Below, piece after piece: positions 1-64,000 of a stretch of 64,000 nt of DNA. Numbering within the stretch: position 1 is the stretch's first letter; each line of letters opens with the position of its first letter. The notes below the pieces were generated by a model. It saw nothing but the letters and a program-made list of their open reading frames with translations. It had not been told where the DNA came from and searched no databases. Source of the DNA: Candidatus Amulumruptor caecigallinarius (lineage in GTDB: Bacteria; Bacteroidota; Bacteroidia; Bacteroidales; Muribaculaceae); assembly GCA_023665605.1 (NCBI GenBank), contig JAMPDP010000001.1, forward strand, positions 456,115-520,114, read 5' to 3'. The position numbers and the translations under genes were made by a program.

Positions 1-1032
1 CTGCTCCCAGACTCAGTGCCACAGCTATATATTTTGGTCGTTGGAGAGACCTCCAGGGCTGCCAATTGGCAACTCATGGGCTATGAACGAGACACCAACC
101 CACGCCTGTCACGGCGTGACGGAGTGTTCACTTTCAGCAACGTGCTCTCCGAGAGCAACACCACCCACAAGAGCGTGCCGATGCTCCTGAGCTCGCTCAA
201 TGCGTCGACATACGATTCTCTCCCTGCGGTAAAGAGCATCATCAGTGCATTTCGGGAGGCCGGCTTCGCCACTGCCGTAATCACGGCTCAGAAGCGCAAT
301 CACAGCTACATAGAATTCTTCTGCAATGAGGCCGACACCACACTGTGGCTCGCTGAGTCAGTCGCTGACAGGCCGGTCACTGACATGGATCTGCTCACCC
401 CCGTAGCTGAACGCATCGCAGCACGGGCTCCACGACAAATGATTTTGGTGCACGCTTACGGCTCACACTTTGAGTATCGCGACCGCTACCCGGAGTCCAT
501 GGCCCACTTCATGCCTGACGGGCCCTGTAAAGCTGATAAGATCAACCGCGACAAGCTCATAAATGCCTACGACAACACCATCCGCACCACCGACCTGATC
601 CTTGACTCGATAGCGTCCCTCGCCGAAGCTGCCGGCATCCGCGCGGCGATGATCTACACCAGCGACCATGGTGAGGACATTTTCGACGGCGGGCGTGACA
701 ACTTCCTCCACGCCTCCCCGGTGCCCACGGCGATGCAGGTGCATGTTCCCATGCTCTTGTGGCTCTCCGGCACCTACCGTGCCGATTCCCCCGAGGCTAT
801 GCCGCTACTCCGCGCCCGGCAAACAACCCCGGTAAGCAGCTCCCGCAGCTACTTCCATACCGCCCTGCAGATGGCCGGTATCGCTACCCACGCTTCTGAC
901 GCCACCGCCTCTCTCCTCTCCCCGACGTACACACACTCCAATCAGCTCTATCTCACCGACTCCAACCAGCCACTCCCCCTCATCACCCTCCTGAACCGCT
1001 ACCGCGAACCCCTCCCGGCCTCGCTCAAATAA
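1..1032 (+). CDS. Phosphoethanolamine transferase / sulfatase-family protein (EptA-like), C-terminal part. The 5' end is truncated by the window edge.
   Basis: The open frame runs from base 1 with no start. Sulfatase-domain-like motifs are present (HAYGSHFEY, YDNTIRTTD, YTSDHGEDIF). The ORF track shows a 338-aa product. Confidence 0.55.
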   Translation: MLPDSVPQLYILVVGETSRAANWQLMGYERDTNPRLSRRDGVFTFSNVLSESNTTHKSVPMLLSSLNASTYDSLPAVKSIISAFREAGFATAVITAQKRNHSYIEFFCNEADTTLWLAESVADRPVTDMDLLTPVAERIAARAPRQMILVHAYGSHFEYRDRYPESMAHFMPDGPCKADKINRDKLINAYDNTIRTTDLILDSIASLAEAAGIRAAMIYTSDHGEDIFDGGRDNFLHASPVPTAMQVHVPMLLWLSGTYRADSPEAMPLLRARQTTPVSSSRSYFHTALQMAGIATHASDATASLLSPTYTHSNQLYLTDSNQPLPLITLLNRYREPLPASLK

Positions 1033-1095
1033 CCGCCACTGACAGAAACCACTGCCGGAGGGCACTGCTGAGAGCTTCATGTCGTGGAAATTTCG

Positions 1096-1103
1096 TACCT
1101 TTG
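1096..1103 (+). promoter_or_regulatory. Bacteroidota-type -7 promoter element (TAnnTTTG: TACCTTTG) upstream of the first M48 peptidase gene
   Basis: The exact string cgTACCTTTGc recurs upstream of carA (4649-4656) and ileS (54718-54725). It matches the established Bacteroidetes sigma-A -7 consensus. Confidence 0.45.
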
Positions 1104-1186
1104 CACAGCTCTTAGAGGTTGTTTAAAAGCAACCTCTTAGGAGCCACAAGCTATACAAACATATCAATCTGACACTTTCTTAGTCA

Positions 1187-1984
1187 ATGAAACGTAATTT
1201 CAGCTCTATCCTCGTTATCCTTGCCGCCCTGCTCATGGCTCCCGTGGCAAGTGCCCAGTTCAACCTCGGCAAAGCTGTCAATGCCGGCAGCAAAGCTGTC
1301 CAGGCCTTTACACTCACCGATGCCCAGATGGCTGCCTACGTCAAGGAGGCCGTGGACTGGATGGACAAGAACAACCCCGTGCCGGGTGAGGACGACCCCT
1401 ACACCCAGCGTCTGCGCCGCCTCACTGCCAACCTCAAGGATGTGGAGGGTATTCCCCTCAACTTCAAGGTATACGACGTGATTGATGTCAACGCCTTTGC
1501 CTGCGCCGACGGCTCCGTGCGCGTGTTCAGTTCTCTGATGGATCTGATGACCGATGAGGAAGTACTCGGTGTTATCGGTCACGAGATAGGCCACGTTGCC
1601 AAGAAGCACTCCAAGAACGCCTTTAAGACCGAGCTTCTCGCTGCTGCCGGCAAGGATGCCCTCTCATCAGCGGGTGGCACCGTTGCCAAGCTCTCTGATT
1701 CACAGCTCGGCTCACTCGGCGAGTCGCTCCTCAACGCCAAGTACTCTCAGAAGCAGGAGAAAGAGGCCGATGACTACGGCTACGATTTCCTCAAGAAGAA
1801 CGGCATCAACCCCTGGGCTATGGCTCTGGCATTCACCAAGCTCCAGCAGCTTGAGAATGAGGGTGGCCAGACTCAGAGCAAGATGGAGAAGATGTTCTCC
1901 TCGCACCCCGACACCGATGCCCGCATCAAGAAGATGAGCGAGCGTGCCACAAAGGACGGCTTCACCAAGCCCGAGAACAAGTAA
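1187..1984 (+). CDS. M48-family Zn metallopeptidase, secreted/lipoprotein (signal peptide, HEIGH motif)
   Basis: The N-terminus is signal-like (MKRNFSSILVILAALLMAPVASAQ). It carries an HExxH motif (GHEIGHVAKKH) and is 265 aa. Confidence 0.7.
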   Translation: MKRNFSSILVILAALLMAPVASAQFNLGKAVNAGSKAVQAFTLTDAQMAAYVKEAVDWMDKNNPVPGEDDPYTQRLRRLTANLKDVEGIPLNFKVYDVIDVNAFACADGSVRVFSSLMDLMTDEEVLGVIGHEIGHVAKKHSKNAFKTELLAAAGKDALSSAGGTVAKLSDSQLGSLGESLLNAKYSQKQEKEADDYGYDFLKKNGINPWAMALAFTKLQQLENEGGQTQSKMEKMFSSHPDTDARIKKMSERATKDGFTKPENK

Positions 1985-2091
1985 CCTGTCCACACGCATC
2001 CTGTCAAGTGAGAGCTTGTTCACATTTATTATTAAACAAGCTCTAAGAGGTTGTTCAAAAACACCCTCTTAACTATTATGGCACAAACAAA

Positions 2092-2116
2092 CCGCCCCTC
2101 GGGGCGGTTATTTTTA
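2092..2116 (+). terminator. Rho-independent terminator (CCGCCCCTCGGGGCGG + TTATTTTTA)
   Basis: A perfect GC hairpin followed by a T-run, located between the two M48 paralogs. Confidence 0.6.
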
Positions 2117-2132
2117 TATATACCTTTCACAT

Positions 2133-3134
2133 ATGAAACGCCTACGCTTCCTCACGGCTACTCTGGCTGCCGCAATGCTTGCCACGGCTCCGGCGGCTGA
2201 AGCCTTTGACCTCGAAACCCTGGTGGGGAGTCTCGGTAAGGCTTATCAGGCATATAACATCTCCGACGGCGAGGTGCGCCAATATGTCACACAGGCCGTC
2301 ACGGAGATGGATGGCGACAACAAGGTGCTGCCCGAGAGTTCGCCCTACACCAAGCGCCTCCGCCGCGTCACCTTCGGCCTCACATCAATAGACGGCATAC
2401 CTCTTAACTTCAAGGTATATCAAACTTCGGATGTCAACGCGTTCGCTTGTGCCGACGGCTCGGTACGTGTCTACACCGGATTGATGGACTTGATGGATGA
2501 CAACGAGCTCCTTGGTGTCATCGGCCACGAGCTCGGGCATGTGGCTTTGCACCACTCACGCAACGCCATGCGCAATGCCCTGCTCACCTCCGCGGGCAAG
2601 GATGCCCTCGGCTCAGTTGGTGGCATCGTCGGCTCCCTCTCCAAGTCGCAGCTGGGTGCTCTTGGTGAGACGCTTATCAACAGCTCATACTCGCGCAAGC
2701 AGGAGAGCGAGGCTGACGATTACGGCTACGATTTCCTCAAGCAAAACGGTAAAAATCCGTGGGCTATGGCTCTCGCGTTCAGCAAACTCTCATCCATCGA
2801 ACAGCAGGGCGGTGCCGCATCTGACCTCTTCACGCGCATATTCTCCGACCATCCCGACACTCAAAGCCGCATCAGCCATATGGCCGAGCGGGCCACGAAA
2901 GACGGCTTCGCACGGCCGACAGCATCCACCTCAGCCACCGCTTCAAAGTCAACAAACAGCTCCGCGACATCTAAAAAGAGTGCCACGAGTTCCGCAAAGC
3001 AGGTAAAGCGGCAGGCCCAATCTGCCTCCGCAACCGGGCAGAAAACCACCGGCGGCTTCCATCTTGAACAAGTGCAGCATGGTAGCATCGGCAACTCCAC
3101 CGAACGCGCCATCCGCCATTCCACCGGCCGCTAA
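2133..3134 (+). CDS. M48-family Zn metallopeptidase, tandem paralog of the upstream gene, with a C-terminal Ser/Thr/Ala-rich low-complexity tail
   Basis: Signal peptide and GHELGHVALHH motif. It is collinear with the upstream paralog across about 250 aa, then continues as TASTSATASKSTNSSATSKKSATSS... Confidence 0.7.
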   Translation: MKRLRFLTATLAAAMLATAPAAEAFDLETLVGSLGKAYQAYNISDGEVRQYVTQAVTEMDGDNKVLPESSPYTKRLRRVTFGLTSIDGIPLNFKVYQTSDVNAFACADGSVRVYTGLMDLMDDNELLGVIGHELGHVALHHSRNAMRNALLTSAGKDALGSVGGIVGSLSKSQLGALGETLINSSYSRKQESEADDYGYDFLKQNGKNPWAMALAFSKLSSIEQQGGAASDLFTRIFSDHPDTQSRISHMAERATKDGFARPTASTSATASKSTNSSATSKKSATSSAKQVKRQAQSASATGQKTTGGFHLEQVQHGSIGNSTERAIRHSTGR

Positions 3135-3180
3135 CTGCTGCATACACACCCACCGCGACCATAACTTCCCATAACGAAAT

Positions 3181-3218
3181 AACCGGGTATGCCTCCAGAG
3201 GTGCAGGCATACCCGGTT
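3181..3218. terminator. Bidirectional hairpin terminator between convergent genes
   Basis: AACCGGGTATGCCT...AGGCATACCCGGTT forms a 14-bp stem. It sits between the + gene ending at 3134 and the - gene ending at 3285. Confidence 0.5.
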
Positions 3219-3284
3219 GTTCGCTACTGACGGTGTTGCGGAATCAGCTCAGTCGTCAGGTCATGCGTTAGGTTCTGGGACGGA

Positions 3285-4052
3285 TTACAGCTCGGAATTC
3301 TCGAACTTCACCTCGCAGACATCGCCGCTGTTCTTACCCTTATAGCGGTAGATTAAGCCGGCATTTGCGCCCTTGGTGAGCTTCACGATGTCACGCACGG
3401 AGCGGTCGGTCTTCATGGTCTTGGCCAGGTCCTTGCGGAGCTCATCCTTGTGCCCCTTGACTGTGGCAATGGTGGTGGGGTCGTCAGAGTCATCAACAGT
3501 GAAAAGGTATATCACATAGTTGCCGTCATATGAGATGGAGGTCATCTCTGTCTCCTTATCCACCGGCATGGGGCACATCGAGTTGCTCAGCTCTACCTGC
3601 ATGCGCAGCTTGGTCTGCTCATCATCAGCAACCTTACCCTCCATAATATCCTTGATCTCGGCGGGTGTGAACACCACGGTAATATCGGCACCCTTCGGGC
3701 CCTTGGAGTAGTAGTTCACGGCCAGCGATGCGTTCTCCTTCTCAAGAGCCTGGCCAAGCCGGCCGTTGTCTGACTGGAGCAGCTTGGGGAGCATGGGCAT
3801 GATAGCGGCCTTCATCAGCTCCTCCTTGCCCACGAGCTGCTGCAGGGGGAATGCACGTGACATGACGAGGCAGCGGAACGTAAGCGTATTGTCATCGTAA
3901 GTCACGGACTCAATCTTGCCCATGCCGTTGAGTGTCACGGGACATGCTTTGTTGGCGCGCTCAGCCTCTTCCTTCAGTGAGGGACCTGATGAACATGCAA
4001 CGGCCATGAGGGCCACGGCGGCTGCCATAGACTTCAGCAGAATAGATTTCAT
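3285..4052 (-). CDS. Hypothetical lipoprotein
   Basis: Lipoprotein signal peptide (MKSILLKSMAAAVALMAVAC|SS). 255 aa. I recognise no catalytic motif. Confidence 0.55.
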   Translation of the reverse strand: MKSILLKSMAAAVALMAVACSSGPSLKEEAERANKACPVTLNGMGKIESVTYDDNTLTFRCLVMSRAFPLQQLVGKEELMKAAIMPMLPKLLQSDNGRLGQALEKENASLAVNYYSKGPKGADITVVFTPAEIKDIMEGKVADDEQTKLRMQVELSNSMCPMPVDKETEMTSISYDGNYVIYLFTVDDSDDPTTIATVKGHKDELRKDLAKTMKTDRSVRDIVKLTKGANAGLIYRYKGKNSGDVCEVKFENSEL

Positions 4053-4335
4053 AATCTCTACTTTTTAGCTTTGTGATTAATAAATTGTATAGCTGTCAGA
4101 TGTGTTAACAGCTGCAAATTTACGCATTTTTCTCCGAAATATAAACCCCGGGCAAAAAAGTATCCCGGTTGTCCACCAGGGTATAGCAGGAATACTAACA
4201 TAAAATGCACAAAAATGTCAATTCAGATAAAAAAATTGCTAAAAAATATTGGGCAGTGTCAAAAACTATTTTTAAATTTGCCACATAGACTAACACGTTT
4301 TATATTTTACCATAACATTTCTAATCCATTAACCA

Positions 4336-4512
4336 ATGAAAAATCTTGTAGAAAAGGCTGCTGCCGCTTACGACACCTTCAAGAAGGACGCTGAGGCTCA
4401 GATTGCCAACGGTAACAAGGCTGCCGGCGCACGCGCACGCAAGGCCTCCCTCGAGCTGGAGAAGCTCATGAAGGAGTTCCGCAAGCTCTCTCTTGAGGCT
4501 GCCAAGAACTAA
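4336..4512 (+). CDS. Small Lys/Ala-rich histone H1-like nucleoid protein (58 aa). It is absent from the ORF track because it is under 60 aa.
   Basis: Translated here as MKNLVEKAAAAYDTFKKDAEAQIANGNKAAGARARKASLELEKLMKEFRKLSLEAAKN. An AT-rich promoter region lies upstream and a hairpin lies downstream at 4547-4580. Confidence 0.45.
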   Translation: MKNLVEKAAAAYDTFKKDAEAQIANGNKAAGARARKASLELEKLMKEFRKLSLEAAKN

Positions 4513-4713
4513 TAATCGGCAACCGCAAAGCTCTCAGCAACGAATACGGAGCGCCAACCTCCCCGCAGGTTGGCGCTCCGCATATCCATACCCATGTGTG
4601 AACCACATTCATGTTGACCGGGTGCTTGCGGTTTGCGGAAAAAATCAGTACCTTTGCGGGCGGAAAAATACAGGTTTTTCATTCACATAGGCCCCAAGGC
4701 TTACAGACAGATT

Positions 4714-5784
4714 ATGCAAGAACCCAAGCGCGCCCTGCTCATTCTTGAGGATGGCACTACATTTGAAGGGAAATCCTTCGGCTATGACGGCTCCACGGCC
4801 GGGGAAGTGGTGTTTAACACAGCGATGACCGGATACCCGGAGAGTCTTACGGACCCGTCATATGAGGGACAGATTCTGGTCACCACCTATCCTATTTTGG
4901 GCAATTACGGTGTGCCTCCCCGCCGACAGAAGGATGATGTGAGTGAGTATTATGAGAGCGACCACATCCACGCAAAGGCGATTGTGGCTCAAGACTATTC
5001 ATTCAACCACTCCCACTGGCAGGCTGACCGCTCATTGGCTGATTGGCTCAAGGAGGAGAAGATTACCGGCATCTACGGCATCGATACCCGTGCGCTCACC
5101 AAGCACCTCCGTGAGCATGGCTCAATGCTTGGCAAAATCACCGTTGAAGGCTCGCCTGAGGTTGACTTCTATGACCCGAATCAGGACAACCTGGTGGCAA
5201 AGGCCTCATGTACCTCGGTGGAGGAACATGGCGCGGGCGACAAGACAGTGGTGCTGATAGACTGCGGCGTGAAGCACAACATCATTCGCTGCCTTACCCG
5301 CCGCGGCGTCAAGGTGATCCGTGTGCCTTGGGACTTTGATGTCACCTCCATCCCCTATGACGGTCTGTTCATATCTAACGGCCCGGGCAATCCGGACATG
5401 GCCGACAAGACCGTGGAGACCATCCGTAAAGCCATAGAGATTGGCAAGCCCATCTGCGGCATCTGCATGGGCAACCAGTTGCTGTCCAAAGCTGCCGGTG
5501 CCAAGACCTACAAACTCAAATACGGGCACCGTAGCCATAATCAGCCGGTGCGCCAGTGCGGCACCGACCGTTGCTTCGTCACGTCGCAGAACCATGGTTT
5601 CGCTGTGGACTCCTCGACGCTGGGTGATGATTGGGAACCGCTGTTCGTCAACATGAACGACGGCACCAACGAGGGCATCCGCCACAAGACGAAGCCATTC
5701 TTCTCAGCACAATTCCACCCTGAGGCGTCATCAGGCCCCAAGGACACAGAGTTTATCTTTGACGACTTTATCGCCCTGCTCTAA
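4714..5784 (+). CDS. carA: Carbamoyl-phosphate synthase small (glutaminase) subunit
   Basis: The start was trimmed to MQEPKRALLILEDGT. Class-I glutamine amidotransferase motifs are present (GICMGNQ, catalytic Cys, HNQ). The -7 motif TACCTTTG lies at 4649-4656. Confidence 0.9.
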   Translation: MQEPKRALLILEDGTTFEGKSFGYDGSTAGEVVFNTAMTGYPESLTDPSYEGQILVTTYPILGNYGVPPRRQKDDVSEYYESDHIHAKAIVAQDYSFNHSHWQADRSLADWLKEEKITGIYGIDTRALTKHLREHGSMLGKITVEGSPEVDFYDPNQDNLVAKASCTSVEEHGAGDKTVVLIDCGVKHNIIRCLTRRGVKVIRVPWDFDVTSIPYDGLFISNGPGNPDMADKTVETIRKAIEIGKPICGICMGNQLLSKAAGAKTYKLKYGHRSHNQPVRQCGTDRCFVTSQNHGFAVDSSTLGDDWEPLFVNMNDGTNEGIRHKTKPFFSAQFHPEASSGPKDTEFIFDDFIALL

Positions 5785-5867
5785 GCGGGGTGATACCATA
5801 TAATATACCTCCCCTCCCCCAGTCCAACCACACTCTCATCACATACCACCCCATACGCAGCACGACT

Positions 5868-8800
5868 ATGACCGCAACTAACCGTTATGACTTCCACAAG
5901 GTGCTCCTCCTCGGGAGCGGGGCCCTGAAAATCGGCGAGGCAGGCGAATTTGACTACTCCGGCTCACAGGCCCTCAAAGCCATGAAGGAGGAGGGCATCG
6001 AGACGGTGCTCATCAACCCCAACATCGCCACTGTGCAGACATCAGACGGGTTTGCTGACAAGATTTACTTCCTGCCGGTTACTCCCTACTTCGTGGAGAA
6101 AGTCATCGAGAAGGAGCGTCCTGACGGCATCCTTCTGGCATTCGGCGGTCAGACAGCCCTGAACTGCGGCGTGGCACTGAGCGAGAGCGGCGTGCTTGAG
6201 AAGTATGACGTGAAGGTGCTCGGCACACCGGTACGTGCCATCATGGACACCGAGGATCGCGAGCTCTTCATCAAGAAGCTTGATGAGATTGATGTCAAGA
6301 CCATCAAGAGCGAGGCCGTCAACACCACAGCCGATGCCATCCGCGCCGCCCGCGAGCTCGGCTACCCGGTGATAGTGCGTGCCGCCTACGCGCTCGGCGG
6401 ACTCGGCAGCGGGTTCTGTGACAATGAGGAGGAGCTGGTGGAGCGTTGTGAGAAGGCATTGTCATTCTCGCCTCAGGTGCTTGTGGAAAAGAGCCTGAAG
6501 GGGTGGAAAGAGGTGGAATATGAGGTGGTGCGTGACCGCTTCGACAACTGTATCACCGTCTGCAACATGGAGAACTTCGACCCGCTGGGCATCCACACCG
6601 GCGAGAGCATCGTGGTGGCACCCTCGCAGACGCTCACCAACGAAGACTACCACTACCTGCGCAAGCTCGCCATCAAAATCATACGCCACGTGGGCATCGT
6701 GGGCGAGTGCAACGTGCAGTATGCCTTTGACCCGCGCTCGATGGATTACCGCGTCATTGAGGTCAACGCCCGCCTGAGCCGCTCATCGGCCCTGGCCTCC
6801 AAGGCCACCGGCTACCCTCTGGCATTCGTTGCCGCAAAGCTCGGCCTGGGCTACGGACTGTTTGACCTGCGCAACTCCGTGACCAAAGACACCTCAGCAT
6901 TCTTCGAGCCGGCGCTGGACTATATAGTGTGCAAGATACCCCGCTGGGACCTTGGCAAGTTCCATGGTGTGAACCGCGAGATCGGTTCCTCGATGAAGTC
7001 CGTTGGCGAAGTGATGGCCATAGGACGCACCTTTGAGGAGGTTATCCAGAAGGGTCTTCGCATGATAGGTCAGGGAATGCACGGATTTGTCGAGAACAAG
7101 TTCATGGCTGTGGATGACATAGACCGCGCTCTGGCCGCTCCTACCGACAAGCGTATCTTCGTCATATCGCAAGCTATGCAGAAGGGGTACACGGTAGACC
7201 GCATCCATGAGCTCACCAAGATTGACAAGTGGTTCCTCTACAAGCTCCAGAACATCATAGACACCTCTCGCGAGCTGGAGAAGTATGATGAGGTTGAAGC
7301 TCTCCCCGCCGACCTCATGCGTCAGGCCAAGAGCCAGGGTTTCAGCGACTTCCAGGTTGCCCGCAGTGTACTTGGCGACAAGATGAACACAGAGTCAGTG
7401 GCCGGCAGCGATGCCGTCCGCGCCCATCGCAAGGCTCTCGGCATACTCCCGGTTGTGAAGCAGATCGACACCCTTGCCGCGGAGTATCCCGCCATGACCA
7501 ACTACCTCTACCTCACATATAACGGCACCACCAACGATGTGAACTACCTCCATGACCACCGCTCCATCATAGTGCTCGGTTCGGGGGCTTACCGCATCGG
7601 CTCATCCGTAGAGTTTGACTGGTGTTCGGTGAACGCACTGATGACCGTCAACAAGGAGGGTTGGCGCTCGGTGATGATCAACTATAACCCCGAGACGGTG
7701 TCCACGGACTATGATATGTGTGACCGCCTCTACTTCGATGAGCTCACCTATGAGCGCGTGATGGACATCATCGAGCTTGAACAGCCACACGGCACCATAC
7801 TCAGCGTGGGCGGCCAGATACCGAACAACCTTGCCACCCGCCTTGACAACAGCGGCGTGAACATCCTTGGGACATCGGCCAAGAGCATTGACAATGCCGA
7901 GGACCGCAACAAGTTCTCAGCAATGCTTGACCGGTTGCACATCGACCAGCCCCGCTGGCGAGAGCTCACCAGCTTCGATGACATCCACAAGTTTATCGAT
8001 GAGGTCGGCTTCCCGGTGCTTGTGCGCCCCAGCTACGTGCTCTCAGGTGCTGCCATGAACGTATGCTCCAACAATGAGGAGCTTGAGCGCTTCCTACGCC
8101 TCGCAGCCAATGTGAGCAAACAGCACCCCGTGGTGGTCACCGAGTTCATCCAGAACGCCAAGGAGATAGAGATGGATGCCGTGGCTCAGAATGGCGAGAT
8201 AGTGGTCTACGCCATTTCGGAGCACATCGAGTTTGCCGGTGTGCACTCGGGCGACGCCACCATCCAGTTCCCGCCGCAGAAGCTCTACGTGGAGACTATG
8301 CGACGCATCAAGAAAGTGTCGTCACAGATAGCCAAGGCTCTCAACATCTCCGGCCCCTTCAACATCCAGTTCCTCGCCAAGAACAATGATATAAAGGTGA
8401 TAGAATGCAACCTGCGCGCCTCACGCAGCTTCCCGTTCGTTAGCAAGGTGCTCAAAATCAACTTCATCGACATCGCAACAAAGGTGATGCTCGGCATCCA
8501 TGTGGACAAGCCCGCCAAGAATGCCTTTGATCTGGACTATGTAGGCATCAAGGCCAGCCAGTTCAGCTTCTCGCGCCTGCAGGGTGCTGACCCCGTGCTG
8601 GGCGTGGATATGTCGTCAACCGGCGAGGTGGGTTGCATCGGCACTGACACTTCCGAGGCACTCCTCAAGGCAATGCTCTCCGTAGGACAGCGCATCCCCG
8701 CCAAGGACAAGGGCGTGCTCCTCTCCACCGGCACGCCCAAGCAGAAAGCCGAGCTGCTTGATGCCGCTCACAAGCTGCACAATGCCGGCTACAAGCTCTA

Positions 8801-9110
8801 CGCCACCGGCGGCACACACCGGTTCCTCAACGATAACGGCATCCCCGCCATCTGCGTGCACTGGCCCAGCGAGCCCGACAAGCAGCCGCAGGCTCTTGAG
8901 CTGCTCCACAACAAGGAGCTTGACCTGGTGGTTAACATCCCCAAGAACCTGTCGAGCGCCGAGCTCACCAACGGCTACAAGATACGCCGCGCAGCCATAG
9001 ACCTCAACGTCTCGCTGATCACCAATGCGCGTCTGGCCTCGGCCTTCATTGACGCCTTTACGTCGCTCCCCATCGACGACATCGAGATTAAGCCCTGGCA
9101 GGAATATTGA
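5868..9110 (+). CDS. carB: Carbamoyl-phosphate synthase large subunit
   Basis: Start MTATNRYDFHKVLLLGSGALKIGEAGEFDYSG. It contains duplicated ATP-grasp halves and an MGS-like C-terminal domain, and is about 1081 aa. The gene is adjacent to carA. Confidence 0.92.
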   Translation: MTATNRYDFHKVLLLGSGALKIGEAGEFDYSGSQALKAMKEEGIETVLINPNIATVQTSDGFADKIYFLPVTPYFVEKVIEKERPDGILLAFGGQTALNCGVALSESGVLEKYDVKVLGTPVRAIMDTEDRELFIKKLDEIDVKTIKSEAVNTTADAIRAARELGYPVIVRAAYALGGLGSGFCDNEEELVERCEKALSFSPQVLVEKSLKGWKEVEYEVVRDRFDNCITVCNMENFDPLGIHTGESIVVAPSQTLTNEDYHYLRKLAIKIIRHVGIVGECNVQYAFDPRSMDYRVIEVNARLSRSSALASKATGYPLAFVAAKLGLGYGLFDLRNSVTKDTSAFFEPALDYIVCKIPRWDLGKFHGVNREIGSSMKSVGEVMAIGRTFEEVIQKGLRMIGQGMHGFVENKFMAVDDIDRALAAPTDKRIFVISQAMQKGYTVDRIHELTKIDKWFLYKLQNIIDTSRELEKYDEVEALPADLMRQAKSQGFSDFQVARSVLGDKMNTESVAGSDAVRAHRKALGILPVVKQIDTLAAEYPAMTNYLYLTYNGTTNDVNYLHDHRSIIVLGSGAYRIGSSVEFDWCSVNALMTVNKEGWRSVMINYNPETVSTDYDMCDRLYFDELTYERVMDIIELEQPHGTILSVGGQIPNNLATRLDNSGVNILGTSAKSIDNAEDRNKFSAMLDRLHIDQPRWRELTSFDDIHKFIDEVGFPVLVRPSYVLSGAAMNVCSNNEELERFLRLAANVSKQHPVVVTEFIQNAKEIEMDAVAQNGEIVVYAISEHIEFAGVHSGDATIQFPPQKLYVETMRRIKKVSSQIAKALNISGPFNIQFLAKNNDIKVIECNLRASRSFPFVSKVLKINFIDIATKVMLGIHVDKPAKNAFDLDYVGIKASQFSFSRLQGADPVLGVDMSSTGEVGCIGTDTSEALLKAMLSVGQRIPAKDKGVLLSTGTPKQKAELLDAAHKLHNAGYKLYATGGTHRFLNDNGIPAICVHWPSEPDKQPQALELLHNKELDLVVNIPKNLSSAELTNGYKIRRAAIDLNVSLITNARLASAFIDAFTSLPIDDIEIKPWQEY

Positions 9111-9252
9111 CCATAGAGCGTCTCACGCCGCTACTTACAGCGACTTGCAGGGGATCGCGTGCCGAAACATGCAGGCCTCCTGATTTGTTGTAGGGGATAG
9201 GAGGCTCGGTAACCAGTGCCTCGTACCACCGTTCACGCCCACATCACCGGCT

Positions 9253-10452
9253 ATGCGACAGATTATAAGGCACTTTACTGACGACGACCTCTACAAGTTC
9301 ACCATGTGCTGCGCGGTTATTGACAACTACCCGCGCACCCAGGTGCGTTATCGGTTTACCGACCGCGATGACACAGTCTATCCACCGGGCTTTGCCGAAC
9401 TTGTAATTGAGCAGGTGAAAATGCTCGAGGATGTGACCATCACCGATGAGGAAGTGGAGTTCATGCGCCGGCGATGCAATTACATCCCGTCATGGTTTCT
9501 GAGCTATCTGAAAGGCTACCGCTATGACTCGCGCCGTGTCAAGGCGTGGCAGGATGATGCAGGGCACCTCCACATAGAGTTCGAGGGAGCGTGGAGCGAC
9601 ACAATCCTTCTCGAAGTGAAGGTACTTGCCATCGTTTCGGAACTATATTACATGGTCACCGGACAGGATGCGACGTTGGACTACGAGTCCTATTATCATG
9701 CCTCTGCGGCCAAAGCCCGCAGGCTGATTGAGGCAGGGTGTTCATTCAGTGACTTCGGCACTCGTCGACGGGCTTCTTTTCAGGCACAGGATGTAGCCGT
9801 GAGAGCCATGAAAGAGTGTCGGGCTGACGGGCCGGGGAGGTTTGTCGGCACGAGCAACGTGTATCTGGCCATGAAATATGACCTCACGCCAATCGGCACC
9901 ATGGCCCATGAGCTTGTGTGCGCCATTGCCGGGATGTACGGGCCTCTGATGGCCAACAACATAGCCATGAAAGTGTGGGCTCATACCTACCGTGGAGCTC
10001 TCGGCACATTTCTCTATGATACATACGGATGGCGTATCTTCAGTCTGAATTTCTCGGAGGACTATGCCAATATGTTCAAAGGGCTGAGGGTGGATAGTGG
10101 CGACAACTTTCATGAGCTTGACTTGATAGTGGACAAGTACCGGTCGCTCGGCATCGACCCGGCAACCAAGCAGGTGGTGTTCAGCAACGGGCTTGACGTG
10201 GACTCGGCTATTGAGGTGCAGCGTTACGCCGAGGGGAAGTGCATCCCCTCATTCGGCATCGGCACACATTTCACCAACGATTTTCCCGGAGTGAGACCAC
10301 GGAACATTGTCATCAAGCTTCTGGCCGTCAAGATTACCGAGTCGTGGCCCCGCTACTCCCCTACCTGCAAGCTGAGCGAGGACAAGGGCAAATACACCGG
10401 CGAACCGGCCACTGTACGTCGCTTCCTCGACACCCTCTGGCTTGATGCCTGA
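9253..10452 (+). CDS. pncB: Nicotinate phosphoribosyltransferase
   Basis: 399 aa with the NAPRTase N-terminal signature (LYKFTM...) and a C-terminal PRTase domain. Confidence 0.8.
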   Translation: MRQIIRHFTDDDLYKFTMCCAVIDNYPRTQVRYRFTDRDDTVYPPGFAELVIEQVKMLEDVTITDEEVEFMRRRCNYIPSWFLSYLKGYRYDSRRVKAWQDDAGHLHIEFEGAWSDTILLEVKVLAIVSELYYMVTGQDATLDYESYYHASAAKARRLIEAGCSFSDFGTRRRASFQAQDVAVRAMKECRADGPGRFVGTSNVYLAMKYDLTPIGTMAHELVCAIAGMYGPLMANNIAMKVWAHTYRGALGTFLYDTYGWRIFSLNFSEDYANMFKGLRVDSGDNFHELDLIVDKYRSLGIDPATKQVVFSNGLDVDSAIEVQRYAEGKCIPSFGIGTHFTNDFPGVRPRNIVIKLLAVKITESWPRYSPTCKLSEDKGKYTGEPATVRRFLDTLWLDA

Positions 10453-10566
10453 CAGCCCCTCGACATACATTCTCGCAGTAATGTAGCTATCAGAGAGTCA
10501 TCACAACACCATAATTTCAAAAATACCAAAATCCTAAAGATTTTTGAAAATAGAAGTTAATCCCTT

Positions 10567-10574
10567 ATATTTGC
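10567..10574 (+). promoter_or_regulatory. TAnnTTTG -7 element (TATATTTG) about 16 bp upstream of the GHKL-ATPase gene
   Basis: Motif match. Lies in the AT-rich flank. Confidence 0.35.
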
Positions 10575-10589
10575 GAAGTCGACTTAGAG

Positions 10590-11549
10590 TTGTCACTTAC
10601 GACTTCGTCTGTTGATTTCATTGTATACATGCCAAACCTAACGATCAAGGATATCCCGGTCCCTGCCGTCGGTAGAGAGGAGCGCATCGGAAGTGTGCTC
10701 AATCAGGTGTGTCATATAATGTATGATACCGAGAATACTCTTGCCGCAGGGCAACATAAAGTCGCCTGGGACTTTAGACAATGTTCTTTTCTGCATCCTT
10801 ATTTTCTCGGTGCTTTAGCCATATTGAAGCAGATGTATGGCGAGACAGTGGTGTGCAGAAATATTCCAAGTGCGATCAGCTCATATCTGGATGTAGTATA
10901 TTTCCACAAGCCATTACGTATAGAAGAGGATATGGTTGCCGATGAGATTTGGAGCCGATACAAACATAAGACTTATTTACCGATTTGTGAGTTTATCCCA
11001 TCCAATAAATCATCCGTAAAAGCGCAGGAGCTGATCCAATCCACAATAAAGAGCCAACTTGGCGGGAGAATTCATTCATTTCTGTCCTACCTTCTGAGTG
11101 AGCTGATAGACAATATAACGGACCACTCACATAGTGAAGTTGGGTATGTGTTTTGTCAATCAATCCCAAGATTAAATCAGCTTCATGTATTTATTGCCGA
11201 TACTGGTCGAACCATTTATTCATCATACGCCACTGACTCACGCTATTCTTCGCTGCTAAGCATTGCAGAGTCATCGGCGCTATTGCTTGCACTGAAAGGG
11301 AAGTCAACAAAAAACAGGCCGGAAAATGAGAATCGCGGATATGGTATTTCCAAGTCAATAAACTTGATTGTAAATGGGCTTGGCGGAGAGTTCTTCATAC
11401 TCTCAGGTTCGGCTTTTGCCAGAAATGATGCTCAAGGAGAAATAGTTGCCGACTTGCCTCCCGAACTAAGATGGAACGGTACAATCGTGCTCCTCAAACT
11501 TCCAATGAATCCGCCGGAAGGTCTTAATATTTATAATTACATAGTTTGA
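10590..11549 (+). CDS. GHKL/Bergerat-fold ATPase (histidine-kinase-like / RsbW-like ATP-binding domain) with an unrecognised N-terminal domain of about 160 aa
   Basis: N-box ELIDNITDH, G1 IADTGRTI, G2 NRGYGIS, G3 LVNGLGGEF. The ORF is AT-rich relative to its neighbours. 319 aa. Confidence 0.6.
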   Translation: MSLTTSSVDFIVYMPNLTIKDIPVPAVGREERIGSVLNQVCHIMYDTENTLAAGQHKVAWDFRQCSFLHPYFLGALAILKQMYGETVVCRNIPSAISSYLDVVYFHKPLRIEEDMVADEIWSRYKHKTYLPICEFIPSNKSSVKAQELIQSTIKSQLGGRIHSFLSYLLSELIDNITDHSHSEVGYVFCQSIPRLNQLHVFIADTGRTIYSSYATDSRYSSLLSIAESSALLLALKGKSTKNRPENENRGYGISKSINLIVNGLGGEFFILSGSAFARNDAQGEIVADLPPELRWNGTIVLLKLPMNPPEGLNIYNYIV

Positions 11550-11555
11550 CATACT

Positions 11556-11894
11556 ATGCTCATAAGCATATCATCAGCCATAGGTCGCGATTTGCGCACC
11601 CGTTCATTTTTCAGACGTGACATTGACACATTGCTTGGTCAATGCAGAAACGCTATTGTATCACTGGATTTTACAGGAGTGACATTCATATCCCGGTCAG
11701 TAGCGGATGAAATATGCAACCTACTGAGAGATTGTCCAAATGTAACTTTAAAGGGGATGACCGGTGATGTATCAATGATGTACCGTGTAGTAGCAAAAGC
11801 ACGCTCACACCCGAGACTATTCCCTGATACCAACACAACCGTGGTTCATCTTGAATCACTTGATCAGATGACGTCATTCTTTAATGCATTGTGA
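11556..11894 (+). CDS. Small STAS-like protein (DUF4325-like, anti-sigma-factor-antagonist fold), 112 aa
   Basis: It starts 6 bp after the GHKL gene stop on the same strand. Its size and sequence character match STAS-like DUF4325 proteins (...SLDFTGVTFISRSVADEI...). Confidence 0.5.
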   Translation: MLISISSAIGRDLRTRSFFRRDIDTLLGQCRNAIVSLDFTGVTFISRSVADEICNLLRDCPNVTLKGMTGDVSMMYRVVAKARSHPRLFPDTNTTVVHLESLDQMTSFFNAL

Positions 11895-11981
11895 CAGCAT
11901 AGACAACTCTTTGGCATAAAAACAGGGGCGGGTGGGTGAATGAGTTGAAAAATTGCTATATTTGTTGGTGACAATCAACAG

Positions 11982-12731
11982 ATGGGCTCTGACGTTACAG
12001 CATCCGATACAAACCGCAACGGCTCCGGCACGCTTTATCTGCTTCCGGTGCCGCTGAGTGACACCCGCCCCGACGAGGTGCTCCCCGCCGCCAACATAGC
12101 CGTGGCCTCGCGGCTGCGGCATTTCATAGTGGAGAATGTGCGTTCGGCGCGACGCTTCCTGAAGCGTTGTAATCCGGCGATTGAGATTGATGCGTTGACA
12201 TTCAGTGTGCTTGACGTCAACACTCCCGAAAGTGATGTTACAGCCATGATGGCACCTCTGCGACATGGTGAGGATATGGGGGTAATCAGCGAAGCCGGTT
12301 GTCCGGCTGTGGCCGACCCCGGTGCTCTCGCAGTGGCCGAAGCGCAGCGGATGGGTGCCAAGGTGGTACCTTTAGTGGGACCGTCAAGCATCCTCATGGC
12401 ACTGATGGGCTCGGGCTTCAATGGGCAGAGTTTCGCCTTCAGGGGCTATCTCCCGATTGATGAGCATGAGCGAGCATCAGAACTGCGTCGCCTTGAGCGG
12501 ATCTCGGCCAAGGAGGGGCAGACGCAGATATTCATCGAAACGCCATACCGCAACACGCGGCTTATAACCACCATGCTTTCCACTCTCGCCGATGACACGC
12601 AGCTGTGCGTGGCCACAGACATCACCGGTCCTGCGCAGAGGATTGTCACCCGCAGCATAAAGTCATGGCGTGGTCAGGATGTGACATACTGCCACAAAGT
12701 GCCCACCATCTTCCTGATACACCGATACTGA
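11982..12731 (+). CDS. rsmI: 16S rRNA (cytidine1402-2'-O)-methyltransferase
   Basis: Tetrapyrrole-methylase fold with an N-terminal LYLLPVPLSD motif. 249 aa. A TATATTTG motif lies at 11957-11964. Confidence 0.8.
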   Translation: MGSDVTASDTNRNGSGTLYLLPVPLSDTRPDEVLPAANIAVASRLRHFIVENVRSARRFLKRCNPAIEIDALTFSVLDVNTPESDVTAMMAPLRHGEDMGVISEAGCPAVADPGALAVAEAQRMGAKVVPLVGPSSILMALMGSGFNGQSFAFRGYLPIDEHERASELRRLERISAKEGQTQIFIETPYRNTRLITTMLSTLADDTQLCVATDITGPAQRIVTRSIKSWRGQDVTYCHKVPTIFLIHRY

Positions 12732-12759
12732 TTCACTAAAGCAACCATCACCCGAGACA

Positions 12760-13779
12760 ATGGCCCGTCAGAACCGCAGATATTCCGCTTCACCTTACGC
12801 TTCGATGCCGTCGCTCTTCAGCGATGACGAGCTCGATGCGCCCCCGATGGTGGAGGAGGTGAGCCTTGATGCGCTGCGGGCGGCTCCGGTGGTGAAGTTT
12901 ATGAGTTTCGGCTCCGGCTCGTCAGGCAACTGCGCGTTTCTAACTGATGGCACCACCGGCCTGATAATAGATGCGGGCGTTGACCCCGAGCATGTGGAGC
13001 GGTCGCTCGCGCGCCACGGCTATTCGATGGATTGCGTCCGCGGCATCCTGTTGACCCACGACCATGGCGACCATGTGCGCTACGTGTATAAGCTCGCCAA
13101 GGCCCACAACCATCTGCGGGTTTACTGTACCCCCAAGGCCTTCAACGGCATCATGCGCCGCCACAGCATAGCACGTCGCCTCAAAGATTACTTTCAGGCC
13201 ATCTACAAGGAGTTTCCTTTCAAGATAGGCGGCTGGGAGGTGACCGCCTTTGATGTGAGCCATGACGGCACCGACAATGCCGGTTTCTTCCTCACCAATG
13301 GTCCACACCGCATTGCCGTGGCTACCGATCTAGGGTGTATTACCCCGAGAGTGACATACTATATGTCACAGGCGCGAAACGTCATCATCGAATCCAACTA
13401 TGATGCCGCGATGCTCGCTACGGGGCCGTATCCTGAGTTTCTCAAGGCTCGCATCGCCGCCGACAACGGGCATCTTGACAACACCGTAACGGCCGGATTT
13501 GTGGGTCGCCTCTATGCCGGGAGCGACCTCTTGCAGCGTGTGTATCTGTGCCATCTGAGCCATGACAACAACACTCCCGCCACGGCCATAGGAGCGGTGG
13601 AGAGAGAACTGCGCGCATTGGATCCCGGCATTGAGATTGTGCGTGATGACACCGTGCCCCCGACACCATCGGCTACACCGCGGCGGCGCCTGCTCGTTGA
13701 CGCGCTTCCCCGCTTTGAGGCTTCTGTGCTCTACACCTTCCGCCTCCCCGGCTCCTCACCTGCAACCTCGTCTCGCTGA
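12760..13779 (+). CDS. MBL-fold metallo-hydrolase (YycJ/WalJ-like) with a low-complexity C-terminal tail
   Basis: HxHxDH motif (LLTHDHGDHV) and SGSSGNCAFL. The stop overlaps the helicase start (ATGA at 13779). Confidence 0.7.
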   Translation: MARQNRRYSASPYASMPSLFSDDELDAPPMVEEVSLDALRAAPVVKFMSFGSGSSGNCAFLTDGTTGLIIDAGVDPEHVERSLARHGYSMDCVRGILLTHDHGDHVRYVYKLAKAHNHLRVYCTPKAFNGIMRRHSIARRLKDYFQAIYKEFPFKIGGWEVTAFDVSHDGTDNAGFFLTNGPHRIAVATDLGCITPRVTYYMSQARNVIIESNYDAAMLATGPYPEFLKARIAADNGHLDNTVTAGFVGRLYAGSDLLQRVYLCHLSHDNNTPATAIGAVERELRALDPGIEIVRDDTVPPTPSATPRRRLLVDALPRFEASVLYTFRLPGSSPATSSR

Positions 13780-15173
13780 TGACTGCTGAAGAATTCGGTG
13801 GTACCGTGCTCGCGGCACTCCCCTATGAGCCCACCGACCAACAGATTATGGTCATTGCCGCACTAAGCAGATTCATCGCTGCGCCGCCGGATGGCGAAAA
13901 CCGGGTGTTTCTGCTCAACGGCTATGCCGGAACCGGAAAGACCTCACTGATAGCAGCAGTGGTGAAAGCCCTCGGCGCATATGGTCGGCAGTCTGTGCTA
14001 CTGGCTCCCACCGGTCGCGCGGCAAAAGTGTTCGGCAACTTCGCCGGGCGACAGGCCTACACCATACACCGCCGCATCTATCGCGGAGGCAGCGGAGCGG
14101 GAGCATCGGAAGTGGCACCCAACCGGTTGGCGGGAGCCGTGTACATAGTCGACGAGGCCTCCATGATCGGTGACTCGCTGGCTTCCGGCTCGCTGCTTGA
14201 AGACCTGCTCGAACATGTGTTTACCGGCGCAGGCTGCCGCCTCATTCTCTTGGGAGACACCGCTCAGCTCCCCCCCGTTGGCACTTCTACCTCACCAGCC
14301 ATGGACGCCGGGATGCTCCGTTCGCGCGGCCTGCGCGTGAGCCGCGCCGTGATGACACGCACAGTGCGCCAGGCATCGCGCTCAGGCATTCTCTACAACG
14401 CGACACACCTGCGGCGCCTCATGCAACTTCCGCAACTCCCGGAGCCGGAAATGCGCGTCAGCGGATTTCGCGACGTCAGAGTGGCAGACGGCGAAGAACT
14501 CGCCGAAATGATGGCAGACGATTATGCCGAATCGGGACCTGAGAACACCATCCTCATCACCCGCTCCAACTCACGCGCTACGCGCTTCAACCTGGCCATC
14601 CGTTCCATAATCAACGGAGCCGAAGAGGAGCTCGTGACCGAGGAACGGCTGATGGTAGCCAAGAACAATTACTTCTGGACACGTGCCATAGAGGGGATTG
14701 AGTTTCTGGCCAACGGAGAGATGGCAGTAGTTGACACAATCCGTGGCGTAGACAGCCGCTACGGCCACCGGTTCGCCGACGTGACGCTTCTGCTCCCGGA
14801 GCGTGACATGACGATAGATTGCAAGATATTCCTTGACACTTTAGTATCCGACACCCCCGCGCTTACCGCTGAGGAGAATGCGGAACTTGAGCGACAGGTG
14901 CTCACCGAAGCTGCCGACGGGGCGACCCTCAGTCCCACCGCCGCACTTAAAGCCGCCAAAGAAAACCCGTGGCTCAATGCCCTGCAAGTGAAGTATGCCT
15001 ACGCAGTGACCTGCCACAAAGCACAGGGTGGCCAATGGCGAGATGTCTACATTGACGCCTCCTATCTTCCGCCGGATGTGCCGGCTATTGAGAACTATCG
15101 CTGGCTATACACCGCCGTGACCCGCGCCACACACCGCCTCACCCTTCTCAACCCTTCTTTTACCATTAAATAA
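13779..15173 (+). CDS. RecD-like ATP-dependent DNA helicase (AAA_30 / UvrD_C_2 type)
   Basis: Walker A GYAGTGKTS and Walker B VYIVDEASM. A C-terminal helicase motif is present (CHKAQGGQW...YTAVTRATHRL). 464 aa. Confidence 0.8.
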   Translation: MTAEEFGGTVLAALPYEPTDQQIMVIAALSRFIAAPPDGENRVFLLNGYAGTGKTSLIAAVVKALGAYGRQSVLLAPTGRAAKVFGNFAGRQAYTIHRRIYRGGSGAGASEVAPNRLAGAVYIVDEASMIGDSLASGSLLEDLLEHVFTGAGCRLILLGDTAQLPPVGTSTSPAMDAGMLRSRGLRVSRAVMTRTVRQASRSGILYNATHLRRLMQLPQLPEPEMRVSGFRDVRVADGEELAEMMADDYAESGPENTILITRSNSRATRFNLAIRSIINGAEEELVTEERLMVAKNNYFWTRAIEGIEFLANGEMAVVDTIRGVDSRYGHRFADVTLLLPERDMTIDCKIFLDTLVSDTPALTAEENAELERQVLTEAADGATLSPTAALKAAKENPWLNALQVKYAYAVTCHKAQGGQWRDVYIDASYLPPDVPAIENYRWLYTAVTRATHRLTLLNPSFTIK

Positions 15174-15188
15174 TCACACCACCACACC

Positions 15189-15614
15189 ATGAGCAAAAAC
15201 TACACGCCCCAACGAATCACCCACCTTGACAAGGACGAAATATTTGTGTTTGGCAGCAACCTGCAAGGGATGCACGGGGGCGGCGCGGCACGCATTGCCT
15301 ATGAGAAATTCGGCGCCGTGTGGGGGCAAGGAGTCGGCCTCCAGGGCCAGTCATATGCCATCCCGACGATGCAAGGGGGTGTGGAGACCATCAAGCCTTA
15401 CGTAGACCGATTCACAGAGTTTGCCCGGGAGTGTGACCAGAATACCTTCTACGTGACTCGCATAGGCTGCGGCATCGCCGGCTTCACTGATGAGGAGATC
15501 GCGCCGCTCTTTGACGAAGCCTACGACCTCTACAACGTGCGTCTGCCCAAGTCATTTGCAGACATCATCGAGCGGCATCGCAAAAGCCTGTCGGGCCTAT
15601 CAAACCATGCATAA
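15189..15614 (+). CDS. Small macro-domain-like protein (possible ADP-ribose binding/processing). The assignment is tentative.
   Basis: FGSNLQGMHGGGAARIAY resembles the macro-domain motif AANxxLxGGGGVxxAI. A second motif, RIGCGIAGFTDEEIA, resembles GIYGYP. The protein is only 141 aa, which is short for a macro domain. Confidence 0.35.
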   Translation: MSKNYTPQRITHLDKDEIFVFGSNLQGMHGGGAARIAYEKFGAVWGQGVGLQGQSYAIPTMQGGVETIKPYVDRFTEFARECDQNTFYVTRIGCGIAGFTDEEIAPLFDEAYDLYNVRLPKSFADIIERHRKSLSGLSNHA

Positions 15615-15647
15615 GCTCTGGGTGTTTTCATATTATAATGAGATAAT

Positions 15648-16007
15648 ATGAATGTAGAAGAACTCAGAGAATATTGCCTCGCGCTACCGAAGGTTGAAGA
15701 GAACTGCCCTTGGACGGAGCCCCAGTATGAGATGCTGATTACTTACAAGGTAGGCGGCAAGTGGTTCGTGCTTGTCAATCCCGATGACAAGTTCATCGAT
15801 GTGAAGTGCGACCCTGAAACTATTGTCGATATGCAAAGCCGCTATCAGGGTGCATTTCCGGCGTGGCACATGAACAAGGAGCACTGGCTCGGCATCCGCT
15901 TGGAGTCAGATGTGCCTGATTCCCTTATCCGTCAGCTCATAAAAGAGGGCTATGGTATGGTTGTGGCCAAGCTACCCAAGAAGACACGTGAAACCCTTGG
16001 AATATGA
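15648..16007 (+). CDS. MmcQ/YjbR-family DNA-binding protein
   Basis: 119 aa. Family-typical sequence (…PWTEPQYEMLITYKVGGKWFVLVNPDD…HWLGIRL…). Confidence 0.65.
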   Translation: MNVEELREYCLALPKVEENCPWTEPQYEMLITYKVGGKWFVLVNPDDKFIDVKCDPETIVDMQSRYQGAFPAWHMNKEHWLGIRLESDVPDSLIRQLIKEGYGMVVAKLPKKTRETLGI

Positions 16008-16708
16008 AGATAATAGCTATCAACGGGAGCCCTCGTAAGGGCTGGAACAGCTTCAAGCTGCTTGAGAAGTGGAAGGAGGGAGTGCTGTCGGTGCTACCTG
16101 ATGCAGAGATCAAAGAGATTAATCTCTATGACCTGCAATTCACCGGATGCCGCAGTTGCTTCGCATGCAAGATGAAGGGCGGCAAGTTCTTCGGGACTTG
16201 CCCTATACCCGACGGCATCCACGACCTGCTTGCCGCAATCCGTGAGGCGGATGCTGTGGCATTAGCTGTACCCATCTATTTCGGTGACATCAACGCATAT
16301 GTCAAATGCCTGATAGAGCGCATGATATATTCCGTGATGACCTATGGCAATCCGCCGCGAATCCTGCAAGAGAAGCCGGTTGACTTCACGATGCTTTATT
16401 CAATGAATGCCACAGAGCAATACGTCAAGGAGCATAACTACCTCTCACGGTGCCATGAGACCGAGTCCACCATAGGCTGGGCATACCACTGCAAGGTGAG
16501 GAATGTTATTGCGTATGACACCTATCAGTTTGCGGACTATAGCAAGTACGAGGCCGAGATGTTCTCAGAGCCACACAAGCGCAAGCAGCATGACGAACAA
16601 TTCCCGAAGGACTTGCAGTCAGCCTTTGACACCGGCGCGCAAGTGGCCCGCTCAATTCAGGGGGAGCCGGCCAAGGAGAACCCTCAGGTGCCTGTCGTCC
16701 ACTTCTAA
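16004..16708 (+). CDS. Flavodoxin-family / NADPH-dependent FMN reductase-like iron-sulfur flavoprotein
   Basis: MKIIAINGSPRKGWNS plus a Cys cluster (CRSCFAC). Confidence 0.65.
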   Translation: MKIIAINGSPRKGWNSFKLLEKWKEGVLSVLPDAEIKEINLYDLQFTGCRSCFACKMKGGKFFGTCPIPDGIHDLLAAIREADAVALAVPIYFGDINAYVKCLIERMIYSVMTYGNPPRILQEKPVDFTMLYSMNATEQYVKEHNYLSRCHETESTIGWAYHCKVRNVIAYDTYQFADYSKYEAEMFSEPHKRKQHDEQFPKDLQSAFDTGAQVARSIQGEPAKENPQVPVVHF

Positions 16709-16738
16709 GGACTTGTCTCTGATGTTAACCAACTCACT

Positions 16739-17563
16739 ATGAGGAGCACAATAGCCGTTATAATCGCTTTTGTCATGAGCACGTTGGGCGTTAAGGCACA
16801 GACTGACTCGACTTTTCATATTGCCGGGTCGCAGGGTCAGCTGCATTGCCGCATACAGATGCCGGAGGGCACGGTGAGATGTCCGATGGTGATATTGTCA
16901 CACGGATTCGGCGGTGACATGACATTTCACCTCTGGGATCCCATCGCTGAGAGGCTGAATGCCGCCGGCATTGGTGTTGTGAGATATGACTTCAACGGGT
17001 GCGGCAAGAGCGATGGTGAGTTTCAGAACATGACGGTTCCTAACGAAATTGAAGACCTCATGGCCGTGATTGCATGGACTCGAAGCCAACCGCGTACCTT
17101 GGGCATCTCACTGGTGGGTCACTCTCAGGGTGGCGTAGTGTCAGGCATGGCTGCAGGAGAATGTGGAGCGACGCAGATAGACCGGCTCGTGCTGCTATCT
17201 GCCGCTGCCGTGCTCCGCGAGGATGCTTTACGCGGGAGTTCACAGGGCGCGACATTTGACCCCTGGCATCTCGACAAACCATATTATGTGGTGCCGGGCC
17301 GAGGGCTGAAGATAGGCCGCGAATATATTCAGACGGCCATGAATCTTCCGATCTATCAGACGACGGCAAAATACAGCGGCCCCGCTCTGATACTCAACGG
17401 GATGGCGGATGTCATAGTGCCGTACACCTATGCCGAGTTGTATCACAAAGTACTGAAAAACAGCCAGCTGATAATCATTCCGGGTGAGGACCATTCCTAT
17501 ACTGTCAGCCCTGATTATGCTGTTGACCTGGTCACTGACTGGCTGATAAAAGAGCTGAAATAG
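16739..17563 (+). CDS. Secreted alpha/beta-hydrolase
   Basis: Signal peptide. Nucleophile-elbow motif GHSQGG. 274 aa. Confidence 0.7.
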   Translation: MRSTIAVIIAFVMSTLGVKAQTDSTFHIAGSQGQLHCRIQMPEGTVRCPMVILSHGFGGDMTFHLWDPIAERLNAAGIGVVRYDFNGCGKSDGEFQNMTVPNEIEDLMAVIAWTRSQPRTLGISLVGHSQGGVVSGMAAGECGATQIDRLVLLSAAAVLREDALRGSSQGATFDPWHLDKPYYVVPGRGLKIGREYIQTAMNLPIYQTTAKYSGPALILNGMADVIVPYTYAELYHKVLKNSQLIIIPGEDHSYTVSPDYAVDLVTDWLIKELK

Positions 17564-17910
17564 AGTCATCCGCCTGCAACCTGTCACATCCAAGATGTTG
17601 CGGAGCTTGTTTAATAATAAATGTGAACATTGCGGTCGAAAATCTTGGCGCAGATTTCATCCTGAGACGAAGGAGCATAGTGAGCTATGTGACTGATTCA
17701 AAGGACCAAAAGCACCCAAGCCAGCGAGACACCTTGAGTAACATTTCGCATCAGGATATTTGGAACGATATTTGTAGCAATTATTAAGGGAACTCTTCAT
17801 GCTGCGTTATTTCGCCTGACACGGTGCCCCAGTCTTGCTTGTATTACATCGACCAATGGCCAGAGCAATCTGTCACGGCCAAACGCCTCGAATCTAAAGT
17901 CTCCTCTTGG

Positions 17911-17938
17911 AAGTTACCCCTTGTCCGGCACCGGACAA
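17911..17938. terminator. Perfect hairpin (CCCCTTGTCCGG-CACC-GGACAAGGGG) downstream of the minus-strand FMN reductase gene
   Basis: A 12-bp perfect stem located 30 bp after the gene's stop. Confidence 0.5.
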
Positions 17939-17967
17939 GGGGCTCTGAAATTTTATGATCTGGAGCC

Positions 17968-18594
17968 TTAGCCATAAAAGCTGGTGAAGGAGCCACGCTC
18001 CTGCTGCGGGAAACCTCCGTCAGCGTCACGCTGTGCCTTGAACGCCTTAATCATGAAGGCGATATTGCGACCTAGATTGCGCATGGTCTGCAAGCCTTCG
18101 AGGTCTTTCTCGACATCTTCTGCGGTAAAGCCGTGAACCTCGTTCCAGTAGGTGCTGGATGCTATAGGCATGGACGCTATGGTGAAATACTTGTTGATTT
18201 CATCAAAGGCTGATGTGGAACCGGCGCGTCGCGAGGACACGACAGAAGCCCCTATCTTCATGGTCTTGTCGAACACGCCGGAGGTGCTGTAAAAGAGTCG
18301 GTCCATGAAGGCGAGCAACTGGCCGTTGCTCCCGGCATAATAAGTTGGAGAACCAACTACAATGGCATCAGCCTGGGCAAACTTCGGAGCAGTCTCATTG
18401 ACGGCATCGTTGAACACGCATCTGCCATGCTGACGACAGAAGTTGCAGGCTATGCAACCTCTGATGTCCTTGTTGCCGATATTTATGCGCTCAACTTCTA
18501 TGCCACACTCTTTCAGGGTGGTCTCCAACTCGGTCAGGGCTCGGGCAGTGCAGCCGTTAAGGTGCGGGCTGCCATTGATTGTTAATACTTTCAT
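17968..18594 (-). CDS. NADPH-dependent FMN reductase / iron-sulfur flavoprotein
   Basis: MKVLTINGSPHLNGCT... plus CIACNFCRQHGRC. 208 aa. Confidence 0.7.
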   Translation of the reverse strand: MKVLTINGSPHLNGCTARALTELETTLKECGIEVERINIGNKDIRGCIACNFCRQHGRCVFNDAVNETAPKFAQADAIVVGSPTYYAGSNGQLLAFMDRLFYSTSGVFDKTMKIGASVVSSRRAGSTSAFDEINKYFTIASMPIASSTYWNEVHGFTAEDVEKDLEGLQTMRNLGRNIAFMIKAFKAQRDADGGFPQQERGSFTSFYG

Positions 18595-18639
18595 ATAAAG
18601 TTGTTTTATCGCTTGTTATGTTTTCTCTCAAAGATGTCG

Positions 18640-18730
18640 AGTCACATGACTTCCATTTTGATTCAATCAGACTCATAGTCAACCTCAAATGGCAGTCAAG
18701 GTCAACCGGTATTTTCTTTTCATATGCCAT
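18640..18730 (-). pseudogene. Truncated 5' fragment of an hxlR-family regulator paralog (about 30 codons). Its duplicated promoter region extends to about 18860.
   Basis: MAYEKKIPVDLDCHLRLTMSLIESKWKS matches the N-terminus of the intact HxlR at 21565 (MAYEKKIKVDLDCPLRLTMSLIESKWKS). Nucleotide identity is about 80% over roughly 85 nt and then diverges. The upstream CTGATTTTCAG / TTTTTCGGTA promoter block is also shared. Confidence 0.55.
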
Positions 18731-18956
18731 TGTTTCATGATATTGAAACCCAAATTTAATCAATATTCCTGAAAATCAGAATTGAAAATCGCCGGAAACC
18801 TATGAAACGACCTCTCAATCTGAGGCAATACCGAATAATTTTCGGTATCTGAATAATTTTTCGGTACTTGACTTGGGTGTGTGACAGTTGTAATTTTGCA
18901 GTCAACAATCGTCATCAGACGCTTGGCTATACCAATAAACCCACTATATAACAGCA

Positions 18957-19340
18957 ATGAGAGACGAAATCAAGGAATACGAGGCAGTTGCCAAAGCTGC
19001 TGAGAACTTCGTAAAGAGTGTTGCCGAGGGCAACAGCTCATACGCCAAACAATTGTTCACCGACGATGCCGTCCTGTTCGGGATGCTTGACGGTGAGCTC
19101 GAGCATGGCTCAATTGAGCAGTTCTACCGCAATGTCGATACTGTCGGAGCCGGCGACAACTTCAAGGCTCGCATAGATGTACTCGCAGTAGAGGAGACAG
19201 TGGCTGTGGTGCGCGTCCTCGAAGAAGGTTGGGGCGGTCGCATAGACTTTACCGACTTTCTGCTTCTTCTGAAGCTCAACGGCGAATGGAAATGTGTTGC
19301 CAAAGCATACAACCAAAACTCCAATACCCTCAAGGGATAA
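18957..19340 (+). CDS. NTF2-like / SnoaL-like small protein
   Basis: 127 aa. A terminator hairpin lies at about 19361-19405. Confidence 0.5.
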   Translation: MRDEIKEYEAVAKAAENFVKSVAEGNSSYAKQLFTDDAVLFGMLDGELEHGSIEQFYRNVDTVGAGDNFKARIDVLAVEETVAVVRVLEEGWGGRIDFTDFLLLLKLNGEWKCVAKAYNQNSNTLKG

Positions 19341-19605
19341 TAACCTTACGCACAATCTGACAACAAAGGCTGCCTTCAGAACAGGACAGCCTTTGTCATT
19401 ATTATTACAGATTGTTGTATTCGTCGCTATCTTCTCCTGTGCGGTGGAAACCGGAGCAAAGAGTTGCTACCGATGAAGTATTGTTTGTCATTATGTGTCT
19501 TATCTGTATCAGAATTTTAATGTATACGGGTGCAGACCGTGAGTGAGATTGTCACCATGGAGATTGTTGCGCAGAGGTCTGAAATCAGTGTTCCCAACTG
19601 CCTGG

Positions 19606-20166
19606 TTATATGTGCTTGATTATTTTGGCGGGGACACCTCCCACTATCATGTCGGCAGGGACATCTTTGGTGACAACCGCGCCGGCGGCCACTATGGCAT
19701 TGTCGCCGATGGTCACTCCGGCTGTGATGGTCACGTTGGCCCCAATCCACACCCCCTTTCCGATGCGGATGGGTTTGTGGTGCAGGTTTTGGCGGCGAGC
19801 CGGGTCATGGTCATGGTTAAGGGTCGCCATCACCACGCAATGCCCTATCAGGCAGCCATCACCGATATAGATGCCTCCCTGGCCCTGAAAGTGACAGCAT
19901 GAGTTGATAAACACATTCTTGCCAACGTGGATGTTGCGGCCGAAGTCGGTGTAGAAGGGCGGGAACAGTCGGAAGCTGTCATCTATATGCTCGTCGGTAA
20001 TCTGTCCGAACAGCACTCGGATTTCCTCGGGAGTATGGAAGTTGCAGTTCAGCTCAAACTGCAACCTCCGCGACACGTCGCTCTGCTCGCGCATGAACTC
20101 GATAATCTCGCGTCCTTCCAGAGGTTTGCCCTCGGCTATCAGCTCACGGAACTTGTCAATCGTCAT
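19606..20166 (-). CDS. Hexapeptide-repeat sugar O-acetyltransferase (maltose/galactoside acetyltransferase family)
   Basis: Left-handed beta-helix hexapeptide repeats ([12 protein letters not shown]...[24 protein letters not shown]). Confidence 0.75.
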
Positions 20167-21239
20167 TTGAGGTACTCTGTGAAGAATGCGGCAATCTCGT
20201 CGAAGGGGATGATATCCACACGGTCATAGAGGTCGGTGTGGCTGGCACCTTTCACGGTGAGCATCTGCTTGTTGTCCCCCTTAAGTAGTGCGAAGGTGTC
20301 CTTGCCGAAGTAGTAGGAGTGGGCAGCATCGCCGTGCACTATCAGCACTGCACTCTCCAGCTCATCAGCATACTCAAAGAACTTGAAGTTTATGAACGGA
20401 AGCGTTGATGTGGTGTTCCAGCCGTCAGTGGAGTTGCCCGAGCGGGGATGGAAGCCACGGGGAGTCTTATAGTAAGCGTGATAATCCTTAACAAACTGCG
20501 GAGCATCATCAGGGAGGGGGTCAACCACTCCTCCGGCACGCTGATACTGTCCCGTAGCGTAATCCTTGGTTCGCTGCTCGGCGAGTGTCTTGCGCATAGC
20601 GTTGCGCTTCTCGGCGGAATTGTCTGCATCAAAATAGCCGTTAGCGCTGACGCGTGTCATGTCATACATTGTAGATGCCACCGTAGCCTTGATGCGCGGG
20701 TCATTGATGGCGGCCTCTATCGCAATGCCACCCCATCCGCAAACACCAAGGATGCCTACGCGGGCTGTATCCACCTTGGGCTGCACCATCAGGAAATCCA
20801 CTGCGGCTGAGAAATCCTCCGTATTGATGTCAGGCGATGCCACTCGGCGTGGCATTCCGCCGCTCTCGCCGGTGAATGATGGGTCGAAGGCTATGGTGAG
20901 GAAGCCGCGCTCAGCAAGCTGCTGGGCATAAAGGCCGCTGGACTGCTCCTTGACGGCGCCAAACGGCCCGCTGACGGCGATAGCCGGAAGTTTGCCGGTT
21001 GCTCCCTTGGGAATGTACATATCTGCGGCAAGCGTTATTCCGTAGCGGTTCACGAAAGTAACCTTCCTATGGTCTACCTTGTCACTCTTGGGGAAAACCT
21101 TATCCCACTGCTGGGTCATCTCCAGCTTCTCGACGGGAGCGAGCGATGTGTTGGTATTAGGATTGTTCATAGTCTGTGAATTTAATGTCAGGGCACCTGT
21201 GATTAGTGCCGTTGTTAAAAGTATCGTAAACTTGTCCAT
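20163..21239 (-). CDS. Secreted alpha/beta-hydrolase (dienelactone-hydrolase / prolyl-oligopeptidase-like)
   Basis: The start was trimmed to [19 protein letters not shown] (signal peptide). Motif GVCGWGG. The original ORF has a 5' extension that overlaps the promoter region. Confidence 0.65.
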
Positions 21240-21549
21240 TATGTAATTTGTGTTTCCGAGTCGGTCATGGAGGCCAAACACTGCAAAATAACAAAATTTC
21301 CAGTTTGAAAGCCTTACCATTTCCTCTGCAATCCTTACCAAAACCCCAGATTCTACCGTTTATTCCTCAAAATACCCCCCCTATTCAGAGTCACCAAATC
21401 ATCAATCTCAAATATCTCCGGGGTCAAAAACCGTGCTTTCACAGTTACAATCATAATCCAATAAAGTCAAATACAGAAAAATTATTCATATATCGAACAA
21501 TTTTTCGGTATTCTGATTTTCAGTAATATTTGCTTACTTTGCAATCTGA

Positions 21550-21921
21550 ATGGAAAATATATTTATGGCCTACGAAAAGAAAATAAAGGTTGACCTTGAC
21601 TGTCCTTTGCGGCTCACGATGAGCCTTATAGAGTCCAAATGGAAATCCTGCATCCTTGATGAGATGCGTTCCGGAAACCCAATGCGTCCGAGCGAGATGC
21701 ACAAGTGTCTTCCGGAGGCAGCTCCGCGTGTGCTTGACATCCAGCTGAAAGAGATGGTGGAGGACGGCCTTGTCACCAAAACCATATATCCCGAACTTCC
21801 ACCTCGCTCGGAATACAGAATAACCGCATTGGGTCTTTCGTTGTTACCTATTATAGACGCGATGCTGAAATGGGGTGAAGACCATTTCTACATCTTTGAG
21901 AAAAAATATGGCAAACAATAA
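21550..21921 (+). CDS. HxlR-family winged-helix transcriptional regulator
   Basis: Family signature. Divergently oriented to the hydrolase gene. The start is probably M at 21565. Confidence 0.8.
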   Translation: MENIFMAYEKKIKVDLDCPLRLTMSLIESKWKSCILDEMRSGNPMRPSEMHKCLPEAAPRVLDIQLKEMVEDGLVTKTIYPELPPRSEYRITALGLSLLPIIDAMLKWGEDHFYIFEKKYGKQ

Positions 21922-22162
21922 AGGCACAAGCAGCAATTGAAGGAATACCGATGCAGGAACGAGGCTCTTTTAAGAGCTTGTAGCCTTGACCGTAGCCGAG
22001 CCTATGCCTCGCCTCGCAATCCGGCTGAAATCAATGCTCTCCAATCTGCCTCTAATAAAGTAAATTACGGTAATTTCGGAGGCATTTATATCATATGTCT
22101 GGAGGGCTGATTACATGGTCAATGGAAAATTTTGAGGCTATAACCGATAATCTCAAACCGCA

Positions 22163-22435
22163 ATGAAAGCAACGCTTATAAAGATAAAGAAATGGCTTGC
22201 ATCACTTTCATACCGCACAGGTGTGATTGTGCTTATCGCATGTGTATTGTTCTACATCATCTCTTTTGCACAAATGTTACTTCCTATTTCGGTAGCCGCC
22301 AAGGGAACATTATGGGTGATATTCTTCGGACTTGCAAAAACTGCACAATATTCTGCTCTGCTTATATTGGGAAAGGCCGGTATCGAGAGTATTCGCAAAC
22401 GATGGTGTCGAAACCAAATTGAGGATGCAGGCTGA
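22163..22435 (+). CDS. Hypothetical small 2-TM membrane protein (90 aa)
   Basis: Two hydrophobic helices. It lies in the AT-rich tRNA-adjacent region. Coding status is uncertain. Confidence 0.3.
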   Translation: MKATLIKIKKWLASLSYRTGVIVLIACVLFYIISFAQMLLPISVAAKGTLWVIFFGLAKTAQYSALLILGKAGIESIRKRWCRNQIEDAG

Positions 22436-22857
22436 AAAATACTCTTTATGATATTATATGCCGTATAGCCGCTATTGGATGAAAGAAAATCATGCGCGGA
22501 CCCGAATAGCGCATCACTGCCTTGATTTTCTTTTTCATATAGGGACGATAGCAATGCACCATACACTTGCGGCAACTGGTCTTATCTTCTCTTCCTCTTT
22601 AGTCATATAGTGGGCTTGGGTGAGTGTATGAGCCAAAATAAGTGTCAGACCTTAAAACACCCACTACGCCGTTATTGTTCATCGCCAATCAAATTCAACC
22701 CTTTTTTGAGACAGCATCAATAATATTTTAGTAATTTTAAGGAGATTTTTTGTCCACGCCGAGCATAAAATTCAATTTGGTGGACTATTCGTGGACAAAT
22801 ATAAATTAGTAAAACCTCCAAACATTTGAATAACAAATGAATGGAGATTTTAATAAG

Positions 22858-22931
22858 TGGTCCCACTAGGGCTTGAACCTAGGACTCCCTGATTATGAGT
22901 CAGGTGCTCTAACCGACTGAGCTATAGGACC
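22858..22931 (-). tRNA. tRNA with CAT anticodon (elongator Met or lysidine-modified Ile2), 74 nt including CCA
   Basis: The reverse complement reads GGTCCTATAGCTCAGTCGGTTAGAGCACCTGACTCATAATCAGGGAGTCCTAGGTTCAAGCCCTAGTGGGACCA. It folds as a cloverleaf with T-loop GGTTCAAGCCC and anticodon loop CTCATAA. Confidence 0.85.
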
Positions 22932-23250
22932 TTGGTTGATGCTGTGAGTATGTGATGACCCGTTTACGGTGACAAAGTTAATTATTTTTTCTGAATTGTG
23001 GAAATCTATTTTCTATTTTTCCTTCAAAGTCTATTTTCATCTTACTTTTCTCAAATTCTTGCGTCTTCATTTCTGCTACTGATGTCGAATGATGCAGAAT
23101 TTACACTGATGAAATACTCCACGACCGGATAGCTGCGTGAGGTTTACGCGGCATATCCGGCCGTGGTGGTTGATCTGATGGCAGTACACCTACGAGGGCT
23201 TAGGTGAGGACATGACAGAAGGTCCTCTCACAGCCGTCAGGTGATGGATG

Positions 23251-23676
23251 TCAGAAGGGGAGGTCGCTGCTGGAGTCGGCTCCGGGGGTGAGGTCAGCGG
23301 GAGCTGCGGGGGCGCCGTAGCCGCCGGGGAAGCCGGTGGCGGGGCCGGCAGGGGGAGGCGCGGGCATGCCGTAGCCCTGATTGCCTTGAGGCATGGACTG
23401 CGCAGCGCCGGCCTTCTCGGCCTTCCAACCGCGGATACTTGTGTACCAACGGCCGTTATATTCGCGGCTCTCGATGTCAAACGACAGTGTAATCTCGTCG
23501 CCCACATTCAGGGGATACTGGTCTGCACGGTCGCCGAAGAAGTCGAAGTGTACCTTCTTGGGAAACTGGTCATGCGTCTCAAGCACATACTCACGCTTCT
23601 TCCAGGGGTTGCCTGTAGCCTTGGAGGTGCCTGTGACCTCGGGGAGGGCGAATATTATCTTGCCTTGAATTTCCAT
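23251..23676 (-). CDS. DUF3127-family protein with a Gly/Pro/Ala-rich C-terminal tail
   Basis: MEIQGKIIFALPEVTG...REYVLETHDQFPKKVHFDFFGD... is typical of Bacteroidota DUF3127. Confidence 0.55.
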   Translation of the reverse strand: MEIQGKIIFALPEVTGTSKATGNPWKKREYVLETHDQFPKKVHFDFFGDRADQYPLNVGDEITLSFDIESREYNGRWYTSIRGWKAEKAGAAQSMPQGNQGYGMPAPPPAGPATGFPGGYGAPAAPADLTPGADSSSDLPF

Positions 23677-23812
23677 AATCTGTTAAAATGAGTTTCTATG
23701 GGGTTGATGTCTTGTAACGACAAAGGTAACAAATTTCACCCGATTTACAACCACCTCTCGCATCAAATTGATGTAAGGGCCTGACTGATAATAAAGCTGA
23801 ACAGGCTCTCAG

Positions 23813-24922
23813 TCACACCTCCATAAACTGAGCCATGATGGGGTCGGACGCTATCCAAGCACTCTCGGTGATACGCAACCGGCGCTCGCCATGGGTATCT
23901 GTGAAGGTTGTCATGCGCCCATCGCTCAGGAACGGGGCAGCCACACGCAAGGCGTCGCTTGTGGCCGGGATACCCTCAGCTGTCCTCAGGGCTGTCATCA
24001 CCCGGTCATTAGTCAGTGTGAACGAATCCTCTCGTTCTATGCCACAGGCCGTGCACCCCTCCCCTATCGCCGCCAGCCACCTGCGGAGCGACCCGGGGTT
24101 AGCGCGACGCGTGTCTGTGCCATCGAAGCTGTGAGCCGCCGGCCCGATACCCAGATATGGTACCATGCTCCAATATGATGAGTTGTGACGTGCCCGATAG
24201 CCTGGAAGTGCAAAGTTGGAGATTTCATAATGCTCATATCCGGCCTCTGAAGCCTTGGTACACAAACGGCTGTACATCTCCACCACATCTTCGTCAGCCG
24301 CCGGCTTGATGATTCCGCGCCGTAACATGGATGTAAGCCGCGTGCCCTCCTCATAAGCTAATGCGTATGCCGACAAGTGCTCGGGTCGAAGTTCAAGCAC
24401 CCCGTCAAGTGAGCGTTGCCACGATTTAAGAGTCTGTCCCGGCAGGCCATATATCAGGTCAAGACTGATATTTGCCACCCCCGCAGCGCGCAGTGCAGCC
24501 ACTGCGGCCAGTGCCCCGACAGCATTATGACGCCGCCCAATGGCGCGCAGCTCACTGTCAACGAGCGACTGCACACCCATCGACACGCGGTTCACCCCCA
24601 TGGCCACAACTTCACGTGCCCACTCGACTGTCACATCCTCAGGGTTTGCCTCAATGGTAATCTCGGAAGCAGTATCAAGCGGTATCTCCCGCAGAATCCG
24701 CCCGAGGCGCTGCGTACCGATTGATGACGGTGTGCCGCCACCCAGATATACCGTCACCGGGTCAGCGGGAAGTTCAGTGCACCGCATACGCCATTCCTGC
24801 ACCACGGCATCAGTGTACGCATCCATCAGCTCCTCAGTAGCTGAAAGGGAGTAGAAATCGCAATAAAAGCACTTCGCGTGACAGAACGGCACGTGAATGT
24901 ATAGACCTCCCGGCTGCATCAC
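23813..24922 (-). CDS. hemW: Radical-SAM heme chaperone HemW (oxygen-independent coproporphyrinogen-III oxidase-like)
   Basis: CxxxCxxC motif (HVPFCHAKCFYCDF). 369 aa. Confidence 0.8.
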   Translation of the reverse strand: MMQPGGLYIHVPFCHAKCFYCDFYSLSATEELMDAYTDAVVQEWRMRCTELPADPVTVYLGGGTPSSIGTQRLGRILREIPLDTASEITIEANPEDVTVEWAREVVAMGVNRVSMGVQSLVDSELRAIGRRHNAVGALAAVAALRAAGVANISLDLIYGLPGQTLKSWQRSLDGVLELRPEHLSAYALAYEEGTRLTSMLRRGIIKPAADEDVVEMYSRLCTKASEAGYEHYEISNFALPGYRARHNSSYWSMVPYLGIGPAAHSFDGTDTRRANPGSLRRWLAAIGEGCTACGIEREDSFTLTNDRVMTALRTAEGIPATSDALRVAAPFLSDGRMTTFTDTHGERRLRITESAWIASDPIMAQFMEV

Positions 24923-27900
24923 TGATCCTTGAGCTCGTTGACTCCGCAGAGGGGCTTGAACCGACAGAACTTGCAGGCGTGTCCCCCGACATCCTCCGTC
25001 TGTCGGAACGGTACAGCGGGGTCAAAAATCTCCTTCACCACCGGCGTGAGCCTGTCCATGAACTCTTGATAGAAGTCGCGGTAGTCGGTGATTGTCACCT
25101 TGTCGCTGCGCACTCCGCAGGTAAGTCCCGGCAGCCCGTCGGTGAAGATATGATGCAGCGAGTAGATAATTGGCGTGATGGGTTCATCTGTGCCCTTGGC
25201 CATTCGGTACACGTGGCAATAGAAGAACAGCTGCACGAACGCCTTGGGGCGCGTGTCGAGCGAGCCGTCAAAGGCTCGATCCCAGCCTGAGAGCGACAGC
25301 GGGTCGCGCCCGGTCTTGTAGTCGACTATGCGCAGCCGCCCGTCCACACGATCCACGCGGTCTATGTATTGCCGGATGTTCACCTTCACTCCCGGCACAA
25401 GCTCCATGTTGGCTTGCAGCGGCAACTCGGCGGCTATCACCGTGAATGGGGCGCGTTCCCTCTCGCAGAGCAACATATGCCGTATGGCATCAGTGATGAG
25501 GTCGCGGCTGATGCGGGTTTCCGTGAACAGGCGCGAGCTCCCCCGCTCAGCCTCATCGAGTTTGAGGTAATTCTCGTCAATACATGCGTGGGCTATCCGG
25601 GGGATGGTGTCATCGGCGGAGTCACACACGCGGTCTATCCACTCGGCAGTCACCGTAGCCGGATACTTACCCTCAGGCGATGCGGTGGCATAGAGCCGTT
25701 CGGCTGTCTCATGAAGGATTTTGCCGAAAGTAGATGAATCAATATAGTCAGTAGCGGCATCCTCGATGTCAAGCCCCTCCACATGACGCAGATAAAACTG
25801 CATCGGGCAGTCGATGTAGACGTTGAGTGACGACGCCGAGATGTTTTTTCCCGACCCGGGGATCTGATACAAGCGCAACTTCTCCATGACCCGCTCATCC
25901 TTCATCACGGCCAGTCGCGATGGGTCATAGGCACGTCCGTCAAAGGTGGCTCCGATATGGGTGATACGCGCCGCCGGGCGGAAAGCATATAGCAATTGCA
26001 CCACGTAGCGCGACATCTCGCTGTGACGCAACCCCACGGTGCGCCCGTCATAGAGCAGCGTCACCCGCCGTGCCCTCGATATAAGGCGGAAGAAGTAATA
26101 GGCGAAGATGCTCTCCTGATGCTCGACAGTCGACATACGGTAAGCCTTGCGGAGCACATCGGGAATGAATGAGCGGGTGTAGCTCTTGCGTGGAAACACT
26201 CGCTCGTTCATCGACATGAATATCACGTTGTTGAAGTCGAGAGCGCGGGTCTCCAGCACACCCATCAACTGCAATCCGCGAAGCGGCTCACCCTTCATTG
26301 GCACGGTCTCTGAGGCCAGCGCTCGCTCAAGCAGCTGGAAGGCCGTGGCTTCACCCATCACCACTCCATGCGTGGTGGCCGCATCCAATAGTGTGGAGAG
26401 CGCCAGACGGTAGGAGGCGAGAAACTTGCGGTGGATGTCGCGTTCGCGGCGCGATTCGAGGCCGTCAAGCGCCCGTTCAAGCATATCGAGTATACCGTTG
26501 ATGTAACGGGCGGTATCCGCCAGGTCTCGCTCCTTCACGGGGGTGAAGATGGGTGCCAGCGAGGGATAGTTGTCTGCTATCACGCGTGAGTCGACCATGA
26601 AGCGACGCATCCGGGTCACCTGATCTGCGAGCTTCACGGAGGCATCAGCATCAATGGTCTGCGCCACGGAGTGAGCCAGCAGTGCCATCACATCTTCATA
26701 GAAGAACATCCATGTGTCGCCGCTGCGACGCGCACGCAGATGCAGCGACGTCACGGCTTTGATAAACGTCGCCACCGGCGTGCGTTTCAGCGGATAACCC
26801 ATGGTGACGTTCAAGGCCTTGATTTCGGCGGGTATGGAGTTGACGGCGGTCACGAACAGCCCCTCGTCGGGCATCACAACAGCCGTATCAATGGCATTGG
26901 CGGCATCAATCAGCCCCTCGCCGGCCCAGCGGCGCAACTCATCGCCGGCCACCTTGGCTTGTCCCACGCGCGAGGGCACGTTGATGATACGTATCTCAGG
27001 CTCCGGGAGATTGTCATACTCGCCGCTGTGTATGTCATATAGCGACGGAAATGCCTCGGCATTGCGAGATATGAAGCGCATCGCCTTGTTGGAGTAGCTC
27101 ACCACTCCCTCTCGCGACACTCGCTCGCGGCCTCGGTAAGCGGGCGCGGGAATATCCCAGTAGAAGTCCGCCAGACCGCGGTTATGCAGCAACTCGAAGA
27201 TGCGCAGCTCCGAGGCGGAGAGCACATTGAACCCCACGAACACATAGCGTGAATACTCAAGCTCATCACCGGCCCGCACGGTCTGTACGGCATCGCGGTA
27301 CAAGCGTCCCGGTGATGTTAGCCCTCTCTCAGCAAGTTGTCGGTGATAAGCGTGGTACAGTTCATCCAGCACCTCCCACAGCTTGACGAAACGACCGGCG
27401 GCACGCTCACCACCCCCGGCTGTCACATGCTGCCAGAAGCCTTCGATGTCGGCCGTATAATCCTCCACCCCACCCCAATAACGGCCTATGATGCGGAGCT
27501 GGTCTTCGGTGAGATAGTTGGAACGGATCTCGCGGAAACGCTTTACGTTGACAAACAGCGCGGACGGGTCCACAAGGTAGCGGTCCACGTCGTCGAAGTC
27601 GCTGAGAAGCATATCGCCCCAGTATATGAACCGGTCAAACTCCACATCCTCACCGGTGATACGGCGATACTCGTTGTAGATGATAAACAAGCGGTCATAG
27701 CGCGAGGCTTCCACAAGCTCCGATAGGTCGGCCACAAACTCGTTGATGGAAGTGGTGGCGGGCAGCAAAGCCGGTGGAGTGAGCAGCGAGCGCAGATGAT
27801 GGGTGAAGAATGTGGCGCTGCGCTTGTTGGGAAACACAAACAGGCAGTCGCCGAGCAGCTCCGGCTCGTTGAGGGCGTAAGCCGCGGCTACGCGTCGCAG

Positions 27901-27960
27901 AAACGGCTCCGGCACGTGCCGGTCTTCGGCCCCTCCTTGGGTGTCAGCGGCAGTTCTCAT
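24919..27960 (-). CDS. PD-(D/E)XK-family nuclease, AddB-like inactive-helicase/nuclease subunit with a C-terminal Cys cluster
   Basis: 1013 aa. The C-terminus carries GGHACKFCRFKPLCG (Fe-S type Cys cluster) and a RecB-like nuclease domain. The stop overlaps the hemW start. Confidence 0.65.
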   Translation of the reverse strand: MRTAADTQGGAEDRHVPEPFLRRVAAAYALNEPELLGDCLFVFPNKRSATFFTHHLRSLLTPPALLPATTSINEFVADLSELVEASRYDRLFIIYNEYRRITGEDVEFDRFIYWGDMLLSDFDDVDRYLVDPSALFVNVKRFREIRSNYLTEDQLRIIGRYWGGVEDYTADIEGFWQHVTAGGGERAAGRFVKLWEVLDELYHAYHRQLAERGLTSPGRLYRDAVQTVRAGDELEYSRYVFVGFNVLSASELRIFELLHNRGLADFYWDIPAPAYRGRERVSREGVVSYSNKAMRFISRNAEAFPSLYDIHSGEYDNLPEPEIRIINVPSRVGQAKVAGDELRRWAGEGLIDAANAIDTAVVMPDEGLFVTAVNSIPAEIKALNVTMGYPLKRTPVATFIKAVTSLHLRARRSGDTWMFFYEDVMALLAHSVAQTIDADASVKLADQVTRMRRFMVDSRVIADNYPSLAPIFTPVKERDLADTARYINGILDMLERALDGLESRRERDIHRKFLASYRLALSTLLDAATTHGVVMGEATAFQLLERALASETVPMKGEPLRGLQLMGVLETRALDFNNVIFMSMNERVFPRKSYTRSFIPDVLRKAYRMSTVEHQESIFAYYFFRLISRARRVTLLYDGRTVGLRHSEMSRYVVQLLYAFRPAARITHIGATFDGRAYDPSRLAVMKDERVMEKLRLYQIPGSGKNISASSLNVYIDCPMQFYLRHVEGLDIEDAATDYIDSSTFGKILHETAERLYATASPEGKYPATVTAEWIDRVCDSADDTIPRIAHACIDENYLKLDEAERGSSRLFTETRISRDLITDAIRHMLLCERERAPFTVIAAELPLQANMELVPGVKVNIRQYIDRVDRVDGRLRIVDYKTGRDPLSLSGWDRAFDGSLDTRPKAFVQLFFYCHVYRMAKGTDEPITPIIYSLHHIFTDGLPGLTCGVRSDKVTITDYRDFYQEFMDRLTPVVKEIFDPAVPFRQTEDVGGHACKFCRFKPLCGVNELKDQ

Positions 27961-29093
27961 GCCTGTTGCTTGAGGAGTATCATCATCTTCACCGCCACAT
28001 CGAAGTTCACCACCTTGCCGTTGGCATTGCCGGCGATGTCGGTGGCGGCTTCCTCGAAGGTAGTGATGATGCCCGGGGCATTGGCCACGGTGATAAAGCG
28101 GCCGAAACGGCTCACGAATGAACCTTCGGCTGAGTTCATAAAGCTCAACGCGGGGTTGTGAAAGTTACTCATAAAGCTCTCGCGAACCATCCGCGCGGCG
28201 TATGTGTAGAAACGCAACTCGGCCTCACGTCCTGTGGCAGCCAGATCGTTGGCCCACTCACGGAGCTGCGCGGCATCGCGCACGTAGGCCAAGCGCATCA
28301 ACGAGATAAACCGCTCCAGATCCTCGCGTGCCGTGGCACTGACGGACAGTGCCTTGCGGGCGGCAGTCATGCTCCCCTCCGCAAGATGGGCTATCGCGCG
28401 CGCATCCTCGGCATCCAGACCGTCACGCCGCATAAGCTCGCCGGCTACCTCCTCATCCGAGAGCCGCCCCATGCGTATGCGCTGCAGGCGTGAATAGATG
28501 GTGGGGAGTATAGCCTTGGGCTCGTTGCTCACCATCAGGATGAGGGTGTCGGGATACGGCTCCTCAATCATTTTCAGCAACTTGTTGGCAGTCTCCTCAT
28601 TCATGCGCTCCGGCAACCAAAGTATCACCGTGCGGTAACGCACCGTGCGACTTGAGAAACTTAGCTTGTGAATCAGGTCATTGCTCTCGGTCACATAGAT
28701 CACCGGTCGCGCGTTCGGCTTGTTGAACGTGCGCACCCAGCGGTCAAAGTCGGCATAGGGGTCTTCGGTCAGGAAGCTGCGCCACTCGGCGAGGAAGTCG
28801 TCGCTCACCGGAGCGGTCTGAGCCCCCTCCGGCTTCACCACCGGAAAAGAGTAGATAGTGTCTATATGGTTGAAATTCTGCATCTGCAGACACGAAGGGC
28901 AGTGGCCGCACGGCTCACGGTCGGGAGTTCGGGCAGAGCAGTTGTTGTATTGCGCGAAGGCACGGGCCATGGACAGCTTTCCCACTCCGGCAGGGCCTTC
29001 GAGGAGCAGGGCATGGGGCAGACGGCCTGACTCTGCCATAGTGCGCAGGCGCTGCTTCACGGCTTCATGGCCTGTGATGTCGGAGAACTTCAT
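27957..29093 (-). CDS. holB: DNA polymerase III delta-prime subunit
   Basis: AAA+ clamp-loader N-terminus (LLLEGPAGVGK) and a Zn-finger Cys cluster (CGHCPSC). Confidence 0.75.
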   Translation of the reverse strand: MKFSDITGHEAVKQRLRTMAESGRLPHALLLEGPAGVGKLSMARAFAQYNNCSARTPDREPCGHCPSCLQMQNFNHIDTIYSFPVVKPEGAQTAPVSDDFLAEWRSFLTEDPYADFDRWVRTFNKPNARPVIYVTESNDLIHKLSFSSRTVRYRTVILWLPERMNEETANKLLKMIEEPYPDTLILMVSNEPKAILPTIYSRLQRIRMGRLSDEEVAGELMRRDGLDAEDARAIAHLAEGSMTAARKALSVSATAREDLERFISLMRLAYVRDAAQLREWANDLAATGREAELRFYTYAARMVRESFMSNFHNPALSFMNSAEGSFVSRFGRFITVANAPGIITTFEEAATDIAGNANGKVVNFDVAVKMMILLKQQA

Positions 29094-29149
29094 GGTAGTG
29101 AGGAAGTAGACAGATGAGGAGAGAAAAAGAGTTTAATGTGACTGACGGC

Positions 29150-31768
29150 TTACTTGCCGGTGATGATGGTGCGGATTTCGGCGAGCTTGTTCAGAGCCTG
29201 CAAGGGTGAAAGCGAATTGATGTCGATGCCCACTATCTCATCGCGCACGGCACTGAGCACGGGGTCATCGAGCTGGAAGATGCTCATCTGCATCCCCTCG
29301 GGCAGCTCCGTGGCGCGCCGAACGGCCTCGGTGGTATCGGTGGCTCCGGTGCGGTTGGCCTCCTCCAGCTTCCGTAGCACCTCGTCGGCACGCTTGAGGA
29401 TGCTCCGCGGCATACCTGCGAGCTTGGCCACATGGATGCCGAACGAGTGGGCGGAACCTCCCTTGGCGAGCTTGCGCAGAAACACCACTTTGCCATCTAT
29501 CTCCTTGACGGATACGTTATAGTTCACCACCCGCTCAAACGTGCGTTCCATCTCGTTCAGCTCATGGTAATGGGTGGCGAAGAGGGTTTTGGGGTGCATC
29601 TGCCCATACTCATGGATATACTCCACTATGGCCCAGGCGATGGAGATGCCATCGTAGGTGGAAGTGCCGCGTCCGAGCTCGTCAAAGAGTATCAGTGAGC
29701 GGGCACTCATATTGTTGAGGATAGAGGCTGCCTCGTTCATCTCCACCATGAAGGTGGACTCACCGAGCGAGATATTGTCGGAGGCACCCACGCGGGTGAA
29801 TATCTTGTCGACCACGCCGATGCGGGCACTGTCTGCCGCCACGTAACACCCTATCTGCGCCAACAGCACGTTGAGGGCAGTCTGTCGCAGCAACGCCGAC
29901 TTACCGCTCATATTGGGGCCGGTGATCATCATCACCTGCGTGGTGGCGTTGTCAAGGTGCACCGTGTTGCTGATGTACGGGTCGCCGGGAGGCAGTTCGC
30001 GCTCTATCACGGGATGGCGAGCCTCCACAAGGTCGATGCATAGCGAGTCGTCGACAATCGGGCGGTTGTAGCGGTTCTCTATCGCCACGCAGGTAAATGA
30101 TGAGAGCACGTCAAGACGCGCAACAAGCGCCGCATCAAGCTGTATTGCCTGAATGTATCCTCCGAGGTCGGCCACAAGTTTCTCATAGATACGGGCCTCA
30201 GTGGCCTCTATCTTTTCCTGGGCACCGAGTATCTTCTCCTCATAGTCCTTCAGCTCGGGAGTTATGTAACGCTCGGCGTTCACCAGAGTCTGCTTGCGTA
30301 TCCACTCGGCGGGCACCTTGTCGCGGTGGGTGTTGGTCACCTCGAAGTAATAGCCGAACACGTTGTTGTAACCCACCTTGAGGCTCGATATGCCGGTAAG
30401 CTCCACCTCGCGCTCCTGCATACGCTTGAGGTAGCTCTTGGAGTCACGCACTATCTCGCGCAGCTCATCAAGCTCAGGGTCGACGCCGGCACGCACCACC
30501 CCGCCGCTCTTCAGCTGTGACGGCGGGTCGTCGTTAAGCTCGCGGGCTATGCGTTCACGCAGTGCCGGCAGCTCGTTGAGCTGCTCGCCGATGGTATGCA
30601 GGGCTTCGTTGCCGCTCTCCAGACAGAGCTTGCGTATCGGTATAAGGGCTTCGAGCGCATTGCGCATCTGCACCACCTCGCGGGGAGTAATGCGCTGCGC
30701 GGCGGCTTTGCCCATAAGTCTTTCGAGGTCGCCGACACGCGCTATGGCCTCACGGAGCTCCTCGCGGGCATCGGGGTCGGTGAAGAAGTGCTCCACCACG
30801 TCAAGACGCCGGTTGATGGCGGCTACGTCGCGCAGCGGGAATGACATCCATCGCCGCAGCAACCGCGCGCCCATCGGACACACCGTGCGGTCTATCACAT
30901 CCAGCAGACTCTTCCCCTCATCGCCCATGCTCTTGAACAGCTCCAGATTACGCACCGTGAAGCGGTCAAGCCTCACGTAGCGTTCCTCCTCTATGCGCGA
31001 TATGGAGCGGATGTGGCTCGTGTGAGTGTGCTGAGTGATATCCAGATAATGCAGGATGGCGCCGGAGGCTATCACGGAATCCTTCATCTGATGGATGCCG
31101 AACCCCTTGAGCGAACCCGTTTCAAACTGCTTGAGCAGCCTGTCCATGGCGGCAGTCTCAGTGAAAATCCAGTCATCAAGCTCAAACGTGAGCATCCGCT
31201 GGGCTATCTCCTCGTCAAGGATATGCCGCTTGCCGCGCTCCACAAGCACCTCTTTCGGCGCGAAGGAGGTGAGCAGCTTCCCCACGTAGCCGAAATCGCC
31301 CTGAGCAGTGAGAAACTCGCCGGTGGAGATGTCAAGAAACGCCACACCGGCCTTGTCTCGGTCTATGTGGACGGCGGCAACGAAGTTGTTCTCGCGGTGG
31401 TTGAGCAGATTGTCGTTGATGGACACGCCGGGAGTCACCAGCTCGGTGATGCCGCGCTTCACCAGCTTTTTGGTCAGCTTGGGGTCTTCGAGCTGTTCGC
31501 ATATAGCCACACGCTTTCCTGCCCTCACCAGCTTGGGCAAGTAGGTGTCAAGGGCATGATGCGGAAATCCGGCGAGCTCAACATGCTGGGCGGCTCCGTT
31601 GGCGCGGCGCGTCAGCGTGATGCCAAGTATCTCGCTCGTGGTCACGGCATCGTCGGAAAACGTCTCATAGAAGTCGCCGACACGAAACAGAAGCACCGCG
31701 TCGGGATGCTTCCGTTTCATCTCGAGATACTGCTTCATCAAGGGTGTCTCGACGATTTTCTTGGCCAT
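29150..31768 (-). CDS. mutS: DNA mismatch repair protein MutS
   Basis: N-terminus [37 protein letters not shown]. Walker A GPNMSGKS. 872 aa. Confidence 0.93.
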
Positions 31769-31844
31769 ATAATGTCAGTTGGCTGTAGGGTAGTAAGAAC
31801 GTCTTATAAATATTATAAGGCTTATGCCTCCGTGACCATGACGG

Positions 31845-32378
31845 TCAGATCAGCTCCATGCCGCGAAGGATGGCCTCGCGGTTGATGTCAAGCAGGTTGT
31901 GATGACGCTCGGGAAGCACCTTCTTCAACCCCTTCATCACGCTCTCCACGGGCACAACGGGTACCACCTTGAGCAGCGCACCGAGCAGTATCATGTTGTA
32001 AGTCTTGATGTTCTGCATCTCAAGGGCGCAGTCCATGGCGTTCACCTCATAGAGCGAGATGTCCGTGCGCGTCGGCTTGTGGTGGATGCCGTAGGAGTCA
32101 TAAATCAGGATGCCTCCGGGCTTCACGCGGTGCTCGAACTTGTCAAGACTCTGCTGGTTGAGAATCACGGCTACATCATACGTGTCAAGCACGGGCGATG
32201 AAATCGGTTCGTCAGAGAGGATTACGGTGACATTGGCCGTGCCGCCGCGCTGCTCGGGACCGTATGAGGGCATCCAGGTCACTTCGAGGTTGTCCATCAG
32301 GCCGGCATAGGCAAGTATCTTGCCCATCGACAGCACGCCTTGTCCGCCAAAACCGGCTATGATTATCTCTTTCTTCAT
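31845..32378 (-). CDS. 2-oxoacid:ferredoxin oxidoreductase gamma subunit
   Basis: The fourth gene of the D-A-B-G operon order, with a POR-gamma fold sequence. 177 aa. Confidence 0.75.
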
Positions 32379-33199
32379 TTCTGAGTTGCGTTAGTCGCAC
32401 AGGTCACCGTGGCCTGCGGGGCGGCGGGTGCGGGGTTGACGGTGTTCTTCAGGTCGCCGAGGGGGTACTTGGCAAACATATGCTCGGCCATCCACTCATT
32501 AGCGGCGGCGGGGCTCATCTTCCAGCCGGAGTTGCAGGTTGACACCACCTCCACCACCGATGTGCCACGACCATCCATGGCGTTCTTGAAGGCTTGCTTG
32601 ATGGCGGCCTTGGTCTTGCGCACGGCGGCAGGGGTGTGCACGGCCTGACGGGTCACGTAGCAAGTGCCGTCAAGCTGAGCCAGCAGGTTGGAGATGGGCA
32701 GCGGATAACCGTTCAGGTCGATGCGGCGACCGTAGGGCGACGTGGAGGTCTTCATACCCTCCAGCGTGGTGGGCGACATTTGGCCGCCGGTCATGCCGTA
32801 GATACCGTTATTGATGAATATGATGGCTATGTTCTCGCCGCGGTTCGACGCATGGATACTCTCGGCGGTGCCGATGGCGGCAAGGTCGCCGTCACCCTGG
32901 TAGGTAAACACCATGCGGTCAGGGTTCAGGCGCTTCACGGCGGTAGCTATCGCGGGGGCACGCCCATGGGCGGCCTCTATCCAGTCTATGTCTATGTAGT
33001 TGTAGGCAAACACCGCGCATCCCACCGGGGCTATGCCGATGGTCTTATCTTCAAGCCCCATCTCCTCCACAATCTCGGCAATGAGCTTGTGGACTACTCC
33101 GTGGGAGCAGCCGGGGCAATAGTGCATGGTGTTCTGGTTGAGCAGCCGGGGGCGCTCATACACCTTGGTGCCTTTCTCTTTGATTTCTTCGAGTGTCAT
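32375..33199 (-). CDS. 2-oxoacid:ferredoxin oxidoreductase beta (TPP-binding) subunit
   Basis: TPP-binding GDG motif ([11 protein letters not shown]). Confidence 0.8.
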
Positions 33200-33210
33200 G
33201 TCGCAGAGGG

Positions 33211-34326
33211 TTAGCAGTGGCAGTTGGACTCCTTGTTGACTTTGGCCTCGGGGAAGTCACGCAGCAGTGCTTCGGACACTTCCGAGGGATTGGGCACGAT
33301 ACCCCCCATGCGCCCGTAGTAGGTCACGGGCACGCGGCCGTTCACGGCCAGGCGCACATCCTCCACCATCTGTCCGGCGTTGATTTCCACCGTCAGCACT
33401 CCCTTGACGCGCTCGCTCAGGCGTGCTATCTCCTTGGTGGGGAAGGGCCAGAGGGTGATGGGTCTCAGCAGACCTACCTTGATGCCCTCTTTGCGCATCT
33501 CCTCAATGGCTTTGAGGCAGATGCGGGCTATCGACCCGAAGGCCACTATCAGGTACTCGCAGTCGTCGGTGTAATACTCCTGATAGCGTACCTCGCTCTC
33601 GCGTATAAGGTTGTAAGCATCCTGCAGGCGGTGGTTGTTCACCTCCATCGCGGTGCTCTCCAGCTCCAGCGTGGTCATGATGTTGGGCTTGCGTGTGGCC
33701 GGCTTGCCGGTCACGGCCCACGGGCACTGCTCGGCAATCTCGCGGTCGGTGCGACGGGGACGCTGCGGCGGGAGCACCACCTTCTCCATCATCTGACCCA
33801 CGATGCCGTCAGCAAGTATCATCGCCGGGGTGCGATATTTGAACGCCAGGTCAAACCCTAACCCCACGAAGTCTGCCATCTCCTGCACCGACGAGGGCGC
33901 CAGCACTATCAGGTGATAGTCGCCGTGGCCGCCACCCTTGGTAGCCTGGAAATAGTCGGCCTGCGAGGGCTGAATGGTACCCAGACCGGGGCCGCCGCGC
34001 ATCACATTGATGATCAGGGCCGGTAGTGACCCTGCGGCGATATATGATATGCCCTCCTGCTTGAGGCTCACGCCCGGACTGGAGGAGGAGGTCATCACGG
34101 CTTTGCCCGTGGAGGCGCCGCCGTACACCATGTTGATGGCAGCGACCTCACTCTCTGCCTGGAGCACCACCATGCCGGTGGTCTCCCACGGCATCAGTGC
34201 CTCAAGGGTCTCGAGGATTTCGCTCTGAGGGGTGATGGGGTAGCCGAAGTAGCCGTCTGCGCCATAGCGCACGGCTGCATGGGCTATCGCCTCGTTACCC
34301 TTCATCAGTCTAACTTCTTCATCCAT
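33211..34326 (-). CDS. 2-oxoacid:ferredoxin oxidoreductase alpha subunit
   Basis: POR N-terminal domain (MKGNEAIAHAAVRYGADGYFGYPITPQSE). Confidence 0.8.
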   Translation of the reverse strand: MDEEVRLMKGNEAIAHAAVRYGADGYFGYPITPQSEILETLEALMPWETTGMVVLQAESEVAAINMVYGGASTGKAVMTSSSSPGVSLKQEGISYIAAGSLPALIINVMRGGPGLGTIQPSQADYFQATKGGGHGDYHLIVLAPSSVQEMADFVGLGFDLAFKYRTPAMILADGIVGQMMEKVVLPPQRPRRTDREIAEQCPWAVTGKPATRKPNIMTTLELESTAMEVNNHRLQDAYNLIRESEVRYQEYYTDDCEYLIVAFGSIARICLKAIEEMRKEGIKVGLLRPITLWPFPTKEIARLSERVKGVLTVEINAGQMVEDVRLAVNGRVPVTYYGRMGGIVPNPSEVSEALLRDFPEAKVNKESNCHC

Positions 34327-34394
34327 ATGTGTGTATCTGTCGAGAGATGTTTCTGCGGTTGGTGTTGTCGGGTTTTGGATATGAGGGATGGGAG

Positions 34395-34625
34395 TCAGTC
34401 AACCTTGGCACGATACACCGTGATGCACGCGTCAGGACATACCAGCGCGCACGATGCACAGCCTATGCACTTGTCGGGATGCGCCATGAAGGCGTAGTGG
34501 TAGCCTCGGTCGTTGACCTCCTTGGGCTGGAGAAGCAGCACGTCGGTGGGACATGCCACCACGCAAAGGTCACAACCTTTGCACCTCTCCCGGTTGATTT
34601 CAACCGCACCTATGACTTTTGCCAT
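34395..34625 (-). CDS. 2-oxoacid:ferredoxin oxidoreductase delta subunit (2x[4Fe-4S] ferredoxin)
   Basis: The start was trimmed to MAKVIGAVEINRERCKGCDLCVVACP. A second CxxCxxCxxxCP motif is present. Confidence 0.7.
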   Translation of the reverse strand: MAKVIGAVEINRERCKGCDLCVVACPTDVLLLQPKEVNDRGYHYAFMAHPDKCIGCASCALVCPDACITVYRAKVD

Positions 34626-35064
34626 TCTGCTTGATAAATGATGGAAGTGATGATATGTAAACGTTCCACAAATATACGGCATATTTTCAGATTTGTGACC
34701 GCAATTTACCACACATTAACATAAGGCACACCATCGCCCCAAACGTGCAATCCCCGTCCCTGCCCAGCTATCATAGACCTTCCAATAATAGCGATGCAAT
34801 CATACCCTCTCGGAGCGCCGGAGGCGCGGGGTTGTCAGAAACCCCAGGTGGAGCGTCAGCGGAACCTGGGGTAAAGGAGACAGCAGGCGCGGCAGCTTCG
34901 TAGAAGTGTCTTGTGGAAAACAATAGTGCGACAACAGCGAGATTTTCTGATGCGGCTGTCACGGAAATTCACTAAATTTGCAGTGAGGTAAACGCTCATC
35001 CACGTTTCGCTTATCTCTCAAGTAACAATATTACACTCTTACACACCCATTAAAGCAGAAAACA

Positions 35065-35994
35065 ATGTCAAAGGTTACAGTTGTAGGCGCCGGCAACGTA
35101 GGCGCAACCTGCGCCAATGTTCTGGTTACCAACCAGGTGGCTGACGAAGTAGTGCTCATCGACATCAAGGAGGGTCTCTCCGAGGGCAAGGCAATGGACA
35201 TCATGCAGACAGCCAACATCCTCGGCATCAACACCCGCCTTACCGGCGTCACCAACGACTATGAGAAGACCGCCGGCTCTGACATGGTTGTCATCACATC
35301 CGGTATCCCCCGCAAGCCCGGCATGACGCGCGAGGAGCTCATCGGCGTCAACGCAGGCATCGTCAAGTCAGTGACCGACAGCGTCCTCAAGTATAGCCCC
35401 AACGCCATCATCCTCTGCGTGTCCAACCCCATGGACACCATGACATACCTCATCCACAAGGTATCCGGACTCCCCAAGAACCGCATCATCGGTATGGGCG
35501 GTGCCCTTGACAGCGCCCGCTTCAAGTATTTCCTCAGCCTGGCTCTCGGCGCTAACGCCACTGAGGTTGAGGGCATCGTAATCGGTGGTCACGGCGACAC
35601 CACCATGATTCCTCTGGTGCGCTACGCCGCTTACCGTGGCATCCCCGCCGCTACCCTCCTTCCCGCCGACACAATGGCAAAGGTTGCCGCTGACACCATG
35701 GTAGGTGGTGCCACCCTCACCAAGCTCCTCGGCACATCCGCATGGTACGCCCCCGGCGCCGCTGCCGCTCAGGTAGTAGCAGCAGTGCTCCACGACCAGA
35801 AGAAGCTCATCAGCTGCTCCGCTCTGCTCGATGGCGAGTATGGTCAGAAGGATCTCTGCATCGGCGTCCCCTGCATCCTCGGCAAGAACGGCATCGAGAA
35901 GATTGTCGAGTTTGACCTCAACGCTGACGAGAAGGAGCTCTTCAACAAGAGCGCCGAGGCTGTCCACAAGACCAACGCCGCCCTCAACGCTTAA
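35065..35994 (+). CDS. mdh: Malate dehydrogenase (LDH/MDH family, NAD-dependent)
   Basis: MSKVTVVGAGNVGATCA Rossmann motif. 309 aa. A terminator lies at about 36030-36062. Confidence 0.88.
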   Translation: MSKVTVVGAGNVGATCANVLVTNQVADEVVLIDIKEGLSEGKAMDIMQTANILGINTRLTGVTNDYEKTAGSDMVVITSGIPRKPGMTREELIGVNAGIVKSVTDSVLKYSPNAIILCVSNPMDTMTYLIHKVSGLPKNRIIGMGGALDSARFKYFLSLALGANATEVEGIVIGGHGDTTMIPLVRYAAYRGIPAATLLPADTMAKVAADTMVGGATLTKLLGTSAWYAPGAAAAQVVAAVLHDQKKLISCSALLDGEYGQKDLCIGVPCILGKNGIEKIVEFDLNADEKELFNKSAEAVHKTNAALNA

Positions 35995-36088
35995 TTCGCA
36001 CTAACATTCCTCTATATAAACACGCGCGGAAGCCAACTCAACGGCTCCCGCGCTTGTTTTATCAACATTAGAGCTTGTGTAATTTAGA

Positions 36089-36215
36089 GGGTGTTGCAAA
36101 ACCATCGGCTTGTAGGGATGCACCGTGGTGCATCCGGCGCAACAATCTGTAAATAAGCGGACGCACCGCGGTGCATCTCTACAAATTGACGGAAATTGCC
36201 GATTTTGCAACACCC
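36089..36215 (+). repeat. Family-A palindromic intergenic repeat element, copy 1 (about 127 bp). It has terminal inverted repeats GGGTGTTGCAAAACC/GGTTTTGCAACACCC and an internal GCACCGTGGTGCATCC palindrome.
   Basis: Near-identical copies at 46600-46725 (same orientation) and 49967-50093 (inverted). All three are followed by (C/T)CGATTTACAAC. Confidence 0.85.
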
Positions 36216-36290
36216 CCGATTTACAACATAGCCTCCGCCATCAATAGATTATCTAACAACCGCTTAAACTTCAATAAATGCTTTAAAAAC

Positions 36291-36746
36291 ATGAAACGTC
36301 TTTTCATATCACTCATGGCAGTAGCTGCCATATCACTCTGTGGCGCTTGCCAATCCAACGGTGCAAAGGCTGAAACTGCCCCCAATGTCTCCCCGAAGGC
36401 GGCATCCACCGGAGCTGTCACTGCTGACAATGCCACCTCCGCATCCGCTGCTGACGACGGCGTAAATGCCTCGCTCCCTACGGTCTACGATTTCTCGGCC
36501 AAATGGTGCGGCCCCTGCCGGGTGTTCGCCCCGACATGGTCCAAGGTGGCAAAGGAGTATGCCGCTAAGGCCAACTTCATCAAGGTTGACGTTGACGAGA
36601 ACCCGCAGATGGCCCAGTACTACGGCATCCGCTCCATCCCCACCGTGGTTGTGGTCGACAAGGAGAACGTGGTGCTCGGAGGACGCATGGGCCTCATGGA
36701 CGAGGAGGAATTCAAGGCGTTCCTCAAAGCCACTCTCGACTTCTGA
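36291..36746 (+). CDS. Thioredoxin-family lipoprotein (WCGPC active site)
   Basis: The start was trimmed to MKRLFISLMAVAAISLCGAC. Motif WCGPCR. The 5' part of the track ORF is a repeat-derived artefact. Confidence 0.8.
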   Translation: MKRLFISLMAVAAISLCGACQSNGAKAETAPNVSPKAASTGAVTADNATSASAADDGVNASLPTVYDFSAKWCGPCRVFAPTWSKVAKEYAAKANFIKVDVDENPQMAQYYGIRSIPTVVVVDKENVVLGGRMGLMDEEEFKAFLKATLDF

Positions 36747-36760
36747 GCATCGGCTCTCGC

Positions 36761-38053
36761 TCACTCGCCCCAGCGACGACGCAGCGGGTAGCGGTTCGGG
36801 TGCATCAGCAGGCGCAGCGACGTGGAGTAGGTGAAGTACGCCCAGATCCAGTTGATGAACACCGTCAGCTTGTTGCGCATGCCAAGTATGGATATCAGGT
36901 GCACAAACATCCATGTCACCCACGCGGGACGCCCGTAGAGGTGGATATGCTTCAGGTCGGCCACGGCACGGTTACGCCCCACGGTGGCCATTGACCCCTT
37001 GTCTACATACTTGAAGGGGCGCGTGAAGCTCCCGGCATTGATGTTGCGGGCAAGGTTGTGGGCCTGCTGGATGGCTACCTGCGCCAGCTGCGGATGCCCC
37101 TTGGGGTGCTCGTCGTCGATGATAAGCGAAATATCGCCGATGGCATACACATCCGTAAGCCCCTTCACTCGATTATACTCATCGGTGAGGAAGCGCGCAC
37201 CTGGACCGCGCTTCACGTCGGTGCCGGTCATGGAGAAGGGTACTCCGGTCACGCCGGCGGTCCACACTACTGTCTCGGAATAGATCTTGCCGCCGTCACG
37301 CAGTGTCACCACATTATCCTCATAGCTGTCCATCAGGGTGCCAAGACGCACCTCCACCATCAGGTGTCCCAGATACTCAAGGGCGTGCGCTGATGACTCC
37401 TCGCTCATGGTGCGCAGCAGTCGGTCGGTGCCCTCCAAGAGGATGATATGCACATCGTCCACCGAAATCTCGGGATACTCGCGCTTGAGAATGTAGCGCT
37501 TCATCTCCCCCAAGGCTCCGGCTACCTCCACGCCCGTAGGGCCGCCTCCTATCACCACGAAGCTCAGCAGTCGCTTCCTCTCCTCAGGGTCGGTGCAGAT
37601 GGATGCACGCTCCAGGCGGTCAAGCACTTCGTTGCGCAGACGGATAGCCTCGGCAGCACTCTTGAGCGTGAACACGCGCTTGAGCAGCTCGTCATTGCCG
37701 AAGAAATTGTTGGTAGTGCCTCCGGCTATCACCAGCGAGTTGTAGGGAATGCGCTCATATTGGGTCTCAACCCACTTTTCGGCCACATTAACGGTCTTCA
37801 CTTCGCCGATATGATAGCGGCAACCGCGAACCGACCCCTTGCGCATCTCCCGGCGGAACGGAAAGGAGATGCTGCCCGGATCAAGACCGCTCGAGGCTAT
37901 CTGATAAAATAGCGGCGGGAAGCTGTGGAAGTTGTTGGTGTCGACCAGGATGACCTCCCAGGCCTTCTTGTCGATTTTCTTGGCGAAGTTCAGGCCGGCA
38001 AAGCCGCCCCCGATTATCACCATGCGCTGACGTTGGCTGTTCTGTGGTGTCAT
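36761..38053 (-). CDS. ndh: Type II NADH:quinone oxidoreductase (NDH-2)
   Basis: Two Rossmann GxGxxG motifs (IIGGGFAGL, VIGGGPTGVE). 430 aa. Confidence 0.8.
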   Translation of the reverse strand: MTPQNSQRQRMVIIGGGFAGLNFAKKIDKKAWEVILVDTNNFHSFPPLFYQIASSGLDPGSISFPFRREMRKGSVRGCRYHIGEVKTVNVAEKWVETQYERIPYNSLVIAGGTTNNFFGNDELLKRVFTLKSAAEAIRLRNEVLDRLERASICTDPEERKRLLSFVVIGGGPTGVEVAGALGEMKRYILKREYPEISVDDVHIILLEGTDRLLRTMSEESSAHALEYLGHLMVEVRLGTLMDSYEDNVVTLRDGGKIYSETVVWTAGVTGVPFSMTGTDVKRGPGARFLTDEYNRVKGLTDVYAIGDISLIIDDEHPKGHPQLAQVAIQQAHNLARNINAGSFTRPFKYVDKGSMATVGRNRAVADLKHIHLYGRPAWVTWMFVHLISILGMRNKLTVFINWIWAYFTYSTSLRLLMHPNRYPLRRRWGE

Positions 38054-38074
38054 TAAGTGAATATATAGTGTTCT

Positions 38075-39454
38075 TTACCTATTGGAACTCTCTGTTTTGA
38101 GTGGTGAGGAGGAGACGGATGAGGAAGTTGTCGGGAGCGGTGCCGCTACGGCGAACGATGCGGCGAGCCGCCGCTTCACGCCCGGCCACATGGCACTCTG
38201 CACAACCCCGCGGGTGAACAGGTAAGCCACAAAGGCAAGCCACAGTCCGTGGTTACCCATAGGAGGATATGCTAATGCATAGGTCACGAAAAACACGGCG
38301 GCAGCAACGCCCATCGAGGCAAGCATTAGCCGGTTGAGGGTGGCCCCGATCATCACGCCGTCCCAGGTCATCGCCGCAAATCCGGCAAGCGGCACTATGA
38401 ACGCCCACCCTTCATACTCACGGGCCGTGAGAACCACCTGATGCTCGTCGCTGAGTATCCCCAGCAGCCACTCCCCGCCTATTATATATGCCACGGTGAA
38501 GAGCAGGGCCAACAGGCCGCTCCACTTCAGCAGACCGGCTACGCTTCGCCGCAGACCAGCCATGTCGCGGGCTCCCACGTCGCGGCCCACTATAGCCTCG
38601 CCGGCGTAAGCCACGCCATCCATCATGTAGCTGAACAACATGAACAGCTGCATTAGCATGGCGTTGGCTGCAAGCATCACGCTCCCCTGCGCAGCCCCGG
38701 TGCGGGTAAACCACACGGTGACGGCCACCAGACACAGCGTGCGCAGAAACACCGCGGTGTTCACCTTGACAAGAGCCCCGAGGTCGCGGGTACGTGTAGC
38801 TTCGCGCAGACTGATGTGCGGCAGTCCGCTGCGCATGGCTACTATGAGGAGCATCAGCGCCCCCGTCCACTGCGCCACGAGCGTGCCGGTCGCCACGCCC
38901 TTGATTTTCCAGCCAAGCCCGAACACGAGCAACAGACTCACCAGGATGTTGGTGATGTTGATCACAAAGGATGTCCACATCGCTATCCGTGAGTTCTGTC
39001 GCCCGAGAAACCAGCCGGTAAGGGCGTAGGTCGAGAGCACCGCCGGCGCCCCGAGGATCAGTATGCTCACATACTGCCGGGTCAGCCCCTCGGTGGCTTG
39101 CGCCGGGTCAACGAAGGCTATCAGCTTGTCGCCGTAGATGGGTGACAGTGCTATAATCAGCACTCCGATGCCCGCGGCAAGCAGCAGCTCGCGGACAAGC
39201 AGCAAGGCCTGCGCGTGAAGGTCGCCCCTTCCCCAGGCCTGCGCCGTAAGGCCGCTCGCACTCATCCGCAGAAATCCCATCAACCAGTACACCATGTTGA
39301 GCACCATGCTCCCCACGGCTATTGCGGCAAGATAGGCGGGATTGCCCATATGCCCGGTAATGGCCACGTCAATCAACCCCAATAGTGGCGTGGTCACATT
39401 GGTGATGACTGACGGTACGGCGATGCGCAGTATGTCGCGGTTTACCTTATTCAA
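38075..39454 (-). CDS. MATE-family multidrug/oligosaccharide efflux transporter
   Basis: 12 predicted TM helices with MatE-type repeats. 459 aa. Confidence 0.75.
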   Translation of the reverse strand: MNKVNRDILRIAVPSVITNVTTPLLGLIDVAITGHMGNPAYLAAIAVGSMVLNMVYWLMGFLRMSASGLTAQAWGRGDLHAQALLLVRELLLAAGIGVLIIALSPIYGDKLIAFVDPAQATEGLTRQYVSILILGAPAVLSTYALTGWFLGRQNSRIAMWTSFVINITNILVSLLLVFGLGWKIKGVATGTLVAQWTGALMLLIVAMRSGLPHISLREATRTRDLGALVKVNTAVFLRTLCLVAVTVWFTRTGAAQGSVMLAANAMLMQLFMLFSYMMDGVAYAGEAIVGRDVGARDMAGLRRSVAGLLKWSGLLALLFTVAYIIGGEWLLGILSDEHQVVLTAREYEGWAFIVPLAGFAAMTWDGVMIGATLNRLMLASMGVAAAVFFVTYALAYPPMGNHGLWLAFVAYLFTRGVVQSAMWPGVKRRLAASFAVAAPLPTTSSSVSSSPLKTESSNR

Positions 39455-41480
39455 TTGTCGTGCTGTTCGTCACTCGGGCGCGCATGGAGTCAACGGCCAC
39501 ATAGACTATCAACGCTATGTAAACAATCACGCCAAGCATCTGGTTGAGACCTTCTCCCATCGGACAGCTATACTCGAAGCCGCAGAAGCGGGTCAGCGCC
39601 GCAAACACCCCGAAGAGTGCCCCGCCGGCTATCAGGCCGGAGGCTATCAGGGTACCCCGGTCGCGACGGGCATCATTCAGAGCCTTGTCGGTGGAGCGCG
39701 TTGACACGAACCATGCTATCGCACCACCAACAAGCAGCGGGGTGTTAAGCCCTAACGGTATGAACATGCCCAGACAGAACGCCAGCGCCGGCACCCCGAG
39801 CCAGTTCAGAAGCAGCGCCAGAATGGCTCCGGTCATATAGAGTATCCACGGGGTGTCGCCACCCATCATCAGCGGCTCTATCACCTTGGCCATGGCATTG
39901 GCCTGAGGAGCCACAAGGGCATTGGACCCGGTAAAGCCATACACCTGATTGAGCAGCAGTATAACGCCACCAACCGTGGCGGCTGACACCAGCGTGCCGA
40001 GGAACTTCCAGCTCTCCTGCTTGCGCGGAGTGGAGCCAAGCCAATAGCCCACCTTCAGGTCGGTGACGAAGCCGCCGGCCATCGACAGAGCCGTGCACAC
40101 CACGCCGCCTATCACCATCGAGGCCACGATGCCTGAGGTGCCGCTCATACCGATGGCCACGAAGATGGCCGACGCGGCAATAAGGGTCATCAGCGTCATG
40201 CCGCTTACGGGATTGCTGCCCACAATGGCTATCGCATTGGCAGCCACGGTGGTAAACAGGAAGGCTATCACTGTCACCACAACCCAGGCCACGAGAGCCT
40301 GCCAGAAGTTGTGAATCACGCCGAACCAGAAGAACAGCAGCACGGCTGTCAGGGCAATAGCTATGTATGCCACGATATGCTTCATGGAGATGTCGGTCTG
40401 CCAGCGCACGGTCTTTGCTGTGGTGGTTCCACCGCTGATTTCGCGCGTAGCCAGTCCCACGGCCTGCACTATGATGCCCCAGCTCTTCACTATGCCTATC
40501 ACGCCGGCCATCGCAATGCCGCCTATGCCTATCAGGCGCGCGTAATCGCTGAATATCGCCTGCGGAGCCATAGCGGTGATGTCTGGTGCGCCATAGGTAC
40601 CCATCAGCGGGATTATCACCCACCACACGAACAGCGACCCGGCGCATATCACAAAGGCGTAGCGTATACCCACTATATAGCCCAGGCCTAACAGCGCCGC
40701 TCCGGTATTGCACGTCAGCACCACCTTCGCCTTCTCGGCAAGCGCCGTGCCCCACGAGGTAGCCGTGGTGGTCAGTGTCCCGGCCCAGAACCCGAAGGTC
40801 TCCACGATGTAGTCATACAGGCCGCCTATCAGACTGGCTATCACCAGTGTGAGAGCCTGACCACCTTTGGCTTTCGCGCCATCGGCATTCCCCGCCGGCG
40901 CGCTGGCAAGCACCTGAGCAGTAGCCGTGGCCTCAGGGAAGGGATACTTGCCGTGCATATCCTTGACAAAGTATTTGCGGAACGGGATGAAAAACAGTAT
41001 GCCCAACACTCCGCCCAACAGCGAGCTCAGGAAAATCTCCAGAAAGTCCACCGTGATATCGGGATACGCAGCCTGGAGGATGTAGAGCGCCGGAAGGGTG
41101 AAGATGGCTCCCGCAACTATCACCCCGGAGCATCCGCCGATACTCTGGATTATCACGTTCTGCCCCAAGGGGTTTTTCTTCTTGAGTGCCCCGCTGAGGC
41201 CCACGGCGATGATGGCGATAGGGATAGCCGCCTCAAACACCTGCCCCACGCGTAGACCCAGATAGGCCGCCGCAGCACTGAAGATGACGGCAAGCACCAG
41301 ACCCAGCGTCACCGAGTAAGGAGTCACCTCGCGGTAATCACGCGCAGGATGCATCAGCGGACGGTAATGCTCGTCGGCTCCGAGCTCTCGGAAAGCGTTT
41401 TCCGGAAGCTGCACCGGGTCAGCATCCATGTAAAGCTCCCTCTCGGCGGTAGCCTCCGGTGATAGGTTATCGGATTTCAT
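39447..41480 (-). CDS. OPT-family oligopeptide transporter
   Basis: 677 aa polytopic membrane protein with an OPT-like signature. Confidence 0.75.
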   Translation of the reverse strand: MKSDNLSPEATAERELYMDADPVQLPENAFRELGADEHYRPLMHPARDYREVTPYSVTLGLVLAVIFSAAAAYLGLRVGQVFEAAIPIAIIAVGLSGALKKKNPLGQNVIIQSIGGCSGVIVAGAIFTLPALYILQAAYPDITVDFLEIFLSSLLGGVLGILFFIPFRKYFVKDMHGKYPFPEATATAQVLASAPAGNADGAKAKGGQALTLVIASLIGGLYDYIVETFGFWAGTLTTTATSWGTALAEKAKVVLTCNTGAALLGLGYIVGIRYAFVICAGSLFVWWVIIPLMGTYGAPDITAMAPQAIFSDYARLIGIGGIAMAGVIGIVKSWGIIVQAVGLATREISGGTTTAKTVRWQTDISMKHIVAYIAIALTAVLLFFWFGVIHNFWQALVAWVVVTVIAFLFTTVAANAIAIVGSNPVSGMTLMTLIAASAIFVAIGMSGTSGIVASMVIGGVVCTALSMAGGFVTDLKVGYWLGSTPRKQESWKFLGTLVSAATVGGVILLLNQVYGFTGSNALVAPQANAMAKVIEPLMMGGDTPWILYMTGAILALLLNWLGVPALAFCLGMFIPLGLNTPLLVGGAIAWFVSTRSTDKALNDARRDRGTLIASGLIAGGALFGVFAALTRFCGFEYSCPMGEGLNQMLGVIVYIALIVYVAVDSMRARVTNSTTIE

Positions 41481-41507
41481 GTGATGGATGGATATTGTTG
41501 TGATTGA

Positions 41508-41843
41508 TTATTGCTGTGTCGGTCCGGAAGCGCGGCCCAGAATTTCGAATGTGTCAACATAGACCTCTGTCACAGTGCGCTTTATAGCATTGCGATCCTC
41601 CCAGTAGCGAGTGCGAAGGCGCCCCTCCACATAGAGCTTCGTACCCTTGCGGATATACTTCTCGGCCACCTCGGCAGCAGGCCCCCACATCACTATATTG
41701 TGCCACTCGGTCATCTCGGCGCCACCCACACCCGTACGGTCTGACGTCGCCAGAGAGAACGTAGCTATCGGCTGACGACCCTCAAGGTAGCGCACCTCAG
41801 GGTCCCGGCCCACATTGCCCAGCAGAATTACTTTATTGACTGA
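41508..41843 (-). CDS. ssb: Single-stranded DNA-binding protein
   Basis: The start was trimmed to MSVNKVILLGNVGRDPEVRY (OB fold). Confidence 0.8.
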   Translation of the reverse strand, partial: SVNKVILLGNVGRDPEVRYLEGRQPIATFSLATSDRTGVGGAEMTEWHNIVMWGPAAEVAEKYIRKGTKLYVEGRLRTRYWEDRNAIKRTVTEVYVDTFEILGRASGPTQQ

Positions 41844-42084
41844 CATAAACTTCCGCAAAGTTACCAATTTAACCCCTTATAAAAAAGACCCGACCCCAAT
41901 CACCCCTCTCAAAAAGGAAGAAATAGCACCGGCTGAACATAATAAGAGAAACCGATTCAAAATGCACTATTCTCCTAAAAACCATTTATTATCAAACAAG
42001 CTATTAATTAGGCGATTGAATCCGCCAGCGGAAGCCGGTGCAGCAAAACCCCCTAAATGGACGGTGTTGCACAACCGCCTATGG

Positions 42085-42198
42085 AGCGTCCGCAGGACGC
42101 CGATTTACCGTAGCCCCGGAAGCCCAAGCGATAGCGCAGGCATCCGGGGTCATCGTCTGCATAGCAAAGGGCGTCCGCAGGACGCCGATTTACAACAT
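42085..42198 (+). repeat. Family-B intergenic repeat element, copy 1. The 23-bp direct repeat GCGTCCGCAGGACGCCGATTTAC flanks a TAGCCCCGGAAGCC...GGCATCCGGGGT stem-loop.
   Basis: Further copies lie at 50134-50248 and 54560-54668. Spurious ORFs that read through them share the GFRGYGKSASCGRS peptide. Confidence 0.85.
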
Positions 42199-42353
42199 CA
42201 TCCCGCCATAAGAGAGCCCCCACCTCCCCCAAAAAAGAAATTGGCTGTCTCACGACAACCAATCTTAGTTAACCTTAAATCTAATACCATGAAAAACACG
42301 TTGCAAATGTAAGGCCTTTATTTCAATTGTGCAAGTGTTTTGCCGAAAAAAGT

Positions 42354-43511
42354 TCACGGTTGCATTATTTTTTCCACTTTTTCTTGCATTTTATAACCTC
42401 GGAGCCCCGCCGCATGGCCCGGAAACACGTATTTCCGCATCCCCGCGCACTCAAGCAGCTGATACAGACCAAGGCTCCCGGCGGTTATCACGCAGGTCAT
42501 CACCAGCACAAACGGTATCCAGAGTATGTCATTCTGCGGCAGTTCCGGTAAGTAGTTCAAAATCACCACTCTGCCAATCCACAGATTGAAGAAGAAGTGA
42601 AACAGATAGATCGGCAGGGTGTTGCGCCCGATTATCGACAGCACTCGCCCCGCTCGGTTGCCGCCGTTAAGCACCCCTTTGCACCCTGACAGTGCCACAA
42701 ACACGCACACCGTCATCACCACAAACAGTGGCATGGTCCACGTAAAGTCACTGATGAACACAAACGACTCAGGGTAATGCAGATTAAGCAACACAAACAG
42801 CGTCAGAGCAACCGCAGCCGGCACCCACAATCGGGGAAACAACCGCCACACACGCTCTCTGTAAGCATGCACGAGCATCCCGGCAATGAAAAACGGCAGG
42901 TACCCCGACACGGAGTTGAGCAGCAGCAACAGCGTGTACTTGTTCAGCAACACCTCGGGATTCTCCATCAGCCGGTGCACATACACGGCCACCACACTCA
43001 GCAACAGCAGTATCACCGTCCCGGTCACGCGACCGCGTCTCCCGCTGTTTACCAGGCACACCAACGGCGTGCACAGCACGAACATCTCGAAGATGCCGAA
43101 CGTGTACCAGTAGCCCAACATCGAGCCGGTAAGCAACACATCCTTGGGCGTGTACGAATACACATGCATGAAACAGGGCGCATACAGCAGAAACATCAAC
43201 GCCGACGGCCAGATTATCAGCTTCAGCCGATGCAGCCATTGACTCTTCACAAGCTGTCGTACGTCAGGCACTATCCTTGCCGAGTACGCAAAGTAACCGC
43301 TGATGAACACAAACATCGGCATCCTTATCATCGACATCCATTTCGAGAACGCCATCCACCGACCGCACTCCACCTCAAAGTGCGCCATCACAACCAGCAG
43401 CATAGTCAGCCCGCGCAGGCAGTCTATCCACTCCTCGCGCACTGGCATGGAAGCGGCCTGACTCCCGCTGACATATGCGGCGCGGAGTTCTGCGGACTCG
43501 GTGGGGTTCAT
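42354..43511 (-). CDS. Acyltransferase-3 family (OafA-like) membrane O-acyltransferase
   Basis: Ten or more TM helices with an Acyl_transf_3 signature. 385 aa. Confidence 0.7.
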   Translation of the reverse strand: MNPTESAELRAAYVSGSQAASMPVREEWIDCLRGLTMLLVVMAHFEVECGRWMAFSKWMSMIRMPMFVFISGYFAYSARIVPDVRQLVKSQWLHRLKLIIWPSALMFLLYAPCFMHVYSYTPKDVLLTGSMLGYWYTFGIFEMFVLCTPLVCLVNSGRRGRVTGTVILLLLSVVAVYVHRLMENPEVLLNKYTLLLLLNSVSGYLPFFIAGMLVHAYRERVWRLFPRLWVPAAVALTLFVLLNLHYPESFVFISDFTWTMPLFVVMTVCVFVALSGCKGVLNGGNRAGRVLSIIGRNTLPIYLFHFFFNLWIGRVVILNYLPELPQNDILWIPFVLVMTCVITAGSLGLYQLLECAGMRKYVFPGHAAGLRGYKMQEKVEKIMQP

Positions 43512-43525
43512 CGGTTAGAGGATAA

Positions 43526-43567
43526 TTTCGTAGATTTGCACTCAGCTTTCGTAGATTTCCACTCAGC
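43526..43567. repeat. 21-bp tandem direct repeat x2 (TTTCGTAGATTTGCACTCAGC / TTTCGTAGATTTCCACTCAGC). It fills the divergent intergenic spacer and abuts the start of the ABC-SBP gene.
   Basis: Read directly from the sequence. Confidence 0.8.
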
Positions 43568-43568
43568 T

Positions 43569-44684
43569 ATGAATATATTACGTAATTTCTCCATAATTAT
43601 TGCCTTTGCGATCTTCGCCTCCGGCTGTTCGCGCCCGGCTGCATCCTCCCAGCCGGAGGGTGAAAAGCTCACCGGCGAAGCCACCCTCCTTGACATACGC
43701 GATATGGGCGGAAGCTACCTCGTCACCATCAAAAATCCCTGGGACACCTCTGCCATTCTCCACTCCTATCAGCTCGTGCCACGCGGCGGCGACGTCCCGC
43801 CCCGCCCGGGAGCAACCACTGTCCAGATTCCCCTCACGCGCAGCGTGGTCTACTCGGGTGTACACGGCAGTGCCATCAACGAGCTCGGCGCCACGCGCAA
43901 CATCATCGGCGTGGCTGACGCCGCTTACTTCACCCTCCCGGCCATCAAGGCGGCTCTCGTCACGGGGCGCATCAAGGACATCGGCCCCTCCACACGCCCC
44001 ATCATGGAGCGTCTGGTGGCTCTCCGCCCTGACGCCATCATCACTTCCCCCTATCAGAACGCCGGTTACGGCCCCCTCGAACAGCTTGACGTACCCATCA
44101 TCGAGATGGCTGACTACATGGAGAGCACTCCTCTGGGACGTGCGGAGTGGATCAAACTCCTCGGACTCCTCTACGGCGAGTACAACCGCGCAGACTCTCT
44201 CTACCATGCTGTATCACAGAGCTATAACGCCATAGCTGCCAAGGCGGCTACTCTCCCCTCTCATCCCAAGGTCATCACCGAACAGCTCATCAGCGGCGTG
44301 TGGGCATTACCCGGAGGACGCAGCTACAAGGCGCAGATGCTACGCGACGCCGGGGCCACATACCCCTGGAGCGATGACTCTTCGGCCGGCTCGCTCCAGC
44401 TGGATTTCAGCGCGGTCTTCGACAAGGCAGCGGACGCCGACTTCTGGTTTGTCACCTCCTACGGCTTTCCGCTCTCCCGTTCCACCCTTCGCGCTGACTA
44501 TCAGGGCAATGAACGCATCAAGGCATGGCGCGACGGCAATGTCTACACCTGCGACACCTCAGTAGTACCGCTCTTTGACGAGTTCCCCTTCCACCCCGAG
44601 AGGCTGTTGCAGGACTATGTGAGCATCATCCACGGCGAGGAGGCCACGGGCCTCTCTCCCCGCTATTTCCACAGAGCTGACTGA
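43569..44684 (+). CDS. ABC transporter periplasmic substrate-binding lipoprotein (BtuF / Fe-siderophore / heme class)
   Basis: The start was trimmed to MNILRNFSIIIAFAIFASGC (lipobox). Peripla_BP_2-like fold. It is followed by a FecCD permease and an ATPase. Confidence 0.75.
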   Translation: MNILRNFSIIIAFAIFASGCSRPAASSQPEGEKLTGEATLLDIRDMGGSYLVTIKNPWDTSAILHSYQLVPRGGDVPPRPGATTVQIPLTRSVVYSGVHGSAINELGATRNIIGVADAAYFTLPAIKAALVTGRIKDIGPSTRPIMERLVALRPDAIITSPYQNAGYGPLEQLDVPIIEMADYMESTPLGRAEWIKLLGLLYGEYNRADSLYHAVSQSYNAIAAKAATLPSHPKVITEQLISGVWALPGGRSYKAQMLRDAGATYPWSDDSSAGSLQLDFSAVFDKAADADFWFVTSYGFPLSRSTLRADYQGNERIKAWRDGNVYTCDTSVVPLFDEFPFHPERLLQDYVSIIHGEEATGLSPRYFHRAD

Positions 44685-44691
44685 ACGCGCC

Positions 44692-45753
44692 ATGCTCGCC
44701 TCTCCGGCCTCTACCACCGCTTGCTCTGCTCCCGACCCCTCTTCACGCCGGCTCTCGCTGCTGATGTGGGGACTCGTGGCCATACTGCTCTTGCTCGTGG
44801 TCGCTGTGCTCCTGGTAGGCTCGGTGGCTATCTCTCCCGCTGAGGTTTGGCGCGCGCTGGTCTATGGCGGCGACGACCCCGCAGCGGTAATCATCCGCTA
44901 TTCGCGCCTTCCTACGGCTGTCTCGGCTCTTCTTGCCGGACCGGCTCTTGCCATCGCCGGACTGCAGATGCAGACCACCTTCGACAATCCTCTCGCCGGC
45001 CCCTCTATCCTCGGGGTCTCATCGGGGGCGAGCCTCGGTGTGGCGGTGGCACTACTCGGCTTTGGCGGCTCTCTCGCTGCGGGCATGGGCATGGCGCTCA
45101 CGGCCATAATCGGAGCCTTCGCCGGCGCGGCACTCATCATCCTATTGCTACTCGCATTCTCACGACTCGTAGTGTCCTCCACCATGCTCCTCATCGTGGG
45201 CATCATCATCGGCTACCTCACATCGTCGCTCATCAGCCTGCTCAACTTCTTTGCCACGCAGGAGGGGGTGCACTCCTTTGTTATATGGGGTCTCGGCAGC
45301 TTCGGCGGCATGACCCCTGACCGGCTCTCTCTCTTTGTCCCGCTGGTATGCTTCTTCATCGCCGCATCTTTCCTCATGGTCAAACCTCTCGATGCGCTGC
45401 AGCTTGGCGACAATTACGCCTCTAACCTCGGTGTCAACGTCCGCCGCGCCCGCGGACTGCTCCTCTTTGTCAGCGGGGCGCTCACGGCCATCATCACGGC
45501 TTATTGCGGCCCGATTGCCTTCGTTGGGCTCATCGTCCCCCACATCGCGCGCTTGCTCACACGCACGGCCTCTCACCTCCCGCTCATGCTCGCCACGGCG
45601 CTCTGCGGAGCCATCGTCACCCTCCTCTGCCAACTACTGAGCGTCCTCCCCGCATCCGGCACCATCCCGGTCAACGCCATCACTCCTCTCATCGGTGCCC
45701 CGGTGATTCTCTACGTCATCGTCAACCGCCGCAAAATCTTCTACCTCCGATGA
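44692..45753 (+). CDS. FecCD-family ABC permease
   Basis: 353 aa with a BtuC/FecCD signature. Confidence 0.8.
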   Translation: MLASPASTTACSAPDPSSRRLSLLMWGLVAILLLLVVAVLLVGSVAISPAEVWRALVYGGDDPAAVIIRYSRLPTAVSALLAGPALAIAGLQMQTTFDNPLAGPSILGVSSGASLGVAVALLGFGGSLAAGMGMALTAIIGAFAGAALIILLLLAFSRLVVSSTMLLIVGIIIGYLTSSLISLLNFFATQEGVHSFVIWGLGSFGGMTPDRLSLFVPLVCFFIAASFLMVKPLDALQLGDNYASNLGVNVRRARGLLLFVSGALTAIITAYCGPIAFVGLIVPHIARLLTRTASHLPLMLATALCGAIVTLLCQLLSVLPASGTIPVNAITPLIGAPVILYVIVNRRKIFYLR

Positions 45754-46574
45754 TTTCCACCTCACGGCTGTCCGTTGGCTACCGCTCTTCACGGCGCACA
45801 CGCCTACTCCTGTCTGACGTCAACATCTCTCTCGCACCGGGGCTCACTGCCCTGCTCGGAGGCAACGGGCGCGGCAAGAGCACACTCATGCGCACCTTGG
45901 CAGGCCTCCAATCTCCCCTCGCCGGCTCGGTGACGGTCGACGGTGTGCCACTCTCTGACCTTTCCCCCGCGGAGCTGGCGCGCCGACTGACCATCGTCAC
46001 GGGCAGCTCGGCCGGAGCCGGAGCCTTCACAGTGGAAGAGCTGGTGGCCATGGGCCGATACCCCTACACGGGCTTCTTCGGTCGCAAGAGCCCACGTGAC
46101 CGCAAGGCCATCGCCCGCGCCATGGAGCTTACCGGCATCACATCCCTACGCACGCGCCATGTCGGCTCGCTTTCCGACGGCGAGCGCCAGAAGGCCCTCA
46201 TTGCCAAGGCCCTCGCCCAAGACACCCCGACAATCCTCCTCGACGAGCCCACGGCATACCTCGATGTGGCCGCGCGCCTCGAGCTCCTCGCCCTCTTAGC
46301 CCAAATCGCACATGCCGACAACCGCGACATCCTCCTCAGCACCCACGACATAGCCCCCACTCTCCCCATAGCCGACACGCTCTGGCTGATGCTCCCCAAC
46401 TCCCCCGAATCATCCGACACCTCCACCCCTCCCGAAACCCCCGAATCCACCCTGATAACCGGCACTCCGGCAACCCTAACCGCCGACGGCTCCCTCGACC
46501 GCCTCTTCCCCAAGACTCCAATCCACTTCGACCCCCGCCGCGGCGACTTCATCCTAACAACCCCGCACTGCTGA
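45750..46574 (+). CDS. ABC transporter ATP-binding protein (iron/B12 importer ATPase)
   Basis: The start was trimmed to MISTSRLSV. Walker A GGNGRGKST. The start overlaps the permease stop (ATGA). Confidence 0.8.
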   Translation: MISTSRLSVGYRSSRRTRLLLSDVNISLAPGLTALLGGNGRGKSTLMRTLAGLQSPLAGSVTVDGVPLSDLSPAELARRLTIVTGSSAGAGAFTVEELVAMGRYPYTGFFGRKSPRDRKAIARAMELTGITSLRTRHVGSLSDGERQKALIAKALAQDTPTILLDEPTAYLDVAARLELLALLAQIAHADNRDILLSTHDIAPTLPIADTLWLMLPNSPESSDTSTPPETPESTLITGTPATLTADGSLDRLFPKTPIHFDPRRGDFILTTPHC

Positions 46575-46599
46575 TGTCTTATATCCCCCCAATGCGGAC

Positions 46600-46725
46600 G
46601 AGGTGCAAAACCATCAGCTTGTAGGGATGCACCGTGGTGCATCCGGCGCAACAACCTGTGAATCAGCGGATGCACCACGGTGCATCCCTACAAATTGACG
46701 GAAATTGCCGGTTTTGCAACACTCT
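46600..46725 (+). repeat. Family-A palindromic repeat, copy 2
   Basis: See copy 1. The left TIR has the variant GAGGTGCAAAACC. Confidence 0.85.
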
Positions 46726-46812
46726 CGATTTACAACGTCAAATCTCGGCTTGTGCCGTAATTTTTCCTCACTTTACCGCAATTTTCGTAAATTTGCGCAA
46801 TACTCACGCCCG

Positions 46813-47529
46813 ATGATCTCCATCCGCAACATCTCTAAGGCCTACGGCACCCTGCGCGTCCTCGACGATGTCTCGCTCGACATCGCTGATGCCGAGGTGC
46901 TCGCCATTGTGGGCCCCAGCGGTGCCGGAAAAACCACCCTCCTGCAGATCATGGGCACCATCGAGAAGCCTGACTCCGGCGAGGTCGCTTACGGCTCTAC
47001 TCTCGCCACGTCCCTCTCGGGCGCGCGCCTGGCGCGCTTCCGCAACGCCAACATCGGCTTCGTATTCCAGTATCACCGGCTCCTCCCGGAGTTCTCACTC
47101 CTCGAAAACATCATGATGCCGGCTCTCATCGGCGGCTCCACGCGCAAGGCGGCCGAGGCTCACGCCCGCGAGCTGGCCGATACCCTCGGCCTCGCCAAAC
47201 GGCTCTCCCACCGCCCCGCTGAGCTCTCGGGCGGCGAGTGCCAGCGTGCCGCTGTGGCTCGCGCTCTCATCAACAACCCTATGGTGGTGCTCGCCGACGA
47301 ACCCTCCGGCTCACTCGACTCCCGCAACCGCCGCGAGCTCCACACGCTATTCTTCGACCTCCGCCGCTCCCTGGGGCAGACTTTCGTCATCGTAACCCAC
47401 GATGAGGCGCTCGCCGCTGACTGTGACCGCATTGTCCACCTGCGCGACGGACGCATCGAGGGGGTCACCGACAATGCGCCATCGCTCCCCGCGGACTCCC
47501 CGCTCCTCCCCGCCCAACTCTCGCTCTGA
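46813..47529 (+). CDS. LolD-like ABC transporter ATP-binding protein. It is an orphan: no permease is adjacent.
   Basis: The start was trimmed to MISIRNISKAYG. Walker A GPSGAGKTT, signature LSGGECQR. Confidence 0.75.
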   Translation: MISIRNISKAYGTLRVLDDVSLDIADAEVLAIVGPSGAGKTTLLQIMGTIEKPDSGEVAYGSTLATSLSGARLARFRNANIGFVFQYHRLLPEFSLLENIMMPALIGGSTRKAAEAHARELADTLGLAKRLSHRPAELSGGECQRAAVARALINNPMVVLADEPSGSLDSRNRRELHTLFFDLRRSLGQTFVIVTHDEALAADCDRIVHLRDGRIEGVTDNAPSLPADSPLLPAQLSL

Positions 47530-47562
47530 CTCTCTCTCCACCAATCATCACCACTCTCACCA

Positions 47563-48306
47563 ATGCCCGCTCACCGCTTCCTCTCCACGTTCTGCCACCT
47601 GCGCACGGCTGCCCTCTCTTTGGCAGTGGCACTCTTTGCGCTCTACGGTTGCGCGGACTATGACGATGGCCCGGAGTCGGCACAGCCCACCGTCACCAAC
47701 ATCGTCACCTTCATGGGCAACAATCCGCAGGGCCTCGCCACGTTCCACTTCTACCCCGCCGGCACCGCAACGCCCCTGGAGCTCACGGCTGACCGTCCCC
47801 TCGACTCTGAGGCCGCTGACTTCCCCTGTCTCGCCACTTACATACCCCTCTCGGGCGAACCCCTCGCATCCGGACCGGTGATGCTCCTCAGCTGCTCGAT
47901 TATCAACGACATACACGCCGAGACCGTTCCCCTCGACCGCTTCAACGCATGGTGGGACGCCACCCCCCTGACGGTCCGCTCACTATGGGCTGCCGGCCCG
48001 TACATCAACCTTGACTGCCTCATACCCTACGGCGAGGCCGCTCGTGACCTCCGCTTCTTCATTCTGGAGGTAACTGACCCGGACTCGGGCGAGGAGCTCA
48101 CTGACCTTGACTCTTACGATGCTTTCATTGCTCATCGCGCCGACACGGGCCCCACTTTCGACCGCCAATATTACATCTCTTTTGACCTGCGCGACTTCCT
48201 CGACTCTCACCCGCGTGTATCCTCGCTGCGCGTCCATGTCAACGACGCTGCCGCCGCATCATCCCCCGCCATATTCGTCATCACCATACCCCGCGCTGCT
48301 CTCTGA
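47563..48306 (+). CDS. Hypothetical lipoprotein
   Basis: Possible lipobox (LFALYGC|AD). 247 aa. I recognise no motif. Confidence 0.45.
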   Translation: MPAHRFLSTFCHLRTAALSLAVALFALYGCADYDDGPESAQPTVTNIVTFMGNNPQGLATFHFYPAGTATPLELTADRPLDSEAADFPCLATYIPLSGEPLASGPVMLLSCSIINDIHAETVPLDRFNAWWDATPLTVRSLWAAGPYINLDCLIPYGEAARDLRFFILEVTDPDSGEELTDLDSYDAFIAHRADTGPTFDRQYYISFDLRDFLDSHPRVSSLRVHVNDAAAASSPAIFVITIPRAAL

Positions 48307-48351
48307 CACTCCCGCTCTCTCCACCACTCACATCTCACAAACCACGCTCAC

Positions 48352-49344
48352 ATGCCCACTCCCGACAATCCCGCCACCCTGCACAGCGCCCCGGTCTGGT
48401 TCCGGCCGCTCGTGAAACCCGTCATCTGGGGAGGCGACTACATCCGCTACTTCAAGCGGCTGCACCACGAGACCTCGGCTCAGATCGGCGAGTCGTGGGA
48501 GGTCAGCGGCATTGAGGGCGACGAGAGCGTGGTCGACGGCGGCGACGATGACGGACTTACACTCTCACAACTCATTGACCGTCACGGGGCGGCTCTCGTA
48601 GGACGCAAGGTGCTGGAGCGGTTCGGCAACCGCTTCCCAATTCTGGTGAAATACATTGATGCCGCTCGCGACCTCTCGGTGCAGGTTCACCCTGACGATG
48701 ACCTCGCTTCTTCGCTCGGCTACTCCAACGGCAAGAACGAGATGTGGCACGTGATGCGCTCCGGCGGCGGCGCCAAGATCTACGCAGGGTTCCGCCGCCA
48801 GGTCTCCCCCGACGAATATGACTCGGCCGTGGACGACAAGTCCATCATGGACCTGGTCAAGACACACCGCTCGCGCCCCGGCGACACCTTCCACCTCCCC
48901 GCCGGCACCATCCACGCCATCGGTGCCGGTAATTTCCTCATTGAGGTGCAGCAGGCTTCTGATGTCACATTCCGTGTCTACGACTATGACCGCCGCGATG
49001 CAAGCGGCTCACCCCGAGAGCTGCACACTGACCTCGCACGCCGCGCCATGAAGTTCGCCCCCGCCGAGGTCGGCCCCTACCGCCTCGACCGCAACCCGGC
49101 CCCCGACACCATCCTCCTTGACGCCGACTGGGCACGCGTCGTCCGCCACCGTGTCGACTCTCCACGCGTCATCGGCTTCCCCGCCGACTCTTTCACCATC
49201 CTCTGCTGCATCGAGGGCGAAATCGGCGTCAGCTACCCCGGCCACTCCTTCAACCTTGAGAGCGGCCACACATGCCTCATCCCCGCCACCGTCACCGCCA
49301 TGCACTTCACAGGCCGCGGCTCGGTAATCTCCATCACGGCCTGA
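48352..49344 (+). CDS. manA: Class I mannose-6-phosphate isomerase
   Basis: Cupin PMI motifs (QVHPDD, HAIGAGNFLIEVQQASDVTFRVYDY). 330 aa. Confidence 0.72.
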   Translation: MPTPDNPATLHSAPVWFRPLVKPVIWGGDYIRYFKRLHHETSAQIGESWEVSGIEGDESVVDGGDDDGLTLSQLIDRHGAALVGRKVLERFGNRFPILVKYIDAARDLSVQVHPDDDLASSLGYSNGKNEMWHVMRSGGGAKIYAGFRRQVSPDEYDSAVDDKSIMDLVKTHRSRPGDTFHLPAGTIHAIGAGNFLIEVQQASDVTFRVYDYDRRDASGSPRELHTDLARRAMKFAPAEVGPYRLDRNPAPDTILLDADWARVVRHRVDSPRVIGFPADSFTILCCIEGEIGVSYPGHSFNLESGHTCLIPATVTAMHFTGRGSVISITA

Positions 49345-49438
49345 CCTCCCTCCCCACGCCGCCGGGTGAACCATCCCGCGCACCACCGCGTTAATTTCAT
49401 AGCTTCACAAGTATAATCTTACACCTTATTATATAGCT

Positions 49439-49945
49439 ATGAAACGCATCGGCATATTCTACGCATCATCCACCGGCACCACCGAGGAAATCGCTCTCCA
49501 ACTCGCCAAACTCCTTGACGTCGACAAGGCTGACGTTCGCAACGTCGCCTCATCTGCTCCTACCGAGGTCGCCGACTTCGACATCATACTCCTCGGAACC
49601 TCAACATGGGGTGCCGGCGACATGGAAGATGACATGATCGACTTTGCCGACGGCCTCAAAGCCATCGACCTAACAGGCAAGCAGGTAGCCCTATTTGGCT
49701 GCGGCGACACCTCCATGGCCGACACCTTCTGCGACGGCGTGGGCACCCTCTACGACGACCTAATCCCCACCAACTGCACATTCATTGACGAGTTCAACGT
49801 CGACGGCTACACCTTCAACCACTCCAAAGCCGTCCGTGGCGGCAAAGCCGTAGGCCTCCTCATCGACAACGTCAACCACCCCGACCTGACCCCCACCCGC
49901 CTCGACCTCTGGGCCACCACCATCCAACAAGCCGCCAAAGCCTGA
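49439..49945 (+). CDS. fldA: Long-chain flavodoxin
   Basis: MKRIGIFYASSTGTTEEIA (the T/SxTGxT FMN loop). 168 aa. Confidence 0.85.
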   Translation: MKRIGIFYASSTGTTEEIALQLAKLLDVDKADVRNVASSAPTEVADFDIILLGTSTWGAGDMEDDMIDFADGLKAIDLTGKQVALFGCGDTSMADTFCDGVGTLYDDLIPTNCTFIDEFNVDGYTFNHSKAVRGGKAVGLLIDNVNHPDLTPTRLDLWATTIQQAAKA

Positions 49946-49966
49946 CCCCCACCCCAATTGTATGGA

Positions 49967-50093
49967 GGGTGTTGCAAAACCGGCAATTTCCGTCAATTTG
50001 TAGGGATGCACCGTGGTGCATCCGCTGATTTACAGATTGTTGCGCCGGATGCACCACGGTGCATCCCTACAAGCTGATGGTTTTGCAACACCC
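49967..50093 (-). repeat. Family-A palindromic repeat, copy 3 (inverted orientation)
   Basis: Reverse-complement match to copy 1. Confidence 0.85.
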
Positions 50094-50133
50094 TCGCGCC
50101 ATACTCGCCACAGAATGGTATAACCCCGCACCG

Positions 50134-50248
50134 AGCGTCCGCAGGACGCCGATTTACTCGTAGCCCCGGAAGCCGAAGCGAAGCGAAGGCATCCGGGGTC
50201 ACAGTCACCCCCCCCAAAAGGCGTCCGCAGGACGCCGATTTACAACAT
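50134..50248 (+). repeat. Family-B repeat, copy 2. It lies immediately 3' of family-A copy 3.
   Basis: Sequence identity to the copies at 42085 and 54560. Confidence 0.85.
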
Positions 50249-50366
50249 CAGGTGTCTGCCCCTCAATCTATTTTAACAATATTTCACAATTGGGGGGGGG
50301 TAAATCCACCCTTTCTACTTACCTTTGCCATCATTTCTCACATTTAACCAATCACTTATCTTGCAG

Positions 50367-53300
50367 ATGAAAAACCGCTTCTCAATGGCCAAGCTGGCTC
50401 TCGCAGCAACACTCCTCGCTGCTTCTGCCACAGCACAGGCCGAGCCCCGCTCCGTCTACATCGCGGGTATCTACAACCCGCATTTCGGCGGGGTGTGCTG
50501 GAATCCGCCTGTCACATCCCAGTTAGTGCCCACATATCAATATCAGCAGCTCTACGAGACCGCCGACGGCTCCAACGTCTTCACTGGCACCTTCGAGTTT
50601 CTGGCCAACCACCCTTTCCGCTTCTACACGGAGCTGTTCGACGACTCCGAGGAGGGAATCAACAATTATATCGCATATATTTCTAACATCGTAGCCCCCG
50701 CCTTCGACACTGACCCCGCACTCGGCAACGGCGAGAAAGGTTCGGCATACCTCACCGAGCGCGGCAACTCCAGCGTGTTCGACGGCACCGGTGTCTACTC
50801 CCCGCTCATTAGCTATAATGCCTCCGGCTGGATACTCCCTGCCAACCGCCAAGGCACTTACAAAGTGCTCCTTGACCTCAACGACACCAAAAATGTCAAA
50901 GTAACGCTAATCCCGGCATACAAATATTATGTCGTCCGCTCAGACCAATCGGATCCCACCCTCGCTACCATCGCTGACTACGCTCCCGTAGGCAACCCGT
51001 ACTTCATCGGCTACTTCCCCGCCGACGAAAACACTTTCGGCCTCTACGACCTCAGCAACGAGCAGTGGCTCAAACCCATTGACAACTTCACGATGGTATA
51101 TGGCTCTCAGGGGGAGCTCAATTGCAACGTCTCCACTTCGCGAGCTTCTTTCACGCTCCCCGACTGGCCCGGCGGCATCCTCTCGCTGATGGGCCCGGGT
51201 ACACCTGTCTACGAGCTGCTCCCCGACAAGCCCGTAACACAGCCCTACACCACTACAATTGCCACTCTCATCGGCGACTTCTCATACTGGAGCTTCTACG
51301 ATTCCCCACAATACAACTTCGCCGAACCCGTCTCTGAGTTTGACATCACCCTCCCCGCAGGCGCCCAATTTTGGAAGATGGTGCTCGGCACAACCTGGGA
51401 TGCCACCAACTTCGGCCTCAAAAATGTCACCAAGGCTGCCGACGGCTCTTTCGTCGTGGCTCTGGAGCTTAACGGCAACAATATCGAGTTCGATGTGCCC
51501 CTCACCTCGGACCTGAACGGACACGTCGACCTCTCCAAGCTCACCATCACTTTCCCCGCTTCGGCTCCCCTCACTGCCTCGGGCTCGGCCTCTAACGATG
51601 ACGGCTCCTACCCCGACTATGTCGACGAGCTCCTTGTGGAGATCCAGGGCTACGGCGTGACTCCATGGCAGGGTGCTTCGGCGGCGGTCATGGGCACCGT
51701 CACTCACCTCATCAAGCAGGCTGACGGCACCTACCGCAACGGTATGTTCCTCGACCGCCCCTTCCGCTTCATCAGCTCACGCGCTCCGCAGGGCGTTGTC
51801 TATGAGGTGATTGCCCCGGATGCCAACGGCTCGCTCCGCGAAGTGACTATGCCGGAGGCCACAGGCCACAGCTCGGCCGTAACAACCACCTCGGCCAAGG
51901 GCGGCTGGTGGACGGTGCCCACTGACCTCCTCGGCACCCACGTTGACGTCACCGTCGACTGCTCCGGCACTTCCCCCAAGGTTACTTTCTATGCCGAGAG
52001 CCGCAAGTCCGCCAACGCCATCTACCTCATAGGCTCAATCCAAGGGTGGAACATCGGCGACAGCTCTTGCCCGCTATACCTCACTGACAACGGCGGCTAT
52101 TACGGCTCATTCCCCATAAGGCCCTATGATGCAGACTCTATGCAGTTCCGCTTCTACACAGAATTAGGAACTTGGGGCAACGACGGGCAGCTCCCCGCTT
52201 TCGGCGCCAGTTCCTACGACATGGACAATGCTGAAATCTCTCTTGATGACAACGGCACATACTCAGGTTCAGGCACTCCCGGCAAAGGAAATTGGACTAT
52301 CACCAACTGGTCCGGATCAACTCTCTACGCCTACGTCAACATCAACTCTCTTCAGGTAATTTTCGCCAACCACCCCATCGCTGAGGCCGGCAACGTCCTC
52401 TCCCCGGACTACAAGCCTGACTGCATGTGGATTTACGACGAAGCCAAGGGCACTTCCGTCAAGATGAACAAGGTAGGCGACGACCTGTTCACCGCTGCCA
52501 TCAGCACTTCTGACCCGCAAGGCTACAAGTTCCGCCTCTTCTCGGCCCTCCCCACCATCGCACGCGACGAGGCCGCTTGGGGTACCGCTGATGCCTATGT
52601 GGCTGCCTCTGACGGCATCGCGCCCGATATGTTAGGCATCAGCGAGATTGACGTGACCGCGGTGTCCGACATCACCACGCCCGCGCCCATTTCCATTCCC
52701 CTCGACCCGGAGGCCAACCCCTACCACTACGTCACTTTTGACCGCGCGGCCGGCAAGGTTTACTTCGAGCCGCAGTATAGCTCGCGCATCTACCTCACCG
52801 GGGCCATCGCCAATGGCCGCGAGCTCACCTACGCCAACCGCGCCGACTGGTCCCACCTCTCTGTAAATGAGAACGGCGGCATCGTCTACATCCCAGAGGG
52901 CAAGTTTGACTTCACTCCCGTCAACTTCATTTGCCCCGGCACTGAAAAGGCCACATCTGAGCGAAACGTGGTTTGGGACACCTACGGCATGATGACTTTC
53001 CCGGTTGACTACTCGGCTTACCGCTACGACGGCATCCTTGACTACTCGCTCCGCTGCGACGGTTGGACCGGCGGCAACGTGGCCATCCGCAAACACGCCA
53101 TCGCTGACCTCACCGGCCTCACCTCCATCACAGCCAACATCGGCAACTCCCTCGCATCCGGCTCGGCACCGCTCACCAAGCAGGCTGACGGCACTTTCAA
53201 GGGCAAAGTCGCTTACTCTGAGGCTGATGCCTCCACCGGCCTCTACTTCATTGCGAAGGCTTCTCCCGAGTCGTCAAGGTATGACTTCTGCATCACCTCG

Positions 53301-54500
53301 ACTGCTGCCTACACCTCCATCGGCGACCTCGTCAACGAGGGTGCCAACGTGCTCCGCAGCGATGCCGGCACATACTCCGCACCCCTCGCCTTCAACGGCC
53401 TCTCATTCACTCTGCCGGGCCTCTTGGGAGCCGGCGAACTTGACGTCAAGCTCGACCTTGCCAATATGCGCATGACGGCTGTCAACTCCGGTGCCGAGGC
53501 CCCCGTCTATGAGGCGGTGGCTGACGAGAACTCCCCCCTCAACGGCGCCCTCATCACCCCCTCCACTGAGAATCCTGATGTCATGGTGATGGAGTACAAG
53601 ACGGTAGCCCCCACCGAGGAGGCTCCCCTGGAGTTCAACTTCGCTCGCCCTGACGGCTCGGTGCTCGTCCCCGAGGGTGGCAACACCACCATCGAGTTCG
53701 GCCCGGACGGCATCTACACCGGCTCCATAGCCGTGGCCTCTACGCAGCGCACGCTCTCTCGCTCGGCCCTGCGCACAGCCGCCTCTGCCTCCTCCAAGTG
53801 GCAGCTCTCGCTCCCCGAGGGTATGGCATCAACCGACCTCAGCACTGTCATCAACGAGGCTGAGGGTACCATCACCATCTTCTCCTCGGCCCATAACTCG
53901 GATGTTTACTACATCTCATGGACTGACAACGAGACGTTTGCATCTTCCACCACTTCGCTGCTCAACCTCAACGACGGCAACTCTCGCACGCTCGTCCGCA
54001 ACACTGACGGCATATTCACCGGTGAGTTTGTCCCCGCCGGTGAGTCGGTAGCTCTGATGTTCCACACCATCCCCGGCGGCAACAGCGGCAAGTGGGGTTC
54101 TTACATCTCCCTCCCCTCTGGTGTCAACGAAATGACATTTGACCTTACCTCCACCTCTGAGGTATCGCGTCAGGCGCTCTCCTCATCCCTCTACTACACA
54201 TGGGGGCTCAAAGCCCCCGAGGGCAAGGTGAACATCGCTTTCGACCCTGAGCTATGCACCCTCACCATGGTTCACAGCTCGGCATCAGTAGAGAGCGTCG
54301 CCGCTGAGGCCGCAGGTCAACTCACCCTCATACCCGCCGAGGGCTGCATCCGTGTCTGGGCCCCCGAGGCCACCGTCATCGAGGTTCACAACCTCAGCGG
54401 TGCCCTCGTCAAGCGCGTCAACGCACCCGCCGGCCACTCCTCCATCACCCTCCCCGCCGGCTACTACACCGCAGCCCAAACCAAGCTCCTGGTCAAGTAA
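50367..54500 (+). CDS. Giant secreted surface protein (about 1377 aa) with an N-terminal signal peptide and a C-terminal T9SS sorting domain. Function unknown.
   Basis: The start was trimmed to MKNRFSMAKLALAATLLAASATAQA. The last roughly 80 aa (…LTLIPAEGCIRVWAPEATVIEVHNLSGALVKRVNAPAGHSSITLPAGYYTAAQTKLLVK) fit the Por_Secre_tail pattern. The interior is Gly/Thr/Ser-rich, beta-rich and repetitive, with no catalytic motif I can identify. Confidence 0.7.
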   Translation: MKNRFSMAKLALAATLLAASATAQAEPRSVYIAGIYNPHFGGVCWNPPVTSQLVPTYQYQQLYETADGSNVFTGTFEFLANHPFRFYTELFDDSEEGINNYIAYISNIVAPAFDTDPALGNGEKGSAYLTERGNSSVFDGTGVYSPLISYNASGWILPANRQGTYKVLLDLNDTKNVKVTLIPAYKYYVVRSDQSDPTLATIADYAPVGNPYFIGYFPADENTFGLYDLSNEQWLKPIDNFTMVYGSQGELNCNVSTSRASFTLPDWPGGILSLMGPGTPVYELLPDKPVTQPYTTTIATLIGDFSYWSFYDSPQYNFAEPVSEFDITLPAGAQFWKMVLGTTWDATNFGLKNVTKAADGSFVVALELNGNNIEFDVPLTSDLNGHVDLSKLTITFPASAPLTASGSASNDDGSYPDYVDELLVEIQGYGVTPWQGASAAVMGTVTHLIKQADGTYRNGMFLDRPFRFISSRAPQGVVYEVIAPDANGSLREVTMPEATGHSSAVTTTSAKGGWWTVPTDLLGTHVDVTVDCSGTSPKVTFYAESRKSANAIYLIGSIQGWNIGDSSCPLYLTDNGGYYGSFPIRPYDADSMQFRFYTELGTWGNDGQLPAFGASSYDMDNAEISLDDNGTYSGSGTPGKGNWTITNWSGSTLYAYVNINSLQVIFANHPIAEAGNVLSPDYKPDCMWIYDEAKGTSVKMNKVGDDLFTAAISTSDPQGYKFRLFSALPTIARDEAAWGTADAYVAASDGIAPDMLGISEIDVTAVSDITTPAPISIPLDPEANPYHYVTFDRAAGKVYFEPQYSSRIYLTGAIANGRELTYANRADWSHLSVNENGGIVYIPEGKFDFTPVNFICPGTEKATSERNVVWDTYGMMTFPVDYSAYRYDGILDYSLRCDGWTGGNVAIRKHAIADLTGLTSITANIGNSLASGSAPLTKQADGTFKGKVAYSEADASTGLYFIAKASPESSRYDFCITSTAAYTSIGDLVNEGANVLRSDAGTYSAPLAFNGLSFTLPGLLGAGELDVKLDLANMRMTAVNSGAEAPVYEAVADENSPLNGALITPSTENPDVMVMEYKTVAPTEEAPLEFNFARPDGSVLVPEGGNTTIEFGPDGIYTGSIAVASTQRTLSRSALRTAASASSKWQLSLPEGMASTDLSTVINEAEGTITIFSSAHNSDVYYISWTDNETFASSTTSLLNLNDGNSRTLVRNTDGIFTGEFVPAGESVALMFHTIPGGNSGKWGSYISLPSGVNEMTFDLTSTSEVSRQALSSSLYYTWGLKAPEGKVNIAFDPELCTLTMVHSSASVESVAAEAAGQLTLIPAEGCIRVWAPEATVIEVHNLSGALVKRVNAPAGHSSITLPAGYYTAAQTKLLVK

Positions 54501-54559
54501 CCCCCGGGTTACCCCTCCCCCTCTCTCCCCTCCGAGAAGGGGAGCAAAACCACCTAAGG

Positions 54560-54668
54560 AGCGTCCGCAGGACGCTGATTTACCGTAGCCCCGGAAGCCG
54601 AAGCGTAGCGCAGGCATCCGGGGTTACATGCATCTCAGCAACGGGCGTCCGCAGGACGCCGATTTACA
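54560..54668 (+). repeat. Family-B repeat, copy 3
   Basis: Sequence identity. It lies 60 bp after the giant gene's stop. Confidence 0.85.
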
Positions 54669-54781
54669 TCCCCGCAAAAATCCCCCCACACATACCGCGA
54701 TTTTGCCAAAAACTCAGTACCTTTGCAGTCAGCTTAAAATCCACCCCCTCGCGGGTGACACCCCCCTTCACATATACAGCC

Positions 54782-57700
54782 ATGGAGAAGAAATTCAACA
54801 TCTACGATAAATTCAACCTCTCGGACATCAACAAGGAGATGCTCGACCGCTGGAAGAAGCAGGGCCTCTTTGAGCGTAGCATCAAGGAGCGCGAGGGCGC
54901 TCCATCCTTCGTATTCTACGAAGGCCCCCCATCCGCCAACGGCATGCCCGGCATACACCACGTGATGGCCCGCACCATCAAGGACATCTTCTGCCGTTAC
55001 AAGACCATGAAGGGGTTCCACGTAAAGCGCAAGGCCGGCTGGGACACACACGGCCTCCCCGTGGAGCTCGGCGTGGAGAAGAGCCTCGGCATCACCAAGG
55101 AGGACATCGGCAAGAAAATCTCCGTGGACGACTACAACGCCGCTTGCCGCCGCGAGGTGATGAAATACACTCGCGAGTGGGAGACTCTCACCGACCGCAT
55201 GGGCTACTGGGTGGATATGCGCGACCCCTACATCACCTACGACAACCGCTACATCGAGAGCGTATGGTGGCTCCTCAAGCAGCTCTATGACAAGGGATTC
55301 CTTTACAAGGGCTACACCATACAGCCCTACTCACCCGCTGCCGGTACCGGCCTGAGCACTCACGAGCTCAACCAGCCAGGATGCTACCGCGATGTCAAGG
55401 ACACCACCTGCATCGCCGAGTTTGAGGTCTCTGACCCCACCGAGGCAATGCAGGGATGGGGCAAGGCTTACTTCCTCTGCTGGACAACCACGCCCTGGAC
55501 TCTCCCCAGCAACTGCGCCATAGCCGTAGGCCCCAATATTGACTACTGCGTGGTGCGCACCTACAACCCCTACTCCCATGCCCGCCAGACCGTCATCGTG
55601 GCACGCGACCTCCTCGGCTCGCTCTTCAATGCCAAGGCAGCGGACCTCCCTCTGGAGGAGTATGACGGCGGCAAGCTCATACCCTGGCAGGTGGTGGCCA
55701 CTCTCAAGGGGAGCGACCTCACAGGCATGACCTACCGCCAGCTCATGCCCTGGGTGAACCCCGGCGAGGGTGCTTTCCGCGTGATTCCCGCGGACTATGT
55801 CACCACCTCCGACGGCACCGGTCTGGTGCACATCGCCGGAACATTCGGCGCCGACGACAACCGCGTGAGCAAGCTCAACGGCGTGCCCGCGATGCTCCTC
55901 ACCGACCGCGACGGCAATCAGCGCCCCATGGTGGACCCCACAGGACGCTTCTACCGCATCGAGGACCTCGACCCGAAGTTCGTTGCCGAGCGTATGGATG
56001 CCGACGCCTACCTCCCCTGGGCCGGCCGTTACGTCAAAAACGCTTTCGACCCTGCCGCTGACGACTCCACGGAGACTCTTGACGTGGCCATCTGTATGTG
56101 GCTCAAGGAGCAGGGGCAGGTGTTCAAGATTGAGAAACACGTACACAGCTACCCCCACTGCTGGCGCACGGACAAGCCCGTGCTCTACTACCCGCTCGAC
56201 AGCTGGTTCATCCGCACCACCGCCGTCCGCGAGCGTCTGATGGAGCTCAACAAGACTATCAAGTGGAAGCCCGAGAGCACCGGCTCCGGACGCTTCGGCA
56301 AGTGGCTCGAGAACCTCCAGGACTGGAACCTCTCGCGCAGCCGCTACTGGGGCACACCCCTCCCCGTGTGGCGCACCGAGGATGGTGCCGAGGAGCTTTG
56401 CATCGACTCGGTGGCCACCCTCTTTGCCGAGATTGACAAGGCTGTGGAGGCCGGGCTGATGAAGAGCAACCCTTACCGCGACCGTGGCTTCACTCCCGGC
56501 GTGATGACCAAGGAGAACTATGAGAAGATTGACCTCCACCGCCCATATGTGGACGACATAATCCTGCTCAGCCCCTCCGGCAAGCCCATGAAGCGCGAGA
56601 CGGACCTCATCGACGTCTGGTTTGACAGCGGCTCGATGCCCTACGCGCAGCTCCACTACCCCTTCGAGAACAAACAGGGGCTGGAGAGCGGCGAACTCTT
56701 CCCCGCCGACTTCATCGCCGAGGGCGTGGACCAGACGCGCGGATGGTTCTTCACGCTCCATGCCATCGCCGGCATGATATTTGACTCGGTGGCCTACAAG
56801 GCTGTGGTGTCTAACGGCCTTGTGCTCGACAAGGATGGCAACAAGATGAGCAAGCGCCTGGGCAATGCCGTGAACCCCTTCGAGGCCATCGAGGAGCTCG
56901 GCAGCGACCCCCTGCGCTGGTACATGATAGCCAACTCATCACCCTGGGACAACCTGAAGTTTGACAAGGCCGGCGTAACCGAGGTGGCACGCAAGCTCTT
57001 CTCCACGCTCCACAACACCTACGGCTTCTTCGCCCTCTACGCCAACGTGGACGGATTCACCGGCACCGAGCCGGTGGTGCCCGTGGCTGAACGCCCCGAG
57101 ATTGACCGCTGGGTCATCTCACTGCTCAACACCCTTGTGAAGGATGTCGACGAGGCCCTTGCCGACTACGAACCCACCAAGGCGGCCCGCGCCATCAATG
57201 ATTTTGTCAACGACAACCTCTCTAACTGGTACGTGCGCCTCAACCGCAAGCGTTTCTGGGCCGGCGAGATGACCGCCGACAAGCTCGCGGCCTATCAGAC
57301 CCTCTACACCTGCCTGGAGACGGTGGCGCGCCTCATGGCCCCCATCGCCCCGTTCTACGCTGACCGGCTCTATCTTGACCTGACAGGCGTCACCGGCGGC
57401 GGCGCCGACAGCGTGCACCTGGCGGACTTCCCCGTTCCCGACCAGAGCCTCATTAACCCCACTCTGGAGCGCAACATGGCTGTGGCCCAGGCCATCACAT
57501 CTATGGTGCTCGCTCTGCGCCGCAAGGTCAACATCAAGGTGCGTCAGCCTCTGCGCAGCATCATGGTGCCGGTGGTTGACGATGCCCAGCGCGCCGCCGT
57601 GGAGGCCATGTGCGACCTCATCAAGAGCGAGGTCAACGTCAAGGAGATCAAGATCACCGATGCCTCGGCAGGTGTGCTCGTCAAGCGCGTCAAGCCGGAC

Positions 57701-58216
57701 TTCAAGAAGCTCGGCCCCAAGCATGGCAAAGCCATGAAGCAGGTGGCAGCCGCCATCCAGCAGATGCCTCAGAGCCAGATTGCCCTGCTTGAGAAGGAGG
57801 GCTCGGTGATGCTCGACATCAACGGCTCTCTCACCCCGGTGGACCTTGCCGACGTGGAGGTCATCTCCGAGGATATCCCCGGATGGCTCGTGGCCAACGA
57901 GGGCTCGCTCACCGTGGCTCTGGATGTCACCGTCACCCCGGAGCTCCGCCTCGAAGGCATTGCCCGCGAGCTGGTGAACCGCATTCAGAACCTGCGCAAG
58001 AGCATGGGCCTGGACATCACTGACCGTGTGAACGTCACCGTCGATGCCTCCGCGCCCGACACTGCCGAGGTGGCCGCCGCCGTCAGCGAGTACGGCCCGT
58101 TCATCAGCCGCCAGGTGCTCGCCACTTCCCTGGTCAACGCGCCCGTCACCGGCGAAGCTACCGAAGTACTCGACCTCGACGGCATCAACGTCCCCGTAAA
58201 CATCACCAAGGCCTGA
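54782..58216 (+). CDS. ileS: Isoleucyl-tRNA synthetase
   Basis: The start was trimmed to MEKKFNIYDKFN. HIGH (PSANGMPGIHH) and KMSKS (KMSKRLGN) motifs. About 1144 aa. The -7 motif TACCTTTG lies at 54718-54725. Confidence 0.93.
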   Translation: MEKKFNIYDKFNLSDINKEMLDRWKKQGLFERSIKEREGAPSFVFYEGPPSANGMPGIHHVMARTIKDIFCRYKTMKGFHVKRKAGWDTHGLPVELGVEKSLGITKEDIGKKISVDDYNAACRREVMKYTREWETLTDRMGYWVDMRDPYITYDNRYIESVWWLLKQLYDKGFLYKGYTIQPYSPAAGTGLSTHELNQPGCYRDVKDTTCIAEFEVSDPTEAMQGWGKAYFLCWTTTPWTLPSNCAIAVGPNIDYCVVRTYNPYSHARQTVIVARDLLGSLFNAKAADLPLEEYDGGKLIPWQVVATLKGSDLTGMTYRQLMPWVNPGEGAFRVIPADYVTTSDGTGLVHIAGTFGADDNRVSKLNGVPAMLLTDRDGNQRPMVDPTGRFYRIEDLDPKFVAERMDADAYLPWAGRYVKNAFDPAADDSTETLDVAICMWLKEQGQVFKIEKHVHSYPHCWRTDKPVLYYPLDSWFIRTTAVRERLMELNKTIKWKPESTGSGRFGKWLENLQDWNLSRSRYWGTPLPVWRTEDGAEELCIDSVATLFAEIDKAVEAGLMKSNPYRDRGFTPGVMTKENYEKIDLHRPYVDDIILLSPSGKPMKRETDLIDVWFDSGSMPYAQLHYPFENKQGLESGELFPADFIAEGVDQTRGWFFTLHAIAGMIFDSVAYKAVVSNGLVLDKDGNKMSKRLGNAVNPFEAIEELGSDPLRWYMIANSSPWDNLKFDKAGVTEVARKLFSTLHNTYGFFALYANVDGFTGTEPVVPVAERPEIDRWVISLLNTLVKDVDEALADYEPTKAARAINDFVNDNLSNWYVRLNRKRFWAGEMTADKLAAYQTLYTCLETVARLMAPIAPFYADRLYLDLTGVTGGGADSVHLADFPVPDQSLINPTLERNMAVAQAITSMVLALRRKVNIKVRQPLRSIMVPVVDDAQRAAVEAMCDLIKSEVNVKEIKITDASAGVLVKRVKPDFKKLGPKHGKAMKQVAAAIQQMPQSQIALLEKEGSVMLDINGSLTPVDLADVEVISEDIPGWLVANEGSLTVALDVTVTPELRLEGIARELVNRIQNLRKSMGLDITDRVNVTVDASAPDTAEVAAAVSEYGPFISRQVLATSLVNAPVTGEATEVLDLDGINVPVNITKA

Positions 58217-58301
58217 CCAAAGCACCCCCATATCACTCCTCAGAACCAAAGCCCCGCAACAAATCTTCTTACCAATAACCCCTCACAACCAACCGAAAAC
58301 A

Positions 58302-58676
58302 ATGTCTGAGAAAACCCGTTACTCTGACGAAGAGCTCCAGGAATTCAAAGAGCTCATCCTCGCCAAGCTCGACAAGGCCAAGCGCGAGTATGAGCTTCTT
58401 AAGGCCGATGTCACCAACAGCGACGGCAACGACACCGCCGACACAAGCCCCACCTTCAAGGTACTCGAAGAGGGCGCAAGCACCCTCGGCAAGGAGGCCT
58501 CCGGGCGGCTGGCGCAGCGTCAGATGAAGTTCATCCAGAACCTCCAGGCCGCGCTCGTACGCATCGAGAACAAGACCTACGGCATCTGCCGCGAGACCGG
58601 CAAGCTAATCCCCAAGGAGAGGCTCCGCGCCGTGCCACACGCCACCCTCTGCATCGAGGTCAAGAACCGCAAGTAA
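58302..58676 (+). CDS. DksA/TraR-family C4 zinc-finger regulator
   Basis: 124 aa with an N-terminal coiled coil. The C-terminal Cys pair (CRETG...C) is partly degenerate. The gene sits in the conserved position between ileS and lspA. Confidence 0.65.
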   Translation: MSEKTRYSDEELQEFKELILAKLDKAKREYELLKADVTNSDGNDTADTSPTFKVLEEGASTLGKEASGRLAQRQMKFIQNLQAALVRIENKTYGICRETGKLIPKERLRAVPHATLCIEVKNRK

Positions 58677-58731
58677 CCCCATACGACCCTCTGCGGTCTC
58701 CACCCCATCACATCCCATCCCGTCCCGCCTG

Positions 58732-59352
58732 ATGTCAAAGACCCGACTGTCACTGCTCATCTTCTTCCTCGTCATCATCCTTGATCAGCTCCTGAAGATA
58801 TGGGTGAAGACCCATATGTATCTCGGCGAGTCGATAGAGATCCTGCCCTGGTTTGAGCTGCTGTTCGTCCAGAACAACGGCATGGCTTTCGGCATCGAGC
58901 TGGGGAGCAAGATATTCCTGACACTCTTCCGCATCATCGTGGCCGGGGCGGTGCTGTGGTACATATGGCGCATCCGCCACCGCAATGACCTCCCGGCAGG
59001 CTACGTGGCATGCTTCGCGCTGATAGCCGCCGGGGCCGCCGGCAACATCATTGACTGTATGTTCTACGGTCTGGTGTTCAACGACCCCCTCCCTCCCGAG
59101 GTGGCCACGCTGCTCCCCGCCGGCGGCGGCTACGCACCGTTCCTGATGGGCAAGGTGGTGGATATGCTCTACTTCCCGCTGTTCAGCTTCTACTGGCCGG
59201 AGTGGATGCCGGTGGTGGGGGGCGAGCACTTCCTGTTTTTCCAGCCGGTGTTCAACCTGGCCGATGCCGCCATCACCGTGGGGCTGCTTGTGCTGGTGAT
59301 ATTCTACGGCAAGGTGTTCTCACGCGCCGACGCCTCCCCCAAAGCTGAGTGA
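58732..59352 (+). CDS. lspA: Lipoprotein signal peptidase II
   Basis: Four TM helices and a peptidase A8 signature (NNGMAFGI, FNLADAAI). Confidence 0.85.
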   Translation: MSKTRLSLLIFFLVIILDQLLKIWVKTHMYLGESIEILPWFELLFVQNNGMAFGIELGSKIFLTLFRIIVAGAVLWYIWRIRHRNDLPAGYVACFALIAAGAAGNIIDCMFYGLVFNDPLPPEVATLLPAGGGYAPFLMGKVVDMLYFPLFSFYWPEWMPVVGGEHFLFFQPVFNLADAAITVGLLVLVIFYGKVFSRADASPKAE

Positions 59353-60128
59353 GCATGCGCCACACCTGCCCCCTCATCATCGCACTGCTGCTGGCGGTGA
59401 CTGCCGCGTGCAGCCGCCGCCCCTCCATGGTGCTCGGCCCGGAGGATATGGCGCAGCTGATGGCCGATGTCCATGAGGCCGAGGGGGTGATAGACCAGAA
59501 CTACAACGCCTACCGCACCGACTCCGCCAAGCTCCGGCTCCGTCAGGCGGTATATGTCAAGCACGGAGTGACGCAGGCCGAGGTTGACTCTTCGCTGGCA
59601 TGGTACGGCTACAACATAGAGCAGTATGCCAAGGTGTATGACCGTGTGCTTGAGATACTTGACAAGCGGCTCAAGAGCGTGCGCAGCCAGGCCGGCGAGG
59701 CAGCCAAGCCGGAGATGAACTTTGCCGTGGAGGGTGACTCCGCGGTGGTGTGGCGCACCTACAACCCCATCTTCTTCACCCCGCGCATGGAGCGCGAGAT
59801 GGTAGCCACCATGCTCCAGCGTGACCAGTACTGGCGCGCGGCTGACAGCTACCAGCTCCGCTACAAGAGCCTCGGGGCCACAAAGGGCGTGACGGCCCGC
59901 ATCACCATGAATTACAGCGGCGACAGCACCGCCACGCAGGTGATGCGCGGCAGCATGGACGGCTGGCACACCATGGTGGTCAACACCGACACCGCAGCCA
60001 TCCCGCAGTCGGTGGTGCTGGAACTCCGCTACTCACCCGCCCCCGGCACCGAAACCGTTGCCGCCATTGACTCAGTGACCCTCGTGAGGGTGCGCACCCG
60101 CTCCGACGACCTCCCCGACCGCCGATGA
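59349..60128 (+). CDS. DUF4296-family lipoprotein
   Basis: Lipobox (LLAVTAAC|S). Occupies the post-lspA position typical of Bacteroidota. 259 aa. Confidence 0.55.
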   Translation: MSMRHTCPLIIALLLAVTAACSRRPSMVLGPEDMAQLMADVHEAEGVIDQNYNAYRTDSAKLRLRQAVYVKHGVTQAEVDSSLAWYGYNIEQYAKVYDRVLEILDKRLKSVRSQAGEAAKPEMNFAVEGDSAVVWRTYNPIFFTPRMEREMVATMLQRDQYWRAADSYQLRYKSLGATKGVTARITMNYSGDSTATQVMRGSMDGWHTMVVNTDTAAIPQSVVLELRYSPAPGTETVAAIDSVTLVRVRTRSDDLPDRR

Positions 60129-60529
60129 CACCCCTCCCCGACCGCCGATGACAACCCGCAGACTGCTGGCGAGTGCCGTGACGCATGACGGCCACGCCGA
60201 CTACAACGCCATCGTCACCTTCACCCCGGGAGAGCTCCCCACGGTGAACCCCTTCGCGGGCGAGCTCCACAGCACGGAGCACGTCAACGGCGTGGTGCAC
60301 TTCGGCGACCTCAGCCGCGCCCTGCAAACCGCCCGGGCCCTCCCCGCGTTATCCATAGCAGAGGTAGCCATGCGGCTGGCCCCGCTGGCGGGCACACTCA
60401 CCGAGCGGGCCTGGCTGCTGCTTCCCACTCCCTCGGGGCTGACAGCCACACCCCTGCCGTGAGCCTCCTGAACCCTTAGAGGTTGTTTAAAAACAACCTC
60501 TTAACATGAACTAACCGCTGAGCGCATAC

Positions 60530-61474
60530 ATGCAAGGTCTCGTCATTAAAAACACCGGCAACCGCTATGACGTGCTTGCCGACGACGGCAGCACCGTCAC
60601 CTGCAACGTCAAGGGGAACTTCCGCCTCAAAGGAATCCGCACCACCAACCCCGTGGCTGTGGGCGACCATGTGACATTTGACCTCCCCGAGGGTTCCGAG
60701 ACCGGCTACATCACCGCCATTGAGCCGCGCCGCAACTACATCATACGCCGCGCGAGCAACCTCTCCAAGGAGAGTCACATCCTGGCCGCCAACATTGACC
60801 AAGTGGCCCTGATAGTCACCCTTGCCCACCCCGCCACGTCGCTTACCTTCATTGACCGACTGCTTGCCACCGCCGAGGCCTACGGCGTGGAGGCCCTGCT
60901 GGTCATCAACAAGACCGACCTGCTCACCACCGATGAGGACCGCGAGATGCTTGATGCCGTGAGCTACCTATACCGCAGCATCGGCTACCCGGTGATGCAC
61001 CTGTGCGCCACTACCGGCGAGGGGTTGGAGGAGCTGCGCCAAGCCCTCAGCGGCAAGATTACCCTGCTCTCCGGCAACAGCGGCGTGGGAAAGTCCACCA
61101 TCATCAACGACTTGCTCCCCGAGGCGCACCAGAAGGTCGCCGAAATCTCCGCCACCCACCTCACGGGGATGCACACCACCACCTTTTCCGAGATGTTTGC
61201 CCTCCCCGGGGGGGGCTACATCATCGACACCCCCGGTGTCAAGGGGTTCGGCACCATCGACTTTGACGTGGCCGAGGTGAGCCACTACTTCCCCGAGATA
61301 TTCAAGGCCTCCGAGGGGTGCCGCTACGGCAACTGCACCCACACCCACGAGCCCGGCTGCGAAGTGCGCCGCCGCCTCGCCGAGCACCTCATCGCCGAGT
61401 CACGCTACGCCTCCTACCTGAGCATCCTCGAAGACGCCGCCGGCACCCCCGACAAATACCGCAAACCCTACTGA
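60530..61474 (+). CDS. rsgA: Ribosome small-subunit-dependent GTPase A
   Basis: Circularly permuted GTPase (NKTDL before GNSGVGKST). A C-terminal Zn-finger Cys cluster is present ([14 protein letters not shown]). Confidence 0.85.
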
Positions 61475-61585
61475 CCCTTGAGAGGAGCGTGCCGCCTGAG
61501 AGGAGACTGAACCCTTCAAAACTTGCCGATAACGGCAAGTTTTGGTACTTTTGCGGCATAAGTAACACAAGAAACTTGCCGATAG

Positions 61586-62476
61586 ATGGACTTCATATCA
61601 GTAAAAGAATGGGCAGAGCGCCACGGCGTGTCAGAGCGCACCGCCAGAAATTACTGTGCACAGGACAAAATAGACGGGGCACGGCTTGTGGGCAAGACTT
61701 GGAATGTGCCCTCGGATGCATATGTGCCAAAGCGGCGCAAGCATGACAAGCCAACGCCGCTGCTAAAGATGCTCAGGGACCAGATGGAAGGAAAGGTGAA
61801 GGGGGGGATATATCACCGGGTGCAGATAGACATGACATACAGCTCCAACCATATGGAGGGGAGCCGACTGACACATGACCAGACACGCTACATCTTCGAG
61901 ACCAACACCATAGGCCTCACAGACGCGCCGGTGAATGTAGACGACATCATCGAGACCGCCAACCATTTCCGGGCCATCGACCATATCATAGCCGAGACGG
62001 GCGGCAAACTGACTGAAGCCTATATCAAGCGCTTGCATATGCTGCTGAAATCAGGCACTTCTGACCAGAGCAAAAGCTGGTTTAACACGGGTGACTACAA
62101 GCAGCTGCCTAATGAAGTAGGGGGCAATGACACCGTGGCTCCCGAAGATGTGCATGAGGCTGTAAAGGCATTGCTGGCGGAATACAACAGCAAGAGGCAC
62201 CCCACGTTTGAGGACATCATAGACTTTCACCAGCGCTTTGAAGCAATCCATCCGTTTCAGGATGGCAATGGCCGTGTGGGCCGACTCATAATGTTCCGAG
62301 AGTGTCTGCGCCATGGCTACGTGCCATTTATCATCACCGAAGATCTAAAGATGTATTATTACAATGGCCTTCGCCACTGGCCTGCTGTGAAAGGCTATCT
62401 GCTCGACACCTGTCTGACCGCGCAAGACAACTTCAAGCTGCTGCTCAGGAAGTTCAGGATTGCATACACCGACTGA
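61586..62476 (+). CDS. Fic/DOC-family adenylyltransferase with an N-terminal HTH and an intramolecular inhibitory motif (class II Fic)
   Basis: Fic motif HPFQDGNGRVGR. N-terminal excisionase/MerR-like HTH (KEWAERHGVSERTARNY). SNHMEG fits the [S/T]xxxE[G/N] alpha-inh motif. Confidence 0.8.
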   Translation: MDFISVKEWAERHGVSERTARNYCAQDKIDGARLVGKTWNVPSDAYVPKRRKHDKPTPLLKMLRDQMEGKVKGGIYHRVQIDMTYSSNHMEGSRLTHDQTRYIFETNTIGLTDAPVNVDDIIETANHFRAIDHIIAETGGKLTEAYIKRLHMLLKSGTSDQSKSWFNTGDYKQLPNEVGGNDTVAPEDVHEAVKALLAEYNSKRHPTFEDIIDFHQRFEAIHPFQDGNGRVGRLIMFRECLRHGYVPFIITEDLKMYYYNGLRHWPAVKGYLLDTCLTAQDNFKLLLRKFRIAYTD

Positions 62477-62479
62477 GAT

Positions 62480-63535
62480 ATGCGGCGGGTGCATCTGTTT
62501 AATGCTGACAATGACGGGGCGCTGGCGGTGAACCGTGCATCATATACTCCGCCTGCGATGGCGGGGGCTCTGGAGCGTGACCTGGCATTGCTGCCGGCGG
62601 TGTGGGCCGCGCCGGGTGACTATATCATCGCCCCGGCTGGGACGGCACTTCCGGCGTGGATGATGGAGAGGGGAATGCGGATCTATCATGGCGAGGCGGA
62701 TGCCGAGGTTGCCGAGCCGTGGGGCTGGAGCCTCAATGCGCGGCTGCGGCTGCGGCGTGCGGGAGTGCCGGAGGGTCTGCTGCCTGATGATGAGGAGCTG
62801 GAGCGGCACCGTGAGCAGAGCCACCGGCGGACAGCGATGCTGCTGGCGCGGGGCCTTGAGGCAGAGGGGATCGCCTCGCCCAACCGCCCCGTGGAAATCA
62901 CGTCGGCTGAGGAGCTGAGGGCACTGATGGCCGGCGGCCATCGGCTGATGGTGAAGCGGCCCTGGTCATGCAGCGGGAGGGGCGTGTTTCCGCTGGCGCA
63001 CCTGAGCGAGCAGCGTGCGGCAGAGCTGGCCGAAGGGATAATCCGCAGACAGGGGAGCGTGATGGTTGAGCGGATGCTTGACCGCAAAGCAGACTTCTCA
63101 GCCATCCTGCACAGTGACGGCCGGAGTGTAAAGTTGAGAGGGTGGACACTGTTTCAGACCTCAGCGGAGGGGCGTTATGAGGGGACACTGATAGCACCGC
63201 AGGAGCTTATCGGAGAGCGGATTGAGGCTCTTGGAGCCGACACCCGGCGTCTTGGTGCAGCGTTGGAGCGCAACCTGTCGCCGCTGATAGCGGGTTACTG
63301 CGGTTGGCTGAGCGTGGATATGCTTGCCACGACCGATGGAGAGATTGCGCCGTGCATCGAGGTGAATCTGCGGCGCACCATGGGGGTTGTTGCCCTCGAT
63401 ATAGCCGAGCAAATGCCTCTGGGAGAGCCCCCCATGCTGATGAGCGTGAGGGGCGCGAGCGAACCGCTGAGAGCGGATGAGCGGGTGATAACCGGCGGGG
63501 AGAGCTTCAGGCTGTCGCTGACCGCGACTGATTGA
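62480..63535 (+). CDS. Hypothetical high-GC protein with an ATP-grasp-like core. Its start is 4 bp after the Fic stop.
   Basis: MVKRPWSCSGRGVFP (Lys plus Gly-rich loop), ...VMVERM..., and CIEVNLRRT (ExN Mg-site-like) resemble ATP-grasp motifs. A terminator hairpin lies at 63545-63581. Confidence 0.4.
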   Translation: MRRVHLFNADNDGALAVNRASYTPPAMAGALERDLALLPAVWAAPGDYIIAPAGTALPAWMMERGMRIYHGEADAEVAEPWGWSLNARLRLRRAGVPEGLLPDDEELERHREQSHRRTAMLLARGLEAEGIASPNRPVEITSAEELRALMAGGHRLMVKRPWSCSGRGVFPLAHLSEQRAAELAEGIIRRQGSVMVERMLDRKADFSAILHSDGRSVKLRGWTLFQTSAEGRYEGTLIAPQELIGERIEALGADTRRLGAALERNLSPLIAGYCGWLSVDMLATTDGEIAPCIEVNLRRTMGVVALDIAEQMPLGEPPMLMSVRGASEPLRADERVITGGESFRLSLTATD

Positions 63536-63686
63536 GCAGGTTTTCAAAATGCCGCTTATGCGAGTGGTTTGGTGGCATTTTGTAATTGTTTTGAATATTT
63601 TTGTGGATTTTTGAAGCGCGTGTAAGAAATTTTTCTTAGCTTTGTGCATCCATAATAATAATCTACTCTCAGAGCAATTCATCAAA

Positions 63687-64000
63687 ATGTGCGGAATAGT
63701 AACCGTTTTCGAGACCCGCGGAGCCACAGATGAGCTCCGTCCCGAAGTTCTGAAAATGTCCAAGAAAATCCGTCACCGCGGGCCGGACTGGTCAGGCATC
63801 TACTGCGGCGACAATGCCATACTCGCGCATGAGCGCCTCTCCATCGTCGACCCCGAGAGCGGAGGCCAGCCGCTGAAGACGGCAGACGGGAAGGTAATCC
63901 TGGCCGTGAACGGCGAGATATACAATCACCGGCAGCTGCGCGAGAAGTATGCCGGAAAGTATGAGTTTCTGACCGGCAGCGACTGCGAGGTGATTCTGGC
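63687..64000 (+). CDS. asnB: Asparagine synthase (glutamine-hydrolysing), N-terminal part. Truncated by the window end.
   Basis: MCGIVTVFETRG... (Ntn Cys2) plus GPDWSGIY, HERLSIVD and LAVNGEIYNH. Confidence 0.85.
   Translation, partial: MCGIVTVFETRGATDELRPEVLKMSKKIRHRGPDWSGIYCGDNAILAHERLSIVDPESGGQPLKTADGKVILAVNGEIYNHRQLREKYAGKYEFLTGSDCEVIL

What the first reader, a model, noticed from the sequence alone, without database searches (positions are those of the whole stretch)
10453..11981. AT-rich two-gene islet between pncB and rsmI: GHKL ATPase with a novel N-domain plus a STAS-like DUF4325-type partner. Candidate undescribed partner-switch or defence module.
Seen in sequence:
- An abrupt drop in GC across about 1.5 kb separates two high-GC housekeeping genes.
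- The block holds two co-directional ORFs 6 bp apart, with their own TAnnTTTG promoter.
- ORF1 (319 aa) has a complete Bergerat ATP-binding fold in its C-terminal half: N-box ELIDNITDH, G1 IADTGRTI, G2 NRGYGIS, G3 LVNGLGGEF.
- The N-terminal roughly 160 aa of ORF1 match nothing I recognise. I see no HisKA/DHp domain and no TM segment.
- ORF2 (112 aa) has the size and sequence character of STAS-like DUF4325, the anti-sigma-antagonist fold.

Established knowledge: GHKL kinase plus STAS pairs form partner-switching modules (RsbW/RsbV, SpoIIAB/SpoIIAA). In those modules the kinase phosphorylates or sequesters the STAS protein. Here the order is kinase first, and there is no sigma factor, PP2C phosphatase or other pathway member anywhere nearby.

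Inference:
- This is a horizontally acquired, self-contained two-component module.
- Its position in an AT-rich islet, rather than in an operon with a regulated target, fits a conflict or anti-phage sensor-effector pair. It would equally fit a toxin-antitoxin-like switch.
- The novel N-domain is the likely sensor or effector.
Basis: partly seen in the sequence, partly recalled or inferred. Interest (0 to 1): 0.82.

Follow-up and report, generated by a model that had tools for sequence, protein, structure and literature searches.

The report
Phage-type kinase plus STAS switch cassette
A foreign, AT-rich two-gene cassette in a gut Muribaculaceae genome encodes a STAS-GHKL serine-kinase-like protein and its small STAS (DUF4325-type) partner, a relative of the recently described DNA-damage-sensing VapK/VapS pair that lacks the toxin or DNA-binding output and is carried mostly by Bacteroidales prophages.

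Summary
Window 10453-11981 is a low-GC islet (GC3 0.42 and 0.38, against 0.72 +/- 0.08 for the window). It carries two co-directional genes 6 bp apart behind a TAnnTTTG box.

ORF1 most likely starts at ATG 10629 (306 aa). Its N-terminal half is not novel: it is a STAS domain, fused to a SpoIIAB/RsbW-type GHKL kinase domain with an intact N-box and G-boxes. ORF2 (112 aa) folds as a minimal STAS domain and is a divergent DUF4325.

The ORF1 family aligns over its full length with VapK (hhalign E 5e-8), including the ssDNA-stacking Phe54. VapS is itself a solid DUF4325 member. The closest known systems are therefore VapKSC and CapKS (Chambers et al., EMBO J 2026).

Two defining outputs are missing: there is no VapC/PIN toxin and no HTH on either protein. 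In 167 of 170 related loci K is followed directly by S, and the other three contigs end there. Across 58 K clusters no third gene is conserved. The cassette is frequent on viral contigs, next to integrases and CI/LexA-type repressors.

Best reading: a mobile kinase-substrate switch used in phage-host conflict, with an unknown, unlinked target. It is a new variant of a known kind.

The parts
10453..11981 (+). AT-rich islet between pncB (9253-10452) and the rsmI-like gene (11982-12731). It holds the whole cassette.
   Evidence: GC is 0.40-0.45 against 0.53-0.62 in the flanks. GC3 is 0.42 and 0.38 against a window mean of 0.72, sd 0.084. There are no flanking direct repeats, no integrase and no tRNA. 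Rfam gave no match.
10512..10552 (.). AT-rich inverted repeat: 13-nt arms, 92% complementary, 15-nt spacer. It lies upstream of the promoter box. It may be an operator or the end of the pncB transcript. Its function was not tested.
   Evidence: the repeat finder pair I4.
10566..10573 (+). Bacteroidota-type -7 promoter box TATATTTG (TAnnTTTG), 55 nt upstream of ATG 10629.
   Evidence: The pattern search found 31 matches in the window against 13.7 +/- 3.5 expected. Reading it as the promoter is an inference from the known Bacteroides promoter consensus.
10629..11549 (+). Gene K: a 306-aa STAS-GHKL protein (VapK-like serine-kinase candidate). An alternative TTG start at 10590 would add 13 residues that are not conserved.
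   Evidence: It is 100% identical to the NCBI 306-aa hypothetical protein of Ca. Amulumruptor caecigallinarius. The AF2 model has pLDDT 88.6 and pTM 0.88. hhalign against VapK gives probability 94.8% and E 5.4e-8 over 266 columns. It matches phrog_3364 over its full length at 3e-28.
10641..11003 (+). N-terminal STAS domain of K (about aa 5-125). It contains the invariant W47 and the motif C-S-F54-L-H-P57, which aligns with VapK C-R-F54-L-R-P.
11010..11513 (+). C-terminal GHKL (Bergerat-fold) kinase domain of K (about aa 128-295). N-box E158-N162-H166 is at 11100-11126. G1 D191-x-G193 starts at 11199. The lid and G2 region is STKNRPENENRGYGIS, followed by GLGGEF.
11556..11894 (+). Gene S: a 112-aa single-domain STAS protein (divergent DUF4325, VapS-like architecture). 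The candidate phospho-acceptor S46 is at 11691-11693, within the motif S46-R47-S48-V-A-D51-E52.

Best explanation
The islet is a horizontally acquired, autonomous two-gene 'K-S' cassette. K is a STAS-GHKL protein of the VapK/CapK lineage of anti-sigma-factor-like serine kinases. S is its cognate small STAS (DUF4325-type) substrate.

Proposed mechanism:
1. K is switched on by a nucleic-acid cue. By analogy with VapK and CapK this would be single-stranded DNA, bound in the groove between K's own STAS and GHKL domains, with the conserved Phe54 taking part.
2. K then phosphorylates S on the conserved Ser/Thr at the N-cap of helix alpha2. This is S46, with S48 as the alternative.
3. Phosphorylation changes what S binds.

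Unlike VapKSC (PIN toxin) and CapKS (wHTH repressor), no output component is linked. The target of S, or of K, must therefore be encoded elsewhere in the host or in an infecting or resident phage.

The cassette circulates mainly on temperate Bacteroidales phages. There it sits in the lysogeny region, next to the CI/LexA-type repressor and the integrase. It also occurs as small chromosomal islets like this one. Its most likely biological role is in phage-host conflict: lysogen-expressed immunity, abortive infection, or control of prophage behaviour.

Shown: the folds, the domain order, homology to VapK, intact catalytic and acceptor motifs, strict K-S linkage, purifying selection, foreign composition, and the association with phages.

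Inferred: phosphotransfer from K to S, ssDNA as the activator, and the conflict function.
For: Architecture:
- The AF2 models are confident: pLDDT 88.6 for K and 93.7 for S.

Homology to the characterised system:
- The K family aligns with VapK over 266 columns (hhalign probability 94.8%, E 5.4e-8). K C-S-F54-L-H-P lines up with VapK C-R-F54-L-R-P, and F54 is the residue required for VapKSC protection.
- The K N-box SELIDNITDHS matches CapK SELIGNVRDHS, and N162 aligns with the catalytic N218 of CapK.
- VapS is a strong DUF4325 member (62.7 bits).
- S-family members hit DUF4325 weakly, and more distant relatives score above threshold.

Acceptor site: across ORF2 and 132 representatives of the wider S family, position 46 is Ser (123) or Thr (11) in every sequence, which is the pattern expected of a phospho-acceptor. 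Position 48 tolerates Ala, Pro and Gly. R16, R47, D51 and E52 are invariant in those same sequences; only the VapS row added for comparison differs.

Linkage and selection:
- S follows K in 167 of 170 loci, and the other three contigs are truncated there.
- dN/dS is about 0.13 for K and 0.25 for S.

Mobility and phage association:
- GC3 is an outlier.
- The cassette is AT-richer than its flanks in 46 of 51 K clusters.
- There are 109 confirmed hits on IMG/VR viral contigs.
- K matches phrog_3364 over its full length.
- Bacteroides phage BF1-TP2 carries gp43 (ATP-binding protein) followed by gp42 (DUF4325).
- A tyrosine integrase lies within 6 kb in 9 K clusters, and a CI/LexA-type repressor sits directly upstream in 3, with Peptidase_S24 at 6e-8 in L095.
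- The same layout is reported for Francisella prophage KIRK (PMC7924643).
- Neighbours include Fic, a SocA/Panacea antitoxin, T5orf172 and MNT/HepT.
Against: - No biochemical step was tested.
- S is only weakly similar to VapS (hhalign probability 20%, E 1e-3) and shows no similarity to CapS. The K-S substrate relationship therefore rests on fold, gene linkage and the conserved Ser/Thr.
- The ssDNA-contacting K237 and K239 of CapK are not conserved in K. The activating ligand may therefore differ.
- No effector is identified, so a defence role is argued only from context. 40 of 58 K clusters were seen only on non-viral metagenome contigs.
- The window copy lies among housekeeping genes, not in a defence island.
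- PADLOC finds no defence family apart from a partial match to the N-terminus of one DrmA model.
- dS is near saturation (about 2), so the dN/dS values are rough.
Confidence: 0.6

Rival explanations
1. Two-gene toxin-antitoxin-like pair. K is itself the effector: a kinase or ATPase that, once activated, phosphorylates or sequesters essential host or phage proteins. S is its antidote or decoy substrate and holds K in check until the cue arrives.
For: - No third gene is conserved. 21 of 48 K clusters have no same-strand gene within 120 bp on either side.
- The cassette is small and mobile, and often sits next to other toxin-antitoxin genes: Fic, SocA/Panacea, MNT/HepT.
Against: - In the closest characterised relatives the STAS protein, not the kinase, carries the output (PMC13373217).
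- The gene order is kinase first and antidote second, 6 bp apart. This says nothing about toxicity.
- No toxicity data exist.
Confidence: 0.2
2. Degenerate VapKSC: a remnant operon that lost its VapC toxin and is decaying or functionless.
For: - K is a full-length homologue of VapK, and the VapS family is DUF4325.
- A distant relative in the Methanothermobacter prophage psiM100 fragment IFa has a third gene, ORFD, directly after K and S.
Against: - 58 K clusters spanning 33-71% identity all keep intact K and S, with invariant catalytic and acceptor residues.
- dN/dS is well below 1 for both genes.
- The wider S family has 544 representatives of 50%-identity clusters. Nearly all are stand-alone proteins of about 110 aa.
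- No PIN gene recurs among the neighbours.
Confidence: 0.04
3. An ordinary Rsb/SpoIIA-type partner switch that regulates a sigma factor or a housekeeping pathway of the host.
For: The folds are those of SpoIIAB/RsbW and of RsbV/SpoIIAA. JGI names two homologues 'anti-sigma regulatory factor (Ser/Thr protein kinase)'.
Against: - No sigma factor or PP2C phosphatase lies in the window neighbourhood or in the related loci.
- K carries an extra N-terminal STAS domain that RsbW and SpoIIAB lack.
- Foreign composition, varied contexts and carriage on phages argue against a core regulator.
- The pair is absent downstream of pncB in 80 related genomes.
Confidence: 0.06
4. A phage counter-defence or phage-regulatory device. 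A phage-borne K-S pair mimics or intercepts host CapKS/VapKSC signalling, or couples DNA-damage sensing to prophage induction decisions.
For: - Many copies lie on viral contigs, in the lysogeny module beside CI/LexA-type repressors and integrases.
- The related host systems sense ssDNA (PMC13373217).
Against: - Many copies, including this one, are chromosomal islets without phage genes. There, a phage-serving function would not be maintained.
- A kinase is not needed for simple antitoxin mimicry.
- No direct evidence exists.
Confidence: 0.1

Closest known systems
VapKSC (VapK kinase, VapS antitoxin, VapC PIN toxin; Chambers et al., EMBO J 2026, PMC13373217)
   Same: - K has the VapK architecture: STAS-GHKL, about 300 aa, no HTH. 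It aligns with VapK over its full length (E 5.4e-8), including the Phe54 motif.
- S has the size and architecture of VapS: about 112-116 aa, a STAS domain plus a C-terminal helix, and a conserved Ser/Thr at the start of helix alpha2. It belongs to the DUF4325 neighbourhood of which VapS is a clear member.
- The gene order is K then S, tightly linked.
- It is often found near defence or toxin-antitoxin genes.
   Different: - No VapC/PIN gene is present here, and none recurs in 58 related K clusters.
- S is barely alignable with VapS. It carries its own invariant motif, [ST]-R-S-x-A-D-E plus R16, in place of VapS A-S-P-F-F-N.
- This clade is mostly carried by Bacteroidales phages.
CapK/CapS transcriptional controller of immune operons (same paper)
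   Same: - The GHKL core is similar, and the N-box is nearly identical: SELIDNITDHS in K against SELIGNVRDHS in CapK.
- Both pair a kinase with a STAS substrate, and the kinase has its own internal STAS domain.
   Different: - K lacks the N-terminal HTH of CapK, and only the GHKL part aligns.
- S lacks the wHTH of CapS and shows no sequence similarity to it.
- No immune operon lies downstream. Here the next gene is rsmI, and elsewhere the downstream genes are heterogeneous or on the opposite strand.
SpoIIAB/SpoIIAA and RsbW/RsbV partner-switching modules
   Different: - K has an additional fused STAS domain.
- There is no sigma factor, no PP2C phosphatase and no operon with a regulated target.
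- The cassette is mobile and phage-associated.
- Only 2 of 33 family members touch the HATPase_c_2 model.
Lambda rexA-rexB and similar lysogen-expressed exclusion genes (an analogy of position only)
   Same: In several prophages the pair sits directly downstream of the CI-type repressor, on the same strand, and near the integrase (L005, L095, L132).
   Different: There is no sequence or fold relationship. Exclusion activity has not been tested.

Membership tests
VapKSC | Kinase subunit with a STAS domain followed by a GHKL domain, and no N-terminal HTH | tested here: met
VapKSC | Conserved aromatic residue at the predicted ssDNA site of the kinase STAS domain (VapK F54, CapK W68) | tested here: met
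   K F54 is at least 90% conserved and aligns with VapK F54 in the shared motif C-x-F-L-x-P. Its role in ssDNA binding was not tested.
VapKSC | Small STAS (DUF4325) partner with a conserved Ser/Thr acceptor and a short C-terminal helix | tested here: met
VapKSC | Third gene encoding a VapC-like PIN toxin | tested here: not met
   The islet has no room for a third gene. No neighbour family is shared by more than 9 of 58 K clusters, and that one is an integrase. The downstream genes are heterogeneous or on the opposite strand.
VapKSC | ssDNA-activated phosphorylation of S, release of the toxin, and protection against phage | not testable with these tools
   This needs biochemistry and plaque assays.
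CapK/CapS | HTH domain at the N-terminus of the kinase | tested here: not met
   K is 306 aa and its STAS domain starts at about residue 5. Only the GHKL region aligns with CapK.
CapK/CapS | STAS partner fused to a wHTH DNA-binding domain | tested here: not met
   S is 112 aa and consists of the STAS domain alone. CapS hits HTH_24 and S does not. hhalign finds no similarity.
CapK/CapS | Position immediately upstream of an immune operon | tested here: not met
   The next gene here is rsmI, which has its own promoter box. Related loci have varied neighbours.
RsbW/RsbV and SpoIIAB/SpoIIAA partner switch | SpoIIAB-type GHKL serine kinase fold with the N-box Asn and the G-boxes | tested here: met
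RsbW/RsbV and SpoIIAB/SpoIIAA partner switch | Operon or regulon link to a sigma factor, usually with a PP2C phosphatase | tested here: not met
   Neither is found within the surrounding genes of the window or of the related loci.
Pfam DUF4325 (PF14213) | Score above the gathering threshold of 23 bits | tested here: inconclusive
   ORF2 has no hit at E up to 1. 20 of 31 family members hit at a best E of 9e-4. Distant relatives P0137 and P0170 score 29.3 and 27.6 bits. VapS scores 62.7 bits.
DISARM DrmA | Large helicase protein of the DISARM operon | tested here: not met
   Only positions 77-252 of the 1750-position PADLOC model match, covering K residues 86-270. There is no helicase, DUF1998 or methylase nearby.

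The most novel reading that the evidence does not exclude
The K-S pair is a complete system in two proteins. It would be a phage-borne, lysogen-expressed nucleic-acid-sensing kinase whose phosphorylated or unphosphorylated STAS partner acts directly on a conserved, unlinked host or phage target, such as RNA polymerase or a sigma factor, the replication machinery, or an orphan toxin. The result would be to block superinfecting phages or to gate prophage induction. That would be a new output class for the CapK/VapK sensor family, and a widespread immunity-region function of gut Bacteroidales prophages.
Probability: 0.3. Interest if true: 0.7.

Novelty: new variant of a known kind. Interest (0 to 1): 0.55.

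Why it matters
CapK/VapK kinases were only recently shown to turn DNA damage or ssDNA into a phosphorylation signal that switches on immune operons or a PIN toxin. The cassette found here keeps the sensor kinase and the STAS substrate but has no linked output. It is nevertheless strictly paired, under purifying selection, and common on prophages of gut Bacteroidales, often beside the repressor and the integrase.

Finding its target would show a third way this sensor module is wired. It could also identify a common lysogenic-conversion or immunity function in human and animal gut phages.

There is a practical point as well. The S gene is unannotated in the source genome, and both proteins fall below Pfam thresholds, so such cassettes are invisible to current defence-finder pipelines.

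Tried and rejected
1. Empty-site test. 80 Muribaculaceae loci carrying pncB (75-83% identity) were fetched. None has rsmI, K or S within 6 kb, so the pncB-rsmI junction is lineage-specific and no empty site can be shown. Exact-protein look-ups of pncB and rsmI returned only 3 contigs, all with the islet.

3. NCBIfam had no family for either protein. PADLOC matched only the N-terminus of one DrmA model. DISARM membership was rejected.

4. The search for a conserved third gene clustered all neighbours within 4 kb of 58 K clusters. The only recurrent families were an integrase and phage backbone genes. A PIN reading of psiM100 ORFD, based on its N-terminal motif, was not confirmed by Pfam.

5. 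Flanking direct repeats, an integrase or a tRNA for the islet: none convincing. Intrinsic terminators: none. Rfam: none.

6. Plasmid collection: no homologue.

7. The afdb50 fold library was unavailable. BFVD gave one good but unnamed viral match and little else.

8. A literature lead on STAS proteins in Francisella CRISPR regulation turned out to be unrelated.

9. The Coprococcus phage hit (27% identity) lacks an S-like neighbour and was not pursued.
Full report
**What is in the sequence**

The window comes from a Muribaculaceae metagenome-assembled genome. ORF1 is 100% identical to a hypothetical protein of 'Candidatus Amulumruptor caecigallinarius'.

Between pncB (9253-10452; NAPRTase, 1e-45) and an RsmI-like methylase gene (11982-12731), GC drops from 0.53-0.62 to 0.40-0.45. 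GC3 is 0.42 for ORF1 and 0.38 for ORF2. The mean for 37 ORFs of at least 200 aa in the window is 0.72 +/- 0.084, and ORF1 is the lowest of them.

The two ORFs are co-directional and 6 bp apart. A Bacteroidota-type -7 box, TATATTTG, lies at 10566-10573. The motif is enriched in the window, with 31 copies against 13.7 expected. rsmI has its own copy at 11957-11964.

The NCBI protein and all homologues begin at the Met encoded by ATG 10629, so ORF1 is most likely 306 aa rather than 319. The islet has no flanking direct repeats, integrase, tRNA, terminator or Rfam match.

**What the two proteins are**

Taken alone, each protein is only marginal in Pfam: HATPase_c scores 17.7 bits, STAS scores 15.9 bits, and DUF4325 is not hit. 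The families are more informative.
- 22 of 33 ORF1 relatives hit HATPase_c.
- 22 of 31 ORF2 relatives hit STAS, and 20 of 31 hit DUF4325.

AlphaFold2 models built on these alignments are confident, with pLDDT 88.6 and pTM 0.88 for ORF1 and pLDDT 93.7 for ORF2.

ORF2 matches STAS domains only: RsbR 9.1, SLC26 9.0-8.8, MlaB 8.4, RsbS 8.1, RsbV 7.5 and SpoIIAA 6.8.

The Bergerat-fold motifs are invariant across the ORF1 family: E158, N162, H166, D191, G193, and the lid and G2 stretch STKNRPExENRGYGIS.

**Link to a characterised system**

A full-text search led to Chambers et al., EMBO J 2026 (PMC13373217). The paper describes two related systems.
- CapK (HTH-STAS-GHKL) is an ssDNA-activated kinase. 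It phosphorylates Ser54 of the repressor CapS (STAS-wHTH) and so de-represses downstream immune operons.
- VapKSC consists of VapK (STAS-GHKL), the antitoxin VapS (a STAS domain plus a short C-terminal helix, with acceptor Ser48) and the PIN toxin VapC. It protects E. coli against phage Bas42, and protection requires VapK Phe54.

I recovered the VapK and VapS sequences from the paper's AF3 files, and CapK and CapS from its reporter plasmid.
- The ORF1 family aligns with VapK over 266 columns (hhalign probability 94.8%, E 5.4e-8). ORF1 C-S-F54-L-H-P aligns with VapK C-R-F54-L-R-P.
- Against CapK only the GHKL core aligns (E 1.7e-5). The N-boxes are nearly identical, and ORF1 N162 falls on the catalytic N218 of CapK. 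CapK K237 and K239 are not conserved.
- VapS is a strong DUF4325 member at 62.7 bits. This also explains an older note that a VapC-like PIN group is 'transcriptionally coupled to DUF4325 genes' (PMC5499597).
- ORF2 is only marginally alignable with VapS (E 1e-3, probability 20%) and not at all with CapS.
- Distant members of the ORF2 family score above the DUF4325 threshold.

A profile search of 1.84 billion cluster representatives found 544 relatives of ORF2. Nearly all are stand-alone proteins of about 105-120 aa. I aligned 132 of them with ORF2, and added VapS as one further row for comparison (134 rows in all). The counts below are for ORF2 and its 132 relatives.
- Position 46 is Ser in 123 and Thr in 11, so it is Ser or Thr in every one of the 133.
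- R16, R47, D51 and E52 are invariant in all 133.
- Position 48 is mostly Ser but tolerates Ala, Pro and Gly.

A Ser/Thr-only position at the N-cap of helix alpha2 is where SpoIIAA, CapS and VapS are phosphorylated. S46 is therefore the best acceptor candidate.

**Distribution and context**

ORF1 has about 100 relatives of about 300 aa at 33-71% identity, from gut Bacteroidales. It matches the phage family phrog_3364 over its full length at 3e-28.

Scans found 109 confirmed copies on IMG/VR viral contigs and 265 in metagenome contigs.

In 170 fetched loci that carry K, an S homologue follows immediately in 167. The other three contigs end there.

The loci fall into 58 K clusters at 85% identity. 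No neighbouring gene family is shared by more than 9 of these clusters, and that family is a tyrosine integrase, usually the next gene on the opposite strand.

The next gene downstream varies. Among 51 clusters where it could be seen, it is on the opposite strand in 19, and it is close on the same strand in 18. In those 18 it is heterogeneous: Fic, a SocA/Panacea antitoxin, T5orf172, a GT2 glycosyltransferase, OmpH, TrkA or an unknown protein. In 21 of 48 clusters there is no same-strand gene within 120 bp on either side.

In three clusters the pair lies directly downstream of a CI/LexA-type repressor; these include L095, one of the nearest relatives of the window copy and its closest on a viral contig (64% identity). 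L095 hits Peptidase_S24 at 6e-8, and L005 and L132 share the arrangement. The Francisella prophage KIRK shows the same arrangement in its published table: a CI repressor, a 293-aa protein, a 112-aa DUF4325 protein, and an integrase a few genes further on (PMC7924643).

Bacteroides phage BF1-TP2 encodes gp43 (ATP-binding protein) followed by gp42 (DUF4325). The 'inserted fragment IFa' of the Methanothermobacter prophage psiM100 carries a K-like ORFB, a DUF4325 ORFC and a third gene, ORFD.

The cassette is AT-richer than its flanks in 46 of 51 clusters, with a mean GC of 0.38 against 0.45.

Both genes are under purifying selection. dN/dS is about 0.13 for K and 0.25 for S, although dS is near saturation.

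**The window copy**

None of 80 related Muribaculaceae genomes has K, S or even rsmI downstream of pncB. The only contigs with identical pncB or rsmI carry the identical islet. Foreign origin is therefore supported by composition and by the patchy, mobile distribution of the cassette, not by an empty site.

**Interpretation**

The pair is a stand-alone 'K-S' version of the VapK/VapS-CapK/CapS kinase-substrate module.

What is shown:
- the folds;
- the domain order;
- homology to VapK;
- intact catalytic and acceptor motifs;
- strict pairing of K and S;
- purifying selection;
- mobility;
- association with phages.

What is inferred by analogy: K phosphorylates S at S46 (or S48) when activated, probably by ssDNA, and this switches S between partners.

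The output is unknown. There is no PIN toxin, no HTH on either protein, and no conserved third gene.

I favour a role in phage-host conflict, expressed from the lysogeny region of prophages. Confidence is about 0.6 for the molecular core and lower for the biology.

The rivals are:
- a toxin-antitoxin pair in which K is the toxin (0.2);
- a phage regulatory or counter-defence device (0.1);
- an ordinary sigma-factor switch (0.06);
- a decaying VapKSC remnant (0.04).

**Verdict**

The 'novel N-domain' does not hold, and 'undescribed' holds only in part.

This is a new variant of a known kind. It is of moderate interest, for three reasons: its output is missing, it is abundant in gut prophages, and current annotation and defence-finding tools do not see it.

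Noticed in passing
window 11556-11894; L091 7304-7642: The S gene (ORF2) is not among the called genes of the sequence-identical NCBI MAG contig JAMPBT010000002.1. Its exact protein is also absent from the protein collection, where the best hit is 99% identical. The S gene therefore appears to be unannotated in the source genome.
   Followed up: partly
window 10512-10552: AT-rich inverted repeat TAATTTCAAAAAT / ATTTTTGAAAATA with a 15-nt spacer, just upstream of the TAnnTTTG box of gene K. It may be an operator or the end of the pncB transcript.
   Followed up: no
window 21000-23000: A second low-GC patch (GC 0.40-0.43). It holds a 123-aa ORF that by eye looks like an HxlR-type winged-helix regulator (21550-21921) and a 90-aa hydrophobic ORF that is probably a membrane protein (22163-22435). 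Neither was scanned against any family library. It may be another small acquired islet.
   Followed up: no
K residues 86-270 (window 10884-11438): PADLOC DrmA model PDLC02567 matches K through positions 77-252 of its 1750 positions (E 2e-11 for K, and 20 of 33 family members hit). This suggests that some DISARM DrmA helicases carry a K-like GHKL module at their N-terminus.
   Followed up: partly
L094 3911-6532 (Methanothermobacter prophage psiM100, inserted fragment IFa): The fragment annotated in the GenBank record as 'inserted fragment IFa' consists of a K-like ORFB (28% identity to K), a DUF4325 ORFC (29.4 bits) and a 492-aa ORFD. The N-terminus of ORFD (MKILVDTNILI) looks PIN-like but gave no Pfam hit. 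This may be an archaeal VapKSC-like insertion.
   Followed up: partly
L005 7284-9966; L095 5234-7263; L132 5550-7246: In three prophage-like loci the K-S pair lies directly downstream of a CI/LexA-type repressor on the same strand (15-49 bp). The position resembles that of lambda rexAB in the immunity region.
   Followed up: partly
L001-L004 5147-6680; L008 6363-6993; L224 7302-8162; L139 7266-7790: Other toxin-antitoxin-type genes recur beside K-S cassettes: Fic with an ADP-ribosylglycohydrolase, an MNT/HepT pair, Fic alone, and a SocA/Panacea antitoxin.
   Followed up: no
P0225 (1187 aa): The S-family profile gave a seven-stretch hit to a protein made of cadherin-like repeats. It is a false positive and is unrelated to STAS.
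   Followed up: yes
window 9253-12731 compared with L011-L090: The gene order around pncB is not conserved among 80 Muribaculaceae genomes with 75-83% identical pncB. carB is nearby in only 2 of them and rsmI in none. Local synteny in this family is unusually fluid.
   Followed up: no
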